NCBI GenBank assembly: GCA_965197645.1 | Contig: OZ240219.1 | Location: 1,376,001-1,440,000 of the forward strand | Source of the DNA: Dehalococcoidia bacterium | GTDB taxonomy: Bacteria > Chloroflexota > Dehalococcoidia > Plut-88900 | Length of the DNA stretch: 64,000 nucleotides | Direction of reading: 5' to 3' | In this document: positions 1 to 64,000 of the stretch, one piece after another | How positions within the stretch are numbered: the first letter of the stretch is position 1 | How the letters are laid out: each line of letters starts with the position of its first letter | Notes under the pieces: model-generated | Seen by the model: the letters and a program-made list of their open reading frames with translations, nothing else | Told to the model about the DNA's origin: nothing | The model's database searches: none | Translations under genes and position numbers: made by a program

Positions 1-2
1 TC

Positions 3-458
3 CAGGTGGCGGGCAACGACGCCCGGACCCTGGTGTGGGAGCTGGGCAAGGAACGGGTGACCGAGGACGACATCACCTCGCTCCCCGTCCACCACTGCTA
101 CGTCCGCGCCACCGTGGGAACGGAGCGGATGCCCGCCTTCTCGATGATGGTCAGAAAGCCGGAGGACGGAGACCCCGACGCCGCCGACCGCATCCGCGAG
201 GCCACGTCCGCCTACACCGTCTCCGACCGCGAGGGCGAGTACGCCGACGCAGACGGCCACAAGAAGGTGGGCGACTACCGCAAGGGCGTCGAGGACCTCG
301 AACAGGGAGGGACGGGAGAGCCGCAGGCCGAGGAGGACGCGGACCGCAGAACGCAGAAGAGCAAGCGAGACCGGGAAGCGTCGGACGCCGCGAGCGAGGC
401 GGGGTACGCCGACGAGGACCGCGCCGCCGAAGACGAGGGAGAGGAGGCTGAGCTATGA
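3..458 (+). CDS. C-terminal part of a VirD4/TraD-like type IV coupling protein (partial)
   Basis: QVAGNDA...EDDITSLPVHHCYVR resembles the FRVGxxDA...DLxxLPxxxxY tail of T4CP ATPases; acidic tail; ATGA overlap with the relaxase-like gene. Confidence 0.6.
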   Translation, partial: QVAGNDARTLVWELGKERVTEDDITSLPVHHCYVRATVGTERMPAFSMMVRKPEDGDPDAADRIREATSAYTVSDREGEYADADGHKKVGDYRKGVEDLEQGGTGEPQAEEDADRRTQKSKRDREASDAASEAGYADEDRAAEDEGEEAEL

Positions 459-2107
459 GACCCGAAGGATGCGAGGCGGAGCTGCTCCGCGCCCTGGCCG
501 CGATGCCCTTCCTCGACCGCCTGGAGATGGTCGCCGTCACCGGCTGGTCGAGGGGACCGGTCTACGAGGCCGCCGCAAAGCTGGAGTCGGAAGGCTTCTG
601 CGCATCGGCGCTCCACGCCACCGACATCCTCCCCCCGGCGCGGAGGTTCCACCTCACCGCAGCGGGGCTGCGCAGGCTCGCCGACGAGGAGGACATCTCC
701 CCCGACGAGCTGGTGCGCTCCCGCCCCGTCTCCGCCCAGTGGCGGCGCAACCTCATGGAGCGCATGGACGCCCTGGCCGCCGTCTATCACGTCGCGTCCA
801 TCGTCTCCAACGTCGGCTATCCCATCGACTTCCGCTGGTACAGGGCCATGCCGATGGACGCCGCCATGACCCTCCCGGACGGCAGGACCATCGGCGTCGT
901 CAGGCAGGGACTCACCGCCGACAGGTCGGGCTTCGCCAAGCGCATCTGGCGGATGCGCGACGAGCCGATGCCCGGGGCCGTGCTCATGCTCATGGCCGAC
1001 CACGTGCGGCTCAGGCACGCCCGAAGGATGCTGGCCACCACCCGCATACCCGCCCTGTTCGCCGTCGAGCGCGAGGCGGTCCTGGCCAAGCCCGGAGACC
1101 GGATATGGAGTCCCTCCGCCGTCAGCGCGTCCCTAGACCTGCGCTACGTCCTCGACCGGCTGGGTCCGGGCGGGCAGCTTCCGGTAGAGCCGGAGCCGCA
1201 GCGGGCCGACTTCCCCGCCGACGTCGCCGTCGAGGGGCCGGAGTGGGACATCTCCGACCCCATGCTGCCCTTCATGCTCAAGTCCGCAGAGAAGCGCGCC
1301 CTCGACGCCATCTCCGACTGGCCCTGGATCGCCCTGGGAGACCTGGCCGGGCTGCTGGGCGTCTCGCCCCAGAGGGCTTCGCAACTGGTCAACCCCCTGG
1401 AGGGATTCGACCTGGCGGCGCGGCCCCGCGACGCGGGCGGACGCCTCGTGGTCGCCGACCGGGGGCTGGCCCTGCTCGCCCGCAGGGACCGCACCTCCGT
1501 CGGCCTGGCGAGGAAGCGGTGGAGCGTCGCCCCGCGGGACGCCGACGCCCCGCTGGAGTGGCGCAACGTCTCCGGCAGCAGAACGCGGCAGCTTCTCAGG
1601 AACATGGAGCACACCGACGCCGTCCACGGCTTCCTGGCCGCCCTGACCGCGCAGGCCCCCCTGCTGGAGTGGGAGGTCGTCCAGCTCGACCCGCCCAGGA
1701 GGGCGTCGAGGCACTTCAGGCACGAGGGCGGGATGCGCTCCGTCAACCCCGACGCCTTCGGCGTACTGAAGAAGGGCGATGCGACCTGGGCCTTCTTCCT
1801 TGAGTGGGAGCGAAGGGCCGTGCGGCCCTCAACCATGTCCCAGCGACTCGCCCCCTATCTGCGCTACTACTCATCCCACAGACCCACCGACGACCACGGC
1901 ACGAGACCCTCGGTCCTGGTCGTCTTCGACGACGAGATCGCACAGACCCACTTCCTGCGCGTGGCGCGGGAGGAGATGCGGGCGGAGGGCGCGACGGTGC
2001 CCCTGTGGGTGTCCCACAGGGAGGCCGTCCACGCCCTGGGGCCGCTGGGACGCGCATGGCGCGTCCCCGGCGATTGGGAGTCGCCCCAGGCCCCGACGCC
2101 CCCATGA
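455..2107 (+). CDS. Replication-relaxation (Replic_Relax) family protein, apparently a tandem duplication
   Basis: C-terminal HTDAVHGF...VNPDAFG...FFLEWER motif typical of the family; two wHTH-like segments. Confidence 0.75.
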   Translation: MRPEGCEAELLRALAAMPFLDRLEMVAVTGWSRGPVYEAAAKLESEGFCASALHATDILPPARRFHLTAAGLRRLADEEDISPDELVRSRPVSAQWRRNLMERMDALAAVYHVASIVSNVGYPIDFRWYRAMPMDAAMTLPDGRTIGVVRQGLTADRSGFAKRIWRMRDEPMPGAVLMLMADHVRLRHARRMLATTRIPALFAVEREAVLAKPGDRIWSPSAVSASLDLRYVLDRLGPGGQLPVEPEPQRADFPADVAVEGPEWDISDPMLPFMLKSAEKRALDAISDWPWIALGDLAGLLGVSPQRASQLVNPLEGFDLAARPRDAGGRLVVADRGLALLARRDRTSVGLARKRWSVAPRDADAPLEWRNVSGSRTRQLLRNMEHTDAVHGFLAALTAQAPLLEWEVVQLDPPRRASRHFRHEGGMRSVNPDAFGVLKKGDATWAFFLEWERRAVRPSTMSQRLAPYLRYYSSHRPTDDHGTRPSVLVVFDDEIAQTHFLRVAREEMRAEGATVPLWVSHREAVHALGPLGRAWRVPGDWESPQAPTPP

Positions 2108-2182
2108 ACGAAGAACACGACTGCGGGAGCGTGAGCCGCACGGCCGCTCCCGCCTCTATTGCTCACAGGAGACCGAATAGCC

Positions 2183-2464
2183 ATGAGATCGCAGGACGCC
2201 AACGAAGCGAAGGGACACCGGAGGCGTGGAGGACGGGCCGTTGTCCGGCTCAACGCGGCGGCGCTCTGGCAGCGGTTGGCACTGCTCAACCGCTCCCAGA
2301 GCTGGCTCGCCGGAGAGGTCGGCATCAGCCACGGATACCTCTCCATGCTGGTCAACACGGGGCGAGCGCCCTCCGGACGCATCCGCACGCGGATGCAGAA
2401 GGCCCTTGAAGTGGAGAACTTTGAAGACCTTTTCGAACTGGAGGATAGCGATGACACAACCTAA
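2183..2464 (+). CDS. XRE-family helix-turn-helix protein
   Basis: SQSWLAGEVGISHGYLSMLVNTGRAPS HTH; AGGAG RBS upstream of ATG 2183. Confidence 0.8.
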   Translation: MRSQDANEAKGHRRRGGRAVVRLNAAALWQRLALLNRSQSWLAGEVGISHGYLSMLVNTGRAPSGRIRTRMQKALEVENFEDLFELEDSDDTT

Positions 2465-2774
2465 CGGTAAGCCCCGCATCGACGGGAGCATCGAAGACTA
2501 CGTGAACGACGAGGAGCGCCTGCTCTACGGAAACCGGCTGTCGGACGACTTCCCTGTACGCCTGGTGCGCCTGAAGGAGCTCGCCGACCTCACCTGGAGC
2601 GGATTCGCCAGGGCCATCGGCGTCGATTACAGGCAGATGTACAAGTGGCGCAAGCATGGCGTCGAGCCCAGCGGCGCGGCGATGGACCGGCTCTACAAGT
2701 TCGCCAGCCGGCTGCCCGGAGGTCTGGAGATCCTCCTGGGGGGGAGCTACCAGATGAGCTTCCTCAGGGACTGA
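2451..2774 (+). CDS. Helix-turn-helix (XRE/Cro-like) protein
   Basis: LTWSGFARAIGVDYRQMYKWRKHGVEPS; GGAGG RBS before ATG 2451. Confidence 0.75.
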   Translation: MTQPNGKPRIDGSIEDYVNDEERLLYGNRLSDDFPVRLVRLKELADLTWSGFARAIGVDYRQMYKWRKHGVEPSGAAMDRLYKFASRLPGGLEILLGGSYQMSFLRD

Positions 2775-2884
2775 TCCCATAGCGCCGCCGGTGCTCGCCC
2801 CGTCCGTCCGCACCGGCGGCCAAACCCCACACCTGAAACGAGAGGCCAGCGGCCCCGAGAGAGAAGCCGCTGCGACTGTGACCC

Positions 2885-3097
2885 ATGAGAGACAACGAAG
2901 GCAAGAGGAGACGAAAGAGGCCCGGCGAGGACGGCCCCGAAGACTCGCTGGACGCGCTGCTGTCATCCTACACCCCCAAACAGCGGGAGAAGGTCCTCAA
3001 AGGGCTGCGCGTCCTGGCGCGGGTGGCCGTCCGCTCCTTCATGGAGGAAGAGGCGGCCCGGTCCCAGGCCGAGGACGACACGGATGGGGAGGGGTGA
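2885..3097 (+). CDS. Small hypothetical protein
   Basis: 70-aa ORF, GC3-rich codons, co-oriented in the element. Confidence 0.6.
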   Translation: MRDNEGKRRRKRPGEDGPEDSLDALLSSYTPKQREKVLKGLRVLARVAVRSFMEEEAARSQAEDDTDGEG

Positions 3098-3140
3098 CGT
3101 GGGCTGTAGCTGGAAGGTGCGCGGCGGAGGCCGCAGCCTG

Positions 3141-3497
3141 CTAGTAGAGGATCATGTGCGTGGGAACCAGACGCTGAGCTTCGGGGTCCACCGCCAGGGC
3201 CAGACCCTCCAGGGTGTAGGCCCCCAAAAGCGGAGGGGCCTCGTCCTTTCCGAAGACGACGATGGTGACTACGCTCTCGCCGTCGATGGTGGCCCACGCC
3301 TGTCCGTACTCCATCTCGACGCGCCGCCCGTCGGCCACCAGGAACCCCCGCTTGCCCGTGGCCTCGATGCCCAGCTCCCGCAGAAGGCTTGAGGGCAGCG
3401 TGGTGAATGACGCGCCGGTGTCCACCGTCGCCTCTATGTACCGTCCCTGTTGGCCGTCCATGCTGGCAATCCGCAGCGGCCACTTGAATGTCCCCAT
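3141..3497 (-). CDS. Clan AA (retropepsin-like) aspartic protease
   Basis: VDTGASFT catalytic motif and LLGAYTLEGL C-terminal motif. Confidence 0.85.
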   Translation of the reverse strand: MGTFKWPLRIASMDGQQGRYIEATVDTGASFTTLPSSLLRELGIEATGKRGFLVADGRRVEMEYGQAWATIDGESVVTIVVFGKDEAPPLLGAYTLEGLALAVDPEAQRLVPTHMILY

Positions 3498-3574
3498 AGA
3501 GGGAGCCTCTCCATCGCAGTTTTCTACCACCCCATTTTACCCCATTCGGACCGCTCTATACAGGGGAGCGGCCA

Positions 3575-3625
3575 TTGACAGGGCGGCCCGTTTCGTTCAT
3601 GATAAGAGTAAGACTTAGTATTACT
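3575..3625 (+). promoter_or_regulatory. Sigma70-type promoter with an imperfect palindromic operator for the RHH-recombinase operon
   Basis: TTGACA (3575-3580), 17 nt, CATGAT (3598-3603); AGTAAGACTTAGTATTACT (3607-3625) is near-palindromic. Confidence 0.6.
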
Positions 3626-3644
3626 ATGGAAGGCAAAAAAACAC

Positions 3645-3869
3645 ATGCCCAGGACGACGGAGATCATCACCTTCTCGTTGCCCCCGGAGATGGCCGGGCA
3701 GGTCAGGCAACTGATGGAGGAGGAAGACCGCACCATGAGCGCCCTCATCCGCGAGGCGCTCCGCCTGTATATGCAGGAGAGGGAGTGGCTGCGGCAGGAG
3801 CGCCGCCAACGGGCCGAGACCCGCAGGAACCAACAGCGGACAGACACAAGAAGGAGGACGAGCAGATGA
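3645..3869 (+). CDS. CopG/ribbon-helix-helix DNA-binding protein
   Basis: IITFSLPPEM...RTMSALIREALRLY pattern; ATGA overlap with the recombinase. Confidence 0.85.
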   Translation: MPRTTEIITFSLPPEMAGQVRQLMEEEDRTMSALIREALRLYMQEREWLRQERRQRAETRRNQQRTDTRRRTSR

Positions 3870-5500
3870 ACGAACGACACGACTACACGCCAGCGGCCCT
3901 CTACGCCAGGGTGTCCAGCGACCGCCAGGACGTGGACCTGTCCGTGGCCGCACAGCTCAGGGCGCTCAGGGACTACGCCGACAAGAACGGCTACCTCGTC
4001 GCCCGCGAGTTCGTGGACGAGGCCGAGAGCGGACGCATCGCCGACCGCCCGGAGTTCAGCAAGATGATCGACGAGGCGAGCAGGCCCCAGGCTCCGTTCC
4101 AGGAGATTTTGGTCTGGAAGTTCTCCCGCTTCACCCGCAAGCGCGAGCACGCCGTCGCCTTCAAGTCCATGCTCCGGCGCAAGGGCGTCAGGGTGGTCTC
4201 CATCACCGAGCAGGCCGACGACAGCCCGACCGGCAAGCTGCTTGAGGGAATCATCGAGAGCGTGGACGAATTCTACAGCGAGAATTTGGCCCAGGAGGTC
4301 TTGCGAGGCATGAGAGAGGCCGCCTCTCGCGGCTTCTGGGTCGGCAGCAAGGCGCCCTACGGCTACAACCGCATCATGGTGCAGGACGGGCCGAAGAAGC
4401 GCCCCACGCTGGAGCTGGACCCGGATACGTCCCCCGTCGTCAAGCGCATCTTCGGCATGTCCGAGGCGGGAAGCGGGATGGTGGACATCACCCGCGCCCT
4501 GAACGACGACGGCATCGCCAGCCCAGGGGGAAAGCTCTGGGGCAAGACCGGCGTCCACAAGGTCCTTACCAACGAGGCTTACACGGGGACTCTCCTGTGG
4601 GGCGTGAACGCCAAGGACGGGGCCGACCCGGTGCGGGTGGAGAAGGCATTCCCGGCCATCGTCTCAAAGGCTCAGTTTCAGCGAGTCGGCAGGCAGCTGC
4701 GCCGCCGCGCCCCCAAGGTCGTGCATCCCCGAAGGGCGGGAAGCTCCTACCTGCTTAGCGGGCTGATCAAGTGCAAGACCTGCAAGAGGGCGCTCAGCGG
4801 CCAGTATTCCAAGAGCGGCCAGTTCCCATACTACGTCTGCCAGTCCCTTATGAAGCGGGGCAAGGAAGCCTGCAAGACCCCCAGGCTCGCCGCCCGGCGC
4901 TTCGAGGAGATGGTCGTCAACAAGATTCGCTCGAACGTCCTCACCGACTCCAACATCCGCGCCCTGGTGAAGGTCGTGGACGAGCAGATGGACGGTGTGG
5001 CGGGTGAGCAGCGCAAGAGGCTGGAGACCATCCAGTCCGAGCTTGCCGACGTGCGCCGCAGGCTCGACCGGCTCTACGACCTCGTGGAGACCACTGATAT
5101 GGAAATCAACGACTTCAGGCCCCGTATCCGCGACCACAGGGAGCGGCAGGAGCGTCTTGAGGCGGCGGAGGCGGAGGCGAGAGCGAGCCTCGGCCAGCGC
5201 AGGAAGGTGCTGGAACAGGTGGAGACCATCACCGCCTACGCCCAGGATATGAGCAGGTTCCTGAAGAAGAGCGGGCTGACCGAGCGCAGGACCTTCATCG
5301 AGTCCTTCGTCAAGGAGATCGTCGTCACGCCCGACAATGCCCTGATGCGCTACACGGTGCCCATGCCGGAGGATAGCCTCGCACCCGGCATGAGCGCCGA
5401 GGACATGGCGCTGAACGGCTCGGTGCTATCTACCGTGCCGGTTGGTGGGCCATCCTGGACTCGAACCAGGGACCTCGGTCTTATCAGGACCGCGCTCTAA
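3866..5500 (+). CDS. Large serine recombinase (resolvase + recombinase + zinc ribbon)
   Basis: YARVSS catalytic motif, SRFTR, G..PYGY, LLSGLIKCKTC, coiled coil; AGGAGG RBS before ATG 3866. Confidence 0.95.
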   Translation: MNERHDYTPAALYARVSSDRQDVDLSVAAQLRALRDYADKNGYLVAREFVDEAESGRIADRPEFSKMIDEASRPQAPFQEILVWKFSRFTRKREHAVAFKSMLRRKGVRVVSITEQADDSPTGKLLEGIIESVDEFYSENLAQEVLRGMREAASRGFWVGSKAPYGYNRIMVQDGPKKRPTLELDPDTSPVVKRIFGMSEAGSGMVDITRALNDDGIASPGGKLWGKTGVHKVLTNEAYTGTLLWGVNAKDGADPVRVEKAFPAIVSKAQFQRVGRQLRRRAPKVVHPRRAGSSYLLSGLIKCKTCKRALSGQYSKSGQFPYYVCQSLMKRGKEACKTPRLAARRFEEMVVNKIRSNVLTDSNIRALVKVVDEQMDGVAGEQRKRLETIQSELADVRRRLDRLYDLVETTDMEINDFRPRIRDHRERQERLEAAEAEARASLGQRRKVLEQVETITAYAQDMSRFLKKSGLTERRTFIESFVKEIVVTPDNALMRYTVPMPEDSLAPGMSAEDMALNGSVLSTVPVGGPSWTRTRDLGLIRTAL

Positions 5501-5519
5501 CCACCTGAGCTAATGGCCC
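5443..5519 (-). tRNA. tRNA-Ile(GAT)
   Basis: Reverse complement GGGCCATTAGCTCAGGTGGTTAGAGCGCGGTCCTGATAAGACCGAGGTCCCTGGTTCGAGTCCAGGATGGCCCACCA forms a cloverleaf with encoded CCA. Confidence 0.97.
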
Positions 5520-5561
5520 ACGCTCACCGATATCATCATATCACTGGTCGCTGGGGAGTGA

Positions 5562-6452
5562 CTAGCTTGGGACGCCGGCAGGGGATTTCATCTTCGCGTT
5601 GATAGTGCCGGTGGAGATGATGTGCTTCTGCATCTGCATCTCCTTCGGATCGAATCCCAGGGCCAGGCCAACCATCTGGGGAAGGTGCAGTATGGGGAGG
5701 TCTATCCGCTTGCCTTTTTGGGCCGCCGCCCGGGGCTGGTTTCCGTCCAGTTCCAGGTGGCACAGGGGGCACGGGGTCACGATGGCGTCCGCTCCCTTTT
5801 CCTTGGCCTCCAGTGTGTGGTTTCCGCACATCTCCAGCGAGTTCTCCTCGTTGGGGATCAGTATGGGAAACCCGCAGCATTTGCCCTTGCCTTTGGTGGC
5901 TATTAGCTCTCCGCCCAGCGCCTCGATGGTGTTCTCCAGGGCCTTCTTGCGGCCCTCTTTGCCCTTGGGGACCACTACCTCTGGGGGACGGCGCAGGTAG
6001 CAACCGTAGAACGCGGCCAGCTTAAGATCGGATAGGGGAGTGACAACCTGTTCCTTCAGCTTATCCAGGCCATAGTCCTCGTCCAGGACCCAGAGGAAGT
6101 GCTTGACCTCGGTGGTGCCCTTGTACTCCAATCCCTCTTCGGCCAGGAATTCCCGATTGATCCGCTCTCGATACCCGGGGTCGTTTACCAGCCTGTGGTT
6201 GGCCTGCATGATAGTGCCTTGGCAGGTGCTGCAGATGGTCATGATGGGGAGGCCCATTACCTCGGCCTTGGCCAGGGTACGAGCGTTGATCGGATCCGAG
6301 ACCTCTCGGCTGAGGACTCCGGCCCCTGTGCAGCCCACGTCTTTCAGTTCCACCAGCTCGATGCCGAGCTTCTTGGTCACCTTCACCGCTGCCGGGTAGA
6401 GCTCGGGGCAGCCGCCGCGAGAGACGCAGCCTGGGTAGAATGCATACTTCAT
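5562..6452 (-). CDS. CCG-domain subunit (HdrB-like / type E SDH anchor subunit)
   Basis: YPGC, CTG, CSTC, FYGC, CCG and CPLC motifs; ATGA overlap with sdhB. Confidence 0.85.
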
Positions 6453-7405
6453 TTCTTGGTAGCCTCCCACTTCTTGAAAATACGTTTGATGTGGCCTGAT
6501 CCGGGCCGCTTGTGATGGAGGAAGGGCATCGGAGCCTTGCGCTTGAGCATCGCCCTCATGGCCGTCGGCAGCAGCTTGACCAGACCGCCCGGGTTGAAGA
6601 ACCCTTCGGTCTCGACGGCGAGGCGGGCCTCGTCCAGCCAGCCACTGGACTTCACCGAGGCGGCGAAGCTATCGTTGTGCCTCCTGACCCTCGGCGTTCC
6701 TATGTCGTACTTGATGGCGTCGTCCCGCAGGGCCATTATCCGCTCCGTGGGATCGATCCCCTTGGGGCAGTGCTCGGTGGCCTCGTAACAGTGGACGCAG
6801 CCCCACATGCCCCGGACCTCGCTCCACTCCGTTAGCCTGCTCTTGACTTTGGTATGGCGAGGGTCCTTGGCGACACGGTACGCCTTGGTCATGGCGGCCG
6901 GTCCCAGGAAGCTCTTGTCCACGACCAGCGTGGTGCAGCCCTCGTCACACAGGCTGCACATGGTGCAGCTCATGGCCTCCTGCAGGTCTTCGATGACCTC
7001 GCTGGAGACCCTGTACTCTTCGGCCGGCTCCGGGCTGGCGGTATCTATCCAGGGCTTGACGTCCCGGTACTTATCGAACAGGAAGGTCTCCTGGTCGAAT
7101 ATCAGGTCCTTCTGCACGTTGACCAGGCGAATCGGCTCCACCGAGATCTCACCCTCTTTGGCCACCTTCCCGACGAGGGTCCGGCACGTCACCTTACCCT
7201 TTCCGCCGACCCTCATGGTGCAGTCTCCGCAGAATCCGGAGCGGCAGGAGCCTCGAAAGGCCAGGGTGCCGTCCTGCTCCTCACGTAGCCGGATCAGGGC
7301 GTCCAGAACGGTGGTGTCCTCTTCCAGGTCCAGGGTATAGCTCTGGTGCTCCCCCTTTCCGTTGGTGACCGCATCGTACCGGCGTATCTTGAACGTAAGC
7401 TCCAT
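6449..7405 (-). CDS. sdhB: Succinate dehydrogenase/fumarate reductase family iron-sulfur subunit
   Basis: [10 protein letters not shown] [2Fe-2S] motif, [23 protein letters not shown]. Confidence 0.85.
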
Positions 7406-9052
7406 CTAGTTCTTCCCTTCCAGAGGCCAGCGGGTAACTGTGACCGGTTCATACTCCAGCTTGGGCCCTTCATCGAAACTTGTGGCGATGGTGTGTTTCA
7501 GCCAGTTTTGATCGTCTCGACCTGAGTGGTCCGTTCGGCTATGGGTCCCACGGCTCTCCTGCCTGCCGAGCGCGCCGGCGATGGTAACCGAGGCCGCGTC
7601 CAGCATGTTTGCCAGCTCCAGGACGGAGGTGAGGTCGGAGTTGAAAGTTTCGGAGCTGTTCTGCACGCCCAGGCTCTCGCAGCGCTCTCGTAGACCGACG
7701 ATAGCGTCAGAGGCCTGTTTGAGGCCGCTTTCGTCTCGAGAAATGCCCACGTTGTCGTTCATGCTGGCCGAAAGCTCTCGAAGCAGTCCACCCGGGTTGT
7801 CGGCACCCCTCTCTTTGGATAGCAGGCCTTTGATACGGGCTTCTTCGTCGGATAGAGCGGAGCCGGAGGGGCCTGACTTGGATGCGCCCGTACCATGACC
7901 GGCGGCTGCAGCCCCCGCTCTGGTGCCCATCACAACGCACTCCAGCAGCGAGTTGCCTCCCAGCCGGTTGGCGCCGTGAAAGCCCGTGTTGGCGCATTCG
8001 CCGGCCGCGTACAGGCCGGTGACCGAAGTTGCTCCCTCGGCATCGGTCTTGATGCCGCCGATGGGACGGTGCATGGCGGGCCGCACCGGCACTGGCTCTT
8101 TCGTCAGATCGATTCCGGCCAGGTCCTTTACGAGGGCCCTGGTCTCTTTTAGTCCCTTGGCGAGCCGGCCTGGATCTACCTCGGTGAAGTCGAGGAAGAC
8201 GTCGCCGTTACCCAGAGCGGAGTCGACCGCTCGGGCGCAGGCATCGCTGGTAGACAGCTTGGACACGTCGCCGTCCAGGAGGCCTTTCCCTTCGCTGTCG
8301 ACCAATCGGGCGCCGGCGGCTCGAGCTGCTTCCGATATCAATATCCCCCGGTTCTTCAAGGTAGTGGGGGCGTACTGCACCATCTCCATGTCCCGGAGCT
8401 GGGCACCGGCTCGGTAGGCCAGGGCTAAGCCGTCGGCGGTGGCGCCCAGGGACGATGTACTGGGCGCGTACATCCTGCCGGTCCCTCCGGTGGCCAGCAC
8501 TACGGCGCCCGCGGAGAACGCCTCCATGCCGCCCTTGCGAAGGTCCTTCGCCAGCACGCCTTTGCAGGTGCCGTCATCCACAACGAGAGACGAGGCGAAC
8601 CACTCGTGGTAGACGGGGATTTCCAGTCTCAGTATCTGCTCGTACAGGACCTGGAGGATGTTGTGGCCGGTGGCATCCGAGCAGTAGCAGGTGCGGGGAT
8701 GGGTCGACCCTGCGAAGGAGATCTGGTCGATCCTGCCTTCGCCGTCTCGGTTGAAGGCCACCCCCATGTGCTCCAGCCTGATGACTTCCTGGGCTGCATC
8801 CTGGCAGATAGCCTCGATTACGTCCTGCTCGTTCAGATAGTCGCCCGCGGCGACGGTATCGGCGGCGTGGGCTTCCCAGGAGTCGTCGCCCCGCAGGCTG
8901 GCGTTGATGCCGCTATGGGTGCCGGAGGAGTGGCTGCGCAGGGGATGAAGCTTCGAAAGGACCGCCACGCGGGCGCCCTGCTCTTGGGCCGAGATGGCGG
9001 CGCGCATTCCGCTGAATCCGCCGCCTACAACAAGTACATCGTGTTCGGGCAA
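7406..9052 (-). CDS. sdhA: Succinate dehydrogenase/fumarate reductase family flavoprotein with a divergent active site
   Basis: GGGFSG FAD loop, RSH, LATGG, HGANRLGGNSL, ESRG motifs; QYAPT and STSD replace QFHPT and xxRD. Confidence 0.8.
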   Translation of the reverse strand: MPEHDVLVVGGGFSGMRAAISAQEQGARVAVLSKLHPLRSHSSGTHSGINASLRGDDSWEAHAADTVAAGDYLNEQDVIEAICQDAAQEVIRLEHMGVAFNRDGEGRIDQISFAGSTHPRTCYCSDATGHNILQVLYEQILRLEIPVYHEWFASSLVVDDGTCKGVLAKDLRKGGMEAFSAGAVVLATGGTGRMYAPSTSSLGATADGLALAYRAGAQLRDMEMVQYAPTTLKNRGILISEAARAAGARLVDSEGKGLLDGDVSKLSTSDACARAVDSALGNGDVFLDFTEVDPGRLAKGLKETRALVKDLAGIDLTKEPVPVRPAMHRPIGGIKTDAEGATSVTGLYAAGECANTGFHGANRLGGNSLLECVVMGTRAGAAAAGHGTGASKSGPSGSALSDEEARIKGLLSKERGADNPGGLLRELSASMNDNVGISRDESGLKQASDAIVGLRERCESLGVQNSSETFNSDLTSVLELANMLDAASVTIAGALGRQESRGTHSRTDHSGRDDQNWLKHTIATSFDEGPKLEYEPVTVTRWPLEGKN

Positions 9053-9142
9053 GTGTCTCCCTCAGGTTTGAGATGGGGGCTTTGTATGCCGGGATGAATG
9101 TCAGCCGATTATAAGTAAAGTAGGGGAATTAGGTCAACTGAT

Positions 9143-9519
9143 TGCACTCGTTCGGTAGATGGGTGACACATGAGGCCTTTGTTTGACTTGTATTGATGAT
9201 GGAGGAACCGAAGGGGAGTGAGGTAGCCGAGGGGCTGGCTGGGGCGTACGGTATTGTAGACCTCCTCCCAGTTGCGAAGGGCCTGGTTGAGAGGGCCCAT
9301 ATCCGGGTCGCCGTAGATCTCATAGAACTCCTCCGTGTGGGTGCGCTGGGCCATTTCCACATGGCCATTAAGCTTGGGAGAGCGGGGAGGAAGTACGAAG
9401 AGACGTAGCCCCAGCTCCTTGCAGGCATCTTCGCCCTGCTTACTGTACCGCTTGCTATCCTCATCATGACACCATTCCAGGTGCCACCTATCTTTCTGAA
9501 CGAGGTCAGACTCTTCCAA
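9143..9519 (-). pseudogene. Degraded IS481-family transposase (integrase core remnant with right end)
   Basis: LFVLPPRSPKLNGHVE..QRTHTEEFY...YNTVRP...LGYLTP; N-terminus missing; end-like TGTCACCCATCTACCGAACGAGTGCA. Confidence 0.75.
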
Positions 9520-9720
9520 GAATGGCCGCCGAGGAGATGTCCATCTCAGTACCCCATCGAGGAGTCCGGACAGTTTTCCTTCCTTCGATAGCAGCGCTCA
9601 GTCCAGTACCCGTCTATCACCGAAAGGGTGGGCCGCGCGTCTCGGTCGCGAGGGGAATACCGTCCGGCGCTAGTGCCGGTGGAGTGGCTGGCTCCCGCCG
9701 GGAGCCCCTAAGGTCTCTTT

Positions 9721-9879
9721 TCAACATCCAGCCTGTGCAGGGTGCCCGCAGCAGAGGCGCCGGTGCCTAAATCTCATCAGTATGTTCCGGGGCACCAGCC
9801 AAACCCGAGCGTACCACGGCCCTGGGTCGGCCCATAGTAGTCTGAGGAATCCGGGTATCGCGCGCAGCAGGGCGAGCAT
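9721..9879 (-). CDS. Small Cys-rich protein (52 aa), absent from the ORF track; TGA may be selenocysteine
   Basis: MLALLRAIPGFLRLLWADPGPWYARVWLVPRNILMRFRHRRLCCGHPAQAGC*; extended -10 TGaTATACT 6 nt before ATG. Confidence 0.7.
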   Translation of the reverse strand: MLALLRAIPGFLRLLWADPGPWYARVWLVPRNILMRFRHRRLCCGHPAQAGC

Positions 9880-9974
9880 GTCAACAGTATATCAGAGGCT
9901 TAGGTGAGAGTATCGTGACAACGTTGTCGAAGTGTTAGAATTGGGGCTCGCAGAGTACCGAGAAGGGAGACCAC

Positions 9975-10826
9975 ATGGCGATCAAGATAGTTACCGATAG
10001 CGTGTCCGACCTACCCCCCTCAGTGGTGCAGGCCAACGACATCACCGTGGTGCCCCTGTACGTCGCCATCGGAAGCGAGACCTACAAAGACGGTGTTGAT
10101 ATGGACGCCGATCGCTTCTATTCCCTCCTGCAGGAGCTTCCCCAGCTGCCCACGACGTCCCAACCCTCCGCTGCCGATTTCGAGGAGGTCTACCGGCCGC
10201 TGGTGGACGAGGGACACCAGATAGTGTCGGTTCACATAAGCTCCAAGCTCAGCGGCACGGTCAACTCCGCCCTCCAGGCCAAGGAGTCGATGGGGGAGGA
10301 AGCCCAGATTGAGATCGTGGACTCCGAGCTTGCCGGGGGCGCCCTGGGGTTGCTTGCGCTCAACGCTGCCCGATGGGCCAAGGAGATGTCCGACCATGGT
10401 GAACTGGCGCAGCGGGTACGCCAGTCGATCCCGAAAAACCTCGCGTTCGTGGTGATCGACACCCTGAAGTACCTGGAAAAAGGCGGGCGCATCGGCAAGG
10501 CCCAGGCTTTCCTCGGCGGGGTGCTCCAGTTCAAGCCCATACTGAGCGTCAGAGATGGCGAGGTCCACCCGGTGGAGCGTCCCCGAACCCGCAGGCGGGC
10601 ATTGGCCAGGATCGTCGAGCTGGTGCGCGGGATGGCCCCAATTAGCCAGATGCACATAAGCCACAGCACAGGCCCGGACGACGCCCAAGCCGTCCGCGAT
10701 CAGCTGGCAGACCTGGTGGAGCCTGAGCACATCATCGAGTCCCGGTTCGGCCCGGTCCTGGGCACACATCTCGGCCCCAACACCATCGGGGTGGGGCTCA
10801 CCCGCGGGGACGCTGAGGACAAGTAG
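9975..10826 (+). CDS. DegV family fatty-acid-binding protein
   Basis: IVTDS, TTSQPS, ISSKLSGT, YLEKGGRIG, THLGP motifs. Confidence 0.95.
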   Translation: MAIKIVTDSVSDLPPSVVQANDITVVPLYVAIGSETYKDGVDMDADRFYSLLQELPQLPTTSQPSAADFEEVYRPLVDEGHQIVSVHISSKLSGTVNSALQAKESMGEEAQIEIVDSELAGGALGLLALNAARWAKEMSDHGELAQRVRQSIPKNLAFVVIDTLKYLEKGGRIGKAQAFLGGVLQFKPILSVRDGEVHPVERPRTRRRALARIVELVRGMAPISQMHISHSTGPDDAQAVRDQLADLVEPEHIIESRFGPVLGTHLGPNTIGVGLTRGDAEDK

Positions 10827-11165
10827 CCGCGGCTTGACTTGCGCGGTTGATGTACTTCAATAAGTCGTCGGCTATCCGGACACGCGAATTGCCGTGAGTT
10901 CCTCTGCGTTCGACTGCGCCGTGGGCCTATCCACGTGAATATCTGGGTCACGGGATGACACCCACCTCTCGGAGAAACCGTGTCACCGGGACCGCCCGTC
11001 AACTTCGACCAGTGAGATCCCCCCGACTAGAAGCCGCCTGGTAGGACTGGGTCTACCGTCGGCTTCAGGTCCAGAACGAACCCCGGAATATAATATGGCC
11101 GTAGCAGCCCTCATAATAGGAGTACGGTGAAGGACGTACAGCTCGGTACGAGGTGAAAGATAGCG

Positions 11166-11900
11166 GTGAAGCTTTTCCGGAGCCGGCTGGCAAAAGGCAT
11201 AGTCGCCCTGGCAATGGTGACAGCGCTGGGCATCGCGGGGTACATGCTGATCGAAGGATGGTCGCTCCTTGATTCCGCCTACATGACCATTCTCACGTTC
11301 ACAACGGTAGGCTACGAGGAGGTGCACCCCCTCTCATCGGGCGGCCGTATCTTCACCATCTTCTTAATGATAGCCGGTGTAGGGGTGATGCTCTATGTCC
11401 TGACCACCATTGTCAATCTGGCGGTAGCGCATGAAGTTGTGGAGTACTTCATCCGGAGGCGTAGAAGGAGGGCGCACATGGCAAAGCTCAACGGTCACTT
11501 CATAGTATGCGGCGCTGGACGCGTCGGGATGTCGGTTGCTTACACACTCCGAAAGGAGTCGGTGCCGTTGATCGTGCTGGACAAGCATGCCGAATCGTTG
11601 GCGGAGGCTGAGGAGCAGGGCATGCTGTGCCTGCAGGGTGACGCTACCAGGGATGCCGACCTGCTATCCGCTCAGATAGACAAGGCGGCCGGGCTTGTGG
11701 CAGCCACGGGCGATGACAGTGAAAACGTCTACATATCCCTGACGGCTAGGGGACTGAACCCCGGCCTGCACGTGGTGGCGCGGGCTTCCCGCGTCGAAGC
11801 TGAGGAAAAGCTGCGGAGGGCTGGAGCGGACAGGGTGGTATCCCCGTATGCGATAGGGGGTAGAGAGATGGCGCTCTCCGCGATGCAGAGGACCCGGTAG
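11166..11900 (+). CDS. Potassium channel protein (2TM pore + TrkA-N/RCK domain)
   Basis: TTVGY pore motif, then HFIVCGAGRVG Rossmann and GDAT motifs. Confidence 0.9.
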   Translation: MKLFRSRLAKGIVALAMVTALGIAGYMLIEGWSLLDSAYMTILTFTTVGYEEVHPLSSGGRIFTIFLMIAGVGVMLYVLTTIVNLAVAHEVVEYFIRRRRRRAHMAKLNGHFIVCGAGRVGMSVAYTLRKESVPLIVLDKHAESLAEAEEQGMLCLQGDATRDADLLSAQIDKAAGLVAATGDDSENVYISLTARGLNPGLHVVARASRVEAEEKLRRAGADRVVSPYAIGGREMALSAMQRTR

Positions 11901-11984
11901 GCGTTCCCGTTGCCGGACGACGGGTCCACGCCCCCTCTTCGATAACCGTCTCGGCGTTGCCGCCCAAGAACTTCTCGTCTATGG

Positions 11985-14900
11985 CTACTCCTCTTCAGGG
12001 AACAGCACCACCCGGATGTAGTTGTCGTCAACCAGGTAGCGCTGAGCGGCGGCGGCTACATGCTCCAGGGTCAACTCCTCCAGCCGATCATCGAAGCCAA
12101 CTATCTCCATGAACGGTTCACCCTGCTGTGCGGCGGTCTGGATCTGATTGAGCCAGAAGCCGTTTTCCCGCAGCCGTTCCTCCCGGTTGGTGCGCAGAAG
12201 CTCCTTGACTTTATCCAGGTATTCCTGCTCGCCTCCCGCCCGCAGCCAGTCCACTTCTTCCAACACCTCTTCGAAGAGCTCTTCGGTGCGGGTAGGGTCG
12301 CTGCCGAAGATGATGGCGACCAGGTACTCGGGATCCGGCAGTCTAGACCCGCCGGCATCGACGAAGATGCTATAGGTGCCGCCAAGCGCCTCCCGGATTC
12401 GCTCGCGGAGACGGATGCCGAGCATCTCCCCCGCCACATTGAGGGTCAGGGCTTCCTGCCGGCTCCACTTCATATCTCCGGCAAAGACCACCACGGTGTT
12501 GCTTCGCGGCTCGATGCCGCTGCGGACAGTCTGGTCGATTATGCCCGTCGGCGGGTCGATCCCCACGTCTTCCCACTCCTCGGCGCGCCCGGTTGCCGGC
12601 AAGCTGGCCAGGTAGGTAGCGGTCAACGAACGCAGGTTTTCCCAGTCGAAGGCGCCCACGAAAACGAAGGTAGCGTCGCCCATGTCCGCAAATCGGTCGG
12701 TGTACACAGCTTCCGCTCGTTCCAGGCTCAGCTCCTCCAACAGTTCGACGGTGAGTGGCCGACCACGGAAGTGGTTCTGGCTGCGTAAAGTATTGACGGT
12801 GTCGAAGAGGACGCCGTCCGGCTGGGCCGCTCGAGTCTCGGCGATGCTGCGCAGTCTCGCTTCGTACTGTGCGAAGACGGTCGGATCCAGCCGTGGTGCG
12901 GTCGCATACAGAGTAATCAGCTGGAATAGGGTCTCCAGGTCTTCCGGGGAGGCGCTGCCGCCAAAGCCTTCAAACAACTCTCCAATGTAAGGGGACACCG
13001 AGACCACTTTGCCGGCCAACAGCTTCTCCAGGGCCACGTTGTCGTGCGGCCCCACGCCGCTGCCGGCGGCCAAAGCGGCGGCGTAAAGAGCGGACACGTG
13101 GTCCTCGTCTGTGACCAACGAGTGCCCGCCAGGACTGAAGGCCGCAAATTCCACCTCATCGTCCCGGAAGTCGGTCTGCTTGGCGATCACGGTTATCCCG
13201 TTGGACAACGTCCATCTTTCGGCGTCGATAGACTCAATTTGCTCTTCACTGGTGATGCTCCCGGGAGTCGGAAGCGTTGCCAGCAGCGGGACATCGCCAA
13301 GGACGTCTACATAGGCATCCAACTCGAGGGTGTCGGCCGCCTCGATTCGCGCCAGGGCAACCGCGGTCAGCCCGCCATCCGAACCGGCCTCGGTCTCTTC
13401 GGGTCGGACGACCAGAAGCGCCGTGTCCTCTGACTTCGTCCAAGACTCCACCACTGCATCGAACTCCGCCAAAGAGATCTGCGGCAGGACCTCCTGGTAC
13501 AAGGCCCACTCAGCCTCGATGCCGGGGACCGGTATGCCTTTGAAAAAGTGGTTGACGTACCTGTTGGCCAGGTTCGCCGACAACGTTTGGTCACGTTGCT
13601 TGTACAAGCTCTCCACCGAGCTCAGCAGGTTGGCCTTCTCTCGAGTCAGCTCTCCACCGGTAAATCCGTGCTGGCTAACCCGCTGAATTTCCTCAAGCAT
13701 CGCCTCCAGCCCACGCTCTATCCCGTCCGGTTCCACCCACCCACCGAACGTCAGAATGTCCAACGGTTCCACATACCCGGAACGGCCTGCGCTAGCTGAC
13801 AGGTAAGGGGGATCTTCTGACTGGCCCCGCTCGAACAACCGGGAGTTCAGCATCATGAATGCGAGCGTTTCCGCAACGTAGCTCCGAAAAGCCGTCAGGT
13901 CTCGACCCGTGTCGGGGGCAAGCTTTCGGATAAGTACGAACTGGGAACCGGGCGACTCCGAATCGGTGAACACTTCGATGCGCGGCGTCTCGTGGCGTTC
14001 GAAGTCGAAGCCCGGCCTATCACTGGCAGACGCCGCGACAGCGGCGCTCGGTTGGTTGGCCTCGCCCTCCGGCGGCGGAGCAAAGTGCTGCTTCACCTTG
14101 GCCTCTATCAGCTCTACGTCGAAGTCGCCGACGACGATTACGGCCATCAGGTCAGGCCTGTACCAACGCTCGTAGAAAGCCCGAAGCTGTTCTACGGGCG
14201 CGGTCTCGATGACCTCCGGCAGGCCTATGGGAGTCCTCTGGCCATAGAGCGAGGAGCCGAAGAGCAGTTGGAACAAACTGTCCTCCAGGCGCGAACCGAA
14301 ACCCTGGTACAGGCGCCACTCCTCCATCACGACATCCCGCTCCAGCTCAACCTCCTCCGGGTCGAAGGAGATTGCGTAGGCCCAATCGCTGAGAATCTGG
14401 AAGGCGGTCTCGGTGATCACGGGATCATCGGTCGGAATCTCCAGATAGTACAGGGTGTCATCGAAGCTGGTCCTTGCGTTCAGGTCGGGACCAAAGCCGC
14501 TGCCAATGGACTCGAGGTAGTCGACGATCTCCTGCTTGGCGAAGCGCTCCGTACCATTGAACGCCATGTGCTCTACGAAGTGAGCCAGCCCCCGCTGCTC
14601 CTCCTCTTCATGGACCGAGCCGGCCCTAACAGCCAGCATCAACTGTGCCCTATCGCGGGGTTCCTCGTTGTGCCTGATGTAGTAGCTGAGGCCGTTGGAA
14701 AGGGTGCCGCGAACCACAGAGGGATCAAAGTCCAGAGGCTCATCGACCTCCGGTTCCGGAGCGGCTGTTGCCATGAGTTCCGGCGCCGGAGTGGATACTG
14801 GTGTAGGAGTGGCCGTAGGCTCCGGGCTCGCAGTGGGCGCGGCCTCCGGACTGGAAAGGGGAGTAGGCACCGCCGGAGTGGCTGTGGGTTCTGGGTCTGC

Positions 14901-15002
14901 CGTAGGCGTCGGCTGTGAGTCGCACGCTATCAGCGTCGCCAACATCAGCACGATACAGGCAACGATTAATACCGATTTCCGATTAACAGTAATGTGTTTC
15001 AT
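11985..15002 (-). CDS. M16 family zinc peptidase (PqqL-like), probable lipoprotein
   Basis: HFVEHMAFNGT inverted zincin motif, LNARTSFD, RERIRE...YS; LIAC lipobox and Pro/Thr linker; start taken at ATG 15002. Confidence 0.92.
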   Translation of the reverse strand: MKHITVNRKSVLIVACIVLMLATLIACDSQPTPTADPEPTATPAVPTPLSSPEAAPTASPEPTATPTPVSTPAPELMATAAPEPEVDEPLDFDPSVVRGTLSNGLSYYIRHNEEPRDRAQLMLAVRAGSVHEEEEQRGLAHFVEHMAFNGTERFAKQEIVDYLESIGSGFGPDLNARTSFDDTLYYLEIPTDDPVITETAFQILSDWAYAISFDPEEVELERDVVMEEWRLYQGFGSRLEDSLFQLLFGSSLYGQRTPIGLPEVIETAPVEQLRAFYERWYRPDLMAVIVVGDFDVELIEAKVKQHFAPPPEGEANQPSAAVAASASDRPGFDFERHETPRIEVFTDSESPGSQFVLIRKLAPDTGRDLTAFRSYVAETLAFMMLNSRLFERGQSEDPPYLSASAGRSGYVEPLDILTFGGWVEPDGIERGLEAMLEEIQRVSQHGFTGGELTREKANLLSSVESLYKQRDQTLSANLANRYVNHFFKGIPVPGIEAEWALYQEVLPQISLAEFDAVVESWTKSEDTALLVVRPEETEAGSDGGLTAVALARIEAADTLELDAYVDVLGDVPLLATLPTPGSITSEEQIESIDAERWTLSNGITVIAKQTDFRDDEVEFAAFSPGGHSLVTDEDHVSALYAAALAAGSGVGPHDNVALEKLLAGKVVSVSPYIGELFEGFGGSASPEDLETLFQLITLYATAPRLDPTVFAQYEARLRSIAETRAAQPDGVLFDTVNTLRSQNHFRGRPLTVELLEELSLERAEAVYTDRFADMGDATFVFVGAFDWENLRSLTATYLASLPATGRAEEWEDVGIDPPTGIIDQTVRSGIEPRSNTVVVFAGDMKWSRQEALTLNVAGEMLGIRLRERIREALGGTYSIFVDAGGSRLPDPEYLVAIIFGSDPTRTEELFEEVLEEVDWLRAGGEQEYLDKVKELLRTNREERLRENGFWLNQIQTAAQQGEPFMEIVGFDDRLEELTLEHVAAAAQRYLVDDNYIRVVLFPEEE

Positions 15003-15235
15003 CTCTCGTCTTTCATCCTGGTCTGTTCGAAAAGGTTGCATCAGTAGGCGGGCAAACACGGTCGGACCGCGACCTTCAGACGTGCTCATAGAATCTGATA
15101 CGTCCAACCGCGCATCTCGAATATGTTACTGTCCACTGTCAAGGCACCCGCCCAACGGACCCGGCTTCTACCACAAAAACTCGCAAAGTGTTTATACTCT
15201 TCCCTCGAGAATCAATGGACTGAAAAGAGAGGGAA

Positions 15236-17668
15236 TTGAGCTTGTCTCAAAAGTACGGACGCCTTAGTCCCAACCACCCGCCCTCGGAAGGTTTTGTAGC
15301 TGGGGGAACATCCCCCAAGTCCCCTGCCAGAGGGAAGTTTCCCTCTGGACTCTCTCAAAGCAGGGTTCTGAGACAGGCTCAATTGAGTACCCACATAAAA
15401 CTACTGGCGGTAGCTGGGCTGATGGTCGTAGTCATCCTGGCAGCCGCGTGTCAAGGGGATGAAGCAGCCACACCCACCTCGACCGAGGCTCCGACGCCCA
15501 CCCCGACCCCAACACCCACCGCGGCCCCGACGGCCACGGCAGTTCCCACTCCTACACCTGCCGTCCAAGAACCTGGCCCCACCGACCGCTACTTTTCCAT
15601 GGACCGTGTTCTGGACATCGCCATCGAGATTGCGCCGGAGGACTGGGACACTCTGCGGCACCAGACCCGCACATTCGAGGACCTGATAGCTGAGATCGAG
15701 AAATACGGTCTCTCTCAACCGTTCGCCAGCATCTACACATGGTTCCCGGGCACGGTGACGGTGGACGGAGAGGTCTACACCGAAGTCGGCGTCCGCAAGA
15801 AGGGGTTCCTCGGCTCCCAGAGTGAGACCAAGCCCTCTCTCAAGCTCCGCTTCGACAAGTACGTAGAAGGGCAGGCCCTGGGCGGCGCCGTCGAGCGCAT
15901 GGCCTTGAACAACAGCATCCAGGACTCCTCGATGATCAACACCTGCCTGGCCTACCAGGTCTTCGCCGCCGCCGGGTCGCCGACCCCTCGCTGCAACTTC
16001 GCCACCGTTTCGGTAAATGGGAAGAACCTCGGCTTGTACGTTCACGTCGAGGAATACAAGTCCCCCTTCCTGGCGCGCCACTTCGCCAACGCCGAGGGCA
16101 ACCTGTACGAGGGAACGGTCAGCGATTTCACTCCTGAGTATCGCGGCACCTTCGAAAAGAAGACCAACGAAGACGCCGACGACTGGTCGGACATAGATGC
16201 CGTGGTCGCCGCGTTGCAAGACCCCTCCGCCGCAGGCCTGGAATCGCTGGCGGAGGCCGTCGACCTGGACCGCTTCCTGACCTTCTGGGCCACGGAGGTG
16301 CTGGTGGGCCATTGGGACGGATACTCCGGCGACCGCAATAACTACTACTTCTACCGGGAACCCGACGATCCCTTTGTGTTCATACCCGCGGGCGCAGATG
16401 ACGTCTTTCACCTGAAGGACGATCCCAACCCCTTCGACAACATCAGCGATCCTCCGCCGTCGGTGCTGGCCCTCGCCGCCATTCCCAACCGACTGTACCG
16501 GAATGATGATTGGCGGGCTAAATACGTCGCTCGCCTGAAAGAGCTGCTGGATACCGCCTGGAACGAAGAGTATCTGTTGGACAGCGTCGACGAAATGGCC
16601 ACCATCGTCCAGGAGCATGCACTGCCCGAAAGTCGGGCGGCAGCAGCCGCGGACGCTGAACGGGTGCGCCAGTTCATAATGAAACGGCGCGCCGAGATCC
16701 TGGACGACCTCACGCCCGAACCACCGGAATGGCCGGCGCCGGACCAATCCAACGTACCTTTGGGCGGGTTTGAGCCCGGCAACGTGGAACTGCACTTCGA
16801 GACCGATTGGGGGACCAACAGAAGCATCAATCCTTTCGGAGAGGGACAAATCACCTATCTGGCGCTGAACGGTATGGAACAGCACGTCACCGGCTGGGGC
16901 ATGATCGCCGGCGTTGCCAGCGCGGAAGAAAGGGATCTGCTGCCGGCCACTGCCGAGATAGCGTCTCTCGCGGCCCTCGTTATTAGACCCGACGGTTCCT
17001 TCGAGGGTTTCACCATCGCGGTGTCCATGGACCGGCTGTTCGGTGGCGCCATCCTGGTCATAGGTGAGGATGAGGTCGCCGGAGGCCGTTGGTCCATACC
17101 CGCCGGGTCTGCCGACCTGGACCGATTCTCACTGTTCACCGAAGGCCTGCTAGAGCTGGACGCTGCCGGCTCCGAACGCGGTGCGGCCATCACGGGACGT
17201 TTCTACGGGGCATGGGGTGGCGCGCAACTCCCCGGTGAAGGGGAAGGCACTGTCGCCATGGAAGTGGGCCTGGTCATCAATGAAATCGCCGCCAGTGGTG
17301 AGCCTCTGGACTGGGTCGAGCTCTACAACGCCTCGGAGTCCCACCTAGCCCTAGCCAACTTTGTGTTGTCCGACGACCTGCTGGATGCGGGAAAGCGGAC
17401 CGCATTCCCGGCTGACCTGGTAGTCCCGCCAGGCGGGTATCTACAGGTCGAGTTGGACAAGGAAAACTGGCCCGGCTTTGCCCTCGGTCAGGACGAGGAG
17501 CTGGGAATCTGGACGGCGGAAGGCAGCCTCGTCGATTCGGTTGATTGGGCCGATGGACAGGCCGGCGAGGGCTTGAGCTACGCCCGCGTTCCCGACGTTA
17601 CGGGAGACTTCCGTACCGTTAGCAACCCCACGCCGGGCCTACCGAATCAAGAACCGGCGTCGCAGTGA
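15236..17668 (+). CDS. CotH kinase family protein with C-terminal lamin-tail domain; first 49 codons derive from a MITE
   Basis: VGVRKKG, KPSLKLRFD, GLYVHVE, GNLYEG, HWDGY..NNYY; INEI...DWVELYN...PTPG LTD; AAAC lipobox. Confidence 0.88.
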   Translation: MSLSQKYGRLSPNHPPSEGFVAGGTSPKSPARGKFPSGLSQSRVLRQAQLSTHIKLLAVAGLMVVVILAAACQGDEAATPTSTEAPTPTPTPTPTAAPTATAVPTPTPAVQEPGPTDRYFSMDRVLDIAIEIAPEDWDTLRHQTRTFEDLIAEIEKYGLSQPFASIYTWFPGTVTVDGEVYTEVGVRKKGFLGSQSETKPSLKLRFDKYVEGQALGGAVERMALNNSIQDSSMINTCLAYQVFAAAGSPTPRCNFATVSVNGKNLGLYVHVEEYKSPFLARHFANAEGNLYEGTVSDFTPEYRGTFEKKTNEDADDWSDIDAVVAALQDPSAAGLESLAEAVDLDRFLTFWATEVLVGHWDGYSGDRNNYYFYREPDDPFVFIPAGADDVFHLKDDPNPFDNISDPPPSVLALAAIPNRLYRNDDWRAKYVARLKELLDTAWNEEYLLDSVDEMATIVQEHALPESRAAAAADAERVRQFIMKRRAEILDDLTPEPPEWPAPDQSNVPLGGFEPGNVELHFETDWGTNRSINPFGEGQITYLALNGMEQHVTGWGMIAGVASAEERDLLPATAEIASLAALVIRPDGSFEGFTIAVSMDRLFGGAILVIGEDEVAGGRWSIPAGSADLDRFSLFTEGLLELDAAGSERGAAITGRFYGAWGGAQLPGEGEGTVAMEVGLVINEIAASGEPLDWVELYNASESHLALANFVLSDDLLDAGKRTAFPADLVVPPGGYLQVELDKENWPGFALGQDEELGIWTAEGSLVDSVDWADGQAGEGLSYARVPDVTGDFRTVSNPTPGLPNQEPASQ
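15238..15380. mobile_element. MITE, 143 bp, family A copy 1
   Basis: TIRs GAGCTTGTCTCAAAA / TTCTGAGACAGGCTC; AATT duplicated at 15234-15237 and 15381-15384; internal hairpin CCAGAGGGAA-GT-TTCCCTCTGG. Confidence 0.85.
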
Positions 17669-17761
17669 GCCGGCGTTCACTTTGACGGAGGAAGGACAGA
17701 CGTCCCTGATAATCCAAAGTTTTGCCTGACAAGAGAGCCAGGTAAGCAAAGAAAGGACATC

Positions 17762-19378
17762 ATGGCATCCCTATACTTAAGTCGCCTATCCAACGAGGAA
17801 CGAACCGTCTTAGTAAAAAGCCTGCACGATTCCCAGAAGGAGAACTGTTTTATCTGCGGACTGGCCATCAATTTAGACTTACACGCTGACAGTCTCGACA
17901 TCGACCATATCGAGCCAACCAGTGCCGGTGGCAAAGATGGTCCAGAGAACTTCGCACTAACTCACGATTCCTGCAACCGGTCAAAACAAGCTAGTGACTT
18001 ACGGGTGGCCCGAGTGCTAGCTTCTTTTGATACCCTCGCACAGAAAATAGCAGATGAAAACCGATCCCCGAACCTCGGCGATGTCTTGGCACAACACGAA
18101 GGCAGTCTGTACAAACTGCCAATAACCATTAACGGGGATTCGATAGAAACAACTTTCTCAGACATCGGCCAGAATGAGGTGAAAGTCCTCCCAGTATATG
18201 AGGACGACATATCGGGTTTTCGTTCCTGTTTCATCAACCTTCCAATCGAGTACTTGCACCACGACGACCACATAAATCCAAGGGCGATTGGTAGCAATTT
18301 GAGGAAACTGGTGGTGGAGTTTCACAAGAAGCTCCCACAACTCCACATCTCCTTGGGGTGGGTCGACACCTCTCAAGGAAGCCGCGTCAAGGTCAAAATC
18401 TTCGACGGCCAGCACAAAGCCGCTGCACAAGTCCTGTTGGGTACCCGTAGCTTGCCGGTAAGGGTCTTTATCGATCCGGACACGGATGCACTCCTTACCG
18501 CTAACACCAATGCTGGCACCGTCTTACGCCAGGTCGCTTTTGACAAATCAGCGCAACGTAGCTTGGGAAGCTCCATACTGAGTAACAGGATTGACAGATA
18601 TCGCGTGGAGTTGGGCCTTGACTCTGACGACGAAAGTTTCTCAGAACGGGATCTGGTCAACCACTTCAAGGGCGAGGGACGGGAGATGCGGAGATACGTC
18701 CTCGACCGGGTGCGCGACGGCATAACCACTCACCCCGACAACAAGCTTCGCGACTACATCGAGTACGGAGGTCGAAACACGGGAAAACCTCTCAGCTATA
18801 GTACTGTCGAGAAAACCTTCTACCAGTTCTTCATCTACGGCAACGTGCTCACGACATCGTTCAACCACAGATTCCAGGAAGGTGCGAACCCGCGCCAACT
18901 GGAGATCGAACAAACTGTTAGACTGATGAACATCGTCGCCGATGAAATCTACATAGGACAATTTGACCCCACTCGGGGCACAGGCCGTATAGAGAGCGAT
19001 GTCCAGAGGGGGAAAGACATTGCAGAACCCCACCTCCGCGCTTTCAGGATGTCAAAGGAGGAGATAACCCACAACTGGTTACGGCTCGTACGACAAATCG
19101 TCTACCACTACTTCGTTACGACGGGAAAGCCGATTGACGAGAACAAGCTCTTCCAACAGCAAATCCCCGAAGCCTGTTGGAAGAACGTCGAGAATTTCAT
19201 TGATGCCTTGAAACGCCTCCCGTTGTGGGTCAACAAGGACCTCTCCCTCTCCGCCTTCGGTACCAAACGAACCAACGATTACTGGCACTCGATTTTTGAA
19301 AGTGGGAGCACGCCGGACGGTGGAGTGGTTATACTCTCGGGCCTGAACCTGTTGGAAATGATCAAAGGCCAAAACTAG
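17762..19378 (+). CDS. HNH endonuclease domain protein with a DGQH (ParB/DndB-like) domain
   Basis: CFIC...DIDHIEP..GGKD..ENFALTHDSCNRSK; IFDGQHK; AT-richer than flanks. Confidence 0.8.
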   Translation: MASLYLSRLSNEERTVLVKSLHDSQKENCFICGLAINLDLHADSLDIDHIEPTSAGGKDGPENFALTHDSCNRSKQASDLRVARVLASFDTLAQKIADENRSPNLGDVLAQHEGSLYKLPITINGDSIETTFSDIGQNEVKVLPVYEDDISGFRSCFINLPIEYLHHDDHINPRAIGSNLRKLVVEFHKKLPQLHISLGWVDTSQGSRVKVKIFDGQHKAAAQVLLGTRSLPVRVFIDPDTDALLTANTNAGTVLRQVAFDKSAQRSLGSSILSNRIDRYRVELGLDSDDESFSERDLVNHFKGEGREMRRYVLDRVRDGITTHPDNKLRDYIEYGGRNTGKPLSYSTVEKTFYQFFIYGNVLTTSFNHRFQEGANPRQLEIEQTVRLMNIVADEIYIGQFDPTRGTGRIESDVQRGKDIAEPHLRAFRMSKEEITHNWLRLVRQIVYHYFVTTGKPIDENKLFQQQIPEACWKNVENFIDALKRLPLWVNKDLSLSAFGTKRTNDYWHSIFESGSTPDGGVVILSGLNLLEMIKGQN

Positions 19379-19574
19379 GCCTGTGCAAGTGGGGCAAGAC
19401 CTGCAAATTGTTCAAGCGATCCACTGCCAGGAGCTGAAGACTGACCTAGCTGAAAAAGAAGGAGCAAGGGGACAACGATGAATATCCACAGCTCCCCACA
19501 CCAGCACCCTCCACGCAACGGCGTCCGGGCTGCTAGGAACAACAAGGGTTGCTATCTGCCCTCGTTCGGGTCAG

Positions 19575-22067
19575 TCATAGGGACTTGACAGCGTTCTCTA
19601 TCGCTGATGTAGCGTCCTGATAGTCTACGTCGGGTGAGAAGCTCAACGGCTTGCCCACTCGGACTTCGACTCTGCCTCGCCGGAGAACGGGGAATCGTTT
19701 AGGGAAACCCAACCTATCGATGTGCAGGCGCATGGGCACTACCGGAATTCGCCCCTCGACGGCGACCAGGCCGGTGCCGTTCAGGAAGGGCTTGATGGGC
19801 CCTCCGACGGTGAGCTCGCCCTCCGGGTATATCAGCACCGACCAGCCCTTGTCCATGATCTTCCCCATGTTCTCCAGGCTGGGCCTCACCGAGCCTTCCT
19901 TCGCCAGAGGGAAGGCATTGCCCAACAGGGGGTTCATGACCCACCAGACCGGATTCCGCCACAGATCGGCTGCCCCGGCCACTGCCATCCGGCGGCGCCA
20001 CTTGAGGGGGACCGCCTTGATAATCAACGGGTTGTCCAGGCCCAGGTGGTGGTTGGATGCGAAGAGCACGGGGCCTGCGATGCCTTCCAGGTTCTCGCGT
20101 CCCACCACCTTCAGCTTGTAGGGGAGGCTGACGATGGGGAAGACCAACGCCCGCTGGAGGAATCCGCGAAGCATCCGGCACCACCACTTCATGCCCCAGG
20201 CTGGAAAGCTCATCATCGGCGGATTCCTCGATCCCTCTTCGACCAAGACCCGGAGGGCCTGGACCGTCATCTCCGGGCCCACCTGGCTCTCATCCATGTA
20301 GACGCCGAGCTCGGCCTCGATTGCCGAAAGCAACTCGACGCGGCCGAGGGAGTCGAGCTCAAGGTCATCGCCGAGGGTCGAGTCGTCCCGCACGTCTCCG
20401 ACTTCCCGCTTGCTCACCTCGCCGATGATCTGCCGTAGGTCCCTTGCTTCGCCGCTCCCGGAGGGCGCCGCGGTCGCAGCCGGGCTCTCAGGCTGCAGCT
20501 TGCCCAGGATCGTATCGATCACTAGCTGCTTCTTTACCTTGAGGGTGTGGGTGCGGGGAAAGTCCTCGTCGGTCCAAACGGTGAAGCCTCGTATCCGTTG
20601 CTGCTCGGCCAGCTGCTCATTGGTCCAGGAGACAGCATCCTGGGCCGTATCGGCGTTATCCAGGATCAGGGCTGCGTGCACCTCAACCGAGGAGCCCTTG
20701 GTGAGTCCCACCACGGCCGCATCGGTGACGTTTGGATGCTTTGTCAGCACCGTCTGGATGTCCTCCGGGAAGATGTTCTGGCCGCTGGAGAGCACGATCA
20801 TATCCTTTTTCCTGCCCTGGATGTGCAGGAACCCCTCGTCGTCGAAGAAGCCCAGGTCGCCGGTCTTGTACCACTCTCCGTCGAAGGCGGCTGCGGTCTC
20901 TTCGGGCGCACGCCAGTAACCCGGAGTGACGTTGTCGCCGCGCACCTGAATCTCGCCTTCATCGCTGATCTTCACCTCCACGTTGGGCAGTGGCCGGCCG
21001 GTGGAGTCGAGACGGCGTTCTTCCAGGTTGTGGTTGCTGATGACGGGGGACGCCTCGGTGGTGCCATAGCCCTGAATGATCTTGACGCCGAGCATCTCCC
21101 ACTTGCGTCCCACGTCCGGGTCCAGCGCCGCACCTCCCGACGCGATGAAATCGAGCTTGCCTCCAAATTGCTTGTGGACGCGGCGGAACAGAAGGCGTCT
21201 CAGCGGGAACGGGGTCCGCCCGGCCACCTTGAGAAGCCGGTTCCAGAGGGCTTCCCTTCCCTGGCGTTTCACCTCACGCTCGATCCCGTTCATCAGCAGA
21301 TCCAGCGCCTGAGGGACGAGGAGCATGATGGTTATCTTGCGCTCGCGCATGGTCCGGGCCAGGACGGTCGGTTGGCGGCTGGTCAGATACGTGACGCTGG
21401 CGCCGCTGTTCAACACGATGAATAATCCTGCCATCTGCTCGTACATGTGGCTTAGGGGAAGGACCGACAGGAGCCGGCTGGACGTCTTGCAAGTGATGTA
21501 CTGGGATATGCCTTCTATATTGGACGTCAGGTTCCGATGCGTGAGCATTACGCCCTTTGGGTCGCCCGTCGTGCCGGAAGTAAACATGATCTCGAGAAGA
21601 TCGTCCGACTCGATGTCCACGTGCTCCGGCTCAGGCAGGCCCTGGATGGCGGTCTCCAGCTCCTCGAAGGTAACCTCGGGGACACGCAGTTCCACCTCCC
21701 CTTTGGGAGTGAACCGAGACGTGAACGCCAGCTTGGGCTCCGTCCTGGATATGACCCTGGCGACGTAGTCGGGCGCGCTGCGCAGGTCCAGGGGAATCAG
21801 TACGACTCCCGCGCGGATACACCCGAAGAAGACGACCACCCAGTGGGGAGAGTTGGGGGCCCACAGGATGGCCTGGTCTCCCTTGGTCAAACCCCGGCGC
21901 TGCAGGAGGGTTGCAACCCGACCCGATTCGTCCCACAGTCGTGAGTAGCTCCACCGCTGGTACCGGAACGCCGGCTTGAACAACAGAGCATCTCGAGGGC
22001 CGTGTTTCTCGACCGCTTCCCGGAGAAAGTTGACGACGGTGTTACCACCCTTACGAGCTTGACCCAT
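19575..22067 (-). CDS. Acyl-CoA/AMP ligase-ACP-acyltransferase (PlsC) fusion
   Basis: FTSGTTGDPKG, QGYGTTE, TGDLG; LDSLGRVEL phosphopantetheine site; SNHHLGLD and YPEG. Confidence 0.9.
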   Translation of the reverse strand: MGQARKGGNTVVNFLREAVEKHGPRDALLFKPAFRYQRWSYSRLWDESGRVATLLQRRGLTKGDQAILWAPNSPHWVVVFFGCIRAGVVLIPLDLRSAPDYVARVISRTEPKLAFTSRFTPKGEVELRVPEVTFEELETAIQGLPEPEHVDIESDDLLEIMFTSGTTGDPKGVMLTHRNLTSNIEGISQYITCKTSSRLLSVLPLSHMYEQMAGLFIVLNSGASVTYLTSRQPTVLARTMRERKITIMLLVPQALDLLMNGIEREVKRQGREALWNRLLKVAGRTPFPLRRLLFRRVHKQFGGKLDFIASGGAALDPDVGRKWEMLGVKIIQGYGTTEASPVISNHNLEERRLDSTGRPLPNVEVKISDEGEIQVRGDNVTPGYWRAPEETAAAFDGEWYKTGDLGFFDDEGFLHIQGRKKDMIVLSSGQNIFPEDIQTVLTKHPNVTDAAVVGLTKGSSVEVHAALILDNADTAQDAVSWTNEQLAEQQRIRGFTVWTDEDFPRTHTLKVKKQLVIDTILGKLQPESPAATAAPSGSGEARDLRQIIGEVSKREVGDVRDDSTLGDDLELDSLGRVELLSAIEAELGVYMDESQVGPEMTVQALRVLVEEGSRNPPMMSFPAWGMKWWCRMLRGFLQRALVFPIVSLPYKLKVVGRENLEGIAGPVLFASNHHLGLDNPLIIKAVPLKWRRRMAVAGAADLWRNPVWWVMNPLLGNAFPLAKEGSVRPSLENMGKIMDKGWSVLIYPEGELTVGGPIKPFLNGTGLVAVEGRIPVVPMRLHIDRLGFPKRFPVLRRGRVEVRVGKPLSFSPDVDYQDATSAIENAVKSL

Positions 22068-22167
22068 GGCTACCTCCTTGTTGCTGTGGGTAGCTTAACA
22101 GGTTGAGGCCCTCCCTTCAGGCACGATGCGGCGTTCCAGCGAGTTTCTCCCGGAGCGACCGCCCCGG

Positions 22168-22881
22168 TCAGACGGCGTACCGTTGAACAAGCCCTCGGAG
22201 GGCTCTGTGAGGCTCCTTCCGCATGGGAGGGAAGTGACTGAAGCATATGGTATCGAAATCGAGATCGAGGAGCTTTTCCAGGGACCGCAACGCCTCTACA
22301 GGGTGTTGGGTGACCCCAACAGCAGGTGGACTCAGCCTCCAGGCGAGCTTGTACTGCAGTGCGTCTCCTACAATGATGGCCCGCTTCTCCGGCAGGTGGA
22401 GGGCGATGCTGCCGGGCGTATGCCCGGGAAGGTGGACGGCTCGGACTTCGGTCCCAAATGGAAGGATGTCGCCGTCCTCCAGCCGATCGTCCACGGGAAC
22501 GGGCTTTCCCACGAGCCTGGCGAGCATCGGCTTTGCCACCATGGCGAGCAGTTTGTTTTGCAGTGGACTCGGGGCCGGCACCTTGCCCTCGACGACGTCC
22601 GCCTCCAGCCGATGCGCAGCAACTGAGATATCTCTTCCCTCGACCAGTTCGCTGAGGCCGCCCGAGTGGTCGGGGTGGGCGTGGGTAACAACGACCCGTG
22701 CTATCTGGTCGATAGACAGGTCAAGGGTCTCCAGCCCCTGGGTTATGGGGCCCAGGCTTCCGCGGAGCCCCGCATCGACCAACAGCACCTCGCCATCCTC
22801 GACCAGGACGGTTACCCGGGCGCCGATAGCCCGGACCTGGAATACTCCGTGGGTAATGCGTATCGGCTTTCCGAAGATCAT
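22168..22881 (-). CDS. MBL-fold metallo-hydrolase
   Basis: THAHPDHSG, PGHTPG, GDA, FSH motifs. Confidence 0.9.
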   Translation of the reverse strand: MIFGKPIRITHGVFQVRAIGARVTVLVEDGEVLLVDAGLRGSLGPITQGLETLDLSIDQIARVVVTHAHPDHSGGLSELVEGRDISVAAHRLEADVVEGKVPAPSPLQNKLLAMVAKPMLARLVGKPVPVDDRLEDGDILPFGTEVRAVHLPGHTPGSIALHLPEKRAIIVGDALQYKLAWRLSPPAVGVTQHPVEALRSLEKLLDLDFDTICFSHFPPMRKEPHRALRGLVQRYAV

Positions 22882-22989
22882 GAGTCTGCTTTGTTGCGGC
22901 TGTCCGCCTCCGGCCCTATCATCGCTCGCCGCTACTACACTAGCGTGTCACAGACGTACGTCTTTTGCAACCAAGTTATCAGACCGGCC

Positions 22990-25890
22990 CTAGATCACCA
23001 GCGTGGCGTCCTTCGGCCTGGCTTTGCCGCCGTGTACAGACGGCTCGGCGCACCACTTGGCGGACAGGCGGCGCACAGCTTGATAAACCTCCGTATCGAA
23101 GCCCAGGAGATCGCAGATCACGCGCCGGTCTAGCAGGGCGCGGTTGGGGTCAGCATCCGCCAGATAGGCGGGCTTCAGCTCTTTGTCTCGAAACTCCTCG
23201 AAGATCATCTCCGCCATCACCAGCTGATCATCGGTGAGGGCGCGGAGGTCCAGCACAGATAGCGACTCGGCTTGGCGGATAGTCATACCAGCCTTGCTTG
23301 ACTGCTGGCGACTGGAGTGCCACCAGTAGGATAGCAGGCCCAAGGTGGAGTTGCTCCACACCAAGAAAGCGTAGTCGAACCGCTGGTCTGGGAAAATCAC
23401 ATTTGGCCATACTCGCCCGCCGATGGATTCTCTCTCTGTGAACGCAACAGCCAGAGCCTGGGAGCCAAAGGTGAAATCTCTGTTAAGGTGAGCACGGCTG
23501 GCAGTCTCCCAAACATCTGCGGCTTTGTCTTCCATTTGAGACCTGACAGTCAACTGGGAGTCTGGCTGGCAAGCCATCCGTGTCTCGTTCTTCGCATCGT
23601 GGTTCCACAGGGACGGATAAGTAGCTGTCGCACTTGGGGAGATCTTGTCGAAAGGACCACGAGGTCGCGGTCCCGTGATGTCTCGATCAACCAAGCCAAG
23701 TTTGCCGATGTCGCTGAGCAAGGTCATCTTCAACTCGGCCGGGGATTGGATTCCAGGTAGCCATAACTGGGACTGAGACAGGGCGTAGGCGGCCTGCGCC
23801 AGGGAATAGTCGGCTAGACGCACCGCGCTCCAACTCTGTCCCTCCTCACTTACTGGAGCAGTTACAGACTCCCCGGCCAACTCTTCACCCACCATCAAGA
23901 GCGTCCCTCCATACGGCCCACGCTCCAGGCGCCTAAACATTCGTACATCCGATAGGCTGCTCGACAGCGTGCTTGAGTAGGCAAACCCTTGTGGCCTGCG
24001 ATTGAAGGACGTGAAGCGCGCCCTGTTGTCGGTTGCTCCGCCTGGTCTGAGCTTGCGAGCAATCACCAGACACTCCGCCATCCCCGTATCGGAGGAGAAG
24101 GACATGTCATGACCGTTGGCCGCGATGCTCAGTACCGTCAAGTCCGTATAGTCGTGGGCGAGCGTCTGGCGGAAACCTTTCCAAGAAAGGCCGTTGGCCA
24201 CCGACAAAGGGAGCACAAGAGCCAAAACGCCGCCTGGCTTCAGCTTCTTGTGAGCTAGGGCCGCGAAGGCAGAGGCTATACCCGCATTGCCGTGATAACA
24301 CGTTCCTGCCGCACGCTTACCAAGCCTCTTTCCCATGCTTCTTTGATCTGTCTTGCTGGCATTGAATGCGGCGAAGGCTGGGTTGGTAATGTCCGCATGG
24401 GCACCTTCATGGTTGGTTGCCCTGGTAAAAGGCGGGTTCATTATCACCAGGTCGTAGCCCTCGTCGGGTATCTCGGCCCAGACCTGGGTTGCGGTCTCCT
24501 CGCCGGCGCTGCCGGTGCGCATGGCGGGGTCGCTGGTGTTGAACAGGGTCAGCACGTCGGATGACTGGAGAAGCTCCAGGGAGCCGATCATCACGCTGCC
24601 GTCCCTCATGCGGCCATAGGGCATGGTGTACAGGTGAGAGCTGTTGAAGAGTACGGACGGCTCCACGCCGGATAGGGTCGAGCCGGTGATGTGGACGGCG
24701 GATGGCATTACGTCGCAGCCGTAGAGCACCTCCTCCATCATCACCTTGTGAAGGGCGGCCCCATCGCCCCCAGCCCGCTCGTGGCGAGCGGCTATCTGCT
24801 CGTACACCGCCGAGAGCAACGCTCCGGTGCCGCAGGCAAAGTCCCCGATTCTCAGCTTGCCGATTGCGCCGGCATCCGACCAGTCCACGCCCTCCATCTT
24901 GGCCACGGCCAGCCGGGCCAGCAGCGCCGCCGATGCGGGCAGGGTGTAGAAGGTGGCGAGGTACTTGCGGTCGGCGATGAGCCGCTGGAAGATGCGGCCG
25001 GTGAGATCGTGGGCATTGTCCACGCCCGTCGCATTTACCACCTGGGCGGTGTCTCTCAGCCGTCGCAGGATGTCCGCCGCATCGGCAGAGGGCAGCTGCT
25101 CCAGGATGTCCTTGGCGATGGCGAAGATGGCCCAGTAGTTGATGTTCAGTATGTCGCTCCAAGCCGACAGTACCTTGGCCTGGGGGTTGTCCACGGTGTC
25201 GCCGCACACCAGCGCCAGGGGCTTGACGCCCTCATGCATGCCTGCGATGCGCTCATGGAACACCAGGGCGTTGGCGATGATGGCACAGGCCATGCGGCGG
25301 GTCTGGGGCACGTTGGTCATCCCCAGCAGGCGGGCTATGGACATGGTGATGCCGGAGCGAGTCTTGTTCAATTCGTCAAGGACCCGTGCCGCGCCGTCGA
25401 TTCCATCCTGAAGTGTTTTCGCGGCGTCATCTACAGCACGCTGAGGCACGGATACGAGCCGCACCATGTCCGCTACATCTTCGACCGATCCCTCCAGCCA
25501 GCCGGACTCCGGGAACCGGTCTTCTTCTCCGTCCTCGGTGAAGATGCAGTAGGAGAGGCGGGCCTCCGACAGGGAAGTGTGCAGATCGTCGGCTTCGCTG
25601 ATGCCCTCCGGGTATCGCAGAGCGATCACTGCCTCGATGACACGCCCGCTGGCCGCCACTTCCAACCCCAGGCGGTCCTTCGCCTCCGGTTCGACGGTAC
25701 GGGCGGGCATGTACTCCGCCTCAACCACCACTGGAGCACGGCCGGGGGCGACGATCAGGATGTCAGGTTGTAAGCCAGGGTGACCGGAGATGGCCTGAGT
25801 GTTCTCGGAGCGCACCTGGCTCCTGGGCAGCATATCCTGAAGCAGGCTGCCCAAGGCGTTGTTGGCGTTCGGCTCCGTCTGGCGCGGCAT
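22990..25890 (-). CDS. Type IIG-like restriction-modification enzyme / N6-adenine DNA methyltransferase
   Basis: FYT, DFACGTGALL (motif I), VIMNPPF (motif IV); N-terminal PD...EAE segment. Confidence 0.8.
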   Translation of the reverse strand: MPRQTEPNANNALGSLLQDMLPRSQVRSENTQAISGHPGLQPDILIVAPGRAPVVVEAEYMPARTVEPEAKDRLGLEVAASGRVIEAVIALRYPEGISEADDLHTSLSEARLSYCIFTEDGEEDRFPESGWLEGSVEDVADMVRLVSVPQRAVDDAAKTLQDGIDGAARVLDELNKTRSGITMSIARLLGMTNVPQTRRMACAIIANALVFHERIAGMHEGVKPLALVCGDTVDNPQAKVLSAWSDILNINYWAIFAIAKDILEQLPSADAADILRRLRDTAQVVNATGVDNAHDLTGRIFQRLIADRKYLATFYTLPASAALLARLAVAKMEGVDWSDAGAIGKLRIGDFACGTGALLSAVYEQIAARHERAGGDGAALHKVMMEEVLYGCDVMPSAVHITGSTLSGVEPSVLFNSSHLYTMPYGRMRDGSVMIGSLELLQSSDVLTLFNTSDPAMRTGSAGEETATQVWAEIPDEGYDLVIMNPPFTRATNHEGAHADITNPAFAAFNASKTDQRSMGKRLGKRAAGTCYHGNAGIASAFAALAHKKLKPGGVLALVLPLSVANGLSWKGFRQTLAHDYTDLTVLSIAANGHDMSFSSDTGMAECLVIARKLRPGGATDNRARFTSFNRRPQGFAYSSTLSSSLSDVRMFRRLERGPYGGTLLMVGEELAGESVTAPVSEEGQSWSAVRLADYSLAQAAYALSQSQLWLPGIQSPAELKMTLLSDIGKLGLVDRDITGPRPRGPFDKISPSATATYPSLWNHDAKNETRMACQPDSQLTVRSQMEDKAADVWETASRAHLNRDFTFGSQALAVAFTERESIGGRVWPNVIFPDQRFDYAFLVWSNSTLGLLSYWWHSSRQQSSKAGMTIRQAESLSVLDLRALTDDQLVMAEMIFEEFRDKELKPAYLADADPNRALLDRRVICDLLGFDTEVYQAVRRLSAKWCAEPSVHGGKARPKDATLVI

Positions 25891-26080
25891 ACCGCTCTAT
25901 GAACCTATCGATCCGTAGTCGAATGGCATGGCAAACCCGTAGACAGTATCCCACCGGCTGAGCGGTCAAGTCCACCTGCTGGGCAGGAGTCTGTCAAGGA
26001 CAAGGCCGCTATCGGCCTCGTCCAGGTACCGCCGGCCAAGTCGGCTCACGTGGGCCTATTGAGAACGGGAGTTGGCGCCG

Positions 26081-27316
26081 CTACTCGTAGGTCCAGAGAT
26101 CGAAGTTCAGGTTTATCGTAGTGCCTTCGGAGTCCACTAGATTCGAGTCCGGTGTCGGGAAGGAAAACCCGGCGAGCTGGCTCTCGCCGACGATCAACGC
26201 CGGCCTGTCCTCCGCCTCCGCGCCAAAGGTGAAGGTGTCCGTGCCGTCGCCACTGAGAAGGGGGAGTCCCCAGCCTCCGGTCTCCGGGTCGAGGACATAC
26301 AACTCGACCTCTCCCTCGACAAAGACCGGCTCGCTGAACGTCACCTCGATGTTTCCATCTTCGTTGCTGGCAAGCTCCACGACTGCCGCCGCTTCCATCA
26401 TTCCGGGATCCATCGTTTCGGGATCCAACATCATCTCGTCCGGGATCTCCATGTACTGCGCGGGCGGTTCTATCTCATCCGTCTCATTGTAGCCGACGTA
26501 CCGGATGGTGATGATGTTCCGCTCCACTTCGTCCAAGCCTGCAATGGCGACCCTGGTCTCCCTGGTAAGGAAGTCATCGGCTCCGACAACCCTGATGAGG
26601 GTGCCGCCGGGGAACCCGAGTCCCTCCATCCCTGTCCCCTGACCTGCCTGATCGGAGACAAGCACATAGCCTCGGGTGCCGTCGTCAAGGTCAATAGTCT
26701 CGCTCAGCGTAGCGTCGGCGTCGGTCGGCACGTGGAGCAGTCCGACCTGGGATACTAGCCCCAGGAACTCGGCGTCCGGAGGAGTCCCCTTGAACCACAT
26801 GGCCGACTCCGGGTCCTGGAAGTAGGTGTCCTCCCCAATGAGCAGTGCTCTCATCTCGACCATCTGTCCCTGGTCGCTCAGGGTGATCGTGAAGCTGAAC
26901 TTGTCCGGCAGGACGATGGTGCCGTTCAAGCGTATCAAGCCTTCCTCGCCGCCTTCTACAACACCAAAGACGGCCAGCAGATTGATCTCCCCCTCGAAGG
27001 AGAAGCCGGTAACCTGTTGCATGGCCTGTACGTTGCACGAAAAGACGGTCGCGGAATCCTCGATCATGCCGCCGGGCGAACAGCCCATGGGATGGTCCAT
27101 ACCGTCTTCCATCTCGGCGGCGGCCGTTGCCGTGGGCGTTGCCATCGCCGTTGCGGTAGGAGTCGCCATTGCCGTGGCTGTAGGCGTGGCGACAGGCGTC
27201 GATACTGCAGTGGGTGTGGACACCGGCGTGGCCGTTGATTCGTCGTCGCCACCACAGGCGGCGAAAGCTGTCGCCGCTAGAACGATGGCCATTAACAGGT
27301 AGAGTCCCTTTTTCAC
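26081..27316 (-). CDS. Lipoprotein with Pro/Thr linker (LppX/LprAFG-like fold possible)
   Basis: MKKGLY...AFAAC lipobox; TPTATAMA repeats; very acidic body. Confidence 0.75.
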   Translation of the reverse strand: MKKGLYLLMAIVLAATAFAACGGDDESTATPVSTPTAVSTPVATPTATAMATPTATAMATPTATAAAEMEDGMDHPMGCSPGGMIEDSATVFSCNVQAMQQVTGFSFEGEINLLAVFGVVEGGEEGLIRLNGTIVLPDKFSFTITLSDQGQMVEMRALLIGEDTYFQDPESAMWFKGTPPDAEFLGLVSQVGLLHVPTDADATLSETIDLDDGTRGYVLVSDQAGQGTGMEGLGFPGGTLIRVVGADDFLTRETRVAIAGLDEVERNIITIRYVGYNETDEIEPPAQYMEIPDEMMLDPETMDPGMMEAAAVVELASNEDGNIEVTFSEPVFVEGEVELYVLDPETGGWGLPLLSGDGTDTFTFGAEAEDRPALIVGESQLAGFSFPTPDSNLVDSEGTTINLNFDLWTYE

Positions 27317-27514
27317 AGAAGATTCCTTTCGATCAGAAGATCCGTATTCTGGCTAAGCTGGTGTGCTTTCTCTTTGACAATAGTATCACAGTGCCATTTC
27401 GGATGGGTTCCAGCTCGATTCCGGTCATGTTAGCTTGAACCGGGCCTGGGCGATAGGGGTAGTGGGGACCGTCTGGGAGCCAGACGGCCTCAGTTTCTGC
27501 TATCCTAATCCCCT

Positions 27515-28450
27515 ATGAGCAACATCCAGTTTGGGCCGCTTTACTTCCCCACGGACGAGGACTACGACCCCCTGGACCTGGCTGAGAAGGCCGAGGAGTG
27601 GGGCTATGACTACTACTGGATCCCGGACTACGTCACGCTCCCTTACTTGGACGCCTTCGTTCTGGCGACGGCTGTAGCTTCGAGGACGACCAAGCTGAGG
27701 ATCGGCACCGCCGTAACCCTAGCCCCTTTCCGTACCCCGCTTCAGTTCGCCAAATCGGCGGCATCGGTGGACGTGATGTCGGATGGCCGGTTTACCCTGG
27801 GCATCGGAGTCGGAGCCATTGACCGGGACTTCGAGGTTGCCGGGGTGGACTTCCACCAGCGAGGCCGAATAACCGATGAGACCATCGACGTCACCCGGCG
27901 ACTGCTCCACGAGGAGAAGGTCAGCTACGAGGGGCGATACTTTCGGTTCAAGGACCTGACCATCGGTCCCAGGCCGGTCCAGCCGAACCTGCCCATCTGG
28001 ATCGGGGCCTACGGCGGAGACGGCCTGGCCGAAGGAGTCCTCCGTCGCACCGCCAAGTACGGCGACGGGCTGTTCCCCACCGAGATCTCCCAGGCCGAGT
28101 TCAAACGGGTGCAACCCAGGATCAGGGAGATGGCGGCGTCCCACGGCCGCGATCCCGATTCCATCGGCTGGGGGCTTCTGACATGGCTCTGCTTCGGCGA
28201 TAGCGTGGAGCAGGCCCTCCGGACCACCAACCGGGAGATCGGGGGCCGGCTCGGTACGGAATGGGACACCAGGCGCGAGAACGGATACGCCCTGGGCACG
28301 GCCAAGGACATGATAGATACCATCGAGGGATACGTGGAGCTGGGGCTGACCAACTTCGTCATCGACCCCGGCTGTGCTCCAGCCGAGATACTCCCCCAGC
28401 TGGAGGCCTTCGCCAAGGAGGTCATCCCCCATTTCCGTGGATCGGGTTAG
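27515..28450 (+). CDS. LLM class flavin-dependent oxidoreductase
   Basis: AEKAEEWGYD.YWIPD, RTTKLRIGT, SDGRFTLGIGVG, PIWIG. Confidence 0.93.
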   Translation: MSNIQFGPLYFPTDEDYDPLDLAEKAEEWGYDYYWIPDYVTLPYLDAFVLATAVASRTTKLRIGTAVTLAPFRTPLQFAKSAASVDVMSDGRFTLGIGVGAIDRDFEVAGVDFHQRGRITDETIDVTRRLLHEEKVSYEGRYFRFKDLTIGPRPVQPNLPIWIGAYGGDGLAEGVLRRTAKYGDGLFPTEISQAEFKRVQPRIREMAASHGRDPDSIGWGLLTWLCFGDSVEQALRTTNREIGGRLGTEWDTRRENGYALGTAKDMIDTIEGYVELGLTNFVIDPGCAPAEILPQLEAFAKEVIPHFRGSG

Positions 28451-28454
28451 CGGC

Positions 28455-29387
28455 ATGGCGCCTGTCAAGTTCGGCGCCGTCTACCCGATGGGCACGCCCC
28501 TCGATGTGGTGGGCCCCCTGGAGCTGGCCGAGAAAGCGGAGGCCTGGGGCTACGATTCTTTCTGGGTGCCCGATCTGCTGACCGGCCCCGACCTCGACCC
28601 CTTCGTAATCCTCTCGGGCGCGGCGGCTCGAACAGAGAGGATCAAGCTGGGCACGGGAGTCCTGATAATGCCGGTAAGACCCCCTGTGCAGCTGGCCAAA
28701 ACGGCCCTTTCCCTGGACGCTCTGTCCGGCGGAAGGTTGATCCTCGGGGCCGGGCTCGGCGAGTATTCCAAGGACGTCAGAGCCGCTCAGATCGCTCCCG
28801 GACCCCGGGCCGAGCTATCGGACGAGGGACTGGAGGTACTTCGAAGCCTGGTTAACCGGACCAACGTTAGCCATCAGGGCCGTTACCACCAGATCGAAGA
28901 CCTCACTATGCTGCCCAGGCCTACCCGAAAGGGTGGTCTGCCTATCTGGACCAGCGCCGCCTGGAAGGGGCAGCTGGTGGACGGCCCGCTGAAGCGAGCG
29001 GCCCGGTACGGCGACGGGTTCATCTTCGATGCACCTCCGCCTTTCTACAGGCAAGCCAAGGAAAGGATATCCGAATACGCTGTCTCCTTCGGTCGGGACC
29101 CCGATGCCATGGAGTGGGGATGCTGGATGTTCACCTGTCTTGGGTCGTCCAAGGAGGAGGCGTGGAAGACCCTGGGCCGCCGCCTGGGCGAGATTCTGGA
29201 CCGTCCCACCGACGATCCCTCCAACGTAGGCTACGCTTTCGGTACCCCGGAGGACTGCCTGGAGACCATCCAGCAGTACATCGATATCGGCCTGACCCAC
29301 ATTTGCATCTCGGCCAAGTGCCCTCCCGAGCAGGTGGTAGAGCTGTACGAGACCCTTGCCAGTGAGGTCATACCGCGCCTGAAGTAG
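28455..29387 (+). CDS. LLM class flavin-dependent oxidoreductase
   Basis: GYDSFWVPD, RTERIKLGTGV, LSGGRLILGAG; start ATG 28455. Confidence 0.93.
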   Translation: MAPVKFGAVYPMGTPLDVVGPLELAEKAEAWGYDSFWVPDLLTGPDLDPFVILSGAAARTERIKLGTGVLIMPVRPPVQLAKTALSLDALSGGRLILGAGLGEYSKDVRAAQIAPGPRAELSDEGLEVLRSLVNRTNVSHQGRYHQIEDLTMLPRPTRKGGLPIWTSAAWKGQLVDGPLKRAARYGDGFIFDAPPPFYRQAKERISEYAVSFGRDPDAMEWGCWMFTCLGSSKEEAWKTLGRRLGEILDRPTDDPSNVGYAFGTPEDCLETIQQYIDIGLTHICISAKCPPEQVVELYETLASEVIPRLK

Positions 29388-29424
29388 AGTCTCGGAGAGA
29401 ACCTCTCAACCCCCGGCGTGGCCG

Positions 29425-30774
29425 TCAACCCCTAGCCCTCGCCACCACCCTGTCCACGAAGGTGGGCGCCAGACCCAGGTAGCCAGCGGGGTCCAGCAGC
29501 TCGTCTATCTCGGTGGGGGACAGGTGGGGGCTAACCTCCTCCGACTCCAACAGCGTCTCCTTCAGTGATCTTCCCTCTTCGAACGCCTTCATTGCACAAT
29601 CGTAGACCACGTCGTGGGCCGTCTGCCGGCCCAGATTCCCGGCCAGCCTGATCATCACCCGCTCGGACATTATCAGCCCGTTGGTCACATCCAGGTTACG
29701 GCGCATGCTCTCCCGGTTCACGTTCAGATGGGATATCACCTCGATGGCCCGATGAATGGCGCCGGCGGTCAGGATGCAGGTCTCGGGGACGTAGTACCAC
29801 TCGGCGTGATAGGTCCGGCCGTCCCGCTCGTGTTCGTTGAGCAGTCCCTCCATGGCTGAGGTCACGAACCCCCTGACGATCTTCGAAACTGCCACTATCT
29901 CCTCGGAGCCGGTGGGGTTTCGTTTCTGGGGCATGGTGCTGCTTCCTACCTGGCCGCGGCCAAAGTGCTCCTCCACCTCGGAGAACTCGTTCTTCTGGAG
30001 CAGTACTATCTCGTTGCCCATCTTCGCCAGCGAGCCGACGATCATGCCCTGAACGGCGACGAACTCGGCCATGTTGTCTCTAGCCGTGTGCCAGGTTATG
30101 TCGGGCACTCCCAGGCCCAGCTCCTCCATCAGCTTGCTATGGACGTCCCACGCCTGCTCTCCCAGCGATGCCAGGGTGCCGGCGCCGCCGCTGAACTCAC
30201 CCACCAGAAGCCTGGGCTTGCACTGGTCCAGCCTCTCGATGTGCCGCCGTACTTCCGCCACCCAGACGGCCACCTTGTATCCGAATGTGATGGGAAGGGC
30301 CTGCTGACCGTGGGTCCGGCCGGCCATCACCGTGTCGCGGTGCCGTTCCGCCTGGCCCAACAGCGCCTCCTCTAGCCTTCTCATGTCCCGGTGCAGGATG
30401 TCGAACGCCTCCCGGAGCTGGAGCACCAGACCTGTATCCATGATGTCCTGGGTGGTAGTGCCCCAGTGGATATACTCGCCCGTATCACCCGGACAGTGCC
30501 TCTGAAGCTCGCGGATCAGCGGGACTATTGGATGGCGGGTAACGTCTATGTCCCGTTTCATCGCCTCGATGCTCATCTCCTCGGCGCGGGCGTGTTGAGT
30601 GATGACCTCGGCGGCGGTCTCCGGGATGATCCCCAATCGAGCCTCCACTCGAGCCAGGGCGGCCTCCACGTCCAGCCACTTCTGCAGCTGGTTCACCTCG
30701 GTGAAGATCGCTCGCATCTCGTCGGTACCGAACAGGTCCTTGAAAAATGGAGAGTCTACGACGCTGGAAGGCAT
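29425..30774 (-). CDS. Adenylosuccinate lyase / 3-carboxymuconate cycloisomerase family lyase
   Basis: HWGTTTQD, GRTHGQQA, GSSTMPQKRNP signature. Confidence 0.9.
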   Translation of the reverse strand: MPSSVVDSPFFKDLFGTDEMRAIFTEVNQLQKWLDVEAALARVEARLGIIPETAAEVITQHARAEEMSIEAMKRDIDVTRHPIVPLIRELQRHCPGDTGEYIHWGTTTQDIMDTGLVLQLREAFDILHRDMRRLEEALLGQAERHRDTVMAGRTHGQQALPITFGYKVAVWVAEVRRHIERLDQCKPRLLVGEFSGGAGTLASLGEQAWDVHSKLMEELGLGVPDITWHTARDNMAEFVAVQGMIVGSLAKMGNEIVLLQKNEFSEVEEHFGRGQVGSSTMPQKRNPTGSEEIVAVSKIVRGFVTSAMEGLLNEHERDGRTYHAEWYYVPETCILTAGAIHRAIEVISHLNVNRESMRRNLDVTNGLIMSERVMIRLAGNLGRQTAHDVVYDCAMKAFEEGRSLKETLLESEEVSPHLSPTEIDELLDPAGYLGLAPTFVDRVVARARG

Positions 30775-30929
30775 GGACGTCCTCCTGGTGGATGTGTGGT
30801 TGGGCCAATCGTATCACGGTTTCCCTTCGATGGCGGTACCCCTATGCTATACTGGCCCAGCCTTGGCCGGGCCGGTTAATCCGGCGGCCCACAGGCAGGA
30901 GATCCAGCTTGCAAGGGAGGTCTCGACAC

Positions 30930-31337
30930 ATGGAAAAAGAGGTCATCATCTCGCCGAAGATAGGCCCCAGCTTCTCCAAGACCACGGCTCACGGCATCAA
31001 GGCCGGCAACTTCCTTTTCATCACCGGCCAGGTAGCCAACAAGCCGGGCATCGATCCCAAGGAGGGCCGGGAGAAGGTGGGCGAGATGGGAGGCATCGAT
31101 GAGCAGGCGGAGCAGGTGATGGAAAATCTGAAGGCCATCCTGGATGAGGCGGGCACCAACTTCGACAACGTGGTCAAACGCAACGTCTACCTCACCCACC
31201 TCGCCGACTTCGATCCGGTCTACAAGGTGATGGAGCGCTACTTCTCTTCCGCGGTGGCCAGCACCGGCGTAGTGACCGGCCTTATTCCCGCCAGCGCCAG
31301 ACTGGAAGTCGAGCTCATCGCCATCGTCCCCGATTGA
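30930..31337 (+). CDS. RidA/YjgF family protein
   Basis: FLFITGQV, ENLKAILDEAG, VVKRNVYL, LEVELIA; GGAGG RBS. Confidence 0.88.
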   Translation: MEKEVIISPKIGPSFSKTTAHGIKAGNFLFITGQVANKPGIDPKEGREKVGEMGGIDEQAEQVMENLKAILDEAGTNFDNVVKRNVYLTHLADFDPVYKVMERYFSSAVASTGVVTGLIPASARLEVELIAIVPD

Positions 31338-31359
31338 CAATCTGAATCAGGAGGTACCG

Positions 31360-31785
31360 ATGTTTATCAGGCTGCATCACGTGGGTCTACTGGTCAAAGA
31401 CCTGAACACCACCAAGGAACTGTACTGCGATCAGTTTGGGCTGAAAGCGGGCAGGGAGTTCGACCTGGTCAGCGAGGACGTTCGAATCGTTAACATCCCC
31501 ATCGGCGACAGCATGATCGAGGTGAACCAGGTTATCAACGACGATAGCGGCGTCGGGCGATACCTGGCGAAACAGGGGGATGGGCTGCATCACCTCTGCC
31601 TGGAAACCGACGACATGGACGCCGACCTGGAGATGCTGACCAATCTCGGCTTTACCCTGATCAAGCCGCTATCCGTCGGCGATAACGGGCTGAAGGTGGG
31701 CTGGATTCACCCGAAACAGGCCCAGGGCGTGCTCATAGAGCTGTGGCAGAATCCGCCGGGCCAACCGGACACCTCCCGCACCTAG
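31360..31785 (+). CDS. VOC family protein (methylmalonyl-CoA epimerase-like)
   Basis: HHVGL, GDGLHHLCLE, IHPK..GVLIEL. Confidence 0.88.
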   Translation: MFIRLHHVGLLVKDLNTTKELYCDQFGLKAGREFDLVSEDVRIVNIPIGDSMIEVNQVINDDSGVGRYLAKQGDGLHHLCLETDDMDADLEMLTNLGFTLIKPLSVGDNGLKVGWIHPKQAQGVLIELWQNPPGQPDTSRT

Positions 31786-31982
31786 CAGGTGGTTGGAAAG
31801 CCCGTTTCGACCATACCCTTGGCCCCGTTCCTGGCCTGGAAGGGGGTAGAAAAAGAGAAAGTTTCTGAGGGACACCCCTTCGGCGAGCTCAGGGCAGGCT
31901 CTCAGACTCCCGGCCCCCAACGGCCAGTTCCAGACTACAAGGCTTCGCCCCTCTGTACACCCCATATTTCGACGTCTTGCTA
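31784..31982. repeat. MITE-like palindromic element (family B) between convergent stop codons, with a nested 24-bp insert
   Basis: Degenerate TIRs TAGCAGGTGGTTGGAAA / TTTCGACGTCTTGCTA; several blocks shared with 58265-58410. Confidence 0.65.
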
Positions 31983-32336
31983 CGGCTGGGGAGCTATACG
32001 GGCGTAGATCTCGTCGGACTTGGCCGCCATGATGAAGTCGTTGCGGTGCAGGTTCCTGATCTTGTGGGTCCACCAGGTAACGGCCACCTTGCCGAACTCG
32101 GTTGTGATGCGCGGGTGATGTCCTTCGGACTCGGCCAGTTTGCCTATCCCGTTGGTAAAGGCCAGGGCTGGGGAGAACCCCTGGAACCGAAATGTGCGCT
32201 CCAGCTTTGGGATCTCGTCCTCAGTGACGAGGGCCCAGTCGGGCACCTGGGGACGCAGCTCGGCTATCTCCTCTTCGGTCACGCTGGGGGCGTCCCGCCG
32301 GCAGGCGACGCACTTTTCCTGGACTAGCTGTGTCAT
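31980..32336 (-). CDS. phhB: Pterin-4-alpha-carbinolamine dehydratase
   Basis: CVAC, AESEGHHP, WWTH...LHRNDFIMAAK. Confidence 0.93.
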   Translation of the reverse strand: MTQLVQEKCVACRRDAPSVTEEEIAELRPQVPDWALVTEDEIPKLERTFRFQGFSPALAFTNGIGKLAESEGHHPRITTEFGKVAVTWWTHKIRNLHRNDFIMAAKSDEIYARIAPQP

Positions 32337-32433
32337 GTGGACCTCTCGATCTAACCCTTGCGATGGAGTGCAGAGGTGTGTATATTACTGGACGGCCTGC
32401 AGTATTTCCGTAGTAGCTCCGAGGTAGAGAGGC

Positions 32434-32628
32434 ATGTCATACGTCGAGTCCGATAGCGTGGAAGCCGGCCTGAAATTCAAAAGCCCAAGCGGCCTGATAG
32501 TCGAGACTACGGGCAGCACCAGCAATGTTGAAGCCCACAACATCTACGTCCACGAGGTGAAGATCCTCGAAGGCGATTATTCCGGGGAAACCTTTCTCCT
32601 GAACCTGGACTACGCCGAGCTCCTGTAG
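32434..32628 (+). CDS. Small hypothetical protein
   Basis: 64-aa ORF with GAGAGG RBS and coding-like codon usage. Confidence 0.7.
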   Translation: MSYVESDSVEAGLKFKSPSGLIVETTGSTSNVEAHNIYVHEVKILEGDYSGETFLLNLDYAELL

Positions 32629-32648
32629 CCCGGCGCAGCGCTCCTGCA

Positions 32649-33509
32649 TCAGCCTCGAGCCAGCGCCTCCTCCAAGGCTCTCCTGACCATCACGCCCCCC
32701 ACCTCTTTCCGGTACTCCGCCGAGGCGTGCAAATCCGTTTCAGGGTCCAGAGCGACTTTGACCGCTTCTGAGGCCTCTTCTAAAGCGTCCTCATCCAGGA
32801 CCCGGCCTTGAAGCTTGTCCTCAGCCTCTTCGACCCGGACGGGCGTCCCGTCCACGCCGAACAGGACGATCCTAGCGTCGGTGGCCGCCCGGTCGGAATT
32901 GAGACCTGCCAGGGTCACCGCTCCCACCAGGGCGAAATCTCCGTGTCTGCGGGAGACCTCTTGAAAACCCCAGACCTCCTGCAAGGCCGGAAGCTGTATC
33001 TCCGTGATGAGCTCCGTCGGCTCGATGGAGGTGGTGAAATAGGTCAGGAACATCTCGCCGGCGTTGGCCACCCTCTGTCCCGAAGAGGAGCTTAGGACGA
33101 ACCGGGCGTCCATGGCGAGGCATAACGCGGGAAGCTCGGCTGCGGGATCGGCGTGTACCACACTGCCGCCTATGGTGCCCCTGTTGCGAATTTGAAAGTG
33201 GCCTACCTGGGACATCGCCTGGACTATCAGCGGGTTCTTCCGCTGGACGAGGGGCGACCGCTCCAAGGTCCTCTGCCGGGTCATCGAACCTATTTTGAGG
33301 CCGCCGTCATTGTCTTCTTCCACGTAGTCCAGCCCCGGCACCCGGTTGATATCGATGATCACCGATGGCCTGGAGAGGCGCATGTTCAACAGGGGCATCA
33401 GGCTCTGGCCTCCGGCCAGCACCTTGGCGTCGTCTCCGTGCTGTGCCAGGAGCTTCAGCGCCTCGTCCAGGGTTGTAGGAGCGTAGTAGTCGAACTTGGG
33501 AGGCTTCAT
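32649..33509 (-). CDS. Xanthine/CO dehydrogenase family FAD-binding medium subunit (CoxM-like)
   Basis: LAGGQSL, QIRNRGTIGGS, ADPAAE, RRHGDFA. Confidence 0.92.
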   Translation of the reverse strand: MKPPKFDYYAPTTLDEALKLLAQHGDDAKVLAGGQSLMPLLNMRLSRPSVIIDINRVPGLDYVEEDNDGGLKIGSMTRQRTLERSPLVQRKNPLIVQAMSQVGHFQIRNRGTIGGSVVHADPAAELPALCLAMDARFVLSSSSGQRVANAGEMFLTYFTTSIEPTELITEIQLPALQEVWGFQEVSRRHGDFALVGAVTLAGLNSDRAATDARIVLFGVDGTPVRVEEAEDKLQGRVLDEDALEEASEAVKVALDPETDLHASAEYRKEVGGVMVRRALEEALARG

Positions 33510-33516
33510 CGTTATC

Positions 33517-33951
33517 CTATTTCAGCTCTTTTTCCAGGGCCGAGAAGAACTTTCCCGCCAGCATCTTGGCGACACCCCCCACCACCCGCTGCCCTACTCC
33601 AGCCAGGTTCCCACCGATCTGGGCATCCATCAGGTAACGAACCCTGGTATCGGCGCCTTCCGGCTCCAGAGATATTTGGCCGTCCGCCTTCATGAACCCC
33701 AAAGCTCCGGTCCCATCTACGGAGACCCTGTAGGAAGAGTCGGGGACTACATCGAAGATGCGGACCTCTCCATCGTACCTGCCCTTTACCGCGGCCACAC
33801 CCAGCTCCACGACAACCTTGTAGGTCGAATCGCCGGTGGGCTCCAGGAGCTGGCAGCCCGGTGTGCTTCTGGCCAGCACCTCGTGATCGTTGAGTGCGGC
33901 CCAGACCACGTCCGGCGGGCTTTTGACCAGCTTGTCGCCCTTTATCTCCAA
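33517..33951 (-). CDS. coxG: CoxG (SRPBCC) family protein
   Basis: VWAALND..VL..PGC, GG.LA.VGQR. Confidence 0.88.
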   Translation of the reverse strand: MEIKGDKLVKSPPDVVWAALNDHEVLARSTPGCQLLEPTGDSTYKVVVELGVAAVKGRYDGEVRIFDVVPDSSYRVSVDGTGALGFMKADGQISLEPEGADTRVRYLMDAQIGGNLAGVGQRVVGGVAKMLAGKFFSALEKELK

Positions 33952-34121
33952 GGGAACCTCATGGTGAAATACGGCACAACGGATTGGGGGAATCGCCGGG
34001 CGATTATATCACAGGGTTTTCGGTTGACGCCCCAATGTCGTCGGCATAGACTGAACTCCGTGGCGCCGGGCGCCGAACAGCGCCCCGGGAAACCCAGATC
34101 ACTCACTCTAGGGAGGTCCCG

Positions 34122-35090
34122 ATGACCGGTATCGACTTCGACAAGCTGCCCAAATTCTCAGACTTGCCCGTGAAATCGGGCGTGCCTGCCGACTCCAACT
34201 GGGGCGTGTTCGGCGACGATGATGAGCTGGGCAGCCTCAACTTCCTAACCGAACCGGGAGTGGTAGAAGCGGCTCGCCTGGTCAGGAAGGGGAAGGTCTT
34301 CCGGCTGGACATGCCCATCGGCTACGCCAGCACCACTCTTTTCGAGAGGCCGGAAGCCCGACACACCATCGTCCCGTTCGAAGGCGAACTGGGCCACGAC
34401 GACCAGCTGGACAACTACAACACACAGGAAGGCACCCAGTGGGATGGCCTGGGACACCAGGGCGACCAAGATGCGGGCACTTTCTACAACGGGGTCAAGC
34501 AGGAGCAGATCAAGAGCGGCCCGGATGGCAAGCTGGGCATCCAGCTTTGGGCCAACAAGATGGTCGGGCGGGGCGTGCTCATAGATGCTTTCAAGTATCG
34601 CAACGACCAGGGCCGGTCCTTGGACCCCAGCCAGGCCGAATGGTATACGTTGGATGACCTTCAGGGCACGGTGAAGGCCCAGGGTGTTCAGCTCAAGCCC
34701 GGCGATATGCTGCTGGTCCGCACGGGTTGGATGCGGCGCTATATGGGCCTGTCCACCGGGGAAAAGGATGCCCTGGGAAACATAAGTGATCTCACAGCCT
34801 GCGGCATCGACTCTGCCAGGGAGGTCGCAGCGTGGTTATGGGACAACCGTGTCTCGGCCCTGGCCGCCGATTGTCCCTCCGTGGAGATCTGGCCTTTTAA
34901 CACGGAGCGGGGTCCGCTGCACGTACGGACCCTCGCCTGGCTGGGCCTGCCCCTGGGCGAACAGTTCAACCTGGAGGGCTTAGCCGCGGACAGCGATGAG
35001 GACGGCGTCTACGAGTCCATGGTGGTATCGGTGCCGCTGAACCTGGAGGGAGGCATCGCCTCGCCCCCCAACGCCGTTGCCATCAAATAA
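34122..35090 (+). CDS. Cyclase family protein (kynurenine formamidase-like)
   Basis: WG.FGDDDELG, TQWDGLGH, GRGVLID, LLVRTGW, SPPNAVA. Confidence 0.9.
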   Translation: MTGIDFDKLPKFSDLPVKSGVPADSNWGVFGDDDELGSLNFLTEPGVVEAARLVRKGKVFRLDMPIGYASTTLFERPEARHTIVPFEGELGHDDQLDNYNTQEGTQWDGLGHQGDQDAGTFYNGVKQEQIKSGPDGKLGIQLWANKMVGRGVLIDAFKYRNDQGRSLDPSQAEWYTLDDLQGTVKAQGVQLKPGDMLLVRTGWMRRYMGLSTGEKDALGNISDLTACGIDSAREVAAWLWDNRVSALAADCPSVEIWPFNTERGPLHVRTLAWLGLPLGEQFNLEGLAADSDEDGVYESMVVSVPLNLEGGIASPPNAVAIK

Positions 35091-35105
35091 CCCTACCCAC
35101 CGCGG

Positions 35106-36635
35106 ATGAGATACCTTTCAGGCCCATTCCCGTCTATCGTAGACAGCCGCCGGTACAAATGGTGGGCCTACGTATCCATCGCCGTTGGTCTGCTGGTGGT
35201 GGTGATGGACCAATCGGGCATGAACATCGCCATGCCCAAGGTCGCCGAAGAGTTCGATGCCGACATTCCTACCGTCCAGTGGGTCACTCTCAGCTATATA
35301 CTCAGCATCAGCGCTCTACTCATGCCCCTGGGACGTCTCGCTGACATCCTGGGCCGGCGGCGGGTGTATCTTGCCGGCTTCCTGGTGTTCATCGGCGGCG
35401 CTATTGTCGGGGGTACCGCCCCCTCCTTCCCCGTCCTGCTCGTAGCCAAGATCGTCCAGGGGATAGGTTCGGCCGGGGTCCAGGCCAACGGCCTCGCCAT
35501 CGTTACCGAGTCCTTCCCCGAACGAGAGCGAGGCAAGGCGCTGGGCCTGTACACCAGCGTCGTGGGCGGCGGACTCATCATGGGTCCCGCCGTCGGCGGA
35601 GTGCTGATCAGCGCCTTCGACTGGAGGGCCGTGTTCTATGCCAGCATCATCGCTGGATTCGGGGCCTGGGGAGTGGCCCACGCCTCGCTGCTGGGCTCTC
35701 AAAATTCGGGGGCAGACCAACCCAAACGGCTCAACTTCGATTGGGGTGGCGCCGTCCTCTCCTCCGGGATGCTGGCCACCTTTTTGTTGGGCTTGAGCAA
35801 CTCCCATCGCCTGGGATGGGGTTCAGCGCCCGTGGTCACCAGTCTTCTCGCTGCCGCGGCCCTCTTCCTGCTGTTCATCTGGTGGCAGCGACGCACCAGC
35901 GATCCGATGTTGGACCTGGGCCTGTTCCGGAGCAAGAACTTCTCGCTGGGCGTGTCCACCCGGTTCATACAGTTTTTGGCCAACTCGGCCGTCATCTTCC
36001 TGATGCCCTTCTACCTGATCCAGGTGCTGGACTTCGAACCGAACAGAGCGGGGCTCATGGTCATGCCCTACGCGTTCGGCATGGGCCTGACCTCCCCCTT
36101 CAGCGGCCGCATCTCCGATAGGTACGGTACCAGGTGGATCAGCGTCGTGGGGATGGGATTTTCCGCTTCGTCCTTGTTCATCTTCTCCCAGCTGACCCCC
36201 GACTCATCGACCACGCACGTGATCATAGGTATGCTCTTGGGCGGAATGGGAATGGGCACCTTCTCCTCGGCCAACTCCGCGGCGATCATGGGGTCTCAGA
36301 GCCGGGAGAAGTACAGCATAGTCGCCGCCTTCCAGAACCTGATCAGGAACTCGGCCAACGTCACTGGGGTGGCCCTGGCGACCACCATAGTCAGCTTTAC
36401 CATGGGAGACTACGGCTACGAACCCAGCCTGGCCAGCGTAGCGGACAGCGAGGACATCGGTGTGAGGGTAGCCTTTGTCGCCGGGCTGAACAGGGCCTTC
36501 ATGATCTCCGGTGGGCTGATGGTGCTGGGCCTCGTGCTCTCCTCGCTGCACGGCCACCAGCGCAAGGAGATGGAGCGGCCCGACCAGCCCATTGCCCGAC
36601 CCGCCGCCTCGCCACCCGTGGCGACAAAGCACTGA
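35106..36635 (+). CDS. MFS transporter (DHA2 type)
   Basis: GRLADILGRRR motif A, FPERERGKALG, many TM segments. Confidence 0.92.
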   Translation: MRYLSGPFPSIVDSRRYKWWAYVSIAVGLLVVVMDQSGMNIAMPKVAEEFDADIPTVQWVTLSYILSISALLMPLGRLADILGRRRVYLAGFLVFIGGAIVGGTAPSFPVLLVAKIVQGIGSAGVQANGLAIVTESFPERERGKALGLYTSVVGGGLIMGPAVGGVLISAFDWRAVFYASIIAGFGAWGVAHASLLGSQNSGADQPKRLNFDWGGAVLSSGMLATFLLGLSNSHRLGWGSAPVVTSLLAAAALFLLFIWWQRRTSDPMLDLGLFRSKNFSLGVSTRFIQFLANSAVIFLMPFYLIQVLDFEPNRAGLMVMPYAFGMGLTSPFSGRISDRYGTRWISVVGMGFSASSLFIFSQLTPDSSTTHVIIGMLLGGMGMGTFSSANSAAIMGSQSREKYSIVAAFQNLIRNSANVTGVALATTIVSFTMGDYGYEPSLASVADSEDIGVRVAFVAGLNRAFMISGGLMVLGLVLSSLHGHQRKEMERPDQPIARPAASPPVATKH

Positions 36636-36664
36636 TCGATATCATCCGCTGAGGAGAACCAGAC

Positions 36665-37801
36665 ATGGAACAGGGAACATCCCCGGACGTTTTCAAGGAG
36701 TTGGGAGTCAGGCGGGTCATCAACGCCGTCGGAACCGCCACAATCCTGGGCGGCACAGTCCTTTCCCCGGAGATGCAGGGGGCGATGGACCAGGCGAACA
36801 ACACCTTCGTCAGCATGGAGGACCTGCTGGATAGGGCCGGCCGGAGCATCGCCGAGCAGCTGGGCGTGGAGGCGGCTTACGTTACCTCCGGCTGCTTCGC
36901 GGCGATGGCCCTCAGCGCAGCGGGAGCAATGACGGGCGACAGCCTGGAGGCCAGGGTGCAGTTGCCCGATACCACCGGCCTCAGGAACGAGTTCCTAATC
37001 CCGCACAAGATGAGATACCGGTACGACCGCGCGGTCACCGTCCCGGGAGGCAAATTGCTGTCCGTAGGAGACGCTCACGGAACATCCAGGGACCAGCTAT
37101 CTGACGCCATCGGGGATTCCACGGCCGGGGTCCTGTTTCCAGCTCACCTGGACGGCACGGAGGATACCGTGACCCTGGAGGAGGTGATTGCCATTGCCCA
37201 CGATAGGGGAACTCCGGTGATAGTGGACGCCGCCTACCAGGTCTACCCCAACAGTCACATGATGGACGTAGTGGCATCGGGGGCCGACGCTCTGTGCTTC
37301 AGTGCCAAGTACATGGGTGGTCCCAACTCGGTCGGGTTCGTCTGCGGCAAGAGGGAGCTTATCGAGGCCGCCAGCTTGAATGGGTTCGTGGCTTATGAGA
37401 AGGAAGACAACCTGTGCTTCGGTCGTGGATACAAGCTGGACCGACAGGAGGTAGCCGCGCTGATCGTGACCCTTCGGGAGTGGTTCAAGCTTGACCACGA
37501 TGAGGACTTACGACGGCAGGAGTTGAGGTGCCAGGTGATAGCCGAGGCGCTGAGCGGCCTGCCTCACGTCAGGGCGGAGCAGATGCAGGAGAAGGGTCTG
37601 CCCTGGATTGTCTTCGAGATCACCCTGGACGAGGTCGCGCTGGGCAGGACTATAGGCGAGGTACAGCAGACCCTGAAGGACGGCGATCCATCCATCTGGA
37701 CGAGGGCCGAGGACGGCTACCTGTACGTGGCCTCCAACATGCTGGAAGACGGCGAGGAGCACGTGGTCGCAGAGCGGCTCAGGGAAGTGCTTTCCAGCTA
37801 G
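36665..37801 (+). CDS. SelA-like / DgaE-like PLP-dependent enzyme
   Basis: VINAVGTAT.LGG, VIVDAA, FSAKYMGGP PLP-lysine motif. Confidence 0.85.
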   Translation: MEQGTSPDVFKELGVRRVINAVGTATILGGTVLSPEMQGAMDQANNTFVSMEDLLDRAGRSIAEQLGVEAAYVTSGCFAAMALSAAGAMTGDSLEARVQLPDTTGLRNEFLIPHKMRYRYDRAVTVPGGKLLSVGDAHGTSRDQLSDAIGDSTAGVLFPAHLDGTEDTVTLEEVIAIAHDRGTPVIVDAAYQVYPNSHMMDVVASGADALCFSAKYMGGPNSVGFVCGKRELIEAASLNGFVAYEKEDNLCFGRGYKLDRQEVAALIVTLREWFKLDHDEDLRRQELRCQVIAEALSGLPHVRAEQMQEKGLPWIVFEITLDEVALGRTIGEVQQTLKDGDPSIWTRAEDGYLYVASNMLEDGEEHVVAERLREVLSS

Positions 37802-37928
37802 ACGTACCGCGCCCTATTGTTTCGATGAACGGCCGGCGAACAAGGCGGTTCACCGGCCGCCGTCGGAACCTTGTCTTCATTCCCTAAGGCCTGTACGCAT
37901 TGTGACCACGCCACCTACGCAGCTTGGA

Positions 37929-38105
37929 TGTCATTCCGAACGCAGTGAGGAATCTAAGGGGATGGTAGGCAGTCGCAGCCCGATTCTGGCGGCGTCCCCA
38001 TAATCGCTGGTTTGCGCCTATGAGCCGATGGTTCCCCTGCGCCCGGTAGGCTGGGGACATAGGCTATAGATTCCTCACTCTGTTGCGCTCCGTTTCGGAA
38101 TGACA
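37929..38105. repeat. Long inverted-repeat element (GTCATTCCGA...GGAATCT / AGATTCC...GGAATGAC type)
   Basis: TGTCATTCCGAACGCAGTGAGGAATCT pairs with AGATTCCTCAC...TTCGGAATGACA; lies between convergent genes. Confidence 0.7.
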
Positions 38106-38130
38106 CTGGAGAACAGAGCGTGAACAGACA

Positions 38131-39219
38131 CTAATCGTATCTGATGATGCCTCGCGCTACCTCACCGGACTCCAACGCCGCGAACCCTTCGTTTATCTCG
38201 TCCAGCGTGAAGACCTTCGTCACCAGCTCGTCCAGCTTTAGCTTGCCCGCCTTGTAGAGCTCTATCAGCTTCGGCATGAACAGTCTCACTCTGGACGACC
38301 CATAGTGGCACCCCACCATCTCCGCCTCCTCCCACAGCATCCTTCCTGGGAAGGTGATCTTATCCTGGAAGGGGGACTGGCCTACTATAACCGCCTTTCC
38401 TCCCTTGCATACACTGGCCAGCGCTTGCACCGATACTTTGGTGTCGCCGATGGCCTCGAATGCGTACTGCACACCCCTCCCTTCGGTCAGCCTCTTTATC
38501 GCCTCTATCGGGTCCTCCTCCAGTGCGTTTATGGTGTGTGTAGCCCCGAACTCTCGAGCATACGCCAGCTTGTTCTCCTTTATGTCCACCGCGATGAGCG
38601 GGTCGGCCCCCGAAAGAGCGGCCCCTTGTATCACGTTCAACCCCACACCTCCCGTACCGAATACCGCCACGCTCTCACCGCCGCCCACCTTGGCAGTGTT
38701 CAGGGCCGCTCCCACTCCGGTGGGCACGGCACACCCAACCAGCGATGCCTTGTCCAGGGGTACATCATCGGAAATCGGGATCACCGCCTCCTCGGCTACC
38801 ACGGCGTGGGCGGCGAATGTGGACAGGCCTGCGTAGCAGTTTATCCGCTGCGAGCCCTTGTGAAACTTGGATTCTGGGAACTTGGGGTTCTCGCATAGGA
38901 CGGGCCTACCCCTGATGCAGTAATAGCACTTCCCGCAGTTGGGATGGAAGGAGAGAATGGCCGGTGTGCCCGGCTCGAGCGACGTGACCCCGGGGCCGAC
39001 CTCCTGCACCACCGCCGAGCCCTCGTGGCCCAGCACCAGCGGCAGATCTCCGTTGCCGCTTCCCACCCACTCGCCTCGCCACTCTCGGAGGTCGCTATGG
39101 CATATTCCGCTGCCGGCCATTTTGATCAGCACCTCGCCCGGGCCTGGGGGGTCCAGCTCCAACTCCTCAACTACCAGGGGTGCATTGTACTCGTACGCCA
39201 CGGCGGCTCTGGTCTTCAT
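38131..39219 (-). CDS. Zn-dependent alcohol dehydrogenase
   Basis: GICHSD, GHEG, CGKCYYC...C, GTGGVG. Confidence 0.95.
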   Translation of the reverse strand: MKTRAAVAYEYNAPLVVEELELDPPGPGEVLIKMAGSGICHSDLREWRGEWVGSGNGDLPLVLGHEGSAVVQEVGPGVTSLEPGTPAILSFHPNCGKCYYCIRGRPVLCENPKFPESKFHKGSQRINCYAGLSTFAAHAVVAEEAVIPISDDVPLDKASLVGCAVPTGVGAALNTAKVGGGESVAVFGTGGVGLNVIQGAALSGADPLIAVDIKENKLAYAREFGATHTINALEEDPIEAIKRLTEGRGVQYAFEAIGDTKVSVQALASVCKGGKAVIVGQSPFQDKITFPGRMLWEEAEMVGCHYGSSRVRLFMPKLIELYKAGKLKLDELVTKVFTLDEINEGFAALESGEVARGIIRYD

Positions 39220-39325
39220 TGTCTCCTCCTTTTTTGGGGTCTCTTCGGGTTCACCTAGGATTATAACGTTGACAGGCCACTTTGCCCATTCTTACAATGT
39301 GCGGAGCAAAGGAGAAGCTCGACCG

Positions 39326-39691
39326 ATGGACAGGCAAGCAGAGGAGGCTCTGAAAAAGGACCTGGTTATAGACATCACGACGAAGGGCCGAAAGACGGGA
39401 CAGCCTCGTAGGGTCGAGATATGGTTCCACAACCTCGATGGCCGCTTGTACATCACGGGGGCCCCGGGACGAAGGCACTGGCTGGCCAACCTGGTCACCA
39501 ATCCCCATTTCACCTTTCACCTCAAGGACAGCGCCCAGGCGGACCTACCCGCCAGGGCCAGACCTATATTCGAGGAACAAGAGCGTCGAGATGTTCTCAC
39601 GACAATCGTCAATAAGCTTGGCAACGAATCGGGCTTGGAGGAACGGTTGAACAGCGCCCCGCTAATCGAAGTCGAGCTACAAACGAGCTAG
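39326..39691 (+). CDS. Nitroreductase-family deazaflavin (F420)-dependent oxidoreductase
   Basis: ITTKGRKTGQPRRVEIWF and WLANL..NP motifs; GGAG RBS. Confidence 0.85.
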   Translation: MDRQAEEALKKDLVIDITTKGRKTGQPRRVEIWFHNLDGRLYITGAPGRRHWLANLVTNPHFTFHLKDSAQADLPARARPIFEEQERRDVLTTIVNKLGNESGLEERLNSAPLIEVELQTS

Positions 39692-39740
39692 CAGCCCATT
39701 CGGTAAGATATACTCTGATGGGAAATAGGGAGGTGCAGCA

Positions 39741-39974
39741 GTGGCTGGTACCGGAGACATTCCCGACTCCGTCAAACTAACCGCCGATCAGGAGAAGGAA
39801 GGCTATTGGGTACAGGAGACCTTCGGCAACCTGCAGGTCTGGCACCACAAGAACCAGATAGCCCTGCTGATGATCAGCGACGACATTAATCAGAAGGTGC
39901 ACGACGTCATAGACAGGAGGCGCAAGGACCTGCAGGACGTCTTCGAAAAGACCGGTTGGAAACCCGAGGAATAG
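39741..39974 (+). CDS. Hypothetical protein
   Basis: GGAGG RBS, GTG start, coding-like codon usage. Confidence 0.75.
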   Translation: MAGTGDIPDSVKLTADQEKEGYWVQETFGNLQVWHHKNQIALLMISDDINQKVHDVIDRRRKDLQDVFEKTGWKPEE

Positions 39975-40030
39975 GTACCGGACCCATCGCCTCAGGAATA
40001 GGCCTCAGTCCCTTATACAAGAGACCCGCT

Positions 40031-40240
40031 ATGCCCATATACGAATACTACTGTCCCAAGTGCAAACTCGAGTTCGACCTGAGGAGGCCGATGAGCGAGT
40101 CCAACTCCTCGGCCGCGTGCCCCTCTTGTGGGGGGGACAGCCAGAAGCTGGTCTCGGCCCACGCCTCTAAGGTAGACCACGCAATGAAAGTCCCTCGCAG
40201 ACCCGCTATCCGCCCTCACTCCCAGCAGAGAAGCGACTAG
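40031..40240 (+). CDS. FmdB family zinc-ribbon protein
   Basis: MPIYEYYCPKC...CPSCGG. Confidence 0.9.
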   Translation: MPIYEYYCPKCKLEFDLRRPMSESNSSAACPSCGGDSQKLVSAHASKVDHAMKVPRRPAIRPHSQQRSD

Positions 40241-40262
40241 GAACAGAACGAAAGGTGGCATC

Positions 40263-40430
40263 GTGGTAAAGATCACCGGCAGGAAGATTTACTGCTCCAA
40301 CTGCAAGAAGCTGGTCAAGAGCAACGAGCAGAAGGGCGAAGCCGTTAACTCCGTCCTGTGCCGCACGTGCAGCAAGACCCTCTACGAATGGGACGGCCTG
40401 TCCTGGAAGTACGTGGGAGGGAGCGCGTAG
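40263..40430 (+). CDS. Small CxxC-CxxC zinc-finger protein (55 aa), absent from the ORF track
   Basis: MVKITGRKIYCSNCKKLVKSNEQKGEAVNSVLCRTCSKTLYEWDGLSWKYVGGSA*; AAAGGTGG RBS; TAG overlaps the dnaJ GTG. Confidence 0.8.
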   Translation: MVKITGRKIYCSNCKKLVKSNEQKGEAVNSVLCRTCSKTLYEWDGLSWKYVGGSA

Positions 40431-41539
40431 TGGCCAAAAGGGACTACTACGAAGTCCTGGAGATAGACCGCGGCGTAGACCAGGCCTCCATCAAGAAAGC
40501 GTATCGGGGCCTGGCCATGAAGTACCACCCCGATAGGAATCCCGGGGATGACCATGCCGCCGAGCGGATGAAGGAGATCAACGAGGCCTACGCCGTTCTC
40601 TCCGATGCCCAGAAGCGCCAGCTCTACGACGCCTACGGCCATTCCGGTCTTGAAGGCTACACCCAGGAAGACATACTCAGAAACGTCGATTTCTCCAACA
40701 TATTCCGGGAATCCGGCCTGGGCGACATCTTCGGTTTCGGCGGCACCCCCTTCGACGGCATTTTCGGCAGGAGCTCCACCCGCCAGAGGTCGAGCGGTAA
40801 GGGAGCAGACCTGAGGTACGACCTCACCGTTACCCTGGAGGAGGTGGCCTCCGGCGAAGAGAAGACCGTTGCTTTCACCAGGGAATCGGCCTGCCCCGGC
40901 TGCCGAGGCACAGGCGCCGAAGCAGGAGGACTGAAGGGATGCGATGCCTGCCGGGGCTCCGGCCAGGAGGTCCGGGAGCACAGGTCAGGTTTCACCGTGA
41001 TCCGGCAGGTGACCACGTGCAGCGCCTGCAGCGGCAACGGAAGCGTTGTGACCGAAAGCTGCGGCACCTGCGATGGGACAGCCACCATTGAAGAGGACTG
41101 CGAGATCAAGGTCGGGGTCCCTCCCGGCGCCACCGATGGTCATCCCGTCAGGGTCGCGGGGGAGGGGCAACGGGGCCCGGACCTGTCCGGTGATCTGTAC
41201 GTTGTCTTGCACGTCGAGGACCATCCTCTCTTCGAGAGGAGAGGGGATGACATCCTTCTCCGCAAGGACATCGCCATGATCGACGCCGCTCTGGGAGCTC
41301 GGATGGAGGTCCCCAGCCTGAACGGCGGCTCTCACGTCGACATTCCGGAGGGGACCCAGACCGGGACCGTGTTCCAGCTGAAGGGCAAGGGGATACCTCA
41401 CCTGGACGGCTACGGCACCGGCGACGAATACGTCGTCGTCAACGTCGTCACTCCGACCGACCTGAGTTCAGGCGAGCGTCGGCTTCTGGAAGAACTCAGG
41501 GACATCTGGGCCGAGTCCGGAGGAGATGAAGATGAATAA
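40430..41539 (+). CDS. dnaJ: Chaperone DnaJ
   Basis: KRDYYEVL, HPD motif, G/F region, four CxxCxGxG-type repeats, C-terminal domain. Confidence 0.93.
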   Translation: MAKRDYYEVLEIDRGVDQASIKKAYRGLAMKYHPDRNPGDDHAAERMKEINEAYAVLSDAQKRQLYDAYGHSGLEGYTQEDILRNVDFSNIFRESGLGDIFGFGGTPFDGIFGRSSTRQRSSGKGADLRYDLTVTLEEVASGEEKTVAFTRESACPGCRGTGAEAGGLKGCDACRGSGQEVREHRSGFTVIRQVTTCSACSGNGSVVTESCGTCDGTATIEEDCEIKVGVPPGATDGHPVRVAGEGQRGPDLSGDLYVVLHVEDHPLFERRGDDILLRKDIAMIDAALGARMEVPSLNGGSHVDIPEGTQTGTVFQLKGKGIPHLDGYGTGDEYVVVNVVTPTDLSSGERRLLEELRDIWAESGGDEDE

Positions 41540-41798
41540 GATGGAAAAGGTCGAACCGTACAAGGTCAAGATCAGCAAAGAGGTTATCAAGAGGTGGAAC
41601 GGCGTGGTGCGGGTGTGGAGCGAGCCGATGAGCGCCGTAGAGGGCTCCCAGGTGCTGGACGAGATAAGCGAGCCGATCGAGGTGACGGTTACCCAGGAGC
41701 AGAAGGACATCTACGGTTCCCTCTCCCAGAGGGCCTACGTGGAGTACGGTGGCGATAAACAGGGCTGGGTGCTCTTCGACGCTATAGAGGTAGGCTAG
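41526..41798 (+). CDS. Hypothetical protein
   Basis: Overlaps the dnaJ stop; GGAGGAG RBS; coding-like codon usage. Confidence 0.75.
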   Translation: MKMNKMEKVEPYKVKISKEVIKRWNGVVRVWSEPMSAVEGSQVLDEISEPIEVTVTQEQKDIYGSLSQRAYVEYGGDKQGWVLFDAIEVG

Positions 41799-41844
41799 GC
41801 CGGGCCTCCTCGGCCCGGTACTCGTAGTACCCTAGCCGCCAGCT

Positions 41845-43053
41845 ATGAACAGCCAGGCCCTCGCTCACGTTAAAGTCCTCGATCTGACCGAGGACGTGGC
41901 CGGCCCCTTCTGCACCAAGCTCCTGGCCGACTACGGCGCCCAGGTCATCAAGATCGAGTCGCCCGGCGGAGGCGACCCTACTCGTAATATGGCCCCCTTC
42001 CACGGCGACGAACCCCATCCCGAGAAGAGTGGCCTATTCATTCATCTCAACGCCAATAAGAGCGGCATCACCCTGGACCTGAAGTCGTCCTCCGCACCCC
42101 GGATCGTCCAACGGTTGCTGGACTGGGGAAACGTGGTCGTCGAAAGCTTTCAGCCAGGAACGATGGAGAGGTTCGGCCTTTCCTACTCCCATCTGAAGAC
42201 GGTCAGGAAGGATCTGGTGATGACCTCCATCACCAACTTCGGGCAGACCGGCCCCTATCGAGACTACAAAGCCACTGAGATCGTAGAGTACGCCATCGGC
42301 GGCCCCATGCTCTCGACGGGAGCCTCGGACCGGGAGCCGGTCAAGCTGCCGGGTAGAGTCGGGATGTTCGTCGCTGGACAGATGGCCGCCACAGCCACCC
42401 TCATGGCCGCCTATAGACGAGACCGGGGCGGCACCGGCGAGCACCTGGATATTTCGGTAATGGAAACCCAAGCGGGAAGCATCGATCGGCAGTCCGCCCA
42501 GCTGCTGAACCACCAGTACACCGGAGCCCGTTGGTCCCGGCACAAGGCCGGCGGCTCGGGCCTTGGGGGAATATTCAAGTGCCAGGACGGATACATAGAG
42601 ATGTGGGGGTGGGACAGAGCTCCCCGGGTGATGGATATGCTCGGCACCCCCGAGCTCAAGGAGGACCCTCGCTTCGCCACGGACGAGGCCCGGCGTGAAC
42701 CAGAAAACACCAAGGTTCTCGGCCGGATGATGAGCGAGTGGTTCGCCCAGCGGACCAAACTGGATGCCTGGAAAGAGGCGCAGCGGCACCGGGTGCTCTC
42801 CGCTCCCATCAACGATCTGACCGAGGTAGCAGCCGACGGGAACAAGCGGGGTCGGGGATTCTGGACCCATATAGAACGGCCATACGTCGGAACGATAGAA
42901 CACCCCGGACGATCCCTGGTAATGGAGTCCACTCCTTGGAGGATAGAGAGCGCGGCCCCGACCCTGGGGCAGCACAACGATCTGGTCTATCGGGGTATGC
43001 TGGGGTACAGTTCCTCGGAGTTGGTGCAGCTGCGCCAGAGCAACGTCGTCTAG
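41845..43053 (+). CDS. Family III CoA-transferase (CaiB/BaiF)
   Basis: AGPFCTKLLADYGAQVIKIESP, NANK..ITLDLK, FGQTGPY, APTLGQHN. Confidence 0.93.
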   Translation: MNSQALAHVKVLDLTEDVAGPFCTKLLADYGAQVIKIESPGGGDPTRNMAPFHGDEPHPEKSGLFIHLNANKSGITLDLKSSSAPRIVQRLLDWGNVVVESFQPGTMERFGLSYSHLKTVRKDLVMTSITNFGQTGPYRDYKATEIVEYAIGGPMLSTGASDREPVKLPGRVGMFVAGQMAATATLMAAYRRDRGGTGEHLDISVMETQAGSIDRQSAQLLNHQYTGARWSRHKAGGSGLGGIFKCQDGYIEMWGWDRAPRVMDMLGTPELKEDPRFATDEARREPENTKVLGRMMSEWFAQRTKLDAWKEAQRHRVLSAPINDLTEVAADGNKRGRGFWTHIERPYVGTIEHPGRSLVMESTPWRIESAAPTLGQHNDLVYRGMLGYSSSELVQLRQSNVV

Positions 43054-43069
43054 TCACTGGAGGTATCAC

Positions 43070-44359
43070 TTGAGCAGGCTACCCTTGGAAGGTGTGAGAA
43101 TAGTCGATATAACCCTGGTCTGGGTGGGGCCCTTCGCCACGCAGATGCTGGCGGACTGGGGCGCCGAGGTGATCCGGGTCGAGCCTCTCCAGGTGTTCCA
43201 GCCCATGACCCGGGGGAACGAGGCCAGGCCCAAGAAGGGCAGCCGGTACTACGGCGACGCGTTCCCTGATAACGACCCGGGCGATAGGCCCTGGAACCGG
43301 CACGTCGCCTTCCAGATTCACGGTCGAAACAAGCTGAGCATGACCTCGGACCTGGAGGACCCGGACTGCATGGACGCCTTCCTGCGCCTGGTCAGCATCT
43401 CCGACGTCGTGTTGGAGAACAACGTTCCATCTACGATGAAGAAGCTGGGCGTCTCCTACGACCTGTTGAAGACGGTGAGGCCGGACCTGGTGATGGTGCG
43501 GGTCCCGGCCTTCGGGATAACCGGCCCCTACGCCGGCTTTCGGGCACTGGGCAACCATATGGAAGCGGCGGCGGGAATGGCCCACATCCGCGGATATCGA
43601 GACTACGATCCGACCCTGAAGGACACCACTTACATCTCCGATTCCGTCGGCGGCATCTCGGCGGCTTACGGCACCATGGCGGCGCTGACCCATCGCGACC
43701 TTACTGGCGAGGGCCAGCTGGTGGAGGTGCCCACGGCCGAGTCCACCATCCACTACCTCTCCGAAGCGATGATGGACTACCAGATGAACGACCGGATGCA
43801 AAGCCCCATCGGCAACATGGATACCTCAATGGCGCCCCACGGATGCTATCGGTGCCAGGGTGAGGACAACTGGGTGGTTATCGCCGTTGGGTCCGACGCC
43901 GAGTGGGAGGGCCTGTGCAAAGCTATGGGAGGTCCGGAGTGGGCCGGCAACGAAGCCTTTTCCACCGTTCTGGGCAGGTACAACAACCAGGACCTGCTGG
44001 ACGACCACATCTCCCAATGGACTCGCGAGCAGGACCACATCGAGCTGATGCACCTGCTGCAGAAGCACGGTGTGCCGGCAGCCGCCGTCCACGACCAGAA
44101 AGAGCTGTTCGAAGACCCTCACATGCGACACCGGGAGTTCTTCGAAGAGGTGACCCAGCCGGCCACTGGCACCCACAAGTACTGCGGGATGATGTGGAAG
44201 ATGGGGGACACGCCCAACAGCATCCGGCTGCCCTCCCCCATGCTCGGCGAGCACAACGAGTGGGTATACCGGGACCTGCTGGGGACGCCCGATCAGAAAT
44301 ACCGCCAGCTCGAGGACGCCGGCCATATCGGCATGGACTACCCGCCCCACGTGGGGTAG
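43070..44359 (+). CDS. Family III CoA-transferase (CaiB/BaiF)
   Basis: GPFATQMLADWGAEVIRVE, GRNK, FGITGPY, SPMLGEHN. Confidence 0.93.
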   Translation: MSRLPLEGVRIVDITLVWVGPFATQMLADWGAEVIRVEPLQVFQPMTRGNEARPKKGSRYYGDAFPDNDPGDRPWNRHVAFQIHGRNKLSMTSDLEDPDCMDAFLRLVSISDVVLENNVPSTMKKLGVSYDLLKTVRPDLVMVRVPAFGITGPYAGFRALGNHMEAAAGMAHIRGYRDYDPTLKDTTYISDSVGGISAAYGTMAALTHRDLTGEGQLVEVPTAESTIHYLSEAMMDYQMNDRMQSPIGNMDTSMAPHGCYRCQGEDNWVVIAVGSDAEWEGLCKAMGGPEWAGNEAFSTVLGRYNNQDLLDDHISQWTREQDHIELMHLLQKHGVPAAAVHDQKELFEDPHMRHREFFEEVTQPATGTHKYCGMMWKMGDTPNSIRLPSPMLGEHNEWVYRDLLGTPDQKYRQLEDAGHIGMDYPPHVG

Positions 44360-44460
44360 GCCCCACATCAGGCGTCTGCGAGCGAAGCCGCAAGCTACTT
44401 GGATGGGGGATGACTGTCATGGAAGCTTTTCTTAGCTCTCTTAGCCAACACCAGCAGCCC

Positions 44461-44604
44461 CAGCCTGGCCCAAAACTCTGTGTTGAGGGAGTCCAGAGGG
44501 AAACTTCCCTCTGGCAGGGGGTAATGGGGGATGTGCCCCCCAGGGACAAAACCGTCCGAGGGCGGGCGGATGGGACAAAGGCATCCGTCCTCCTAGATAG
44601 CGCA
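44461..44604. repeat. MITE family A, degenerate copy
   Basis: GAGGGAGTCCAGAGGGAAACTTCCCTCTGGCAGGGG...CCGAGGGCGGGCGG matches 54682-54765. Confidence 0.75.
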
Positions 44605-44615
44605 GAGGACTTATC

Positions 44616-46046
44616 ATGCTGGATTTGATCATCAGAGGCGGACGGGTGGTCGCCCCCTGGGGCGTGGGTGAGTGGGAGGTCGGGGTCCAGGGCGAGATCA
44701 TCGTTGCCGTGGCCCAGCCCGGCGCCCTCACCCAGGACGCAGCGCGAGTCATAGACGCCGCCGGCAAGATAGTGATTCCCGGAGGGGTCGAGCCCCACAC
44801 CCACTGCTCGTGGATAATCCCCACTGCCGCAGAGGCCGGGCTCTACACCGGCGGCATAGACGTAGTGAGCAAGGCCTGCCTGTTCGGAGGCACCACCACC
44901 CTGGTGGACTTCGCCTACTGGGAGCCCGGCGAAGACCTGTTCGAGACCCTCGATAAGAAGGGCGCCATCTTCAACGGCAACAGCTACGGCGACTACGCCT
45001 ACCACTGCGCCCTGTTCTCCACCAAGGGCGATCTTCCCTTCGAGGTGATCGGCCAGATCAAGGACGTTATCGAAGCGGGTTACCCTAGCTTCAAGATTTG
45101 GACCACCAACACCACGCCTACCAGGCCTCGTCAGATGACCGACTTCGGCCACCTGGCCGAGATCATGGAGCACGTGGCGACCAACAACGGCATCATGGCC
45201 ATCCACGCCGAGGACGATGACATCGTGATGTTCATGTACAAGAAGCTGAAGCACCTGGGCCAGACGGAGAGGTGGAACATGCACCTGGCCCACAGCAAGA
45301 TGTCCGAAGACATCTCGTTTAGAAGGGTGGTCCGGCTGGCCGAGTGGATGGGCAGCGCGGTCTACTTCATGCACGTCAGCGCCAGCGAAGGGATAGAGGC
45401 GATCAAGGAGGCTCGGGGCAAGGGGCTGCCCGTTTACGGCGAGACTCTCCACCACTACGCCTCCTTCTCCCACGAGGACTACAGGGAGCCCCACGGCGCC
45501 ATCTATCACACCTACCCATCGCTGAAGACGGACGACGACAACGAGGCGCTGTGGCAAGGCCTGGTGACCGGCGATCTTTCGACCATCGCTACCGACGAGC
45601 TGTTCACCACCAAGGCGATCAAGATGCGTGGCGAGACCATCGAAGACACCACCGGCGGCAACGAGGGCGTGGAGGCCCGGGTGGGTATCGCCTACACCGA
45701 GGGCGTGGTAAAGAGAGGGATGAGCCTGGAGCAGTTCGTCAACGTCACCTCCACCAACGCGGCCCGCATCATGGGTCTCTATCCCAGGAAGGGGGCCATC
45801 GCACCGGGGAGCGACGCCGACATCGTCCTGATCGACCCCAACTTCCGCAAGAAGCTGGAGCTGTCCGATTTCCACGGCTCAGATTACTCGCCCTGGGAGG
45901 AGTGGGAGGTGCAGGGCTGGCCGGTGATGACCATCCTTAGGGGGAAAGTGGCCGTCGAGGACGGCAAGTTGCTGGTGGACAAGGGATACGGGCGGCAGAT
46001 ATCCCGGAAAGTTGACACGAGTATCCTCAAGCAACCGATGGTGTAG
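44616..46046 (+). CDS. Dihydropyrimidinase/hydantoinase family amidohydrolase
   Basis: PGGVEPHTH, GGTTT, SFK, HAE, ATD, PRKGAIAPGSDAD. Confidence 0.92.
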   Translation: MLDLIIRGGRVVAPWGVGEWEVGVQGEIIVAVAQPGALTQDAARVIDAAGKIVIPGGVEPHTHCSWIIPTAAEAGLYTGGIDVVSKACLFGGTTTLVDFAYWEPGEDLFETLDKKGAIFNGNSYGDYAYHCALFSTKGDLPFEVIGQIKDVIEAGYPSFKIWTTNTTPTRPRQMTDFGHLAEIMEHVATNNGIMAIHAEDDDIVMFMYKKLKHLGQTERWNMHLAHSKMSEDISFRRVVRLAEWMGSAVYFMHVSASEGIEAIKEARGKGLPVYGETLHHYASFSHEDYREPHGAIYHTYPSLKTDDDNEALWQGLVTGDLSTIATDELFTTKAIKMRGETIEDTTGGNEGVEARVGIAYTEGVVKRGMSLEQFVNVTSTNAARIMGLYPRKGAIAPGSDADIVLIDPNFRKKLELSDFHGSDYSPWEEWEVQGWPVMTILRGKVAVEDGKLLVDKGYGRQISRKVDTSILKQPMV

Positions 46047-46146
46047 GGGGGCTTCAGGTGGGAGGCGACCAACCTGTAGTATCATTGCCATCGGGGTGCT
46101 AACTCAGGCTCGACAGGCAACGATTATGAAGCGTTCGGGGGAGCGT

Positions 46147-46449
46147 ATGGGGCAAGGTGTCATAATTCTCACCGGAATGGTCAAAGCTGAAGGAAACCAG
46201 TTTGTGTCAACCTGTCAGGAGTTGGGCACGTCCAGCTGTGGGGACTCTGTTGAAGAAGCTTTCGCCAATCTTGAAGAGGCAATAGAAGTTCATCTTGCCG
46301 CTCTGGAGGAGATCGGCGAGCGAGATCGAGTATTTCAAGAACGAGGTATAAGCATCCTCGACGCAACCGTTGATACGTCGGACCACCGCGAAATTCCGAT
46401 TGGCGCCTTTACGAAAGCCACTAGGTATCATGTGGCTGTCACAGCCTAA
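46147..46449 (+). CDS. hicB: HicB-family antitoxin
   Basis: FVSTCQELGTSSCGDSVEEAFANLEEAIEVHL. Confidence 0.85.
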   Translation: MGQGVIILTGMVKAEGNQFVSTCQELGTSSCGDSVEEAFANLEEAIEVHLAALEEIGERDRVFQERGISILDATVDTSDHREIPIGAFTKATRYHVAVTA

Positions 46450-46455
46450 GCGGTC

Positions 46456-46701
46456 TTGCAATTCCATGCCATACCACTCTGCTCTAGCCGTCAGATAACT
46501 TCTGCTCTGGAGCGGCTGGGTTGCTACCCTGGCAACAGCAAAAAGGGCAGTCACGCGGCCTATCATCGCGTTAGGGACGATGGACGTAAACTGACTGGTG
46601 TCGTCGTCTTGGGCAGGAAAGAGGTGCCTAAGGGAACCCTTCGCAATATTCTTATAGCGCTAGAGATATCCTTAAACGACTTCAGGGCTGCCCTACGCTA
46701 A
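46456..46701 (+). CDS. hicA: HicA-family toxin
   Basis: ALERLG, KGSH catalytic motif, EVPKGTLRNIL. Confidence 0.85.
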   Translation: MQFHAIPLCSSRQITSALERLGCYPGNSKKGSHAAYHRVRDDGRKLTGVVVLGRKEVPKGTLRNILIALEISLNDFRAALR

Positions 46702-46757
46702 GGCTAATGCCTAACTTCGACAAACCGACTAAGTCTGGATAGGCACCCTTTCCCGTT

Positions 46758-47975
46758 TCACGGAACTATCTTCTGCAGCTCTTGGGCGGCGGCCAACTCG
46801 AGGTCGTAGACGTGCCTGACGTGGTCTCCGATGGAAGCCAGCAGATCGGATATTTCGGTTGGGGTGAGGGGGAAAGAGGCGGCGATCTCCGATTCTAGGG
46901 TAGACATGCGCTCTGCTGCGTTGGTGATCTCAGGCAGAGCGTCGGCGCCTTGGGTTTCGAAGAGAGTCAACATACCCCGGCTCAGCTCCCTCGACTCCTT
47001 GAGAAGGGTCACACGATCCGGCAACACGGCAACGGCGAGGGCACTCCAGGCTCGACCAGCCTCCCGGTACCCATTCCCAACGTCCCCCAGCTCGGGCTGA
47101 TTCAACAGATCTCCGGCGTGGTCGAGAAAATCGGCATAGGTGGGTCGGAGAGCGCCTCCTCCGGTGCCGGCAGTCTCGATCCAGTGGTGCACCCAGGTTA
47201 GGGCGCCGTAGAGGTGCATGGGGTCGGTGAAGACGTTGGGCCAGCCCCTCTTGTCCCTAGCATTGGTGACGAGGTCCGCCCAGCTGCCGATGGAGGGCAG
47301 CCCGAAACTCTTCATTTTAGGGTTCAGCAAGCCTCGCCAGCAGTCCCGGATGGCGTTCCTGAGCGCGTCCTCTAGATCGGCCTCGGTGGCGGGAGGCTCG
47401 ACCACCATGATCCGGTTCTTGTAGGTCTTGATGATGGCCCGGGCCTCGGCGAGTTGATGCCAGGGTACGCGCAGAGCCGAAGGAGCTCGATCGGCCAGCA
47501 AGGCTTCACCGGACTCAGAGTCCACGGAGAGGACTGCCAGCTGGTGGTACATGCCGCCTTTCAGGCGCTGAGGCATGGGAAAGTAGGGCAGACTGGCCAG
47601 GTCCAGCCAAGCGATTACCGGTACGTCCCGGTCGAGGGCCTTTCGCAGGTTGGACTCGGCCGCCTTGAGGCTCCGGGTTTCCAGTACGTCGGACTCCAGG
47701 GCGAGCCGGCTGCAGGTCTTGCGGAGGAACTCGACGTTGTCGCTGTGCCACAGATGACGGGCGCCGACCATGACCATGGGATCGGTACCCTCATACTGGA
47801 AGAGCATGTATCCTGCGCCGATGCCGCCGCCGATGCCGAGCAACATCTCCTCGGAGTAAGGCTCGGATGTGTGGTGAGCCAGTACCCCCAGCTGCGCAAG
47901 AACGGTCTTCAGTGCTGCGGTGGGCGGGTGCTTGCCGCCGAAGTCGGGCACGTTTGCAGGGCTATCGGTCTGCAT
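46758..47975 (-). CDS. BtrH N-terminal / DUF4872-like protein
   Basis: YSEEMLLGIGGGIG, D..SLPY, H.L.V motifs; overlaps the ltaE stop. Confidence 0.7.
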   Translation of the reverse strand: MQTDSPANVPDFGGKHPPTAALKTVLAQLGVLAHHTSEPYSEEMLLGIGGGIGAGYMLFQYEGTDPMVMVGARHLWHSDNVEFLRKTCSRLALESDVLETRSLKAAESNLRKALDRDVPVIAWLDLASLPYFPMPQRLKGGMYHQLAVLSVDSESGEALLADRAPSALRVPWHQLAEARAIIKTYKNRIMVVEPPATEADLEDALRNAIRDCWRGLLNPKMKSFGLPSIGSWADLVTNARDKRGWPNVFTDPMHLYGALTWVHHWIETAGTGGGALRPTYADFLDHAGDLLNQPELGDVGNGYREAGRAWSALAVAVLPDRVTLLKESRELSRGMLTLFETQGADALPEITNAAERMSTLESEIAASFPLTPTEISDLLASIGDHVRHVYDLELAAAQELQKIVP

Positions 47976-49005
47976 GCTCCCGGAAAACGGATTCCACCGT
48001 GTCCAGGGCGTAGTCGATGTCGACGGCGGTGATGCCGTAGTGGGTGACGAATCTCCACGTGCGCAAGGAGGGATCGCCTCCCTTGACGCCTCGGCCCTCC
48101 AGCTTGCGGGACAGCACGTCGGGCGAGGCGGCGGTGACCCGGAAGTAGACCATGTTGGTGGGATACCGGTCCGGGTCGATCTCTAGGCCGGTTATCCCGG
48201 CCAGGCCCTGAGCAAGCCTTCGAGCGTTGGCGTGGTCTTCGGCCAGCCTATCGATCATCGAGTCAAGGGCCACGATGCCGGCCGCGGCTATTACTCCCAC
48301 CTGTCGCATACCGCCTCCCACCGTTTCTCTCCAGAAGCGGGCCTGATCGATGAAGTCCTTGGAGCCGCATAGCAGGGAGCCGATGGGAGCGCTGAGACCC
48401 TTGGAGAGGCAGAAGCTGACCGAGTCCGCGTCCCTGACCAGCTCCGCCGCCGGGGTTTCCAGGTGGACGGAGGCGTTGAAGATGCGGGCACCGTCGATGT
48501 GCAGAGGGATTTCGTGGCGACGCGCCACCCCGGCAATGGCACCGACATCGCCCTGAGAAAGCACCTTACCACCACACTCGGCCTGGGTGTTCTCGATGGC
48601 TATCAGCCCGGTGGGAGGTTCGTGAACATCGTCCCACCGGATCGCCTCCTCGACCTCGTCAGGGTCCAGCATTCCCCGCTCGTCGTTGGGCACCGTTTGG
48701 ACGTGGACGCCACCCAGGCCCGAGGCGCTGCCGTTTTCGTAGAGGCACATATGGGACCTATCGCCGACGATCATTTCGTCGCCCCGCCTGCAGTGGGTGA
48801 GTATGGCCACGAGGTTGCTCATGGTGCCGCTGGCGGTGAACACGGCGGCCTCTTTGCCCAGCATCCGGGCGGCCATCTCCTCCAGGCGATTGAGGGTGGG
48901 ATCGTCACGGTACTCGTCATCACCGACCTCCGCTTCGAACATGGCCCGACGCATCTCGGCGGTCGGATGGGTGACGGTGTCGCTCCTGAAGTCTACTTGG
49001 CGCAT
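47962..49005 (-). CDS. ltaE: Low-specificity L-threonine aldolase
   Basis: DFRSDTVT, SGTMSN, HIDGARIFNA, CLSKGLSAPIGS, GGGMRQ. Confidence 0.93.
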   Translation of the reverse strand: MRQVDFRSDTVTHPTAEMRRAMFEAEVGDDEYRDDPTLNRLEEMAARMLGKEAAVFTASGTMSNLVAILTHCRRGDEMIVGDRSHMCLYENGSASGLGGVHVQTVPNDERGMLDPDEVEEAIRWDDVHEPPTGLIAIENTQAECGGKVLSQGDVGAIAGVARRHEIPLHIDGARIFNASVHLETPAAELVRDADSVSFCLSKGLSAPIGSLLCGSKDFIDQARFWRETVGGGMRQVGVIAAAGIVALDSMIDRLAEDHANARRLAQGLAGITGLEIDPDRYPTNMVYFRVTAASPDVLSRKLEGRGVKGGDPSLRTWRFVTHYGITAVDIDYALDTVESVFREHADR

Positions 49006-49041
49006 GAGTATGATCGCTTCTTGTTTATGGTTGAATTACGC

Positions 49042-49977
49042 TTACAGCTTGGGGATGATGTCCTCGGCTAGCTTGGATGCCTGGTCCATCAGATCGTAGA
49101 CTGGGTTGAACATCATCAGGTCCAGGTTCCCGGAGTAGATCTCCCCCAGTCTTTCGATGCACTCCTCCTCGGGGCCCCAGACAGCCGTCTTCAGGGCCAG
49201 CTCGGGGTTGCCGTAGTACTGGCCGAACCACTTCATCAGCTTTTTCTTCGCTCCCTCTCTATCCCTATCCACGGCGATGTACACCCGCTTGGACAACGGA
49301 AAATCGGACTGGCTGACCCCGGCTTCGTCCATGAAGCCCCGGATATCACCGAGCGACTGCTTGAAGGCGGGGAAGGAGGAGGACCCGGCGCCCATCCAGC
49401 CATTGCCCAGCTTCACAGCCCTTTTGAGAGCAGCGGGGGCGTGGGCGCCGAAGATGAGGGGCGGATGGGGCTTCTGCAGAGGCTTGGGCAAGACGTTGAC
49501 CTTGTCCATCTGCCAGAACTTGCCATCTAAAGTGACCTCGGACTCCGTCCACAGCTGCTTTAGCAGATCGATGCCCTCCTCGAACCGGGCGACCCGATGG
49601 TCTGCATTGAATCCGAAGGCGGGATAGGACTCTTCCCCGCCACCGATGCCGATGCCCAGGACGAGCCGCCCACCGCTTATCTGGTCGACGCTGGCGGAGA
49701 ACTTCGCCAGGTGAATGGGAGCTCGGTAGGGCATCACCAGCACCGAGGTTCCCAGCTTCACGTTGGTGGTCACCGTGGAGGCGAAGGTCATTAGCGTGAA
49801 GGGCTCCAGGGTGGTCATATCGCCCATCATCTGGTCCTGTACCCAAACGCTTTCGTAGCCCAGAGACTCGACGTGTTTCAGTTGGGCTGAAACGAGATCC
49901 ATGTCTACCTTGCCGTCAGGGAACATCTGGGGTATGGCTATTCCGAAACGGGTATTGCCTCTGGTGAGCATGGTCAT
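49042..49977 (-). CDS. LLM class flavin-dependent oxidoreductase
   Basis: GYESVWVQD, SGGRLVLGIGIG, PKPLQKPHPP. Confidence 0.93.
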   Translation of the reverse strand: MTMLTRGNTRFGIAIPQMFPDGKVDMDLVSAQLKHVESLGYESVWVQDQMMGDMTTLEPFTLMTFASTVTTNVKLGTSVLVMPYRAPIHLAKFSASVDQISGGRLVLGIGIGGGEESYPAFGFNADHRVARFEEGIDLLKQLWTESEVTLDGKFWQMDKVNVLPKPLQKPHPPLIFGAHAPAALKRAVKLGNGWMGAGSSSFPAFKQSLGDIRGFMDEAGVSQSDFPLSKRVYIAVDRDREGAKKKLMKWFGQYYGNPELALKTAVWGPEEECIERLGEIYSGNLDLMMFNPVYDLMDQASKLAEDIIPKL

Positions 49978-50113
49978 GGCCTTTCTCGTAGATATTCAGG
50001 TAAGGAGTTGATTTTAGCGCAGCAGGGAGGGTTGTGCACGGGTGGAGGGGGGCCTTCTGCGGGGCCGGGACGAGGGGATGATATTCGCAGGAGTAACGGG
50101 TGATGTCGGGCGA

Positions 50114-50317
50114 TCAACCGCCGGAGACCATGTGGACGATCTCCAGCTTGTCGTTGGCATCGATGGTGACGTGGGGCCAGCGTTCCCGCTTGATGATCTC
50201 GCCGTTGTACTCGATGGCGATGAGCCGGGGCTCGATGCTGTGGGCCTCTAGGAAGTCGAGGAGGCCCATCGGTCCGTCCAACCCCCGTTGTTTACCATTT
50301 ATGGTCAGGGTGATCAT
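50114..50317 (-). CDS. thiS: Sulfur carrier protein ThiS
   Basis: 67 aa ending EIVHMVSGG. Confidence 0.95.
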   Translation of the reverse strand: MITLTINGKQRGLDGPMGLLDFLEAHSIEPRLIAIEYNGEIIKRERWPHVTIDANDKLEIVHMVSGG

Positions 50318-50331
50318 GTTTTCGATGAGAG

Positions 50332-51489
50332 TTAGTGGGTGAGGCCGTACCTGTCCTTTAATGCTACCTCCAGATCGGCGCCGGCGAAGCGGTCCAGATG
50401 GTAGGGGGTAAGGGCCAGCCTGGTCTCTCTGCCCAGCACCAGCTGGGACATCAGCTCGCCGGTGATGGCGCTGAGCAGTATGCCCGCCCGCTGGTGGCCG
50501 GTGGCGATGTAGGCGCCATCGAATCCGGATATTGGCCCGAGAATGGGCAGGTAGTCGGCGGAGACGGGCCGGAGGCCTGTGACGTGGTTAATTATCTTGC
50601 CCTCCATCACGCCGGGGCACACGGTCTCGACGCCCTCGGTTATCTGGAGCTTGCCCTGATCGTGGATGGTGGTGTCGTAGCCCAGGAATCCATCGTAGGT
50701 CCCGGCCACGACGTATCCGGCTACCTTGGGGGCCACGTAGCTGGCGACGTGGTGGATCATGCAGGGGACGGGTGGACCGTCGATCTCGATGTGCATAGTC
50801 TGGCCCTTGAGAGGCTCGACGGGAACGGGAGTGCCTATCCAGCCACCCAGTTGGTTGCTCCAGGACCCGATGCACATGACCACAGCGTCGGCTTCCATGT
50901 CGCCCAGGGAGGTGTTCAGGCCGGTGACCCTGCCTGCCTGACTCGTGAGTCCGGTGACCTTGCCGTACTTGATGGTCGTGCCCAGGGATTCGGCTGCCCC
51001 GGCGAAGGCCAGGGTCAGCTTGTAGGGGTCGACCTGGGCTTGACCATCGATGTAGATGCCGGAACGGGCTTCGTTGGTGGTGCGAGGCTCGAGGTGCTGG
51101 ATGTCGGTATCGGTGAACAGGGACTTGTTAGGGGAGGTTTCCAGGTCGTGGCCCAGATAACCCTTCAACTCATTCTCCTCCTCCTCGGTGAAGGCCAGCT
51201 CCAGCCAGGAGAAGTCCGCGAATTCCGGGTCCACTCCCGAAAGCTCCCTAAGCTCGGGAACGATCTGTCGATGGCGCTCGCGGCTCTCGTATTCGAGCTG
51301 GTAGAAGTGGTCGGGGGTATCGGCGGTGGTCATGGCGCTCAGCAACCCCGTGGCGGCGCCGGAGGCCTGGCTGCCTATCGATTCCCTCTCAACGATGGTG
51401 ACCTTCGCGCCCTCCTTGGCGAGGTGATACGCAATGGAGCAGCCTATGATTCCCCCACCGGCGATTAGGACCTCAGGTGAGTCTGACAC
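50332..51489 (-). CDS. thiO: Glycine oxidase ThiO (FAD-dependent)
   Basis: GGGIIG, ASGAATGLL, PLKGQ, GLRP, ATGH.R.GILL; lies between thiG and thiS. Confidence 0.88.
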   Translation of the reverse strand: MSDSPEVLIAGGGIIGCSIAYHLAKEGAKVTIVERESIGSQASGAATGLLSAMTTADTPDHFYQLEYESRERHRQIVPELRELSGVDPEFADFSWLELAFTEEEENELKGYLGHDLETSPNKSLFTDTDIQHLEPRTTNEARSGIYIDGQAQVDPYKLTLAFAGAAESLGTTIKYGKVTGLTSQAGRVTGLNTSLGDMEADAVVMCIGSWSNQLGGWIGTPVPVEPLKGQTMHIEIDGPPVPCMIHHVASYVAPKVAGYVVAGTYDGFLGYDTTIHDQGKLQITEGVETVCPGVMEGKIINHVTGLRPVSADYLPILGPISGFDGAYIATGHQRAGILLSAITGELMSQLVLGRETRLALTPYHLDRFAGADLEVALKDRYGLTH

Positions 51490-51523
51490 GTCGACCTCCC
51501 GGAAGGAAAGATTTCGGAGAGGG

Positions 51524-52300
51524 TTACCTTACCACACCCTCGAGGGGGCTGCTAGCGGAGGCGTAGGCCTTCTTCGGTATCCGGCCGGCCAGGAAGGCGT
51601 TCCTTCCGGCCCGCACTCCCCCGGCGATCGCTTCCGCCATCAGGGGAGGGTCGCCCGCCTGGGCTATTGCGGTGTTTACCAGGCAAGCGTCGGCGCCGAT
51701 CTCCATGGAAAGGGCGGCGTCGGACGGGGCGCCGATGCCTGCATCGACGACGACGGGGACGGTCGCCTGCTCGACAATGATCTTGATCTGCTCGAAGTTG
51801 ATCATCCCCTGCCCGGACCCGATGGGCGACGCCAAGGGCATGACCGTAGCACAGCCGATCTCTTCCAGCTGGGAGGCGAGGACAGGGTCGTCGTTGATGT
51901 AGGGAAGGACGGTGAAGCCCTCCTTGACCAGGGTCTTGGCGGCATCCAATGTGCCGATGGGATCGGGGAGCAGGTACTTGGCATCGGGGATGACCTCCAG
52001 CTTGACCAAGTCGGAGAGGCCCATGGCTCGTGCCAAGCGAGCCGTGTGCACCGCCTCTTCGGCGGTCCGGGCGCCGGCGGTGTTGGGCAGGATGGTGTAC
52101 TTAGTCCAGTCGATGAAGTCCAGGAGGCTCTTCTTGGAGGGGTCATCAAGGTCGAGTCGGCGCAGGGCCACGGTGATCATCTCGGCGCCTGCAGCCTCAA
52201 AGGCGGCGTTCATGTCGTCGTAGTTTCGGTACTTGCCGGTGCCCAGGATCAGGCGGGACTTGAAGGTCTTGTCACCTATGACCAGATCGTCGTTGCTCAA
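51524..52300 (-). CDS. thiG: Thiazole synthase ThiG
   Basis: [37 protein letters not shown]. Confidence 0.97.
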
Positions 52301-52351
52301 TGTTCTCTCCCTCGCCTGTGTCAGTATCTCTTCTGTACATCAGAGACCCGG

Positions 52352-52387
52352 ATAAAATCAAGAGGCCGCCTCAGGGAAGCGGCCTCT
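52352..52387 (-). terminator. Intrinsic terminator in the TPP riboswitch expression platform
   Basis: Minus strand AGAGGCCGC-TTCCCTGAG-GCGGCCTCT followed by TGATTTTAT. Confidence 0.7.
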
Positions 52388-52400
52388 GTAACAGCAGTTC

Positions 52401-52496
52401 CGTTCCCTCCGCTGGCATTATCCAGATCAGGTCCGTGGGGTCGGTAAAATCGTGGGTCTACCCTCTCAGCCCGGCTCTCCGAGCTCCCCGTGATAC
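52401..52496 (-). ncRNA. TPP riboswitch
   Basis: Minus strand GGGGAG...GGGCTGAGA...GACCC..GGACCTGATCTGGATAATGCCAGCGGAGGGA upstream of thiG. Confidence 0.95.
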
Positions 52497-52718
52497 TGAC
52501 GACTATTCGTTTTTCCTTACGAGTTCCAGTCTACAGAGGGCAGGTGGGAGTGTCAAGGCAAAGTCGGATGTAAGGGAAGCGCAGATCCTACGTCGAGCAT
52601 TTGATTTGGCATTAGGCGCTGCCTTGCAAGAAGGTCAGTCCTCAAAGTGTCCGGGCGCCTCGCGATGCGCCAAGTCGATCCGGCTGGTTTTGCCCAAGGC
52701 GGTGATACAGGTCTTGGC

Positions 52719-53063
52719 TTATTGTGGCAAGTTTACCGCAACTTCACTGTCTGCTGGAATCTGATGCGAAGCCAGAGGCCTGTAGTGCAAGTGAAGAAAC
52801 CGCTCGACCCGCCGCATGTACTCGCGGTCAACTCTTGCCCACGAGACCAAAAGCATACCCTCACCTCGGTGATTTAGAATTTCGGGATTGCCCCGATGGT
52901 ATTCCAGCCGGGGTCGAATCGTGCCGCTTCCACCATAGATAACGCGTTGTGACGTGTTTTGCCAAATGAGATAGACACCCTGTAGGCCGGGCGGAATAAT
53001 GCCAGTGTCGAGCGTTTCCAGGTGGTGAAACAACTCCCCGTTCTTGACCCACTCAACTTGCAT
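52719..53063 (-). CDS. Small GIY-YIG-like protein
   Basis: GVYLIW...IYGGSG.IRPRLEYH...VER pattern. Confidence 0.55.
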   Translation of the reverse strand: MQVEWVKNGELFHHLETLDTGIIPPGLQGVYLIWQNTSQRVIYGGSGTIRPRLEYHRGNPEILNHRGEGMLLVSWARVDREYMRRVERFLHLHYRPLASHQIPADSEVAVNLPQ

Positions 53064-53463
53064 CGGTAGGCTCCGCGGGAGGGGAGTCTACTACTGGCAT
53101 GGGGGCCTGGTCAGGCAGGAGACGAGCTACCAGGTAACGCACAAGTGGCCGCTCTTCCTCAATCTCGTCCCGCTCCATGAAGCTGTTGTAGAAGTTGGCG
53201 TGTAACTTCTCGGCAGCCTTGTATGCAAGCAGAATGCGAGGGTCTTCGACTTCTTCGGCTAACTGGTGCGCAGCGTGACGGATCGCCGTCGTCGTCCCGT
53301 TCGACCAGTCGCGTACCAAGCTAGCATACTTCAACGTGTGCCGCGCCGCTCCCCAAAGTTTCTCGCACGCCTGCAAGATGTCGCCTTCCTCGAATTCCTT
53401 GTCTGACGCTTCCAAAAATCGGCGTGCGATGAGCGCATGTTGTTCGGCGTCCGGTGAGGTCAT
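53053..53463 (-). CDS. PaREP1 (HEPN-fold) family protein
   Basis: GDILQACEKLWGAA...LHANFY. Confidence 0.8.
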   Translation of the reverse strand: MTSPDAEQHALIARRFLEASDKEFEEGDILQACEKLWGAARHTLKYASLVRDWSNGTTTAIRHAAHQLAEEVEDPRILLAYKAAEKLHANFYNSFMERDEIEEERPLVRYLVARLLPDQAPMPVVDSPPAEPTDAS

Positions 53464-53847
53464 TTCCAAGCCAAGAGGTTGTTTAGTCTGCTGTTGCCGG
53501 TGAGTAGATCGCACTTCGTCGGCCTCCCGACCGGAGTGTATGCTCAAACCTCTTGAGATCCAACAAGCCGCACGCGTCGTCGGTCCCTAGTTCAAGCAAG
53601 CTTGACTATCTTGCACACCTACGGGAATGGAGAGAGTGATACTGACATTGTACAGATTAGAGCATAACCCTGCCATCCTACTGAGTTTGCCCCCGGTTTT
53701 CGGTAGCGATGCCAACGAATTGCTCCACGTATGGTGCCTCGCCCATCGGGAAAGCGACGGTTCACTTGTCCAGCTAGACACTGCGGAAGCTGGGGTGCTA
53801 CTATGACTTCCTGTATGAGGCTACCGTAGCTAGGGGAGGAGCAGCTC

Positions 53848-54660
53848 ATGAGTACAAACGGACCCCGCCGCGTTCACGTAATCACCGGGGGCTTCCCGCC
53901 TGGAGAGCTGGCAGGGCACGATATGGACTACACTCGGCTCCGGCTGCTCCAGATGGCCGACGAACTGGGCCTGCGGGCCACGGTGGCCAGCGATTTTACC
54001 GAGGTCCAGAAATGGCTCCCGCTCAGCAAGCTGATGATCACCTACCTGGCAGGGCCCTTCCTCAACGACGAGCAGAACGAGTTCGTGCGGAAGTGGCTCG
54101 CCGATGGGGGTCGTTGGCTTGCCCTGCACGGGTCCAGCGGTGGGAAGGCGAAAAGGGTGGAGGGCAGCGAAAACCGGCAGATGGTCAAGACCAGCCACCA
54201 CGATACTCTGGGCGGATTCTTCATCTCCCACCCGCCTATGCTCAAGTTTAGGGTAGCCGTATCCGATGGAGACGACGTGCTCACCAGGGACCTTCCGGCA
54301 TCCTTCGAGATAACCGACGAACCGTACATGGTCGAAATTCAGCATCCATCGGATACTCGGGTCCTTCTTACCTCGGAGCTGGGTCCCGACAACTCAGGCT
54401 ACGGGTTCCACTATGAGAAGGATACCTCTCTCCAGCCGGACGGTAAGACCCGGGTGCTGGGTTACACTCGTGACATGGGGAAGGGCGGCGTGACCTACAT
54501 AGCCCTCGGGCACTGTCATTCGCCGGCGAGCAACAGCCAGACGACGGTCGACGACAACGTCGATGCCGAAGGGGCGGTGCCCTTGAAGTTCAGGGGACCC
54601 TGGGAGACGGACGCCTACGTCCAGCTGCTGAGAAACGCCATAGAGTGGGGAGTCAATTAG
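53848..54660 (+). CDS. ThuA-like domain protein
   Basis: GG.WLALHG, F.SHPP, DEPY, G.G.V.YIALGH. Confidence 0.85.
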   Translation: MSTNGPRRVHVITGGFPPGELAGHDMDYTRLRLLQMADELGLRATVASDFTEVQKWLPLSKLMITYLAGPFLNDEQNEFVRKWLADGGRWLALHGSSGGKAKRVEGSENRQMVKTSHHDTLGGFFISHPPMLKFRVAVSDGDDVLTRDLPASFEITDEPYMVEIQHPSDTRVLLTSELGPDNSGYGFHYEKDTSLQPDGKTRVLGYTRDMGKGGVTYIALGHCHSPASNSQTTVDDNVDAEGAVPLKFRGPWETDAYVQLLRNAIEWGVN

Positions 54661-54801
54661 GCTGTCTCAGAACCCTGCTTTGAGGGAGTCCAGAGGGAAA
54701 CTTCCCTCTGGCAGGGGGCCTGGGGGGATGTTCCCCCAGCCACAAAACCTTCCGAGGGCGGGCGGTTGGGACTAAGACGTCCGTACTTTTGAGACAAGCT
54801 C
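54659..54801. mobile_element. MITE family A copy in inverted orientation, at the stop codon of the ThuA-like gene
   Basis: Near reverse complement of 15238-15380; TIRs GCTGTCTCAGAA / TTTTGAGACAAGCTC; AATT on both flanks. Confidence 0.85.
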
Positions 54802-54847
54802 AAATTAGGCTGTTTAGTTCGCTTTAGCCGGACAATGGAGGCAGGTC

Positions 54848-55981
54848 ATGAAGAACGGTTTCAAGGTCATCGACGGCGACGGCCACATGCAGGAGCCCAT
54901 GGACATATGGGAGAAGTACACCGAGCCGGCCTACATAGACCGGATTCCCAAAGTCAACGCGCACCAGGGCCGGTCCCTGTTTGGCTACGCTCCCTGCGAG
55001 GCCTTTCCCAAGGGACAGGACCTCTTCTACGAAGACTCGGTGTTCACCACCATGGAGGAGCGCTACGGCGATGCCTATAGGAGCTGGTGGAGCCTGCCAA
55101 CCAGGCTCGATCACATGGACGAAGAGGGGGTGGACGTGCAGGTCTGCTTCCCCACCAACGGCAGCGTGGCCACGGGACAGGGTATGAAGGACTACAAGCT
55201 GCAGGCGGCCCTGTGCAGGGCCTACAACAACTGGTCTGCCGACTTCTGCCGCGACTCCAACGGCCGGGTCCTTTACGTAGCACAGATCGCTTTGAAGGAC
55301 ATCGACGAAGCGGTCTCGGAGGTAAACCGGGTGGCCAAGCACCCGCAGGCGGCGGCGATAATGCTGATGGGCTTTGGGGACGACGGCGCCGGTCAGCACT
55401 GGTCGGACGAAGATTTCAGCCCGCTGTGGGAAGTGATTCACGAGCATGACACTACCGCGGCCTTTCACGGCGGCGGCGCTCAGCAGAGGCTCTTCGGGGA
55501 CTACACCGGCAAGCTCTACTCGGTCAGCCACGCCATCTCATTTCCCGTGGACTGCATGTTGTCCATCGGCGATCTGATCTTCGGAGACGTGTTGGATAAG
55601 TTTCCGGGGATGCGCTGCGGCTTCTACGAGGCCAACGCCGGCTGGCTTCCCTTTTGGCTGTCTCGAATGGACGACCACGGAGAGGAGAGGCGCCAGGGGG
55701 TGTTCCTACAAGGGCACAGCATGCCGCTGAAGCCCAGCGAGTACTTCAAGCGACAGTGTTTCGTGGCCTGCGACCCGGACGAGGGCACCCTGCCTTACGT
55801 CGCCGAGACGCTGGAGGGCACCAACATAGTCTTCAATACCGACTATCCCCACCCGGATGCCCCCTTCCCGGGCGCCGTAGACATGTTCCTGGAGCAACCT
55901 CTAAACGACGATGCGCGGAGGATGATACTGTGGGACAACTCGGTGGCCCTCTACGGCGAGCGGGTGCGGGGCCGGAACTGA
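54848..55981 (+). CDS. Amidohydrolase family 2 protein
   Basis: IDGDGH, AYNNW, FH, EANAGW, TDYPHPD. Confidence 0.92.
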   Translation: MKNGFKVIDGDGHMQEPMDIWEKYTEPAYIDRIPKVNAHQGRSLFGYAPCEAFPKGQDLFYEDSVFTTMEERYGDAYRSWWSLPTRLDHMDEEGVDVQVCFPTNGSVATGQGMKDYKLQAALCRAYNNWSADFCRDSNGRVLYVAQIALKDIDEAVSEVNRVAKHPQAAAIMLMGFGDDGAGQHWSDEDFSPLWEVIHEHDTTAAFHGGGAQQRLFGDYTGKLYSVSHAISFPVDCMLSIGDLIFGDVLDKFPGMRCGFYEANAGWLPFWLSRMDDHGEERRQGVFLQGHSMPLKPSEYFKRQCFVACDPDEGTLPYVAETLEGTNIVFNTDYPHPDAPFPGAVDMFLEQPLNDDARRMILWDNSVALYGERVRGRN

Positions 55982-56115
55982 TCGGAGCCGAGTACCCGGT
56001 GTAAAACGAACGCTGGGTGTGGGAAGCCTACGGATGCAATCCGGGGCGGGTGAGGGCGTAAACCAGCTTGGGTAGGGTGGGCATAGGTCCGAGACGCCAA
56101 CTCCTTCGCCCAGTC

Positions 56116-56658
56116 CTATTCGCCCTCCACGTCTCTAGCTTTCCGGGCGCCCCTGATCTGCTGCTCAAGGTTCTCCCTGTCCACGCCATTGGCCACGGCC
56201 AGCTCCACGTCTTTCGACGCCTGGGTGTCCAGTCCTAGCATGGTATAGGTGAAGGCCCGGTTGGCGTAGACGGCGCCGTTCTCGGGGGCGAGGATGATCG
56301 CCTGGGAGAGGTCCTGCAGGGCTTCCTGGAACCGGCCCAGCTTGTTGTAGGTGATACCGCGATTGTAGTAGGCACCGGCCAGGTTCGGGTCCAGACGAAT
56401 GGCCTCGGCAAAATCCTCCAGCGCCCTGGTGAAGTTGCCCTCGCTGGCGAAATCGATACCTTGGGAAACGAGCTCCTCGGCGTTCTCGGCCAGCGGCGTG
56501 GCGACCGGTTCGTCGGAAGTGTCACCCCCTCGAACCAGGGCAAAGAGCACTAGACCGCACGACCCAACGAACGTCAGGAGTATAACGAGGCTTCCGATGA
56601 CGTACAGGGGCTTCCAAGCCGCCGGACGCCAGGCCTTTATAGGCTCTTTCTTCTCCAC
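56116..56658 (-). CDS. Membrane-anchored tetratricopeptide repeat protein
   Basis: N-terminal TM segment; AIRLDP..A.AYYNRG TPR repeats. Confidence 0.88.
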   Translation of the reverse strand: MEKKEPIKAWRPAAWKPLYVIGSLVILLTFVGSCGLVLFALVRGGDTSDEPVATPLAENAEELVSQGIDFASEGNFTRALEDFAEAIRLDPNLAGAYYNRGITYNKLGRFQEALQDLSQAIILAPENGAVYANRAFTYTMLGLDTQASKDVELAVANGVDRENLEQQIRGARKARDVEGE

Positions 56659-56758
56659 GCCTACCTACGGTTTCGATGCAGATGAGTATGTGGAGAGACT
56701 TCGGACGGCAACGGCCCCTTGAGTAGACAAAGATGGAATGGTAGGAAGGCGGGGGACG

Positions 56759-57985
56759 TTAGATCACCTTGTCCGCTTTGAGGATGGCGATATCCTCTCC
56801 ATCCAGGTCCAGGATCTCCCGCAGGACGTCTTCTGTGTGCTGACCCAGCAGAGGGGGAGCAAAGTAATCGGGTTCCGAGCCGGAGAGCTTGATAGGGTCT
56901 CCCGGGAACACTATCTCGCCTCTGTCAGGATGTTCCACGCTGACGATCATGCCCCGTTCCAGGAGATGGGGGTCGGTGTGAATGTCCTCGGGGTTGAGGA
57001 GGGCGCCACAGGGAATGCCGATCTCGCCGACCATCTTCATCACCTCGTGCTTGGTGTGGCCGGCGGCCCAGCCTTCGATGAGCTCGTACACCTCGTCCCG
57101 GTTCTCGGTCCTGGCCTCGGGTTCGCTGTAGCGAAGGTCGTCTATCAGGTCGTCCCGGCCCATCACTCTGAGCAGGTTGTCCCACATGCCGTCTCCGATG
57201 ACGGTGCTGACATAGATGTAAACGTAGTCGTCGGGGCCGCCCTCGCCGCACTTGAACAGGTCCGCCGGAACGATGTTGCCAGTGGAAGTGCCCCTTCGGT
57301 CGGGCGAGAGCCCGGTGTGATAGTAGGTCTGCATCATCACCCGGGAGAAATTGACCATCGCTTCCTGCATGGATACCTCCACCACCTGGCCCCTGCCCGT
57401 CTTCTCTCGTTGCCAGAGCGCAGCCATGATACCGAGGGCGGCATGATATCCGGTGCCGATGTCCCCTACGGTAATGCCGGCGAGCAACGGCTTTCCACCG
57501 GGATGTCCTGTCATGGCAACGGTCCCGCCGGTGGTCTGGGCGATCATATCGAAGCTCTTGTAGCCGCTGTAGGGCCCGTAGGTGCCGAAGCCCTTGACGC
57601 GGGCCAGGATGATGGCCGGATTTACCTCGGACAGCGCTTCGTAGCCAAGGCCGAGCCGTTCCAGTGTGCCCGGGCCCAGGTTCTCGGCGACCACGTCCCC
57701 CTTCTTGACCAGGTCGAAGAAGATCTCCTTGCCCCGCTCGGTCTTGAGGTTGAGGTTGATGCTGCGCTTGTTGGCGTTGAGGAGCAGGAAGTAGTAGCTG
57801 TCCTGGTCGGTGATCTCCCGGCCGGCGCGCCGGCCCGGGTCGCCTCTGCCGGGGGCCTCCACCTTGATGACGTCGGCGCCAAGCCAAGCGAGGGCCTGGG
57901 TGGCCGTGGTGCCGGCCTCGAACTGGGTGAGATCGATGATCCGCAGTCCCTCTAAGGGACGTTCCTTGTGCCCGTTGCGGTCCAT
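56759..57985 (-). CDS. Family III CoA-transferase (formyl-CoA transferase-like)
   Basis: LAWLGADVIKVE, NANKRS, KSFDMIAQ (Asp present), PPLLGQHT. Confidence 0.93.
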   Translation of the reverse strand: MDRNGHKERPLEGLRIIDLTQFEAGTTATQALAWLGADVIKVEAPGRGDPGRRAGREITDQDSYYFLLLNANKRSINLNLKTERGKEIFFDLVKKGDVVAENLGPGTLERLGLGYEALSEVNPAIILARVKGFGTYGPYSGYKSFDMIAQTTGGTVAMTGHPGGKPLLAGITVGDIGTGYHAALGIMAALWQREKTGRGQVVEVSMQEAMVNFSRVMMQTYYHTGLSPDRRGTSTGNIVPADLFKCGEGGPDDYVYIYVSTVIGDGMWDNLLRVMGRDDLIDDLRYSEPEARTENRDEVYELIEGWAAGHTKHEVMKMVGEIGIPCGALLNPEDIHTDPHLLERGMIVSVEHPDRGEIVFPGDPIKLSGSEPDYFAPPLLGQHTEDVLREILDLDGEDIAILKADKVI

Positions 57986-58174
57986 TGCTCCGTCCTTCGT
58001 GTTGCGATTAGGGAGCCATTATACCTAGGGGCCTCTACTGGATTGCCCCCGCTTTCAATCATACTCCAGCTTGTAAAGGGTCAAGTTGGGCAGGATTGCC
58101 GCGCCTTGACTTCGTCGGGTCTCGCAATGACGGGGATACGGATTCAAATGTTACTCTCTCTTCTATCATGTTAT

Positions 58175-58418
58175 GGGTGCAGGGCCTGCCCTGCCTCTGG
58201 CAGGGGGCCTGGGGGATGTGCCCCCAGATATTTAACGTCCCAGGGTGGGTGGGAGGGGAAAACTTTTTCGCGACCATCCCCCTATCCCCCTTCCTAGCCA
58301 GGAAGGGGGCTGAAGAAGAGATTATTTCTGAGGGACACCCTCAGACTCCCGGCCTCCAGCAGGCAGTCTCAGAAGAATTTGCTTCGCCCCTCTGTACACT
58401 CCGCGTTCAATCAGCCCC
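58175..58418. repeat. Composite palindromic repeat (family A internal block + family B blocks)
   Basis: CCTCTGGCAGGGGGCCTGGGGGATG shared with 54705; CCCCTTCCT.GCC.GGAAGGGGG, TCTGAGGGACACCCTCAGA and GCTTCGCCCCTCTGTACAC shared with 31800-31960. Confidence 0.7.
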
Positions 58419-58492
58419 CTGGGGTGCGGGGAGCCGTCGGGATGCGATCCGGGGCGGGTGCGAGGGAAACTTCTGCCACTGTGGGACGATCT

Positions 58493-59656
58493 CTAGGAGA
58501 CTTTATGGATGGTGCGCGGCAGCCCGCTCAGCGCCTCACACCCGTTCTCCGTAACCAGTACCGTCTCGCTGACCCCAACCCCATACTGCCCCTTCTCGAA
58601 CAGGATGACCGGCATATGGAAGGTCATACCAGGCTCGAGGACGTCGGCTGAGTCCGGCTCCAGGCTCAGGTTCCCACGATCGGCCCACATGATGCCGTTC
58701 TGGTAGCCTGTGCGGTGACGGAACACCTCGGAGCGGCCCGCTCCCTCGACGACATTTCGGCAGGCTGCGTCCACGTCGCCGGTGGTTGCACCCGGATGTA
58801 TGGCGTCGATAGCTGCCTGGAGGGCTTCTTCGGAGAGAGCGTGGAGCGATTCGGCGCCAGGATGGCTGCCTAGGACGGCAGACCGGCAGATGCCGCTGGC
58901 ATAGCCGTTCTCCCATCCGCCCAGCTCTGCAAACACAGGCTGATCACGGTCCAGCCGGTAGGACGTGGGGCGACCGTGAGGTAGAGCGGTGCGCGGCCCG
59001 AACAGCAGCGTGTAGGGACGTATCTGGCCACCGGCCTTCTCGACGGCACTGTTGATCTCCTGGGCGACCTCCGCCTCTGATACTCCCTCTCGCAACGATC
59101 GATGAAGGGTGTCGATGGCAACGCGGGTGAATGTAGTCGCCCGGCGCATCACCTCTATCTCAACGTCGCTCTTGACCGCGGCAACGGAGGGAACGACCCG
59201 AGTTGCGTCGACGATCTTCAAATCGGGGAGTTCGGCCTGCAGCCGGGCTACGTCCCACGGTGCCAGGTTCCAGCAGCCCAGCTCCAGTCCCAATCGTGCT
59301 CTCTCCAGACCGAATCGACGCAGCACATCGGCGACAGCCGGCGCCTGGTCTCCCTCCTGCCGGTAGGGTACGACATCCGATATGCAGCTCTCCGTTCTGA
59401 CCGCATCTTCGTCGTACTCCCGGACCACATAGGTCGGAGGATGGCCGGCGGCGAGAATCAATGGGAACGGAGCGAAGTAGCCGCCTGATCCGTTATAGCC
59501 CGATAAGTACTCCTGGTGGCTGTTGGCGGTGACGGCCAGAACGTCCACGCCAGCATTTTCCATCTTGTCGAGCACGGCGGCCTGCCGGCGTTCGTACTCT
59601 TCCTTCGAGAAGGGAACGCCGGTCATCGGGACCGAACCGGTGGTGACGGTAGCCAT
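58493..59656 (-). CDS. M24 family (creatinase / ectoine hydrolase-like) protein
   Basis: PFSKEEYERR, YLSGY, VKSDVEI, HRTGY, LEPGMTFH, SETVLVTE.G.E. Confidence 0.88.
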   Translation of the reverse strand: MATVTTGSVPMTGVPFSKEEYERRQAAVLDKMENAGVDVLAVTANSHQEYLSGYNGSGGYFAPFPLILAAGHPPTYVVREYDEDAVRTESCISDVVPYRQEGDQAPAVADVLRRFGLERARLGLELGCWNLAPWDVARLQAELPDLKIVDATRVVPSVAAVKSDVEIEVMRRATTFTRVAIDTLHRSLREGVSEAEVAQEINSAVEKAGGQIRPYTLLFGPRTALPHGRPTSYRLDRDQPVFAELGGWENGYASGICRSAVLGSHPGAESLHALSEEALQAAIDAIHPGATTGDVDAACRNVVEGAGRSEVFRHRTGYQNGIMWADRGNLSLEPDSADVLEPGMTFHMPVILFEKGQYGVGVSETVLVTENGCEALSGLPRTIHKVS

Positions 59657-59832
59657 TGGCTGCCTGCTGCTAAGTGTTTGGGATTTATCGAGGTATCAGT
59701 CTCGGAGAGGTCCCATCTACGAGGCCCTTTCAGAACCCAGCATTGAGGGAGTCTGAACGGTCTCTTTCCATTGAAGGCAGGTCACGAGACGCTGGAACTT
59801 CGTCTTCCGCGCCTGACCGATTGCAGGAGGGA

Positions 59833-60198
59833 CTAGTACTCTTCGCCGGGCTCGGGCAGGATCTCGCCGTTTTCCATGAACCAGGACGCCGGGGTCTCCT
59901 CGATTCTTCCGCCAATCTGGTCGGCAGGCACGCCTGCTATCTCCCGGAAGGCGCCGATCAGCTCATCCAGGATCTGCTGTCTGATCTCCGGCGGCCGCCC
60001 TGCCCGATTGTCTCCGTCGATGTAGTACGGAGTGGTATAGGGAGAACCGTTGGGTGGATTGTCGAAATACAGTACGTGGACGAAATCGCGGGGCGCTCCC
60101 GTAATGCCGCAGTGAACGTCGGTAAACGCCTCGGCTATCTTCGGTCGAACATCCAACGCGACCGATCCTTCGGGGATGAAACAGCGGTACAGTGGCAT
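59833..60198 (-). CDS. Tautomerase superfamily protein, cis-CaaD-like
   Basis: Pro1, His28, TGAP..FV.V, RAGR, ME.G.ILPEPGEE. Confidence 0.85.
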   Translation of the reverse strand: MPLYRCFIPEGSVALDVRPKIAEAFTDVHCGITGAPRDFVHVLYFDNPPNGSPYTTPYYIDGDNRAGRPPEIRQQILDELIGAFREIAGVPADQIGGRIEETPASWFMENGEILPEPGEEY

Positions 60199-60223
60199 GA
60201 TATCTCTCCCTTCAGCCGGACTG

Positions 60224-60562
60224 CTATCCCGAGTCCTTGCGGTCCACAGCCGATATGACGAGGTCATGAGTCGAGCAACCGGTTATCTCGCACCACATGG
60301 CCTCGACCTGCCTCATTAGCTTCGTTCTCAACTCCGGCGTGCATCCCGGCGGGATAGTACCCCCCACCAGGGACGTAGTAGAAGGCTCGCTGGCCCTGAA
60401 CCCGGAGCCCTTGGGTATATCCGTGTACTGGACCGTTACGGAGTCCAGGGGTTCGTTCAGCAAGGTGGAGCTGATGCGAGCCAATTCGGCCGTCAGATCG
60501 GGCCGTAAATCCTGGGGAACACATCCCTCTTGAACGATGCACTCGAACTCTATCATCGGCAC
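60224..60562 (-). CDS. Tautomerase superfamily-like protein
   Basis: N-terminal Pro after the GTG start; beta-alpha-beta pattern; S.V.G.IP.G...E.R..L. Confidence 0.65.
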   Translation of the reverse strand: MPMIEFECIVQEGCVPQDLRPDLTAELARISSTLLNEPLDSVTVQYTDIPKGSGFRASEPSTTSLVGGTIPPGCTPELRTKLMRQVEAMWCEITGCSTHDLVISAVDRKDSG

Positions 60563-60792
60563 TCTTGACGACGAACTATTTGAGGGACTCTAAGACCGGT
60601 TTTTGGGGCATGAAGATTCTAACACCCTCGGATGGTGTGGACAATTGAAGCATCCTCAAACAGAGCACTAGGATAAGCGGAGGCGGAGGCGGGATATCCT
60701 GTGGCGGGCTGGCATCTCCCCACGTCAAGCCACGACAGCGGTCATCATGGTCGGATAGACTACATAGTAACTTTATCGATGAGGACGTAGAA

Positions 60793-61551
60793 ATGACAGA
60801 CGGATTGGAAAACAAGGTGGCAGTGGTAACCGGTGGAGGATCGGGGATCGGGAGGGCGACGGCCTTAGCCTTCGTGCGAGAGGGAGCCAGAGTCGCCGTG
60901 GCGGACCTGGACGTAAGAGGTGGGGAAGAGACCGTGCAGCGGATTCAGGAGTCCGGTGGGCAGGGATTCTTCATACAGGCTGATGTCTCGGATGCAGGGC
61001 AAGTGGAACGGATGGTCAACCGGGTGATCGAGGTCTACGGAGGGTTGGACTGCGCATACAACAACGCCGGCATAGAGGGCATATGGGAGCGGGTCCCGGA
61101 CTATCCAGAATCCGATTGGGACAGGGTCATGGCCGTCAATCTCAAGGGCGTGTGGCTGTGCATGAAGTACGAAATTCCCCACATGCTCGGTCGGGGCGGC
61201 GCTATAGTGAACACCTCGTCGATCAGCGGCCTGGCAGCGAGCCCTCGAATGGGGGCTTACGTCGCCAGCAAACACGGCGTAATAGGCGTAACCAAGACCG
61301 CGGCGCTTGAATACGCCGAGCGAGGGATAAGGGTCAACGCTGTGTGCCCCGGCTCCATCGAGACGCCGATGGCGGAGCGACTCAAGTCATGGAGCCCCGA
61401 CGCAGAGCAGAGGATCATCGATAGTCACCCACTAGGCCGGGAGGGGTTTCCGCAGGAGATAGCCGAAGCGGTGGTCTGGCTGTGCTCCGATGCGGCGACC
61501 TTCGTCACCGGCCAGGCGATCTCGGTGGACGGCGGGTTTATGGCCCAGTAG
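60793..61551 (+). CDS. Short-chain dehydrogenase/reductase
   Basis: TGGGSGIG, NNAG, YVASK, VDGG. Confidence 0.95.
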   Translation: MTDGLENKVAVVTGGGSGIGRATALAFVREGARVAVADLDVRGGEETVQRIQESGGQGFFIQADVSDAGQVERMVNRVIEVYGGLDCAYNNAGIEGIWERVPDYPESDWDRVMAVNLKGVWLCMKYEIPHMLGRGGAIVNTSSISGLAASPRMGAYVASKHGVIGVTKTAALEYAERGIRVNAVCPGSIETPMAERLKSWSPDAEQRIIDSHPLGREGFPQEIAEAVVWLCSDAATFVTGQAISVDGGFMAQ

Positions 61552-61554
61552 GAG

Positions 61555-62331
61555 CTAGCGGCCGTTGCCTGGGTTGGACAGGGTGAAGAGGGTGTAGGAA
61601 TCGGTCCAGCTAATGGAATCGAGGTCCGGGTAGGCATTTTGTACGTTCTGCTGGAACTCCCTGAGTGCGTAGCTGAACTCGTCCCGCTCGTAGAGGGAGA
61701 AGGTGGAGTAGTGGCGGCCCTTCGCCTGCTCCAACAGGTCTTGGATGGAGGCCCGTCTCCGGAAGGAGAAGGGCGTGACCCTGACGTCGAACAGCTCGCT
61801 GCCGTGCCGTCGCAGCTCGGACTCGGTGTAGAGACGGTCCTCTTTTTCGCAGAAATCGGGGAAGAACCGGCCCCAGATGTGCTTGGTGTTCTGCTCTCGG
61901 AGCCTGGTATAGATGAAGGCCTTGCCATTGGGCTCCAGGACACGGCGGACCTCCGATAGAAATCCAGCGGCGTCGAAGTGGTGTATAGCGTTAAAGGTGG
62001 TGATTGCGTCGAGCTCGTTATCTGCAAAGGGCAACTCAGAAGCGCTGGCCTGGATGGGTATGAAGCTGGGCAATATAGCCGGGTCGACCCGGGCGACCAT
62101 CTCGTCCAACATGGCCCGGGTGAAGTCGACGCAAAACATGGTGGTATCCGGCCCGAGGTAATCGAACAGGAGCTGGGTATAGCGGCCGGTGCCGCAACCG
62201 ATGTCCGCTACCCTCAATCCGGGTTTTCGGTCCAAGGAACGCCATATCCTGTCGATTGGCGCTTCGTCCGTGGTCCTGAGTTCTCTGTAGACTGCCGCCA
62301 CAGAAGTAAAATGCTCCTGGACAGACTGCAT
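61555..62331 (-). CDS. Class I SAM-dependent methyltransferase
   Basis: DIGCGTG, LPFAD, HHF, RVLEPNG. Confidence 0.9.
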   Translation of the reverse strand: MQSVQEHFTSVAAVYRELRTTDEAPIDRIWRSLDRKPGLRVADIGCGTGRYTQLLFDYLGPDTTMFCVDFTRAMLDEMVARVDPAILPSFIPIQASASELPFADNELDAITTFNAIHHFDAAGFLSEVRRVLEPNGKAFIYTRLREQNTKHIWGRFFPDFCEKEDRLYTESELRRHGSELFDVRVTPFSFRRRASIQDLLEQAKGRHYSTFSLYERDEFSYALREFQQNVQNAYPDLDSISWTDSYTLFTLSNPGNGR

Positions 62332-62497
62332 TCTCCACCTCCGTCAGTGCAGATTAGTAGTAACCGTACGAGCGGCGAATATCGATCAGGACCGCTGATT
62401 GGCTGACCCCGATCGCTTCCCCCAGAAAGAACCGCCGCTTGCCTCGACCCTCGTTGACTCCTCCGCCAGATACAAGGGCCGGTGTGATTGTCGGGTA

Positions 62498-62574
<77 letters not shown>

Positions 62575-62711
62575 ACGCACGGGCACTAGACTAGCATAAA
62601 GCCCCAGCCTGTTCAATAGTTTACAAGCGAGACTGCTCGATGGAGGTTTCGGTCTCCCTTTGCCCACCATCGCGCAGATTGGGCCGGACTTGGCCGGCGG
62701 AGGATACGGTT

Positions 62712-62855
62712 GAGCATGCCTCAAAAGTACGGATGGCTTAGTCCCAACCGCCCACCCTCGGAAGGTTTTGTAGATGGAGGAATATCCCCCAGCCCCCACC
62801 ATTCAGGGAAAGAAACCCTCTGGACTCCTTCAAAGCGGTGTTCTGAGACTGACTC
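62712..62855. mobile_element. MITE family A copy (144 bp)
   Basis: TIRs GAGCATGCCTCAAAA / TTCTGAGACTGACTC; GGTT duplicated at 62708-62711 and 62856-62859; colinear with 15238-15380. Confidence 0.85.
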
Positions 62856-62925
62856 GGTTGGGTTATCTGCCAGCCTCCGGGGGCGTCGGGATCGACGTAA
62901 CATCGGGTATAATGGGGCGTTGGAT

Positions 62926-63597
62926 ATGAAGGTTCGGCAGCTACACAGGTGGGATATAGGCATCCAGGAGGCCAAAGAGGTACAACAAGGCCTCGCCTCC
63001 CGGGTCTCGACGGTCGATTCCCTGGCGTCTCCGAGGCACGTGGCCGGAATCGACATATCGGGGGCCGACGAGAAGGGCGTGGCGAAGGGAGCGGCGGTGC
63101 TGGTGAGTTTCCCCGGCCTCAATGTACTGGAGGTCTCGGTGGTGGAGGACGAGGTCAGCTTTCCCTACGTGCCCGGACTCCTTTCATTCCGGGAGTCGCC
63201 CCTGGTGTTGAAGGCACTGGAGGGCCTGTCCATAGAGCCGGACCTGCTCATGGTGGACGGCCAGGGCATGGCGCATCCCCGTCGATTTGGCATCGCCTGT
63301 CACGTCGGGTTGCTGCTGGACCTGCCGACCATCGGGTGTGCCAAGTCCCGCCTGTTTGGGACCCACGCAGCGCCGGGCAACGAGGTGGGTGACTTCTCGG
63401 AGCTGTACGACGGCGACGACGTGATCGGCATCGCTCTTAGGACCAAGGCGAAGACCAACCCGATATACGTTTCGGTAGGGCACAGGGTGGCCCTGGACTC
63501 GGCTCGCAGGTGGACTCTGGAATGCGGCGGAGGGTACCGGGTGCCGGAGCCTACCAGGTACGCTCATCTGGCCGCCGGCGGCAAACTCAAGACGTAA
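62926..63597 (+). CDS. nfi: Endonuclease V
   Basis: AGID, FPYVPGLLSFRE, DGQG.AHPRR.GIA, IGCAKS, PEPTR.AH; TATAAT at 62908. Confidence 0.95.
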   Translation: MKVRQLHRWDIGIQEAKEVQQGLASRVSTVDSLASPRHVAGIDISGADEKGVAKGAAVLVSFPGLNVLEVSVVEDEVSFPYVPGLLSFRESPLVLKALEGLSIEPDLLMVDGQGMAHPRRFGIACHVGLLLDLPTIGCAKSRLFGTHAAPGNEVGDFSELYDGDDVIGIALRTKAKTNPIYVSVGHRVALDSARRWTLECGGGYRVPEPTRYAHLAAGGKLKT

Positions 63598-63659
63598 TCG
63601 CCAAGATAGAAACAGGGAGAGCAACCAGGCCTCCCGGACTGAACAACGGAGACATCTAT

Positions 63660-64000
63660 ATGGAAGAGCAGAAACGGTTGGCAGGACAGCTGAGAGCGAG
63701 GACCACAGAGCTGTTGGACCGTCTTTGACATCTCCAGCAAGGAAAAAGAGGCCAAGAGGCTGGAAAAAGAGGCGTCCAGACCCGACTTCTGGAACGACAG
63801 GTCCAAGGCCCAGGCCACGATGCGCCAGCTTTCCAGGATCAACGAAGAGACCCGCATGTGGCGAGACCTGGAGCGGCGCATATCGTCGCTGGACGAGCTG
63901 ATAGACCTGTCGATGGCTGAGGAGGACCTTTCTCTCGAGGAGCAGATCGATGGAGAGCTGGGTGACGTCCAGAACGAGCTTGCCGATCTCGACTTGCGCC
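63660..64000 (+). CDS. prfB: Peptide chain release factor 2 with programmed +1 frameshift (partial)
   Basis: Short first ORF ends CTT TGA C (63723-63729); the +1 frame continues DISSKEKEAKRLEKEASRPDFWND. Confidence 0.93.

Follow-up and report, generated by a model that had tools for sequence, protein, structure and literature searches.

Serine integrases of the phiC31, Bxb1, and A118 type act on short att sites composed of two inverted half-sites about a 2-bp crossover, with no long shared core. Their known attP sites lie outside the integrase ORF, and they target mostly protein-coding genes. Serine integrases are prized as genome-engineering tools, and the natural target is usually a single protein-coding gene. 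The large serine recombinases CcrA and CcrB of the staphylococcal cassette chromosome act together and place islands at the 3' end of a single conserved, protein-coding gene, and we know of no overlap between a recombinase ORF and an att site in that system. Att sites within coding regions occur with tyrosine integrases: genes for SSV1-type archaeal integrases are split by integration, and in the integration-dependent immunity of mycobacteriophages attP lies in the repressor gene, from which integration removes a degradation tag.

The closest described system is that of the ssrA islands of Dehalococcoides, in which the gene for the serine recombinase DsiB overlaps the att site and has no stop codon inside the island (McMurdie et al. 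2011, BMC Genomics 12:287, PMC3146451). As described there, the target is the tmRNA gene ssrA, with a 20-bp direct repeat and insertion in the T-loop, and the module includes a small serine recombinase, DsiA, with RecF-, ParB-, and Mom-like genes. The islands stack in tandem and are described as mobilizable only, CcrA and CcrB are named as relatives of DsiB, and the authors suggest that DsiB may reach its complete form just on the circle or beside another island (PMC3146451). The recombinase analyzed here comes from the same bacterial class as DsiB, and, compared by description, both are serine recombinases of ~540 residues at an island edge with a 3' overlap with the att site. Relative to that description, the targets here are ordinary tRNA genes of at least 10 anticodon types rather than tmRNA; the exchange lies in the last six bases (CCACCA) with a 6–9-bp repeat rather than in the T-loop with a 20-bp repeat; the upstream partner is a ribbon-helix-helix (RHH) gene rather than DsiA, with no adjacent second resolvase-domain gene; and the element carries type IV secretion-like genes, whereas the ssrA islands are given as mobilizable only. 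The preliminary description of this locus had called tRNA targeting less usual for large serine recombinases, a fair statement, although the overlap of dsiB with tmRNA was already in print (PMC3146451). For dsiB, both the overlap and the idea of a tail swap were published in 2011.

The enzyme shares with the large serine recombinases of phages and integrative conjugative elements a three-domain build with a coiled coil, here predicted, and short att sites with inverted half-sites about a putative 2-bp crossover, but its predicted attP overlaps the 3' end of the recombinase ORF, and its best identity to a phage or plasmid record is below 37%. As with CcrA and CcrB, a large serine recombinase would here insert an island at the 3' end of a conserved gene. 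As with SSV1 and the mycobacteriophages, the att site is in a coding region and the integrated and free forms make different proteins, which provides the model for reading the change as a switch; there, however, the split or the loss of the tag has a proven effect, whereas here only the last 16–17 residues of a serine recombinase change.

The locus lies in a window of 64,000 nucleotides from a Dehalococcoidia bacterium (contig OZ240219.1, positions 1,376,001 to 1,440,000), the whole stretch of DNA that was analyzed. Its features are, in window coordinates:

1–5448, no strand: right-hand 5.4 kb of integrated element A, the left end of which is outside the window
3–458, + strand: 3' end of a 1022-codon ORF (ORF list), with no Pfam match in the part inside the window
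455–2107, + strand: relaxase-like replication-relaxation protein of 550 residues (Pfam Replic_Relax)
3575–3603, + strand: promoter-like site before the RHH-recombinase pair (TTGACA-17-CATGAT, 10/12, a consensus match only)
3645–3869, + strand: RHH (CopG-type) gene (Pfam RHH_1, E 4.5e-8)
3866–5500, + strand: 544-codon ORF of the large serine recombinase, integrated form (ORF list and Pfam)
5428–5448, + strand: element-side half-site (P arm), ATCTACCGT + GCCGGT + TGGTGG, encoding ..STVPVGG
5443–5500, no strand: 58 nt shared by the recombinase ORF and the antisense strand of tRNA-Ile, of which 5449–5500 is host DNA
5443–5519, - strand: tRNA-Ile(GAT), with the 3' end CCACCA (ARAGORN)
5447–5448, no strand: putative crossover dinucleotide GG, complementary to positions 72 and 71 of the tRNA
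5535–5564, - strand: promoter-like site ahead of tRNA-Ile (a consensus match only)

The recombinase frame begins with the ATG at 3866 and, by ORF analysis of the + strand, is open until the TAA at 5498–5500. It encodes a Resolvase domain (residues 10–156, Pfam E 1.3e-32), a Recombinase domain (PF07508, E 1.4e-19), and a Zn_ribbon_recom domain (PF13408, E 9e-12). Residues Ser17, Ser18, Arg20, and Gln21 are invariant among 32 aligned sequences, and so are the four cysteines of the zinc ribbon, Cys303, Cys306, Cys325, and Cys336 (32 aligned relatives). To judge from its sequence, the protein has the catalytic domain with a nucleophilic serine, the Recombinase domain, and the four-cysteine zinc ribbon of a large serine recombinase. 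The AlphaFold2 prediction includes two long helices, 361–409 and 414–468 (pLDDT ~55–85), and the zinc-ribbon domain is predicted to contain a coiled-coil insertion. The preliminary description held that the frame stays open into the tRNA gene, and the ORF list and ARAGORN agree: the C-terminal residues, ..VGGPSWTRTRDLGLIRTAL*, are translated from the reverse complement of tRNA-Ile over 5443–5500. Residues 1–528 are set by the element and residues 529–544 by the tRNA gene; because the recombinase gene crosses the insertion joint, the last 16 residues change on each move of the element. This tRNA-Ile(GAT) gene is the only one of its kind found by ARAGORN in the genome, in which 47 of 50 tRNA genes encode CCA and 10 of the 50 end in CCACCA, three of these 10 being occupied.

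The whole of element A is ~49 kb long (G000 1332305–1381448), and ~25–34 kb of it is homologous with the paralogous elements D and E. The recombinase has as neighbors the RHH gene, an aspartyl-protease-like ORF, genes for HTH proteins, and the Replic_Relax gene, whose match (E 4.2e-7) scores 30.7 bits against a cut-off of 25.3. The upstream part of the 1022-codon ORF has a weak match to the coupling-protein family TrwB_AAD_bind (E 6e-4, below the curated cut-off). Elsewhere the element has a VirB4/TraC-like ATPase (P-loop_TraG, E 1e-12, above the cut-off), a TrbL/VirB6 match of 26.7 bits against a cut-off of 25.9, and a PrgI match below the cut-off. Element A is read as an integrative and probably conjugative element. 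Relatives of the recombinase were collected from other Dehalococcoidia genomes, where 184 were found and 80 loci were kept. The stop codon of the RHH gene overlaps the start of the recombinase gene (ATGA), and 69 of the 80 loci have an RHH homologue on the same strand, at a distance of up to 300 nt upstream of the recombinase; it is a candidate regulator or directionality factor. The proposal in the preliminary description that the system works without a separate directionality factor is doubtful because of this conserved, overlapping gene just upstream.

The attP site had also been placed inside the recombinase gene, and its half-site is indeed in the last codons, with the exchange within TGGTGG, adjoining GGTGGGCC. 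The P arm recurs at the 3' ends of recombinase genes, inverted copies are found at the left ends of elements, and its TGGTGG is the reverse complement of the CCACCA end of the tRNA (C71 C72 A73 C74 C75 A76). The partner site, attL, expected upstream of the window, is at G000 1332299–1332323, 43.7 kb upstream of the window and ~49 kb upstream of attR, and reads host flank, TGGTGG, and then the inverted arm GCCT GAGTGG ACGGTAGAT. Only TGGTGG(GCC) is repeated between attL and attR, the identity of attP and attB amounts to 6–9 bp, and the attB rebuilt from the two outer flanks is an intact tRNA-Ile that ARAGORN accepts as valid. In a tRNA-Ala pair (L029 and L124), attR continues as AGC, from the host, and attL as GCC, from the element; therefore, the exchange is inside TGGTGG. 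In genome G417, the flank known from the G032 attL runs straight into TGGTGGGCGGCAC, which is the 3' end of tRNA-Val(CAC), and this comparison bounds the exchange to TGGTGGGC. The sites have a 9-6-4-[2]-4-6-9 anatomy, with putative cut positions, at attL, at attR, and in complete 40-bp sites, and the symmetry of this arrangement alone suggests that the exact 2-bp crossover is GG.

The far-site pattern TGGTGG-n10-ACGRTAGAY was matched 10 times across five genomes and 14 times across 7 of 12 genomes of the family, and the reversed pattern used as a control gave none. All 24 matches, among which four are loci that were entered under two handles, continue as GCC. A far site on the correct side and strand is located 44–65 kb from the recombinase in four of the five genomes tested; in the fifth, which carries L050, the search gave no site in the expected place. 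A refined attP pattern matched two metagenome contigs; in L142, a more distant recombinase reads across a complete 40-bp site. A first model of attP, a perfect TGGTGG..CCACCA palindrome, had paired the recombinase arm with supposed left ends at 1334394, 2966750, and 2533650, and was rejected because it had no fitting central dinucleotide and matched no metagenome contig; the arms at these positions have the opposite polarity. A loose class-wide att pattern was set aside because its matches were mostly chance, and the unpublished genome G248, listed among them, supports none of the conclusions here; 12- and 13-mers at 1375626 and 1307047, considered as repeats of the tRNA end, are at chance level and have no matching context.

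Element A also contains a second arm of opposite polarity at 1334374–1334394, 2 kb inside its left end, with the same arrangement in elements D and E, which shows that the element ends have a more complex history.

The source genome has six paralogues of the recombinase. Three end in tRNA genes, tRNA-Ile, tRNA-Lys(CTT), and tRNA-Ala(GGC), in the same frame; paralogues C and F are truncated at the N terminus, and paralogue E has a degenerate arm. Among the 80 related loci, the recombinase ORF ends in, or reads through, a tRNA gene of the opposite strand in 31, with tRNA-Val, -Ala, -Ile, -Met, -Lys, and -Leu as targets. The 3' base of the tRNA coincides with the T of TGGTGG, at the same codon position and with an offset of 0, in each of the 30 loci in which the arm was located. 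Both the number of tRNA-ended loci and the constancy of the codon position argue that the overlap is not due to chance. Relatives with identical arms (e.g. L042–L049, L052, and L095) cease to match immediately past TGGTGG, where various tRNAs or other sequences follow, and the integrated tails vary from one residue, at tRNA-Val(GAC), to more than 100. ARAGORN, run with the tmRNA search on, reported no tmRNA at the joints of the 80 loci. On present sequences, the family appears to read a feature common to many tRNA genes, namely the encoded CCACCA together with the acceptor and the T-arm.

Observed directly were the overlap of ORF and tRNA, the arms, attL at the far end, an intact tRNA on rebuilding the target, and a pattern shared across the family over many CCACCA tRNAs, and it is very probable that the ~49-kb element was integrated by a large serine recombinase whose attP overlaps the 3' end of its own gene, with exchange within TGGTGG and replacement of the tail. 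The last element codons, ..S T V P V G G, would then be those of ATCTACCGT-n6-TGGTGG, and the DNA would be exchanged within the six bases TGGTGG, by symmetry at the final GG. The tRNA would stay whole because the element merely re-supplies ACCA. After integration, the recombinase ORF would extend through host DNA as far as a chance stop in the antisense of the tRNA, and a conserved 17-residue tail would be swapped for 16 residues dictated by tRNA-Ile. We infer that the recombinase itself, and not another enzyme, moves element A and that the element is still mobile. Ten sequencing runs contain part of the stretch, and the four examined consist of short contigs, among which no joint of a circle or an empty site was found and none of which bridges 5443–5490. 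The contig depth in these four runs sums to thousands over the recombinase and is ~13 over the host flank. Searches of 30 relatives of this genome with the left part of the element, and of 30 with the true flank, gave no empty tRNA-Ile site; only the neighboring transporter gene is conserved there. Likewise, no relative with more than 37% identity was found in plasmids or phages as a free form, and none was found in viral contigs.

The preliminary description foresaw different C termini in the integrated and circular forms, and this held when attP was reconstructed and translated: the tail has 16 residues, derived from the tRNA, in the integrated form and a predicted 17 in the circular form, which would be 545 residues long. 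The circular tail, read across attP into the left arm of the element, is conserved as P-x-x-T-V/I-D-x-T-I/V-F-E-M/L-W-L-G-x-L. Its stop codon is 18–22 codons past the GG in 16 of 17 distinct arms (codon 19 in 10), and its pN/pS is 0.32 in the recombinase frame as compared with 0.59–6.3 in the five other frames, for 16 short, related sequences. Most likely, the native enzyme is the one made from the circle, and an arbitrary tail is tolerated after integration.

Another reading is that the tail swap is a built-in switch, in which the native 17-residue tail exists only on the circle, the integrated form differs in activity, direction, or stability, and antisense transcription helps to quiet the inserted element. 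We regard this as possible but doubtful. The attP-encoded tail is conserved in length and in residues, and no other frame has so low a pN/pS, but the conserved DNA is partly the P' half-site itself. The integrated tails are arbitrary, and even so the spread of the elements to many tRNAs is evident. A promoter-like site precedes the tRNA, and no terminator-like site was found 3' of it on the minus strand within 3300–5442, so tRNA transcripts could extend antisense into the recombinase gene; however, the conserved RHH partner gene offers an ordinary route of control. The AlphaFold2 models for the integrated enzyme and for L101, which is naturally circle-like, have the same mean pLDDT of 68.1, and both kinds of tail are below 50, which counts against a switch and gives no clue to the role of the tail. 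The same idea was raised for dsiB, in the account cited above (PMC3146451). The full version of this reading is that the palindromic att site also codes for a short C-terminal module, ..VLSTV-xxGGPxx-TVDGTIFEMWL, on the excised circle only, that integration at any of the CCACCA tRNAs deletes its second half, that the resulting isoform is altered in direction or lifetime, and that the tRNA promoter contributes antisense damping; as a whole, it is unlikely. If true, the circle-only tail module would be a self-contained memory of the integration state, combined with a multi-tRNA target range.

A crossover deeper in the tRNA, in the T-loop or the anticodon loop as for tyrosine integrases and the ssrA islands, would make at least 20 nt of its 3' part element DNA. 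Such a crossover is the usual design for tRNA and tmRNA genes, and the ssrA islands are reported with a 20-bp repeat and a T-loop crossover (PMC3146451), but the region 5381–5560, which holds the tRNA, has no copy of 14 nt or more within 150 kb upstream, and the 3' ends of tRNA-Ile and tRNA-Lys have no copy of 16 nt or more, with two mismatches allowed, within 200 kb. Although the P' arm is similar to tRNA-Ile over the acceptor and T-stem (GGGCCTGAGTGGAC versus GGGCCATCCTGGAC), attL retains just TGGTGG and element sequence, and different tRNAs follow identical arms directly past TGGTGG. A deep crossover is thereby largely refuted and is very improbable. That the read-through arose by accident when a decaying gene lost its original stop, the element being a fossil and the overlap meaningless, is hardly credible and is refuted at the level of the family, for although two of the six paralogues (C and F) are N-terminally truncated and one (E) has a degenerate arm, the frame and junction are the same in 30 of 30 tRNA-linked relatives, the full-length ORF retains the three domains as well as the invariant residues of the catalytic site and the zinc ribbon, and a far site that matches the arm is present.

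The family inserts without damage to the tRNA, and it is widespread in the Dehalococcoidia, where the 184 relatives were found. For annotation, stop codons of recombinase genes inside tRNAs are genuine and are not to be "corrected." In the literature searched, no test was found of the question of the C-terminal extension, which was raised for dsiB in 2011. Each move rewrites the tail of the enzyme, which makes the family a clean natural test of whether such an extension influences the direction or the stability of a serine recombinase.

The recombinase gene begins at a start codon that overlaps the stop codon of a small upstream gene (ATGA), and the 544-residue ORF has the domain set of a large serine recombinase (LSR), namely Resolvase, Recombinase and Zn_ribbon_recom. 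The preliminary description of a frame that stays open into the antisense strand of tRNA-Ile was exact, as the final 58 nt of the ORF, with its stop codon at 5498–5500, are antisense to the 3' portion of the tRNA gene. The features of this region are as follows (window positions).

3645–3869: ribbon-helix-helix (RHH) gene, translationally coupled to the LSR gene
3866–5500, + strand: LSR ORF, from ATG 3866 to TAA 5498–5500, 544 residues
5428–5448: arm at the 3' end of the LSR gene, ATCTACCGT-GCCGGT-TGGTGG
5443–5519, − strand: tRNA-Ile(GAT), called by ARAGORN

The arm, a half-site of 9-6-6 form, is common to LSR ends across the family, and its TGGTGG reads CCACCA, tRNA positions 71–76, on the opposite strand. 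Loci of relatives that share an identical arm (for example L042-L049, L052 and L095) diverge immediately past TGGTGG, continuing as different tRNAs or as other DNA, so the element ends at or within this hexamer. Full sites of 40 bp (9-6-TGGT-GG-4-6-9) are present at 1928335–1928374 of the source genome (G000, a 3.2-Mb single contig in which the window occupies 1376001–1440000) and at loci L090 and L101; site symmetry would place a 2-bp crossover at the last GG, window 5447–5448. CCA is encoded in 47 of the 50 tRNA genes of G000 and a CCACCA end in 10, three of which have an LSR. The second tRNA of the window, tRNA-Pro(GGG) (62498–62574, − strand), ends in CGACCA instead of CCACCA and is not flanked by an LSR.

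A search upstream for a long repeat of the tRNA end gave none. The far attachment site anticipated earlier (attL) is located 43.7 kb ahead of the window, at G000 1332299–1332323, and shares TGGTGG rather than a long tRNA repeat with the LSR end; it reads from host flank through TGGTGG and GCCT-GAGTGG-ACGGTAGAT into a conserved continuation. When the outer flanks were joined in a script, ARAGORN again called an intact tRNA-Ile(GAT), and joining the inner parts rebuilt the circular-form site (attP) within a 545-codon ORF with a translatable alternative tail. The far site and the reconstruction together delimit an element of ∼49 kb (element A, 1332305–1381448). The pattern TGGTGG-n10-ACGRTAGAY has 10 matches in five other genomes, and seven of the 12 family genomes contain 14 (four of these 24 matches are from the same genome counted under two handles); GCC continues all 24, and a reversed control pattern gave no matches. 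In four of the five genomes, one such site is 44–65 kb away from the LSR, with side and strand as expected; a correctly placed far site was not found in the fifth, that of L050. In a pair of loci at tRNA-Ala (L029/L124), the LSR/tRNA joint (attR) continues as tRNA (AGC..) whereas attL continues as element (GCC..), which puts the exchange inside TGGTGG. A syntenic empty tRNA-Ile site was not found in relatives of G000, and the contigs of four read runs, short and breaking at tRNA-Ile, showed neither an excised circle nor an empty site. The closest thing to an empty site is in genome G417, where the flank of the attL of its relative G032 runs straight into TGGTGGGCGGCAC, the 3' end of tRNA-Val(CAC), which is the tRNA abutted by the G032 LSR; past those 13 nt is the end of a different element. 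The placement of attP within the 3' end of the LSR gene was thus right and is here refined to a crossover in CCACCA, a 49-kb element, and the exchange of a 16-residue tail for one of 17.

Codon 528 (GGG) spans the inferred crossover and, because any base following GG still gives Gly, the element determines residues 1–528. Integration at tRNA-Ile gives the tail PSWTRTRDLGLIRTAL (16 residues), and reading across attP gives PEWTVDGTIFEMWLGRL (17 residues). The 24 loci examined supply 17 distinct left arms; in 16 of these the circular tail stops 18–22 codons past the first Gly, at codon 19 in 10 of them, with the consensus GGP-x-x-T-V/I-D-x-T-I/V-F-E-M/L-W-L-G-x-L. The exception, L132, continues into another gene and was left out of the pN/pS set. 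Over codons 10–17, outside a 25-bp half-site, pN/pS for these 16 short, related sequences is 0.32 in the LSR frame; the two remaining forward frames give 0.61 and 2.56, and the three reverse frames 0.59, 6.31, and 0.63. That the LSR frame has the lowest value is a hint that the circular-form tail is a genuine protein segment under selection. AlphaFold2 was run on the integrated form and on L101, a natural locus with a related LSR whose frame continues into a left arm. Both models have a mean pLDDT of 68.1, with both tails below 50, and gave no structural clue to the role of the tail.

G000 has six LSR paralogues (A–F), four of which are listed here.

A: the LSR of the window; ends in tRNA-Ile
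B, 1791395–1793130, − strand: reads through the entire tRNA-Lys(CTT) and 80 nt more before its stop
C, 1802180–1803460, + strand: lacks the N terminus; ends in tRNA-Ala(GGC)
F, 1905514–1904303, − strand: lacks the catalytic domain

The frame relative to the tRNA is identical in A, B, and C; the 3' ends of D, E, and F are in non-tRNA sequence. B and C face each other, ∼12 kb apart, between convergent tRNA-Lys and tRNA-Ala genes. C and F, both without a catalytic domain, start at the same residue and share the replacement sequence ..VDWITD..LAQEVTRG, which points to one shared truncation event or to an insertion point used repeatedly. In G002, a genome of another genus, an LSR with 77% identity is at the same tRNA-Ile with the same downstream genes. 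From 184 relatives in a one-genome-per-species collection, 80 loci were retained, and in 31 of these the LSR ORF terminates within, or crosses, an opposite-strand tRNA (Ile GAT; Ala GGC/TGC; Val GAC/CAC/TAC; Met CAT; Lys CTT/TTT; Leu TAG). The arm was located by pattern in 70 loci; in all 30 of these that are at a tRNA, the last tRNA base is the T of TGGTGG. In the other 40, the sequence beyond the arm is the antisense tail of a convergent second recombinase (18), one of two recurrent non-tRNA sequences (seven and three), the arm of another element (one), or other sequence, tRNA fragments included (11), and the tail after the shared ..GG ranges from 1 to >100 residues. The running of the LSR into a tRNA is a property of the family and not an accident.

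At the 18 loci with a convergent recombinase (such as L028, L037, and L040), the LSR extends ∼100 codons antisense into that gene, which has its own stop ∼20 nt before a sense-oriented ..GGCCCACCA. Seven of the 80 loci (L027, L031, L058, L064, L068, L088, and L103) have the sequence ..ACTGAATTGCGAACTTTTCG.. 7 nt after TGGTGG, and sequence of this type is also present at G000 2533590–2533629 and at L144 of G417. Since in G417 it comes after the 13-nt tRNA-Val 3' fragment without an LSR arm, it is likely to be the terminus of a different element family, one displacing a short piece of tRNA. Over window 3900–5500, the depths of LSR-like contigs in runs X5, X7, X8, and X1 sum to thousands (up to ∼41,800 over the catalytic domain) versus ∼13 for the host flank, so the LSR family is very abundant across the sampled communities.

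The RHH gene is directly upstream of the LSR gene in 69 of the 80 relatives, and its product is an obvious candidate for a regulator or directionality factor (RDF). With this coupled gene so widespread, the suggestion of a switch without a separate RDF is doubtful. Consensus matching gave a promoter-like site ahead of tRNA-Ile and no terminator-like site after it on its strand, so tRNA transcripts could run antisense into the LSR gene.

Element A encodes a Replic_Relax protein, a VirB4/TraC-like ATPase and a TrbL/VirB6-like protein, with weak PrgI and coupling-protein matches, and from this gene set looks like an integrative conjugative element. Other features of element A, and the arms of its type in the paralogous elements D and E, are as follows (G000 positions).

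1332585–1334147: 2-kb module between attL and the inner arm (L024 16585–18147)
1334374–1334394, 2966730–2966750, 2533630–2533650, 2005890–2005910: opposite-polarity (CC) arms of the LSR-3'-end type, at or near the left ends of A and of the paralogous elements D and E
1334529–1345402: Druantia-like defense cargo, inside element A and outside the window (L023/L024)
1347535–1349919, − strand: hybrid sensor kinase, in which a GAF-PAS histidine kinase is joined to a response regulator carrying a DNA-binding domain
1350546–1359047, + strand: 2833-codon ORF with cadherin, Fn3, and PPC domains
1362317–1363654, − strand: 445-residue protein of several HTH_3 repeats

The defense cargo comprises a DruA-family protein (PF14236, E 3.5e-85), a 1856-codon ORF (DEAD, Helicase_C, and MZB domains), and two large ORFs that matched nothing in Pfam; its GC3 (0.5–0.6) is below that of the element core (0.85–0.94). 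The left module encodes a protein with an Mrr_cat restriction-endonuclease domain (E 6.8e-16) and two small ORFs without Pfam matches, one of which resembles, by eye, an aspartyl-protease-like ORF at window 3141–3530. The second arm, of opposite polarity, is 2 kb inside the left end of element A and likewise in D and E; the CC-polarity arms have the polarity required by a sister LSR type with the arm ATCTTCCGT-n6-TAGT-CC (L101 and L090) and could come from stacking, module exchange, or a recombinase-made inversion.

In the literature searched, mostly at the level of abstracts, no account was found of serine recombinases that target the tip of a tRNA gene. The nearest comparison is with the ssrA islands of Dehalococcoides, of the same bacterial class (McMurdie et al. 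2011, PMC3146451). Those islands are reported to target ssrA, exchange in the T-loop with a 20-bp repeat, and have DsiA as the partner; in contrast, the present family targets ordinary tRNA genes of many kinds, exchanges in the last six tRNA bases, has the RHH partner gene and, unlike the islands, carries conjugation-like genes. The authors propose that full function of their serine recombinase, dsiB, may be limited to the circle or to a position beside another island, which is the idea of the preliminary description. The overlap of the LSR gene and the tRNA is real and its structural reading is right; the proposed role of the tail exchange as a switch is a hypothesis for which the support is modest and indirect.
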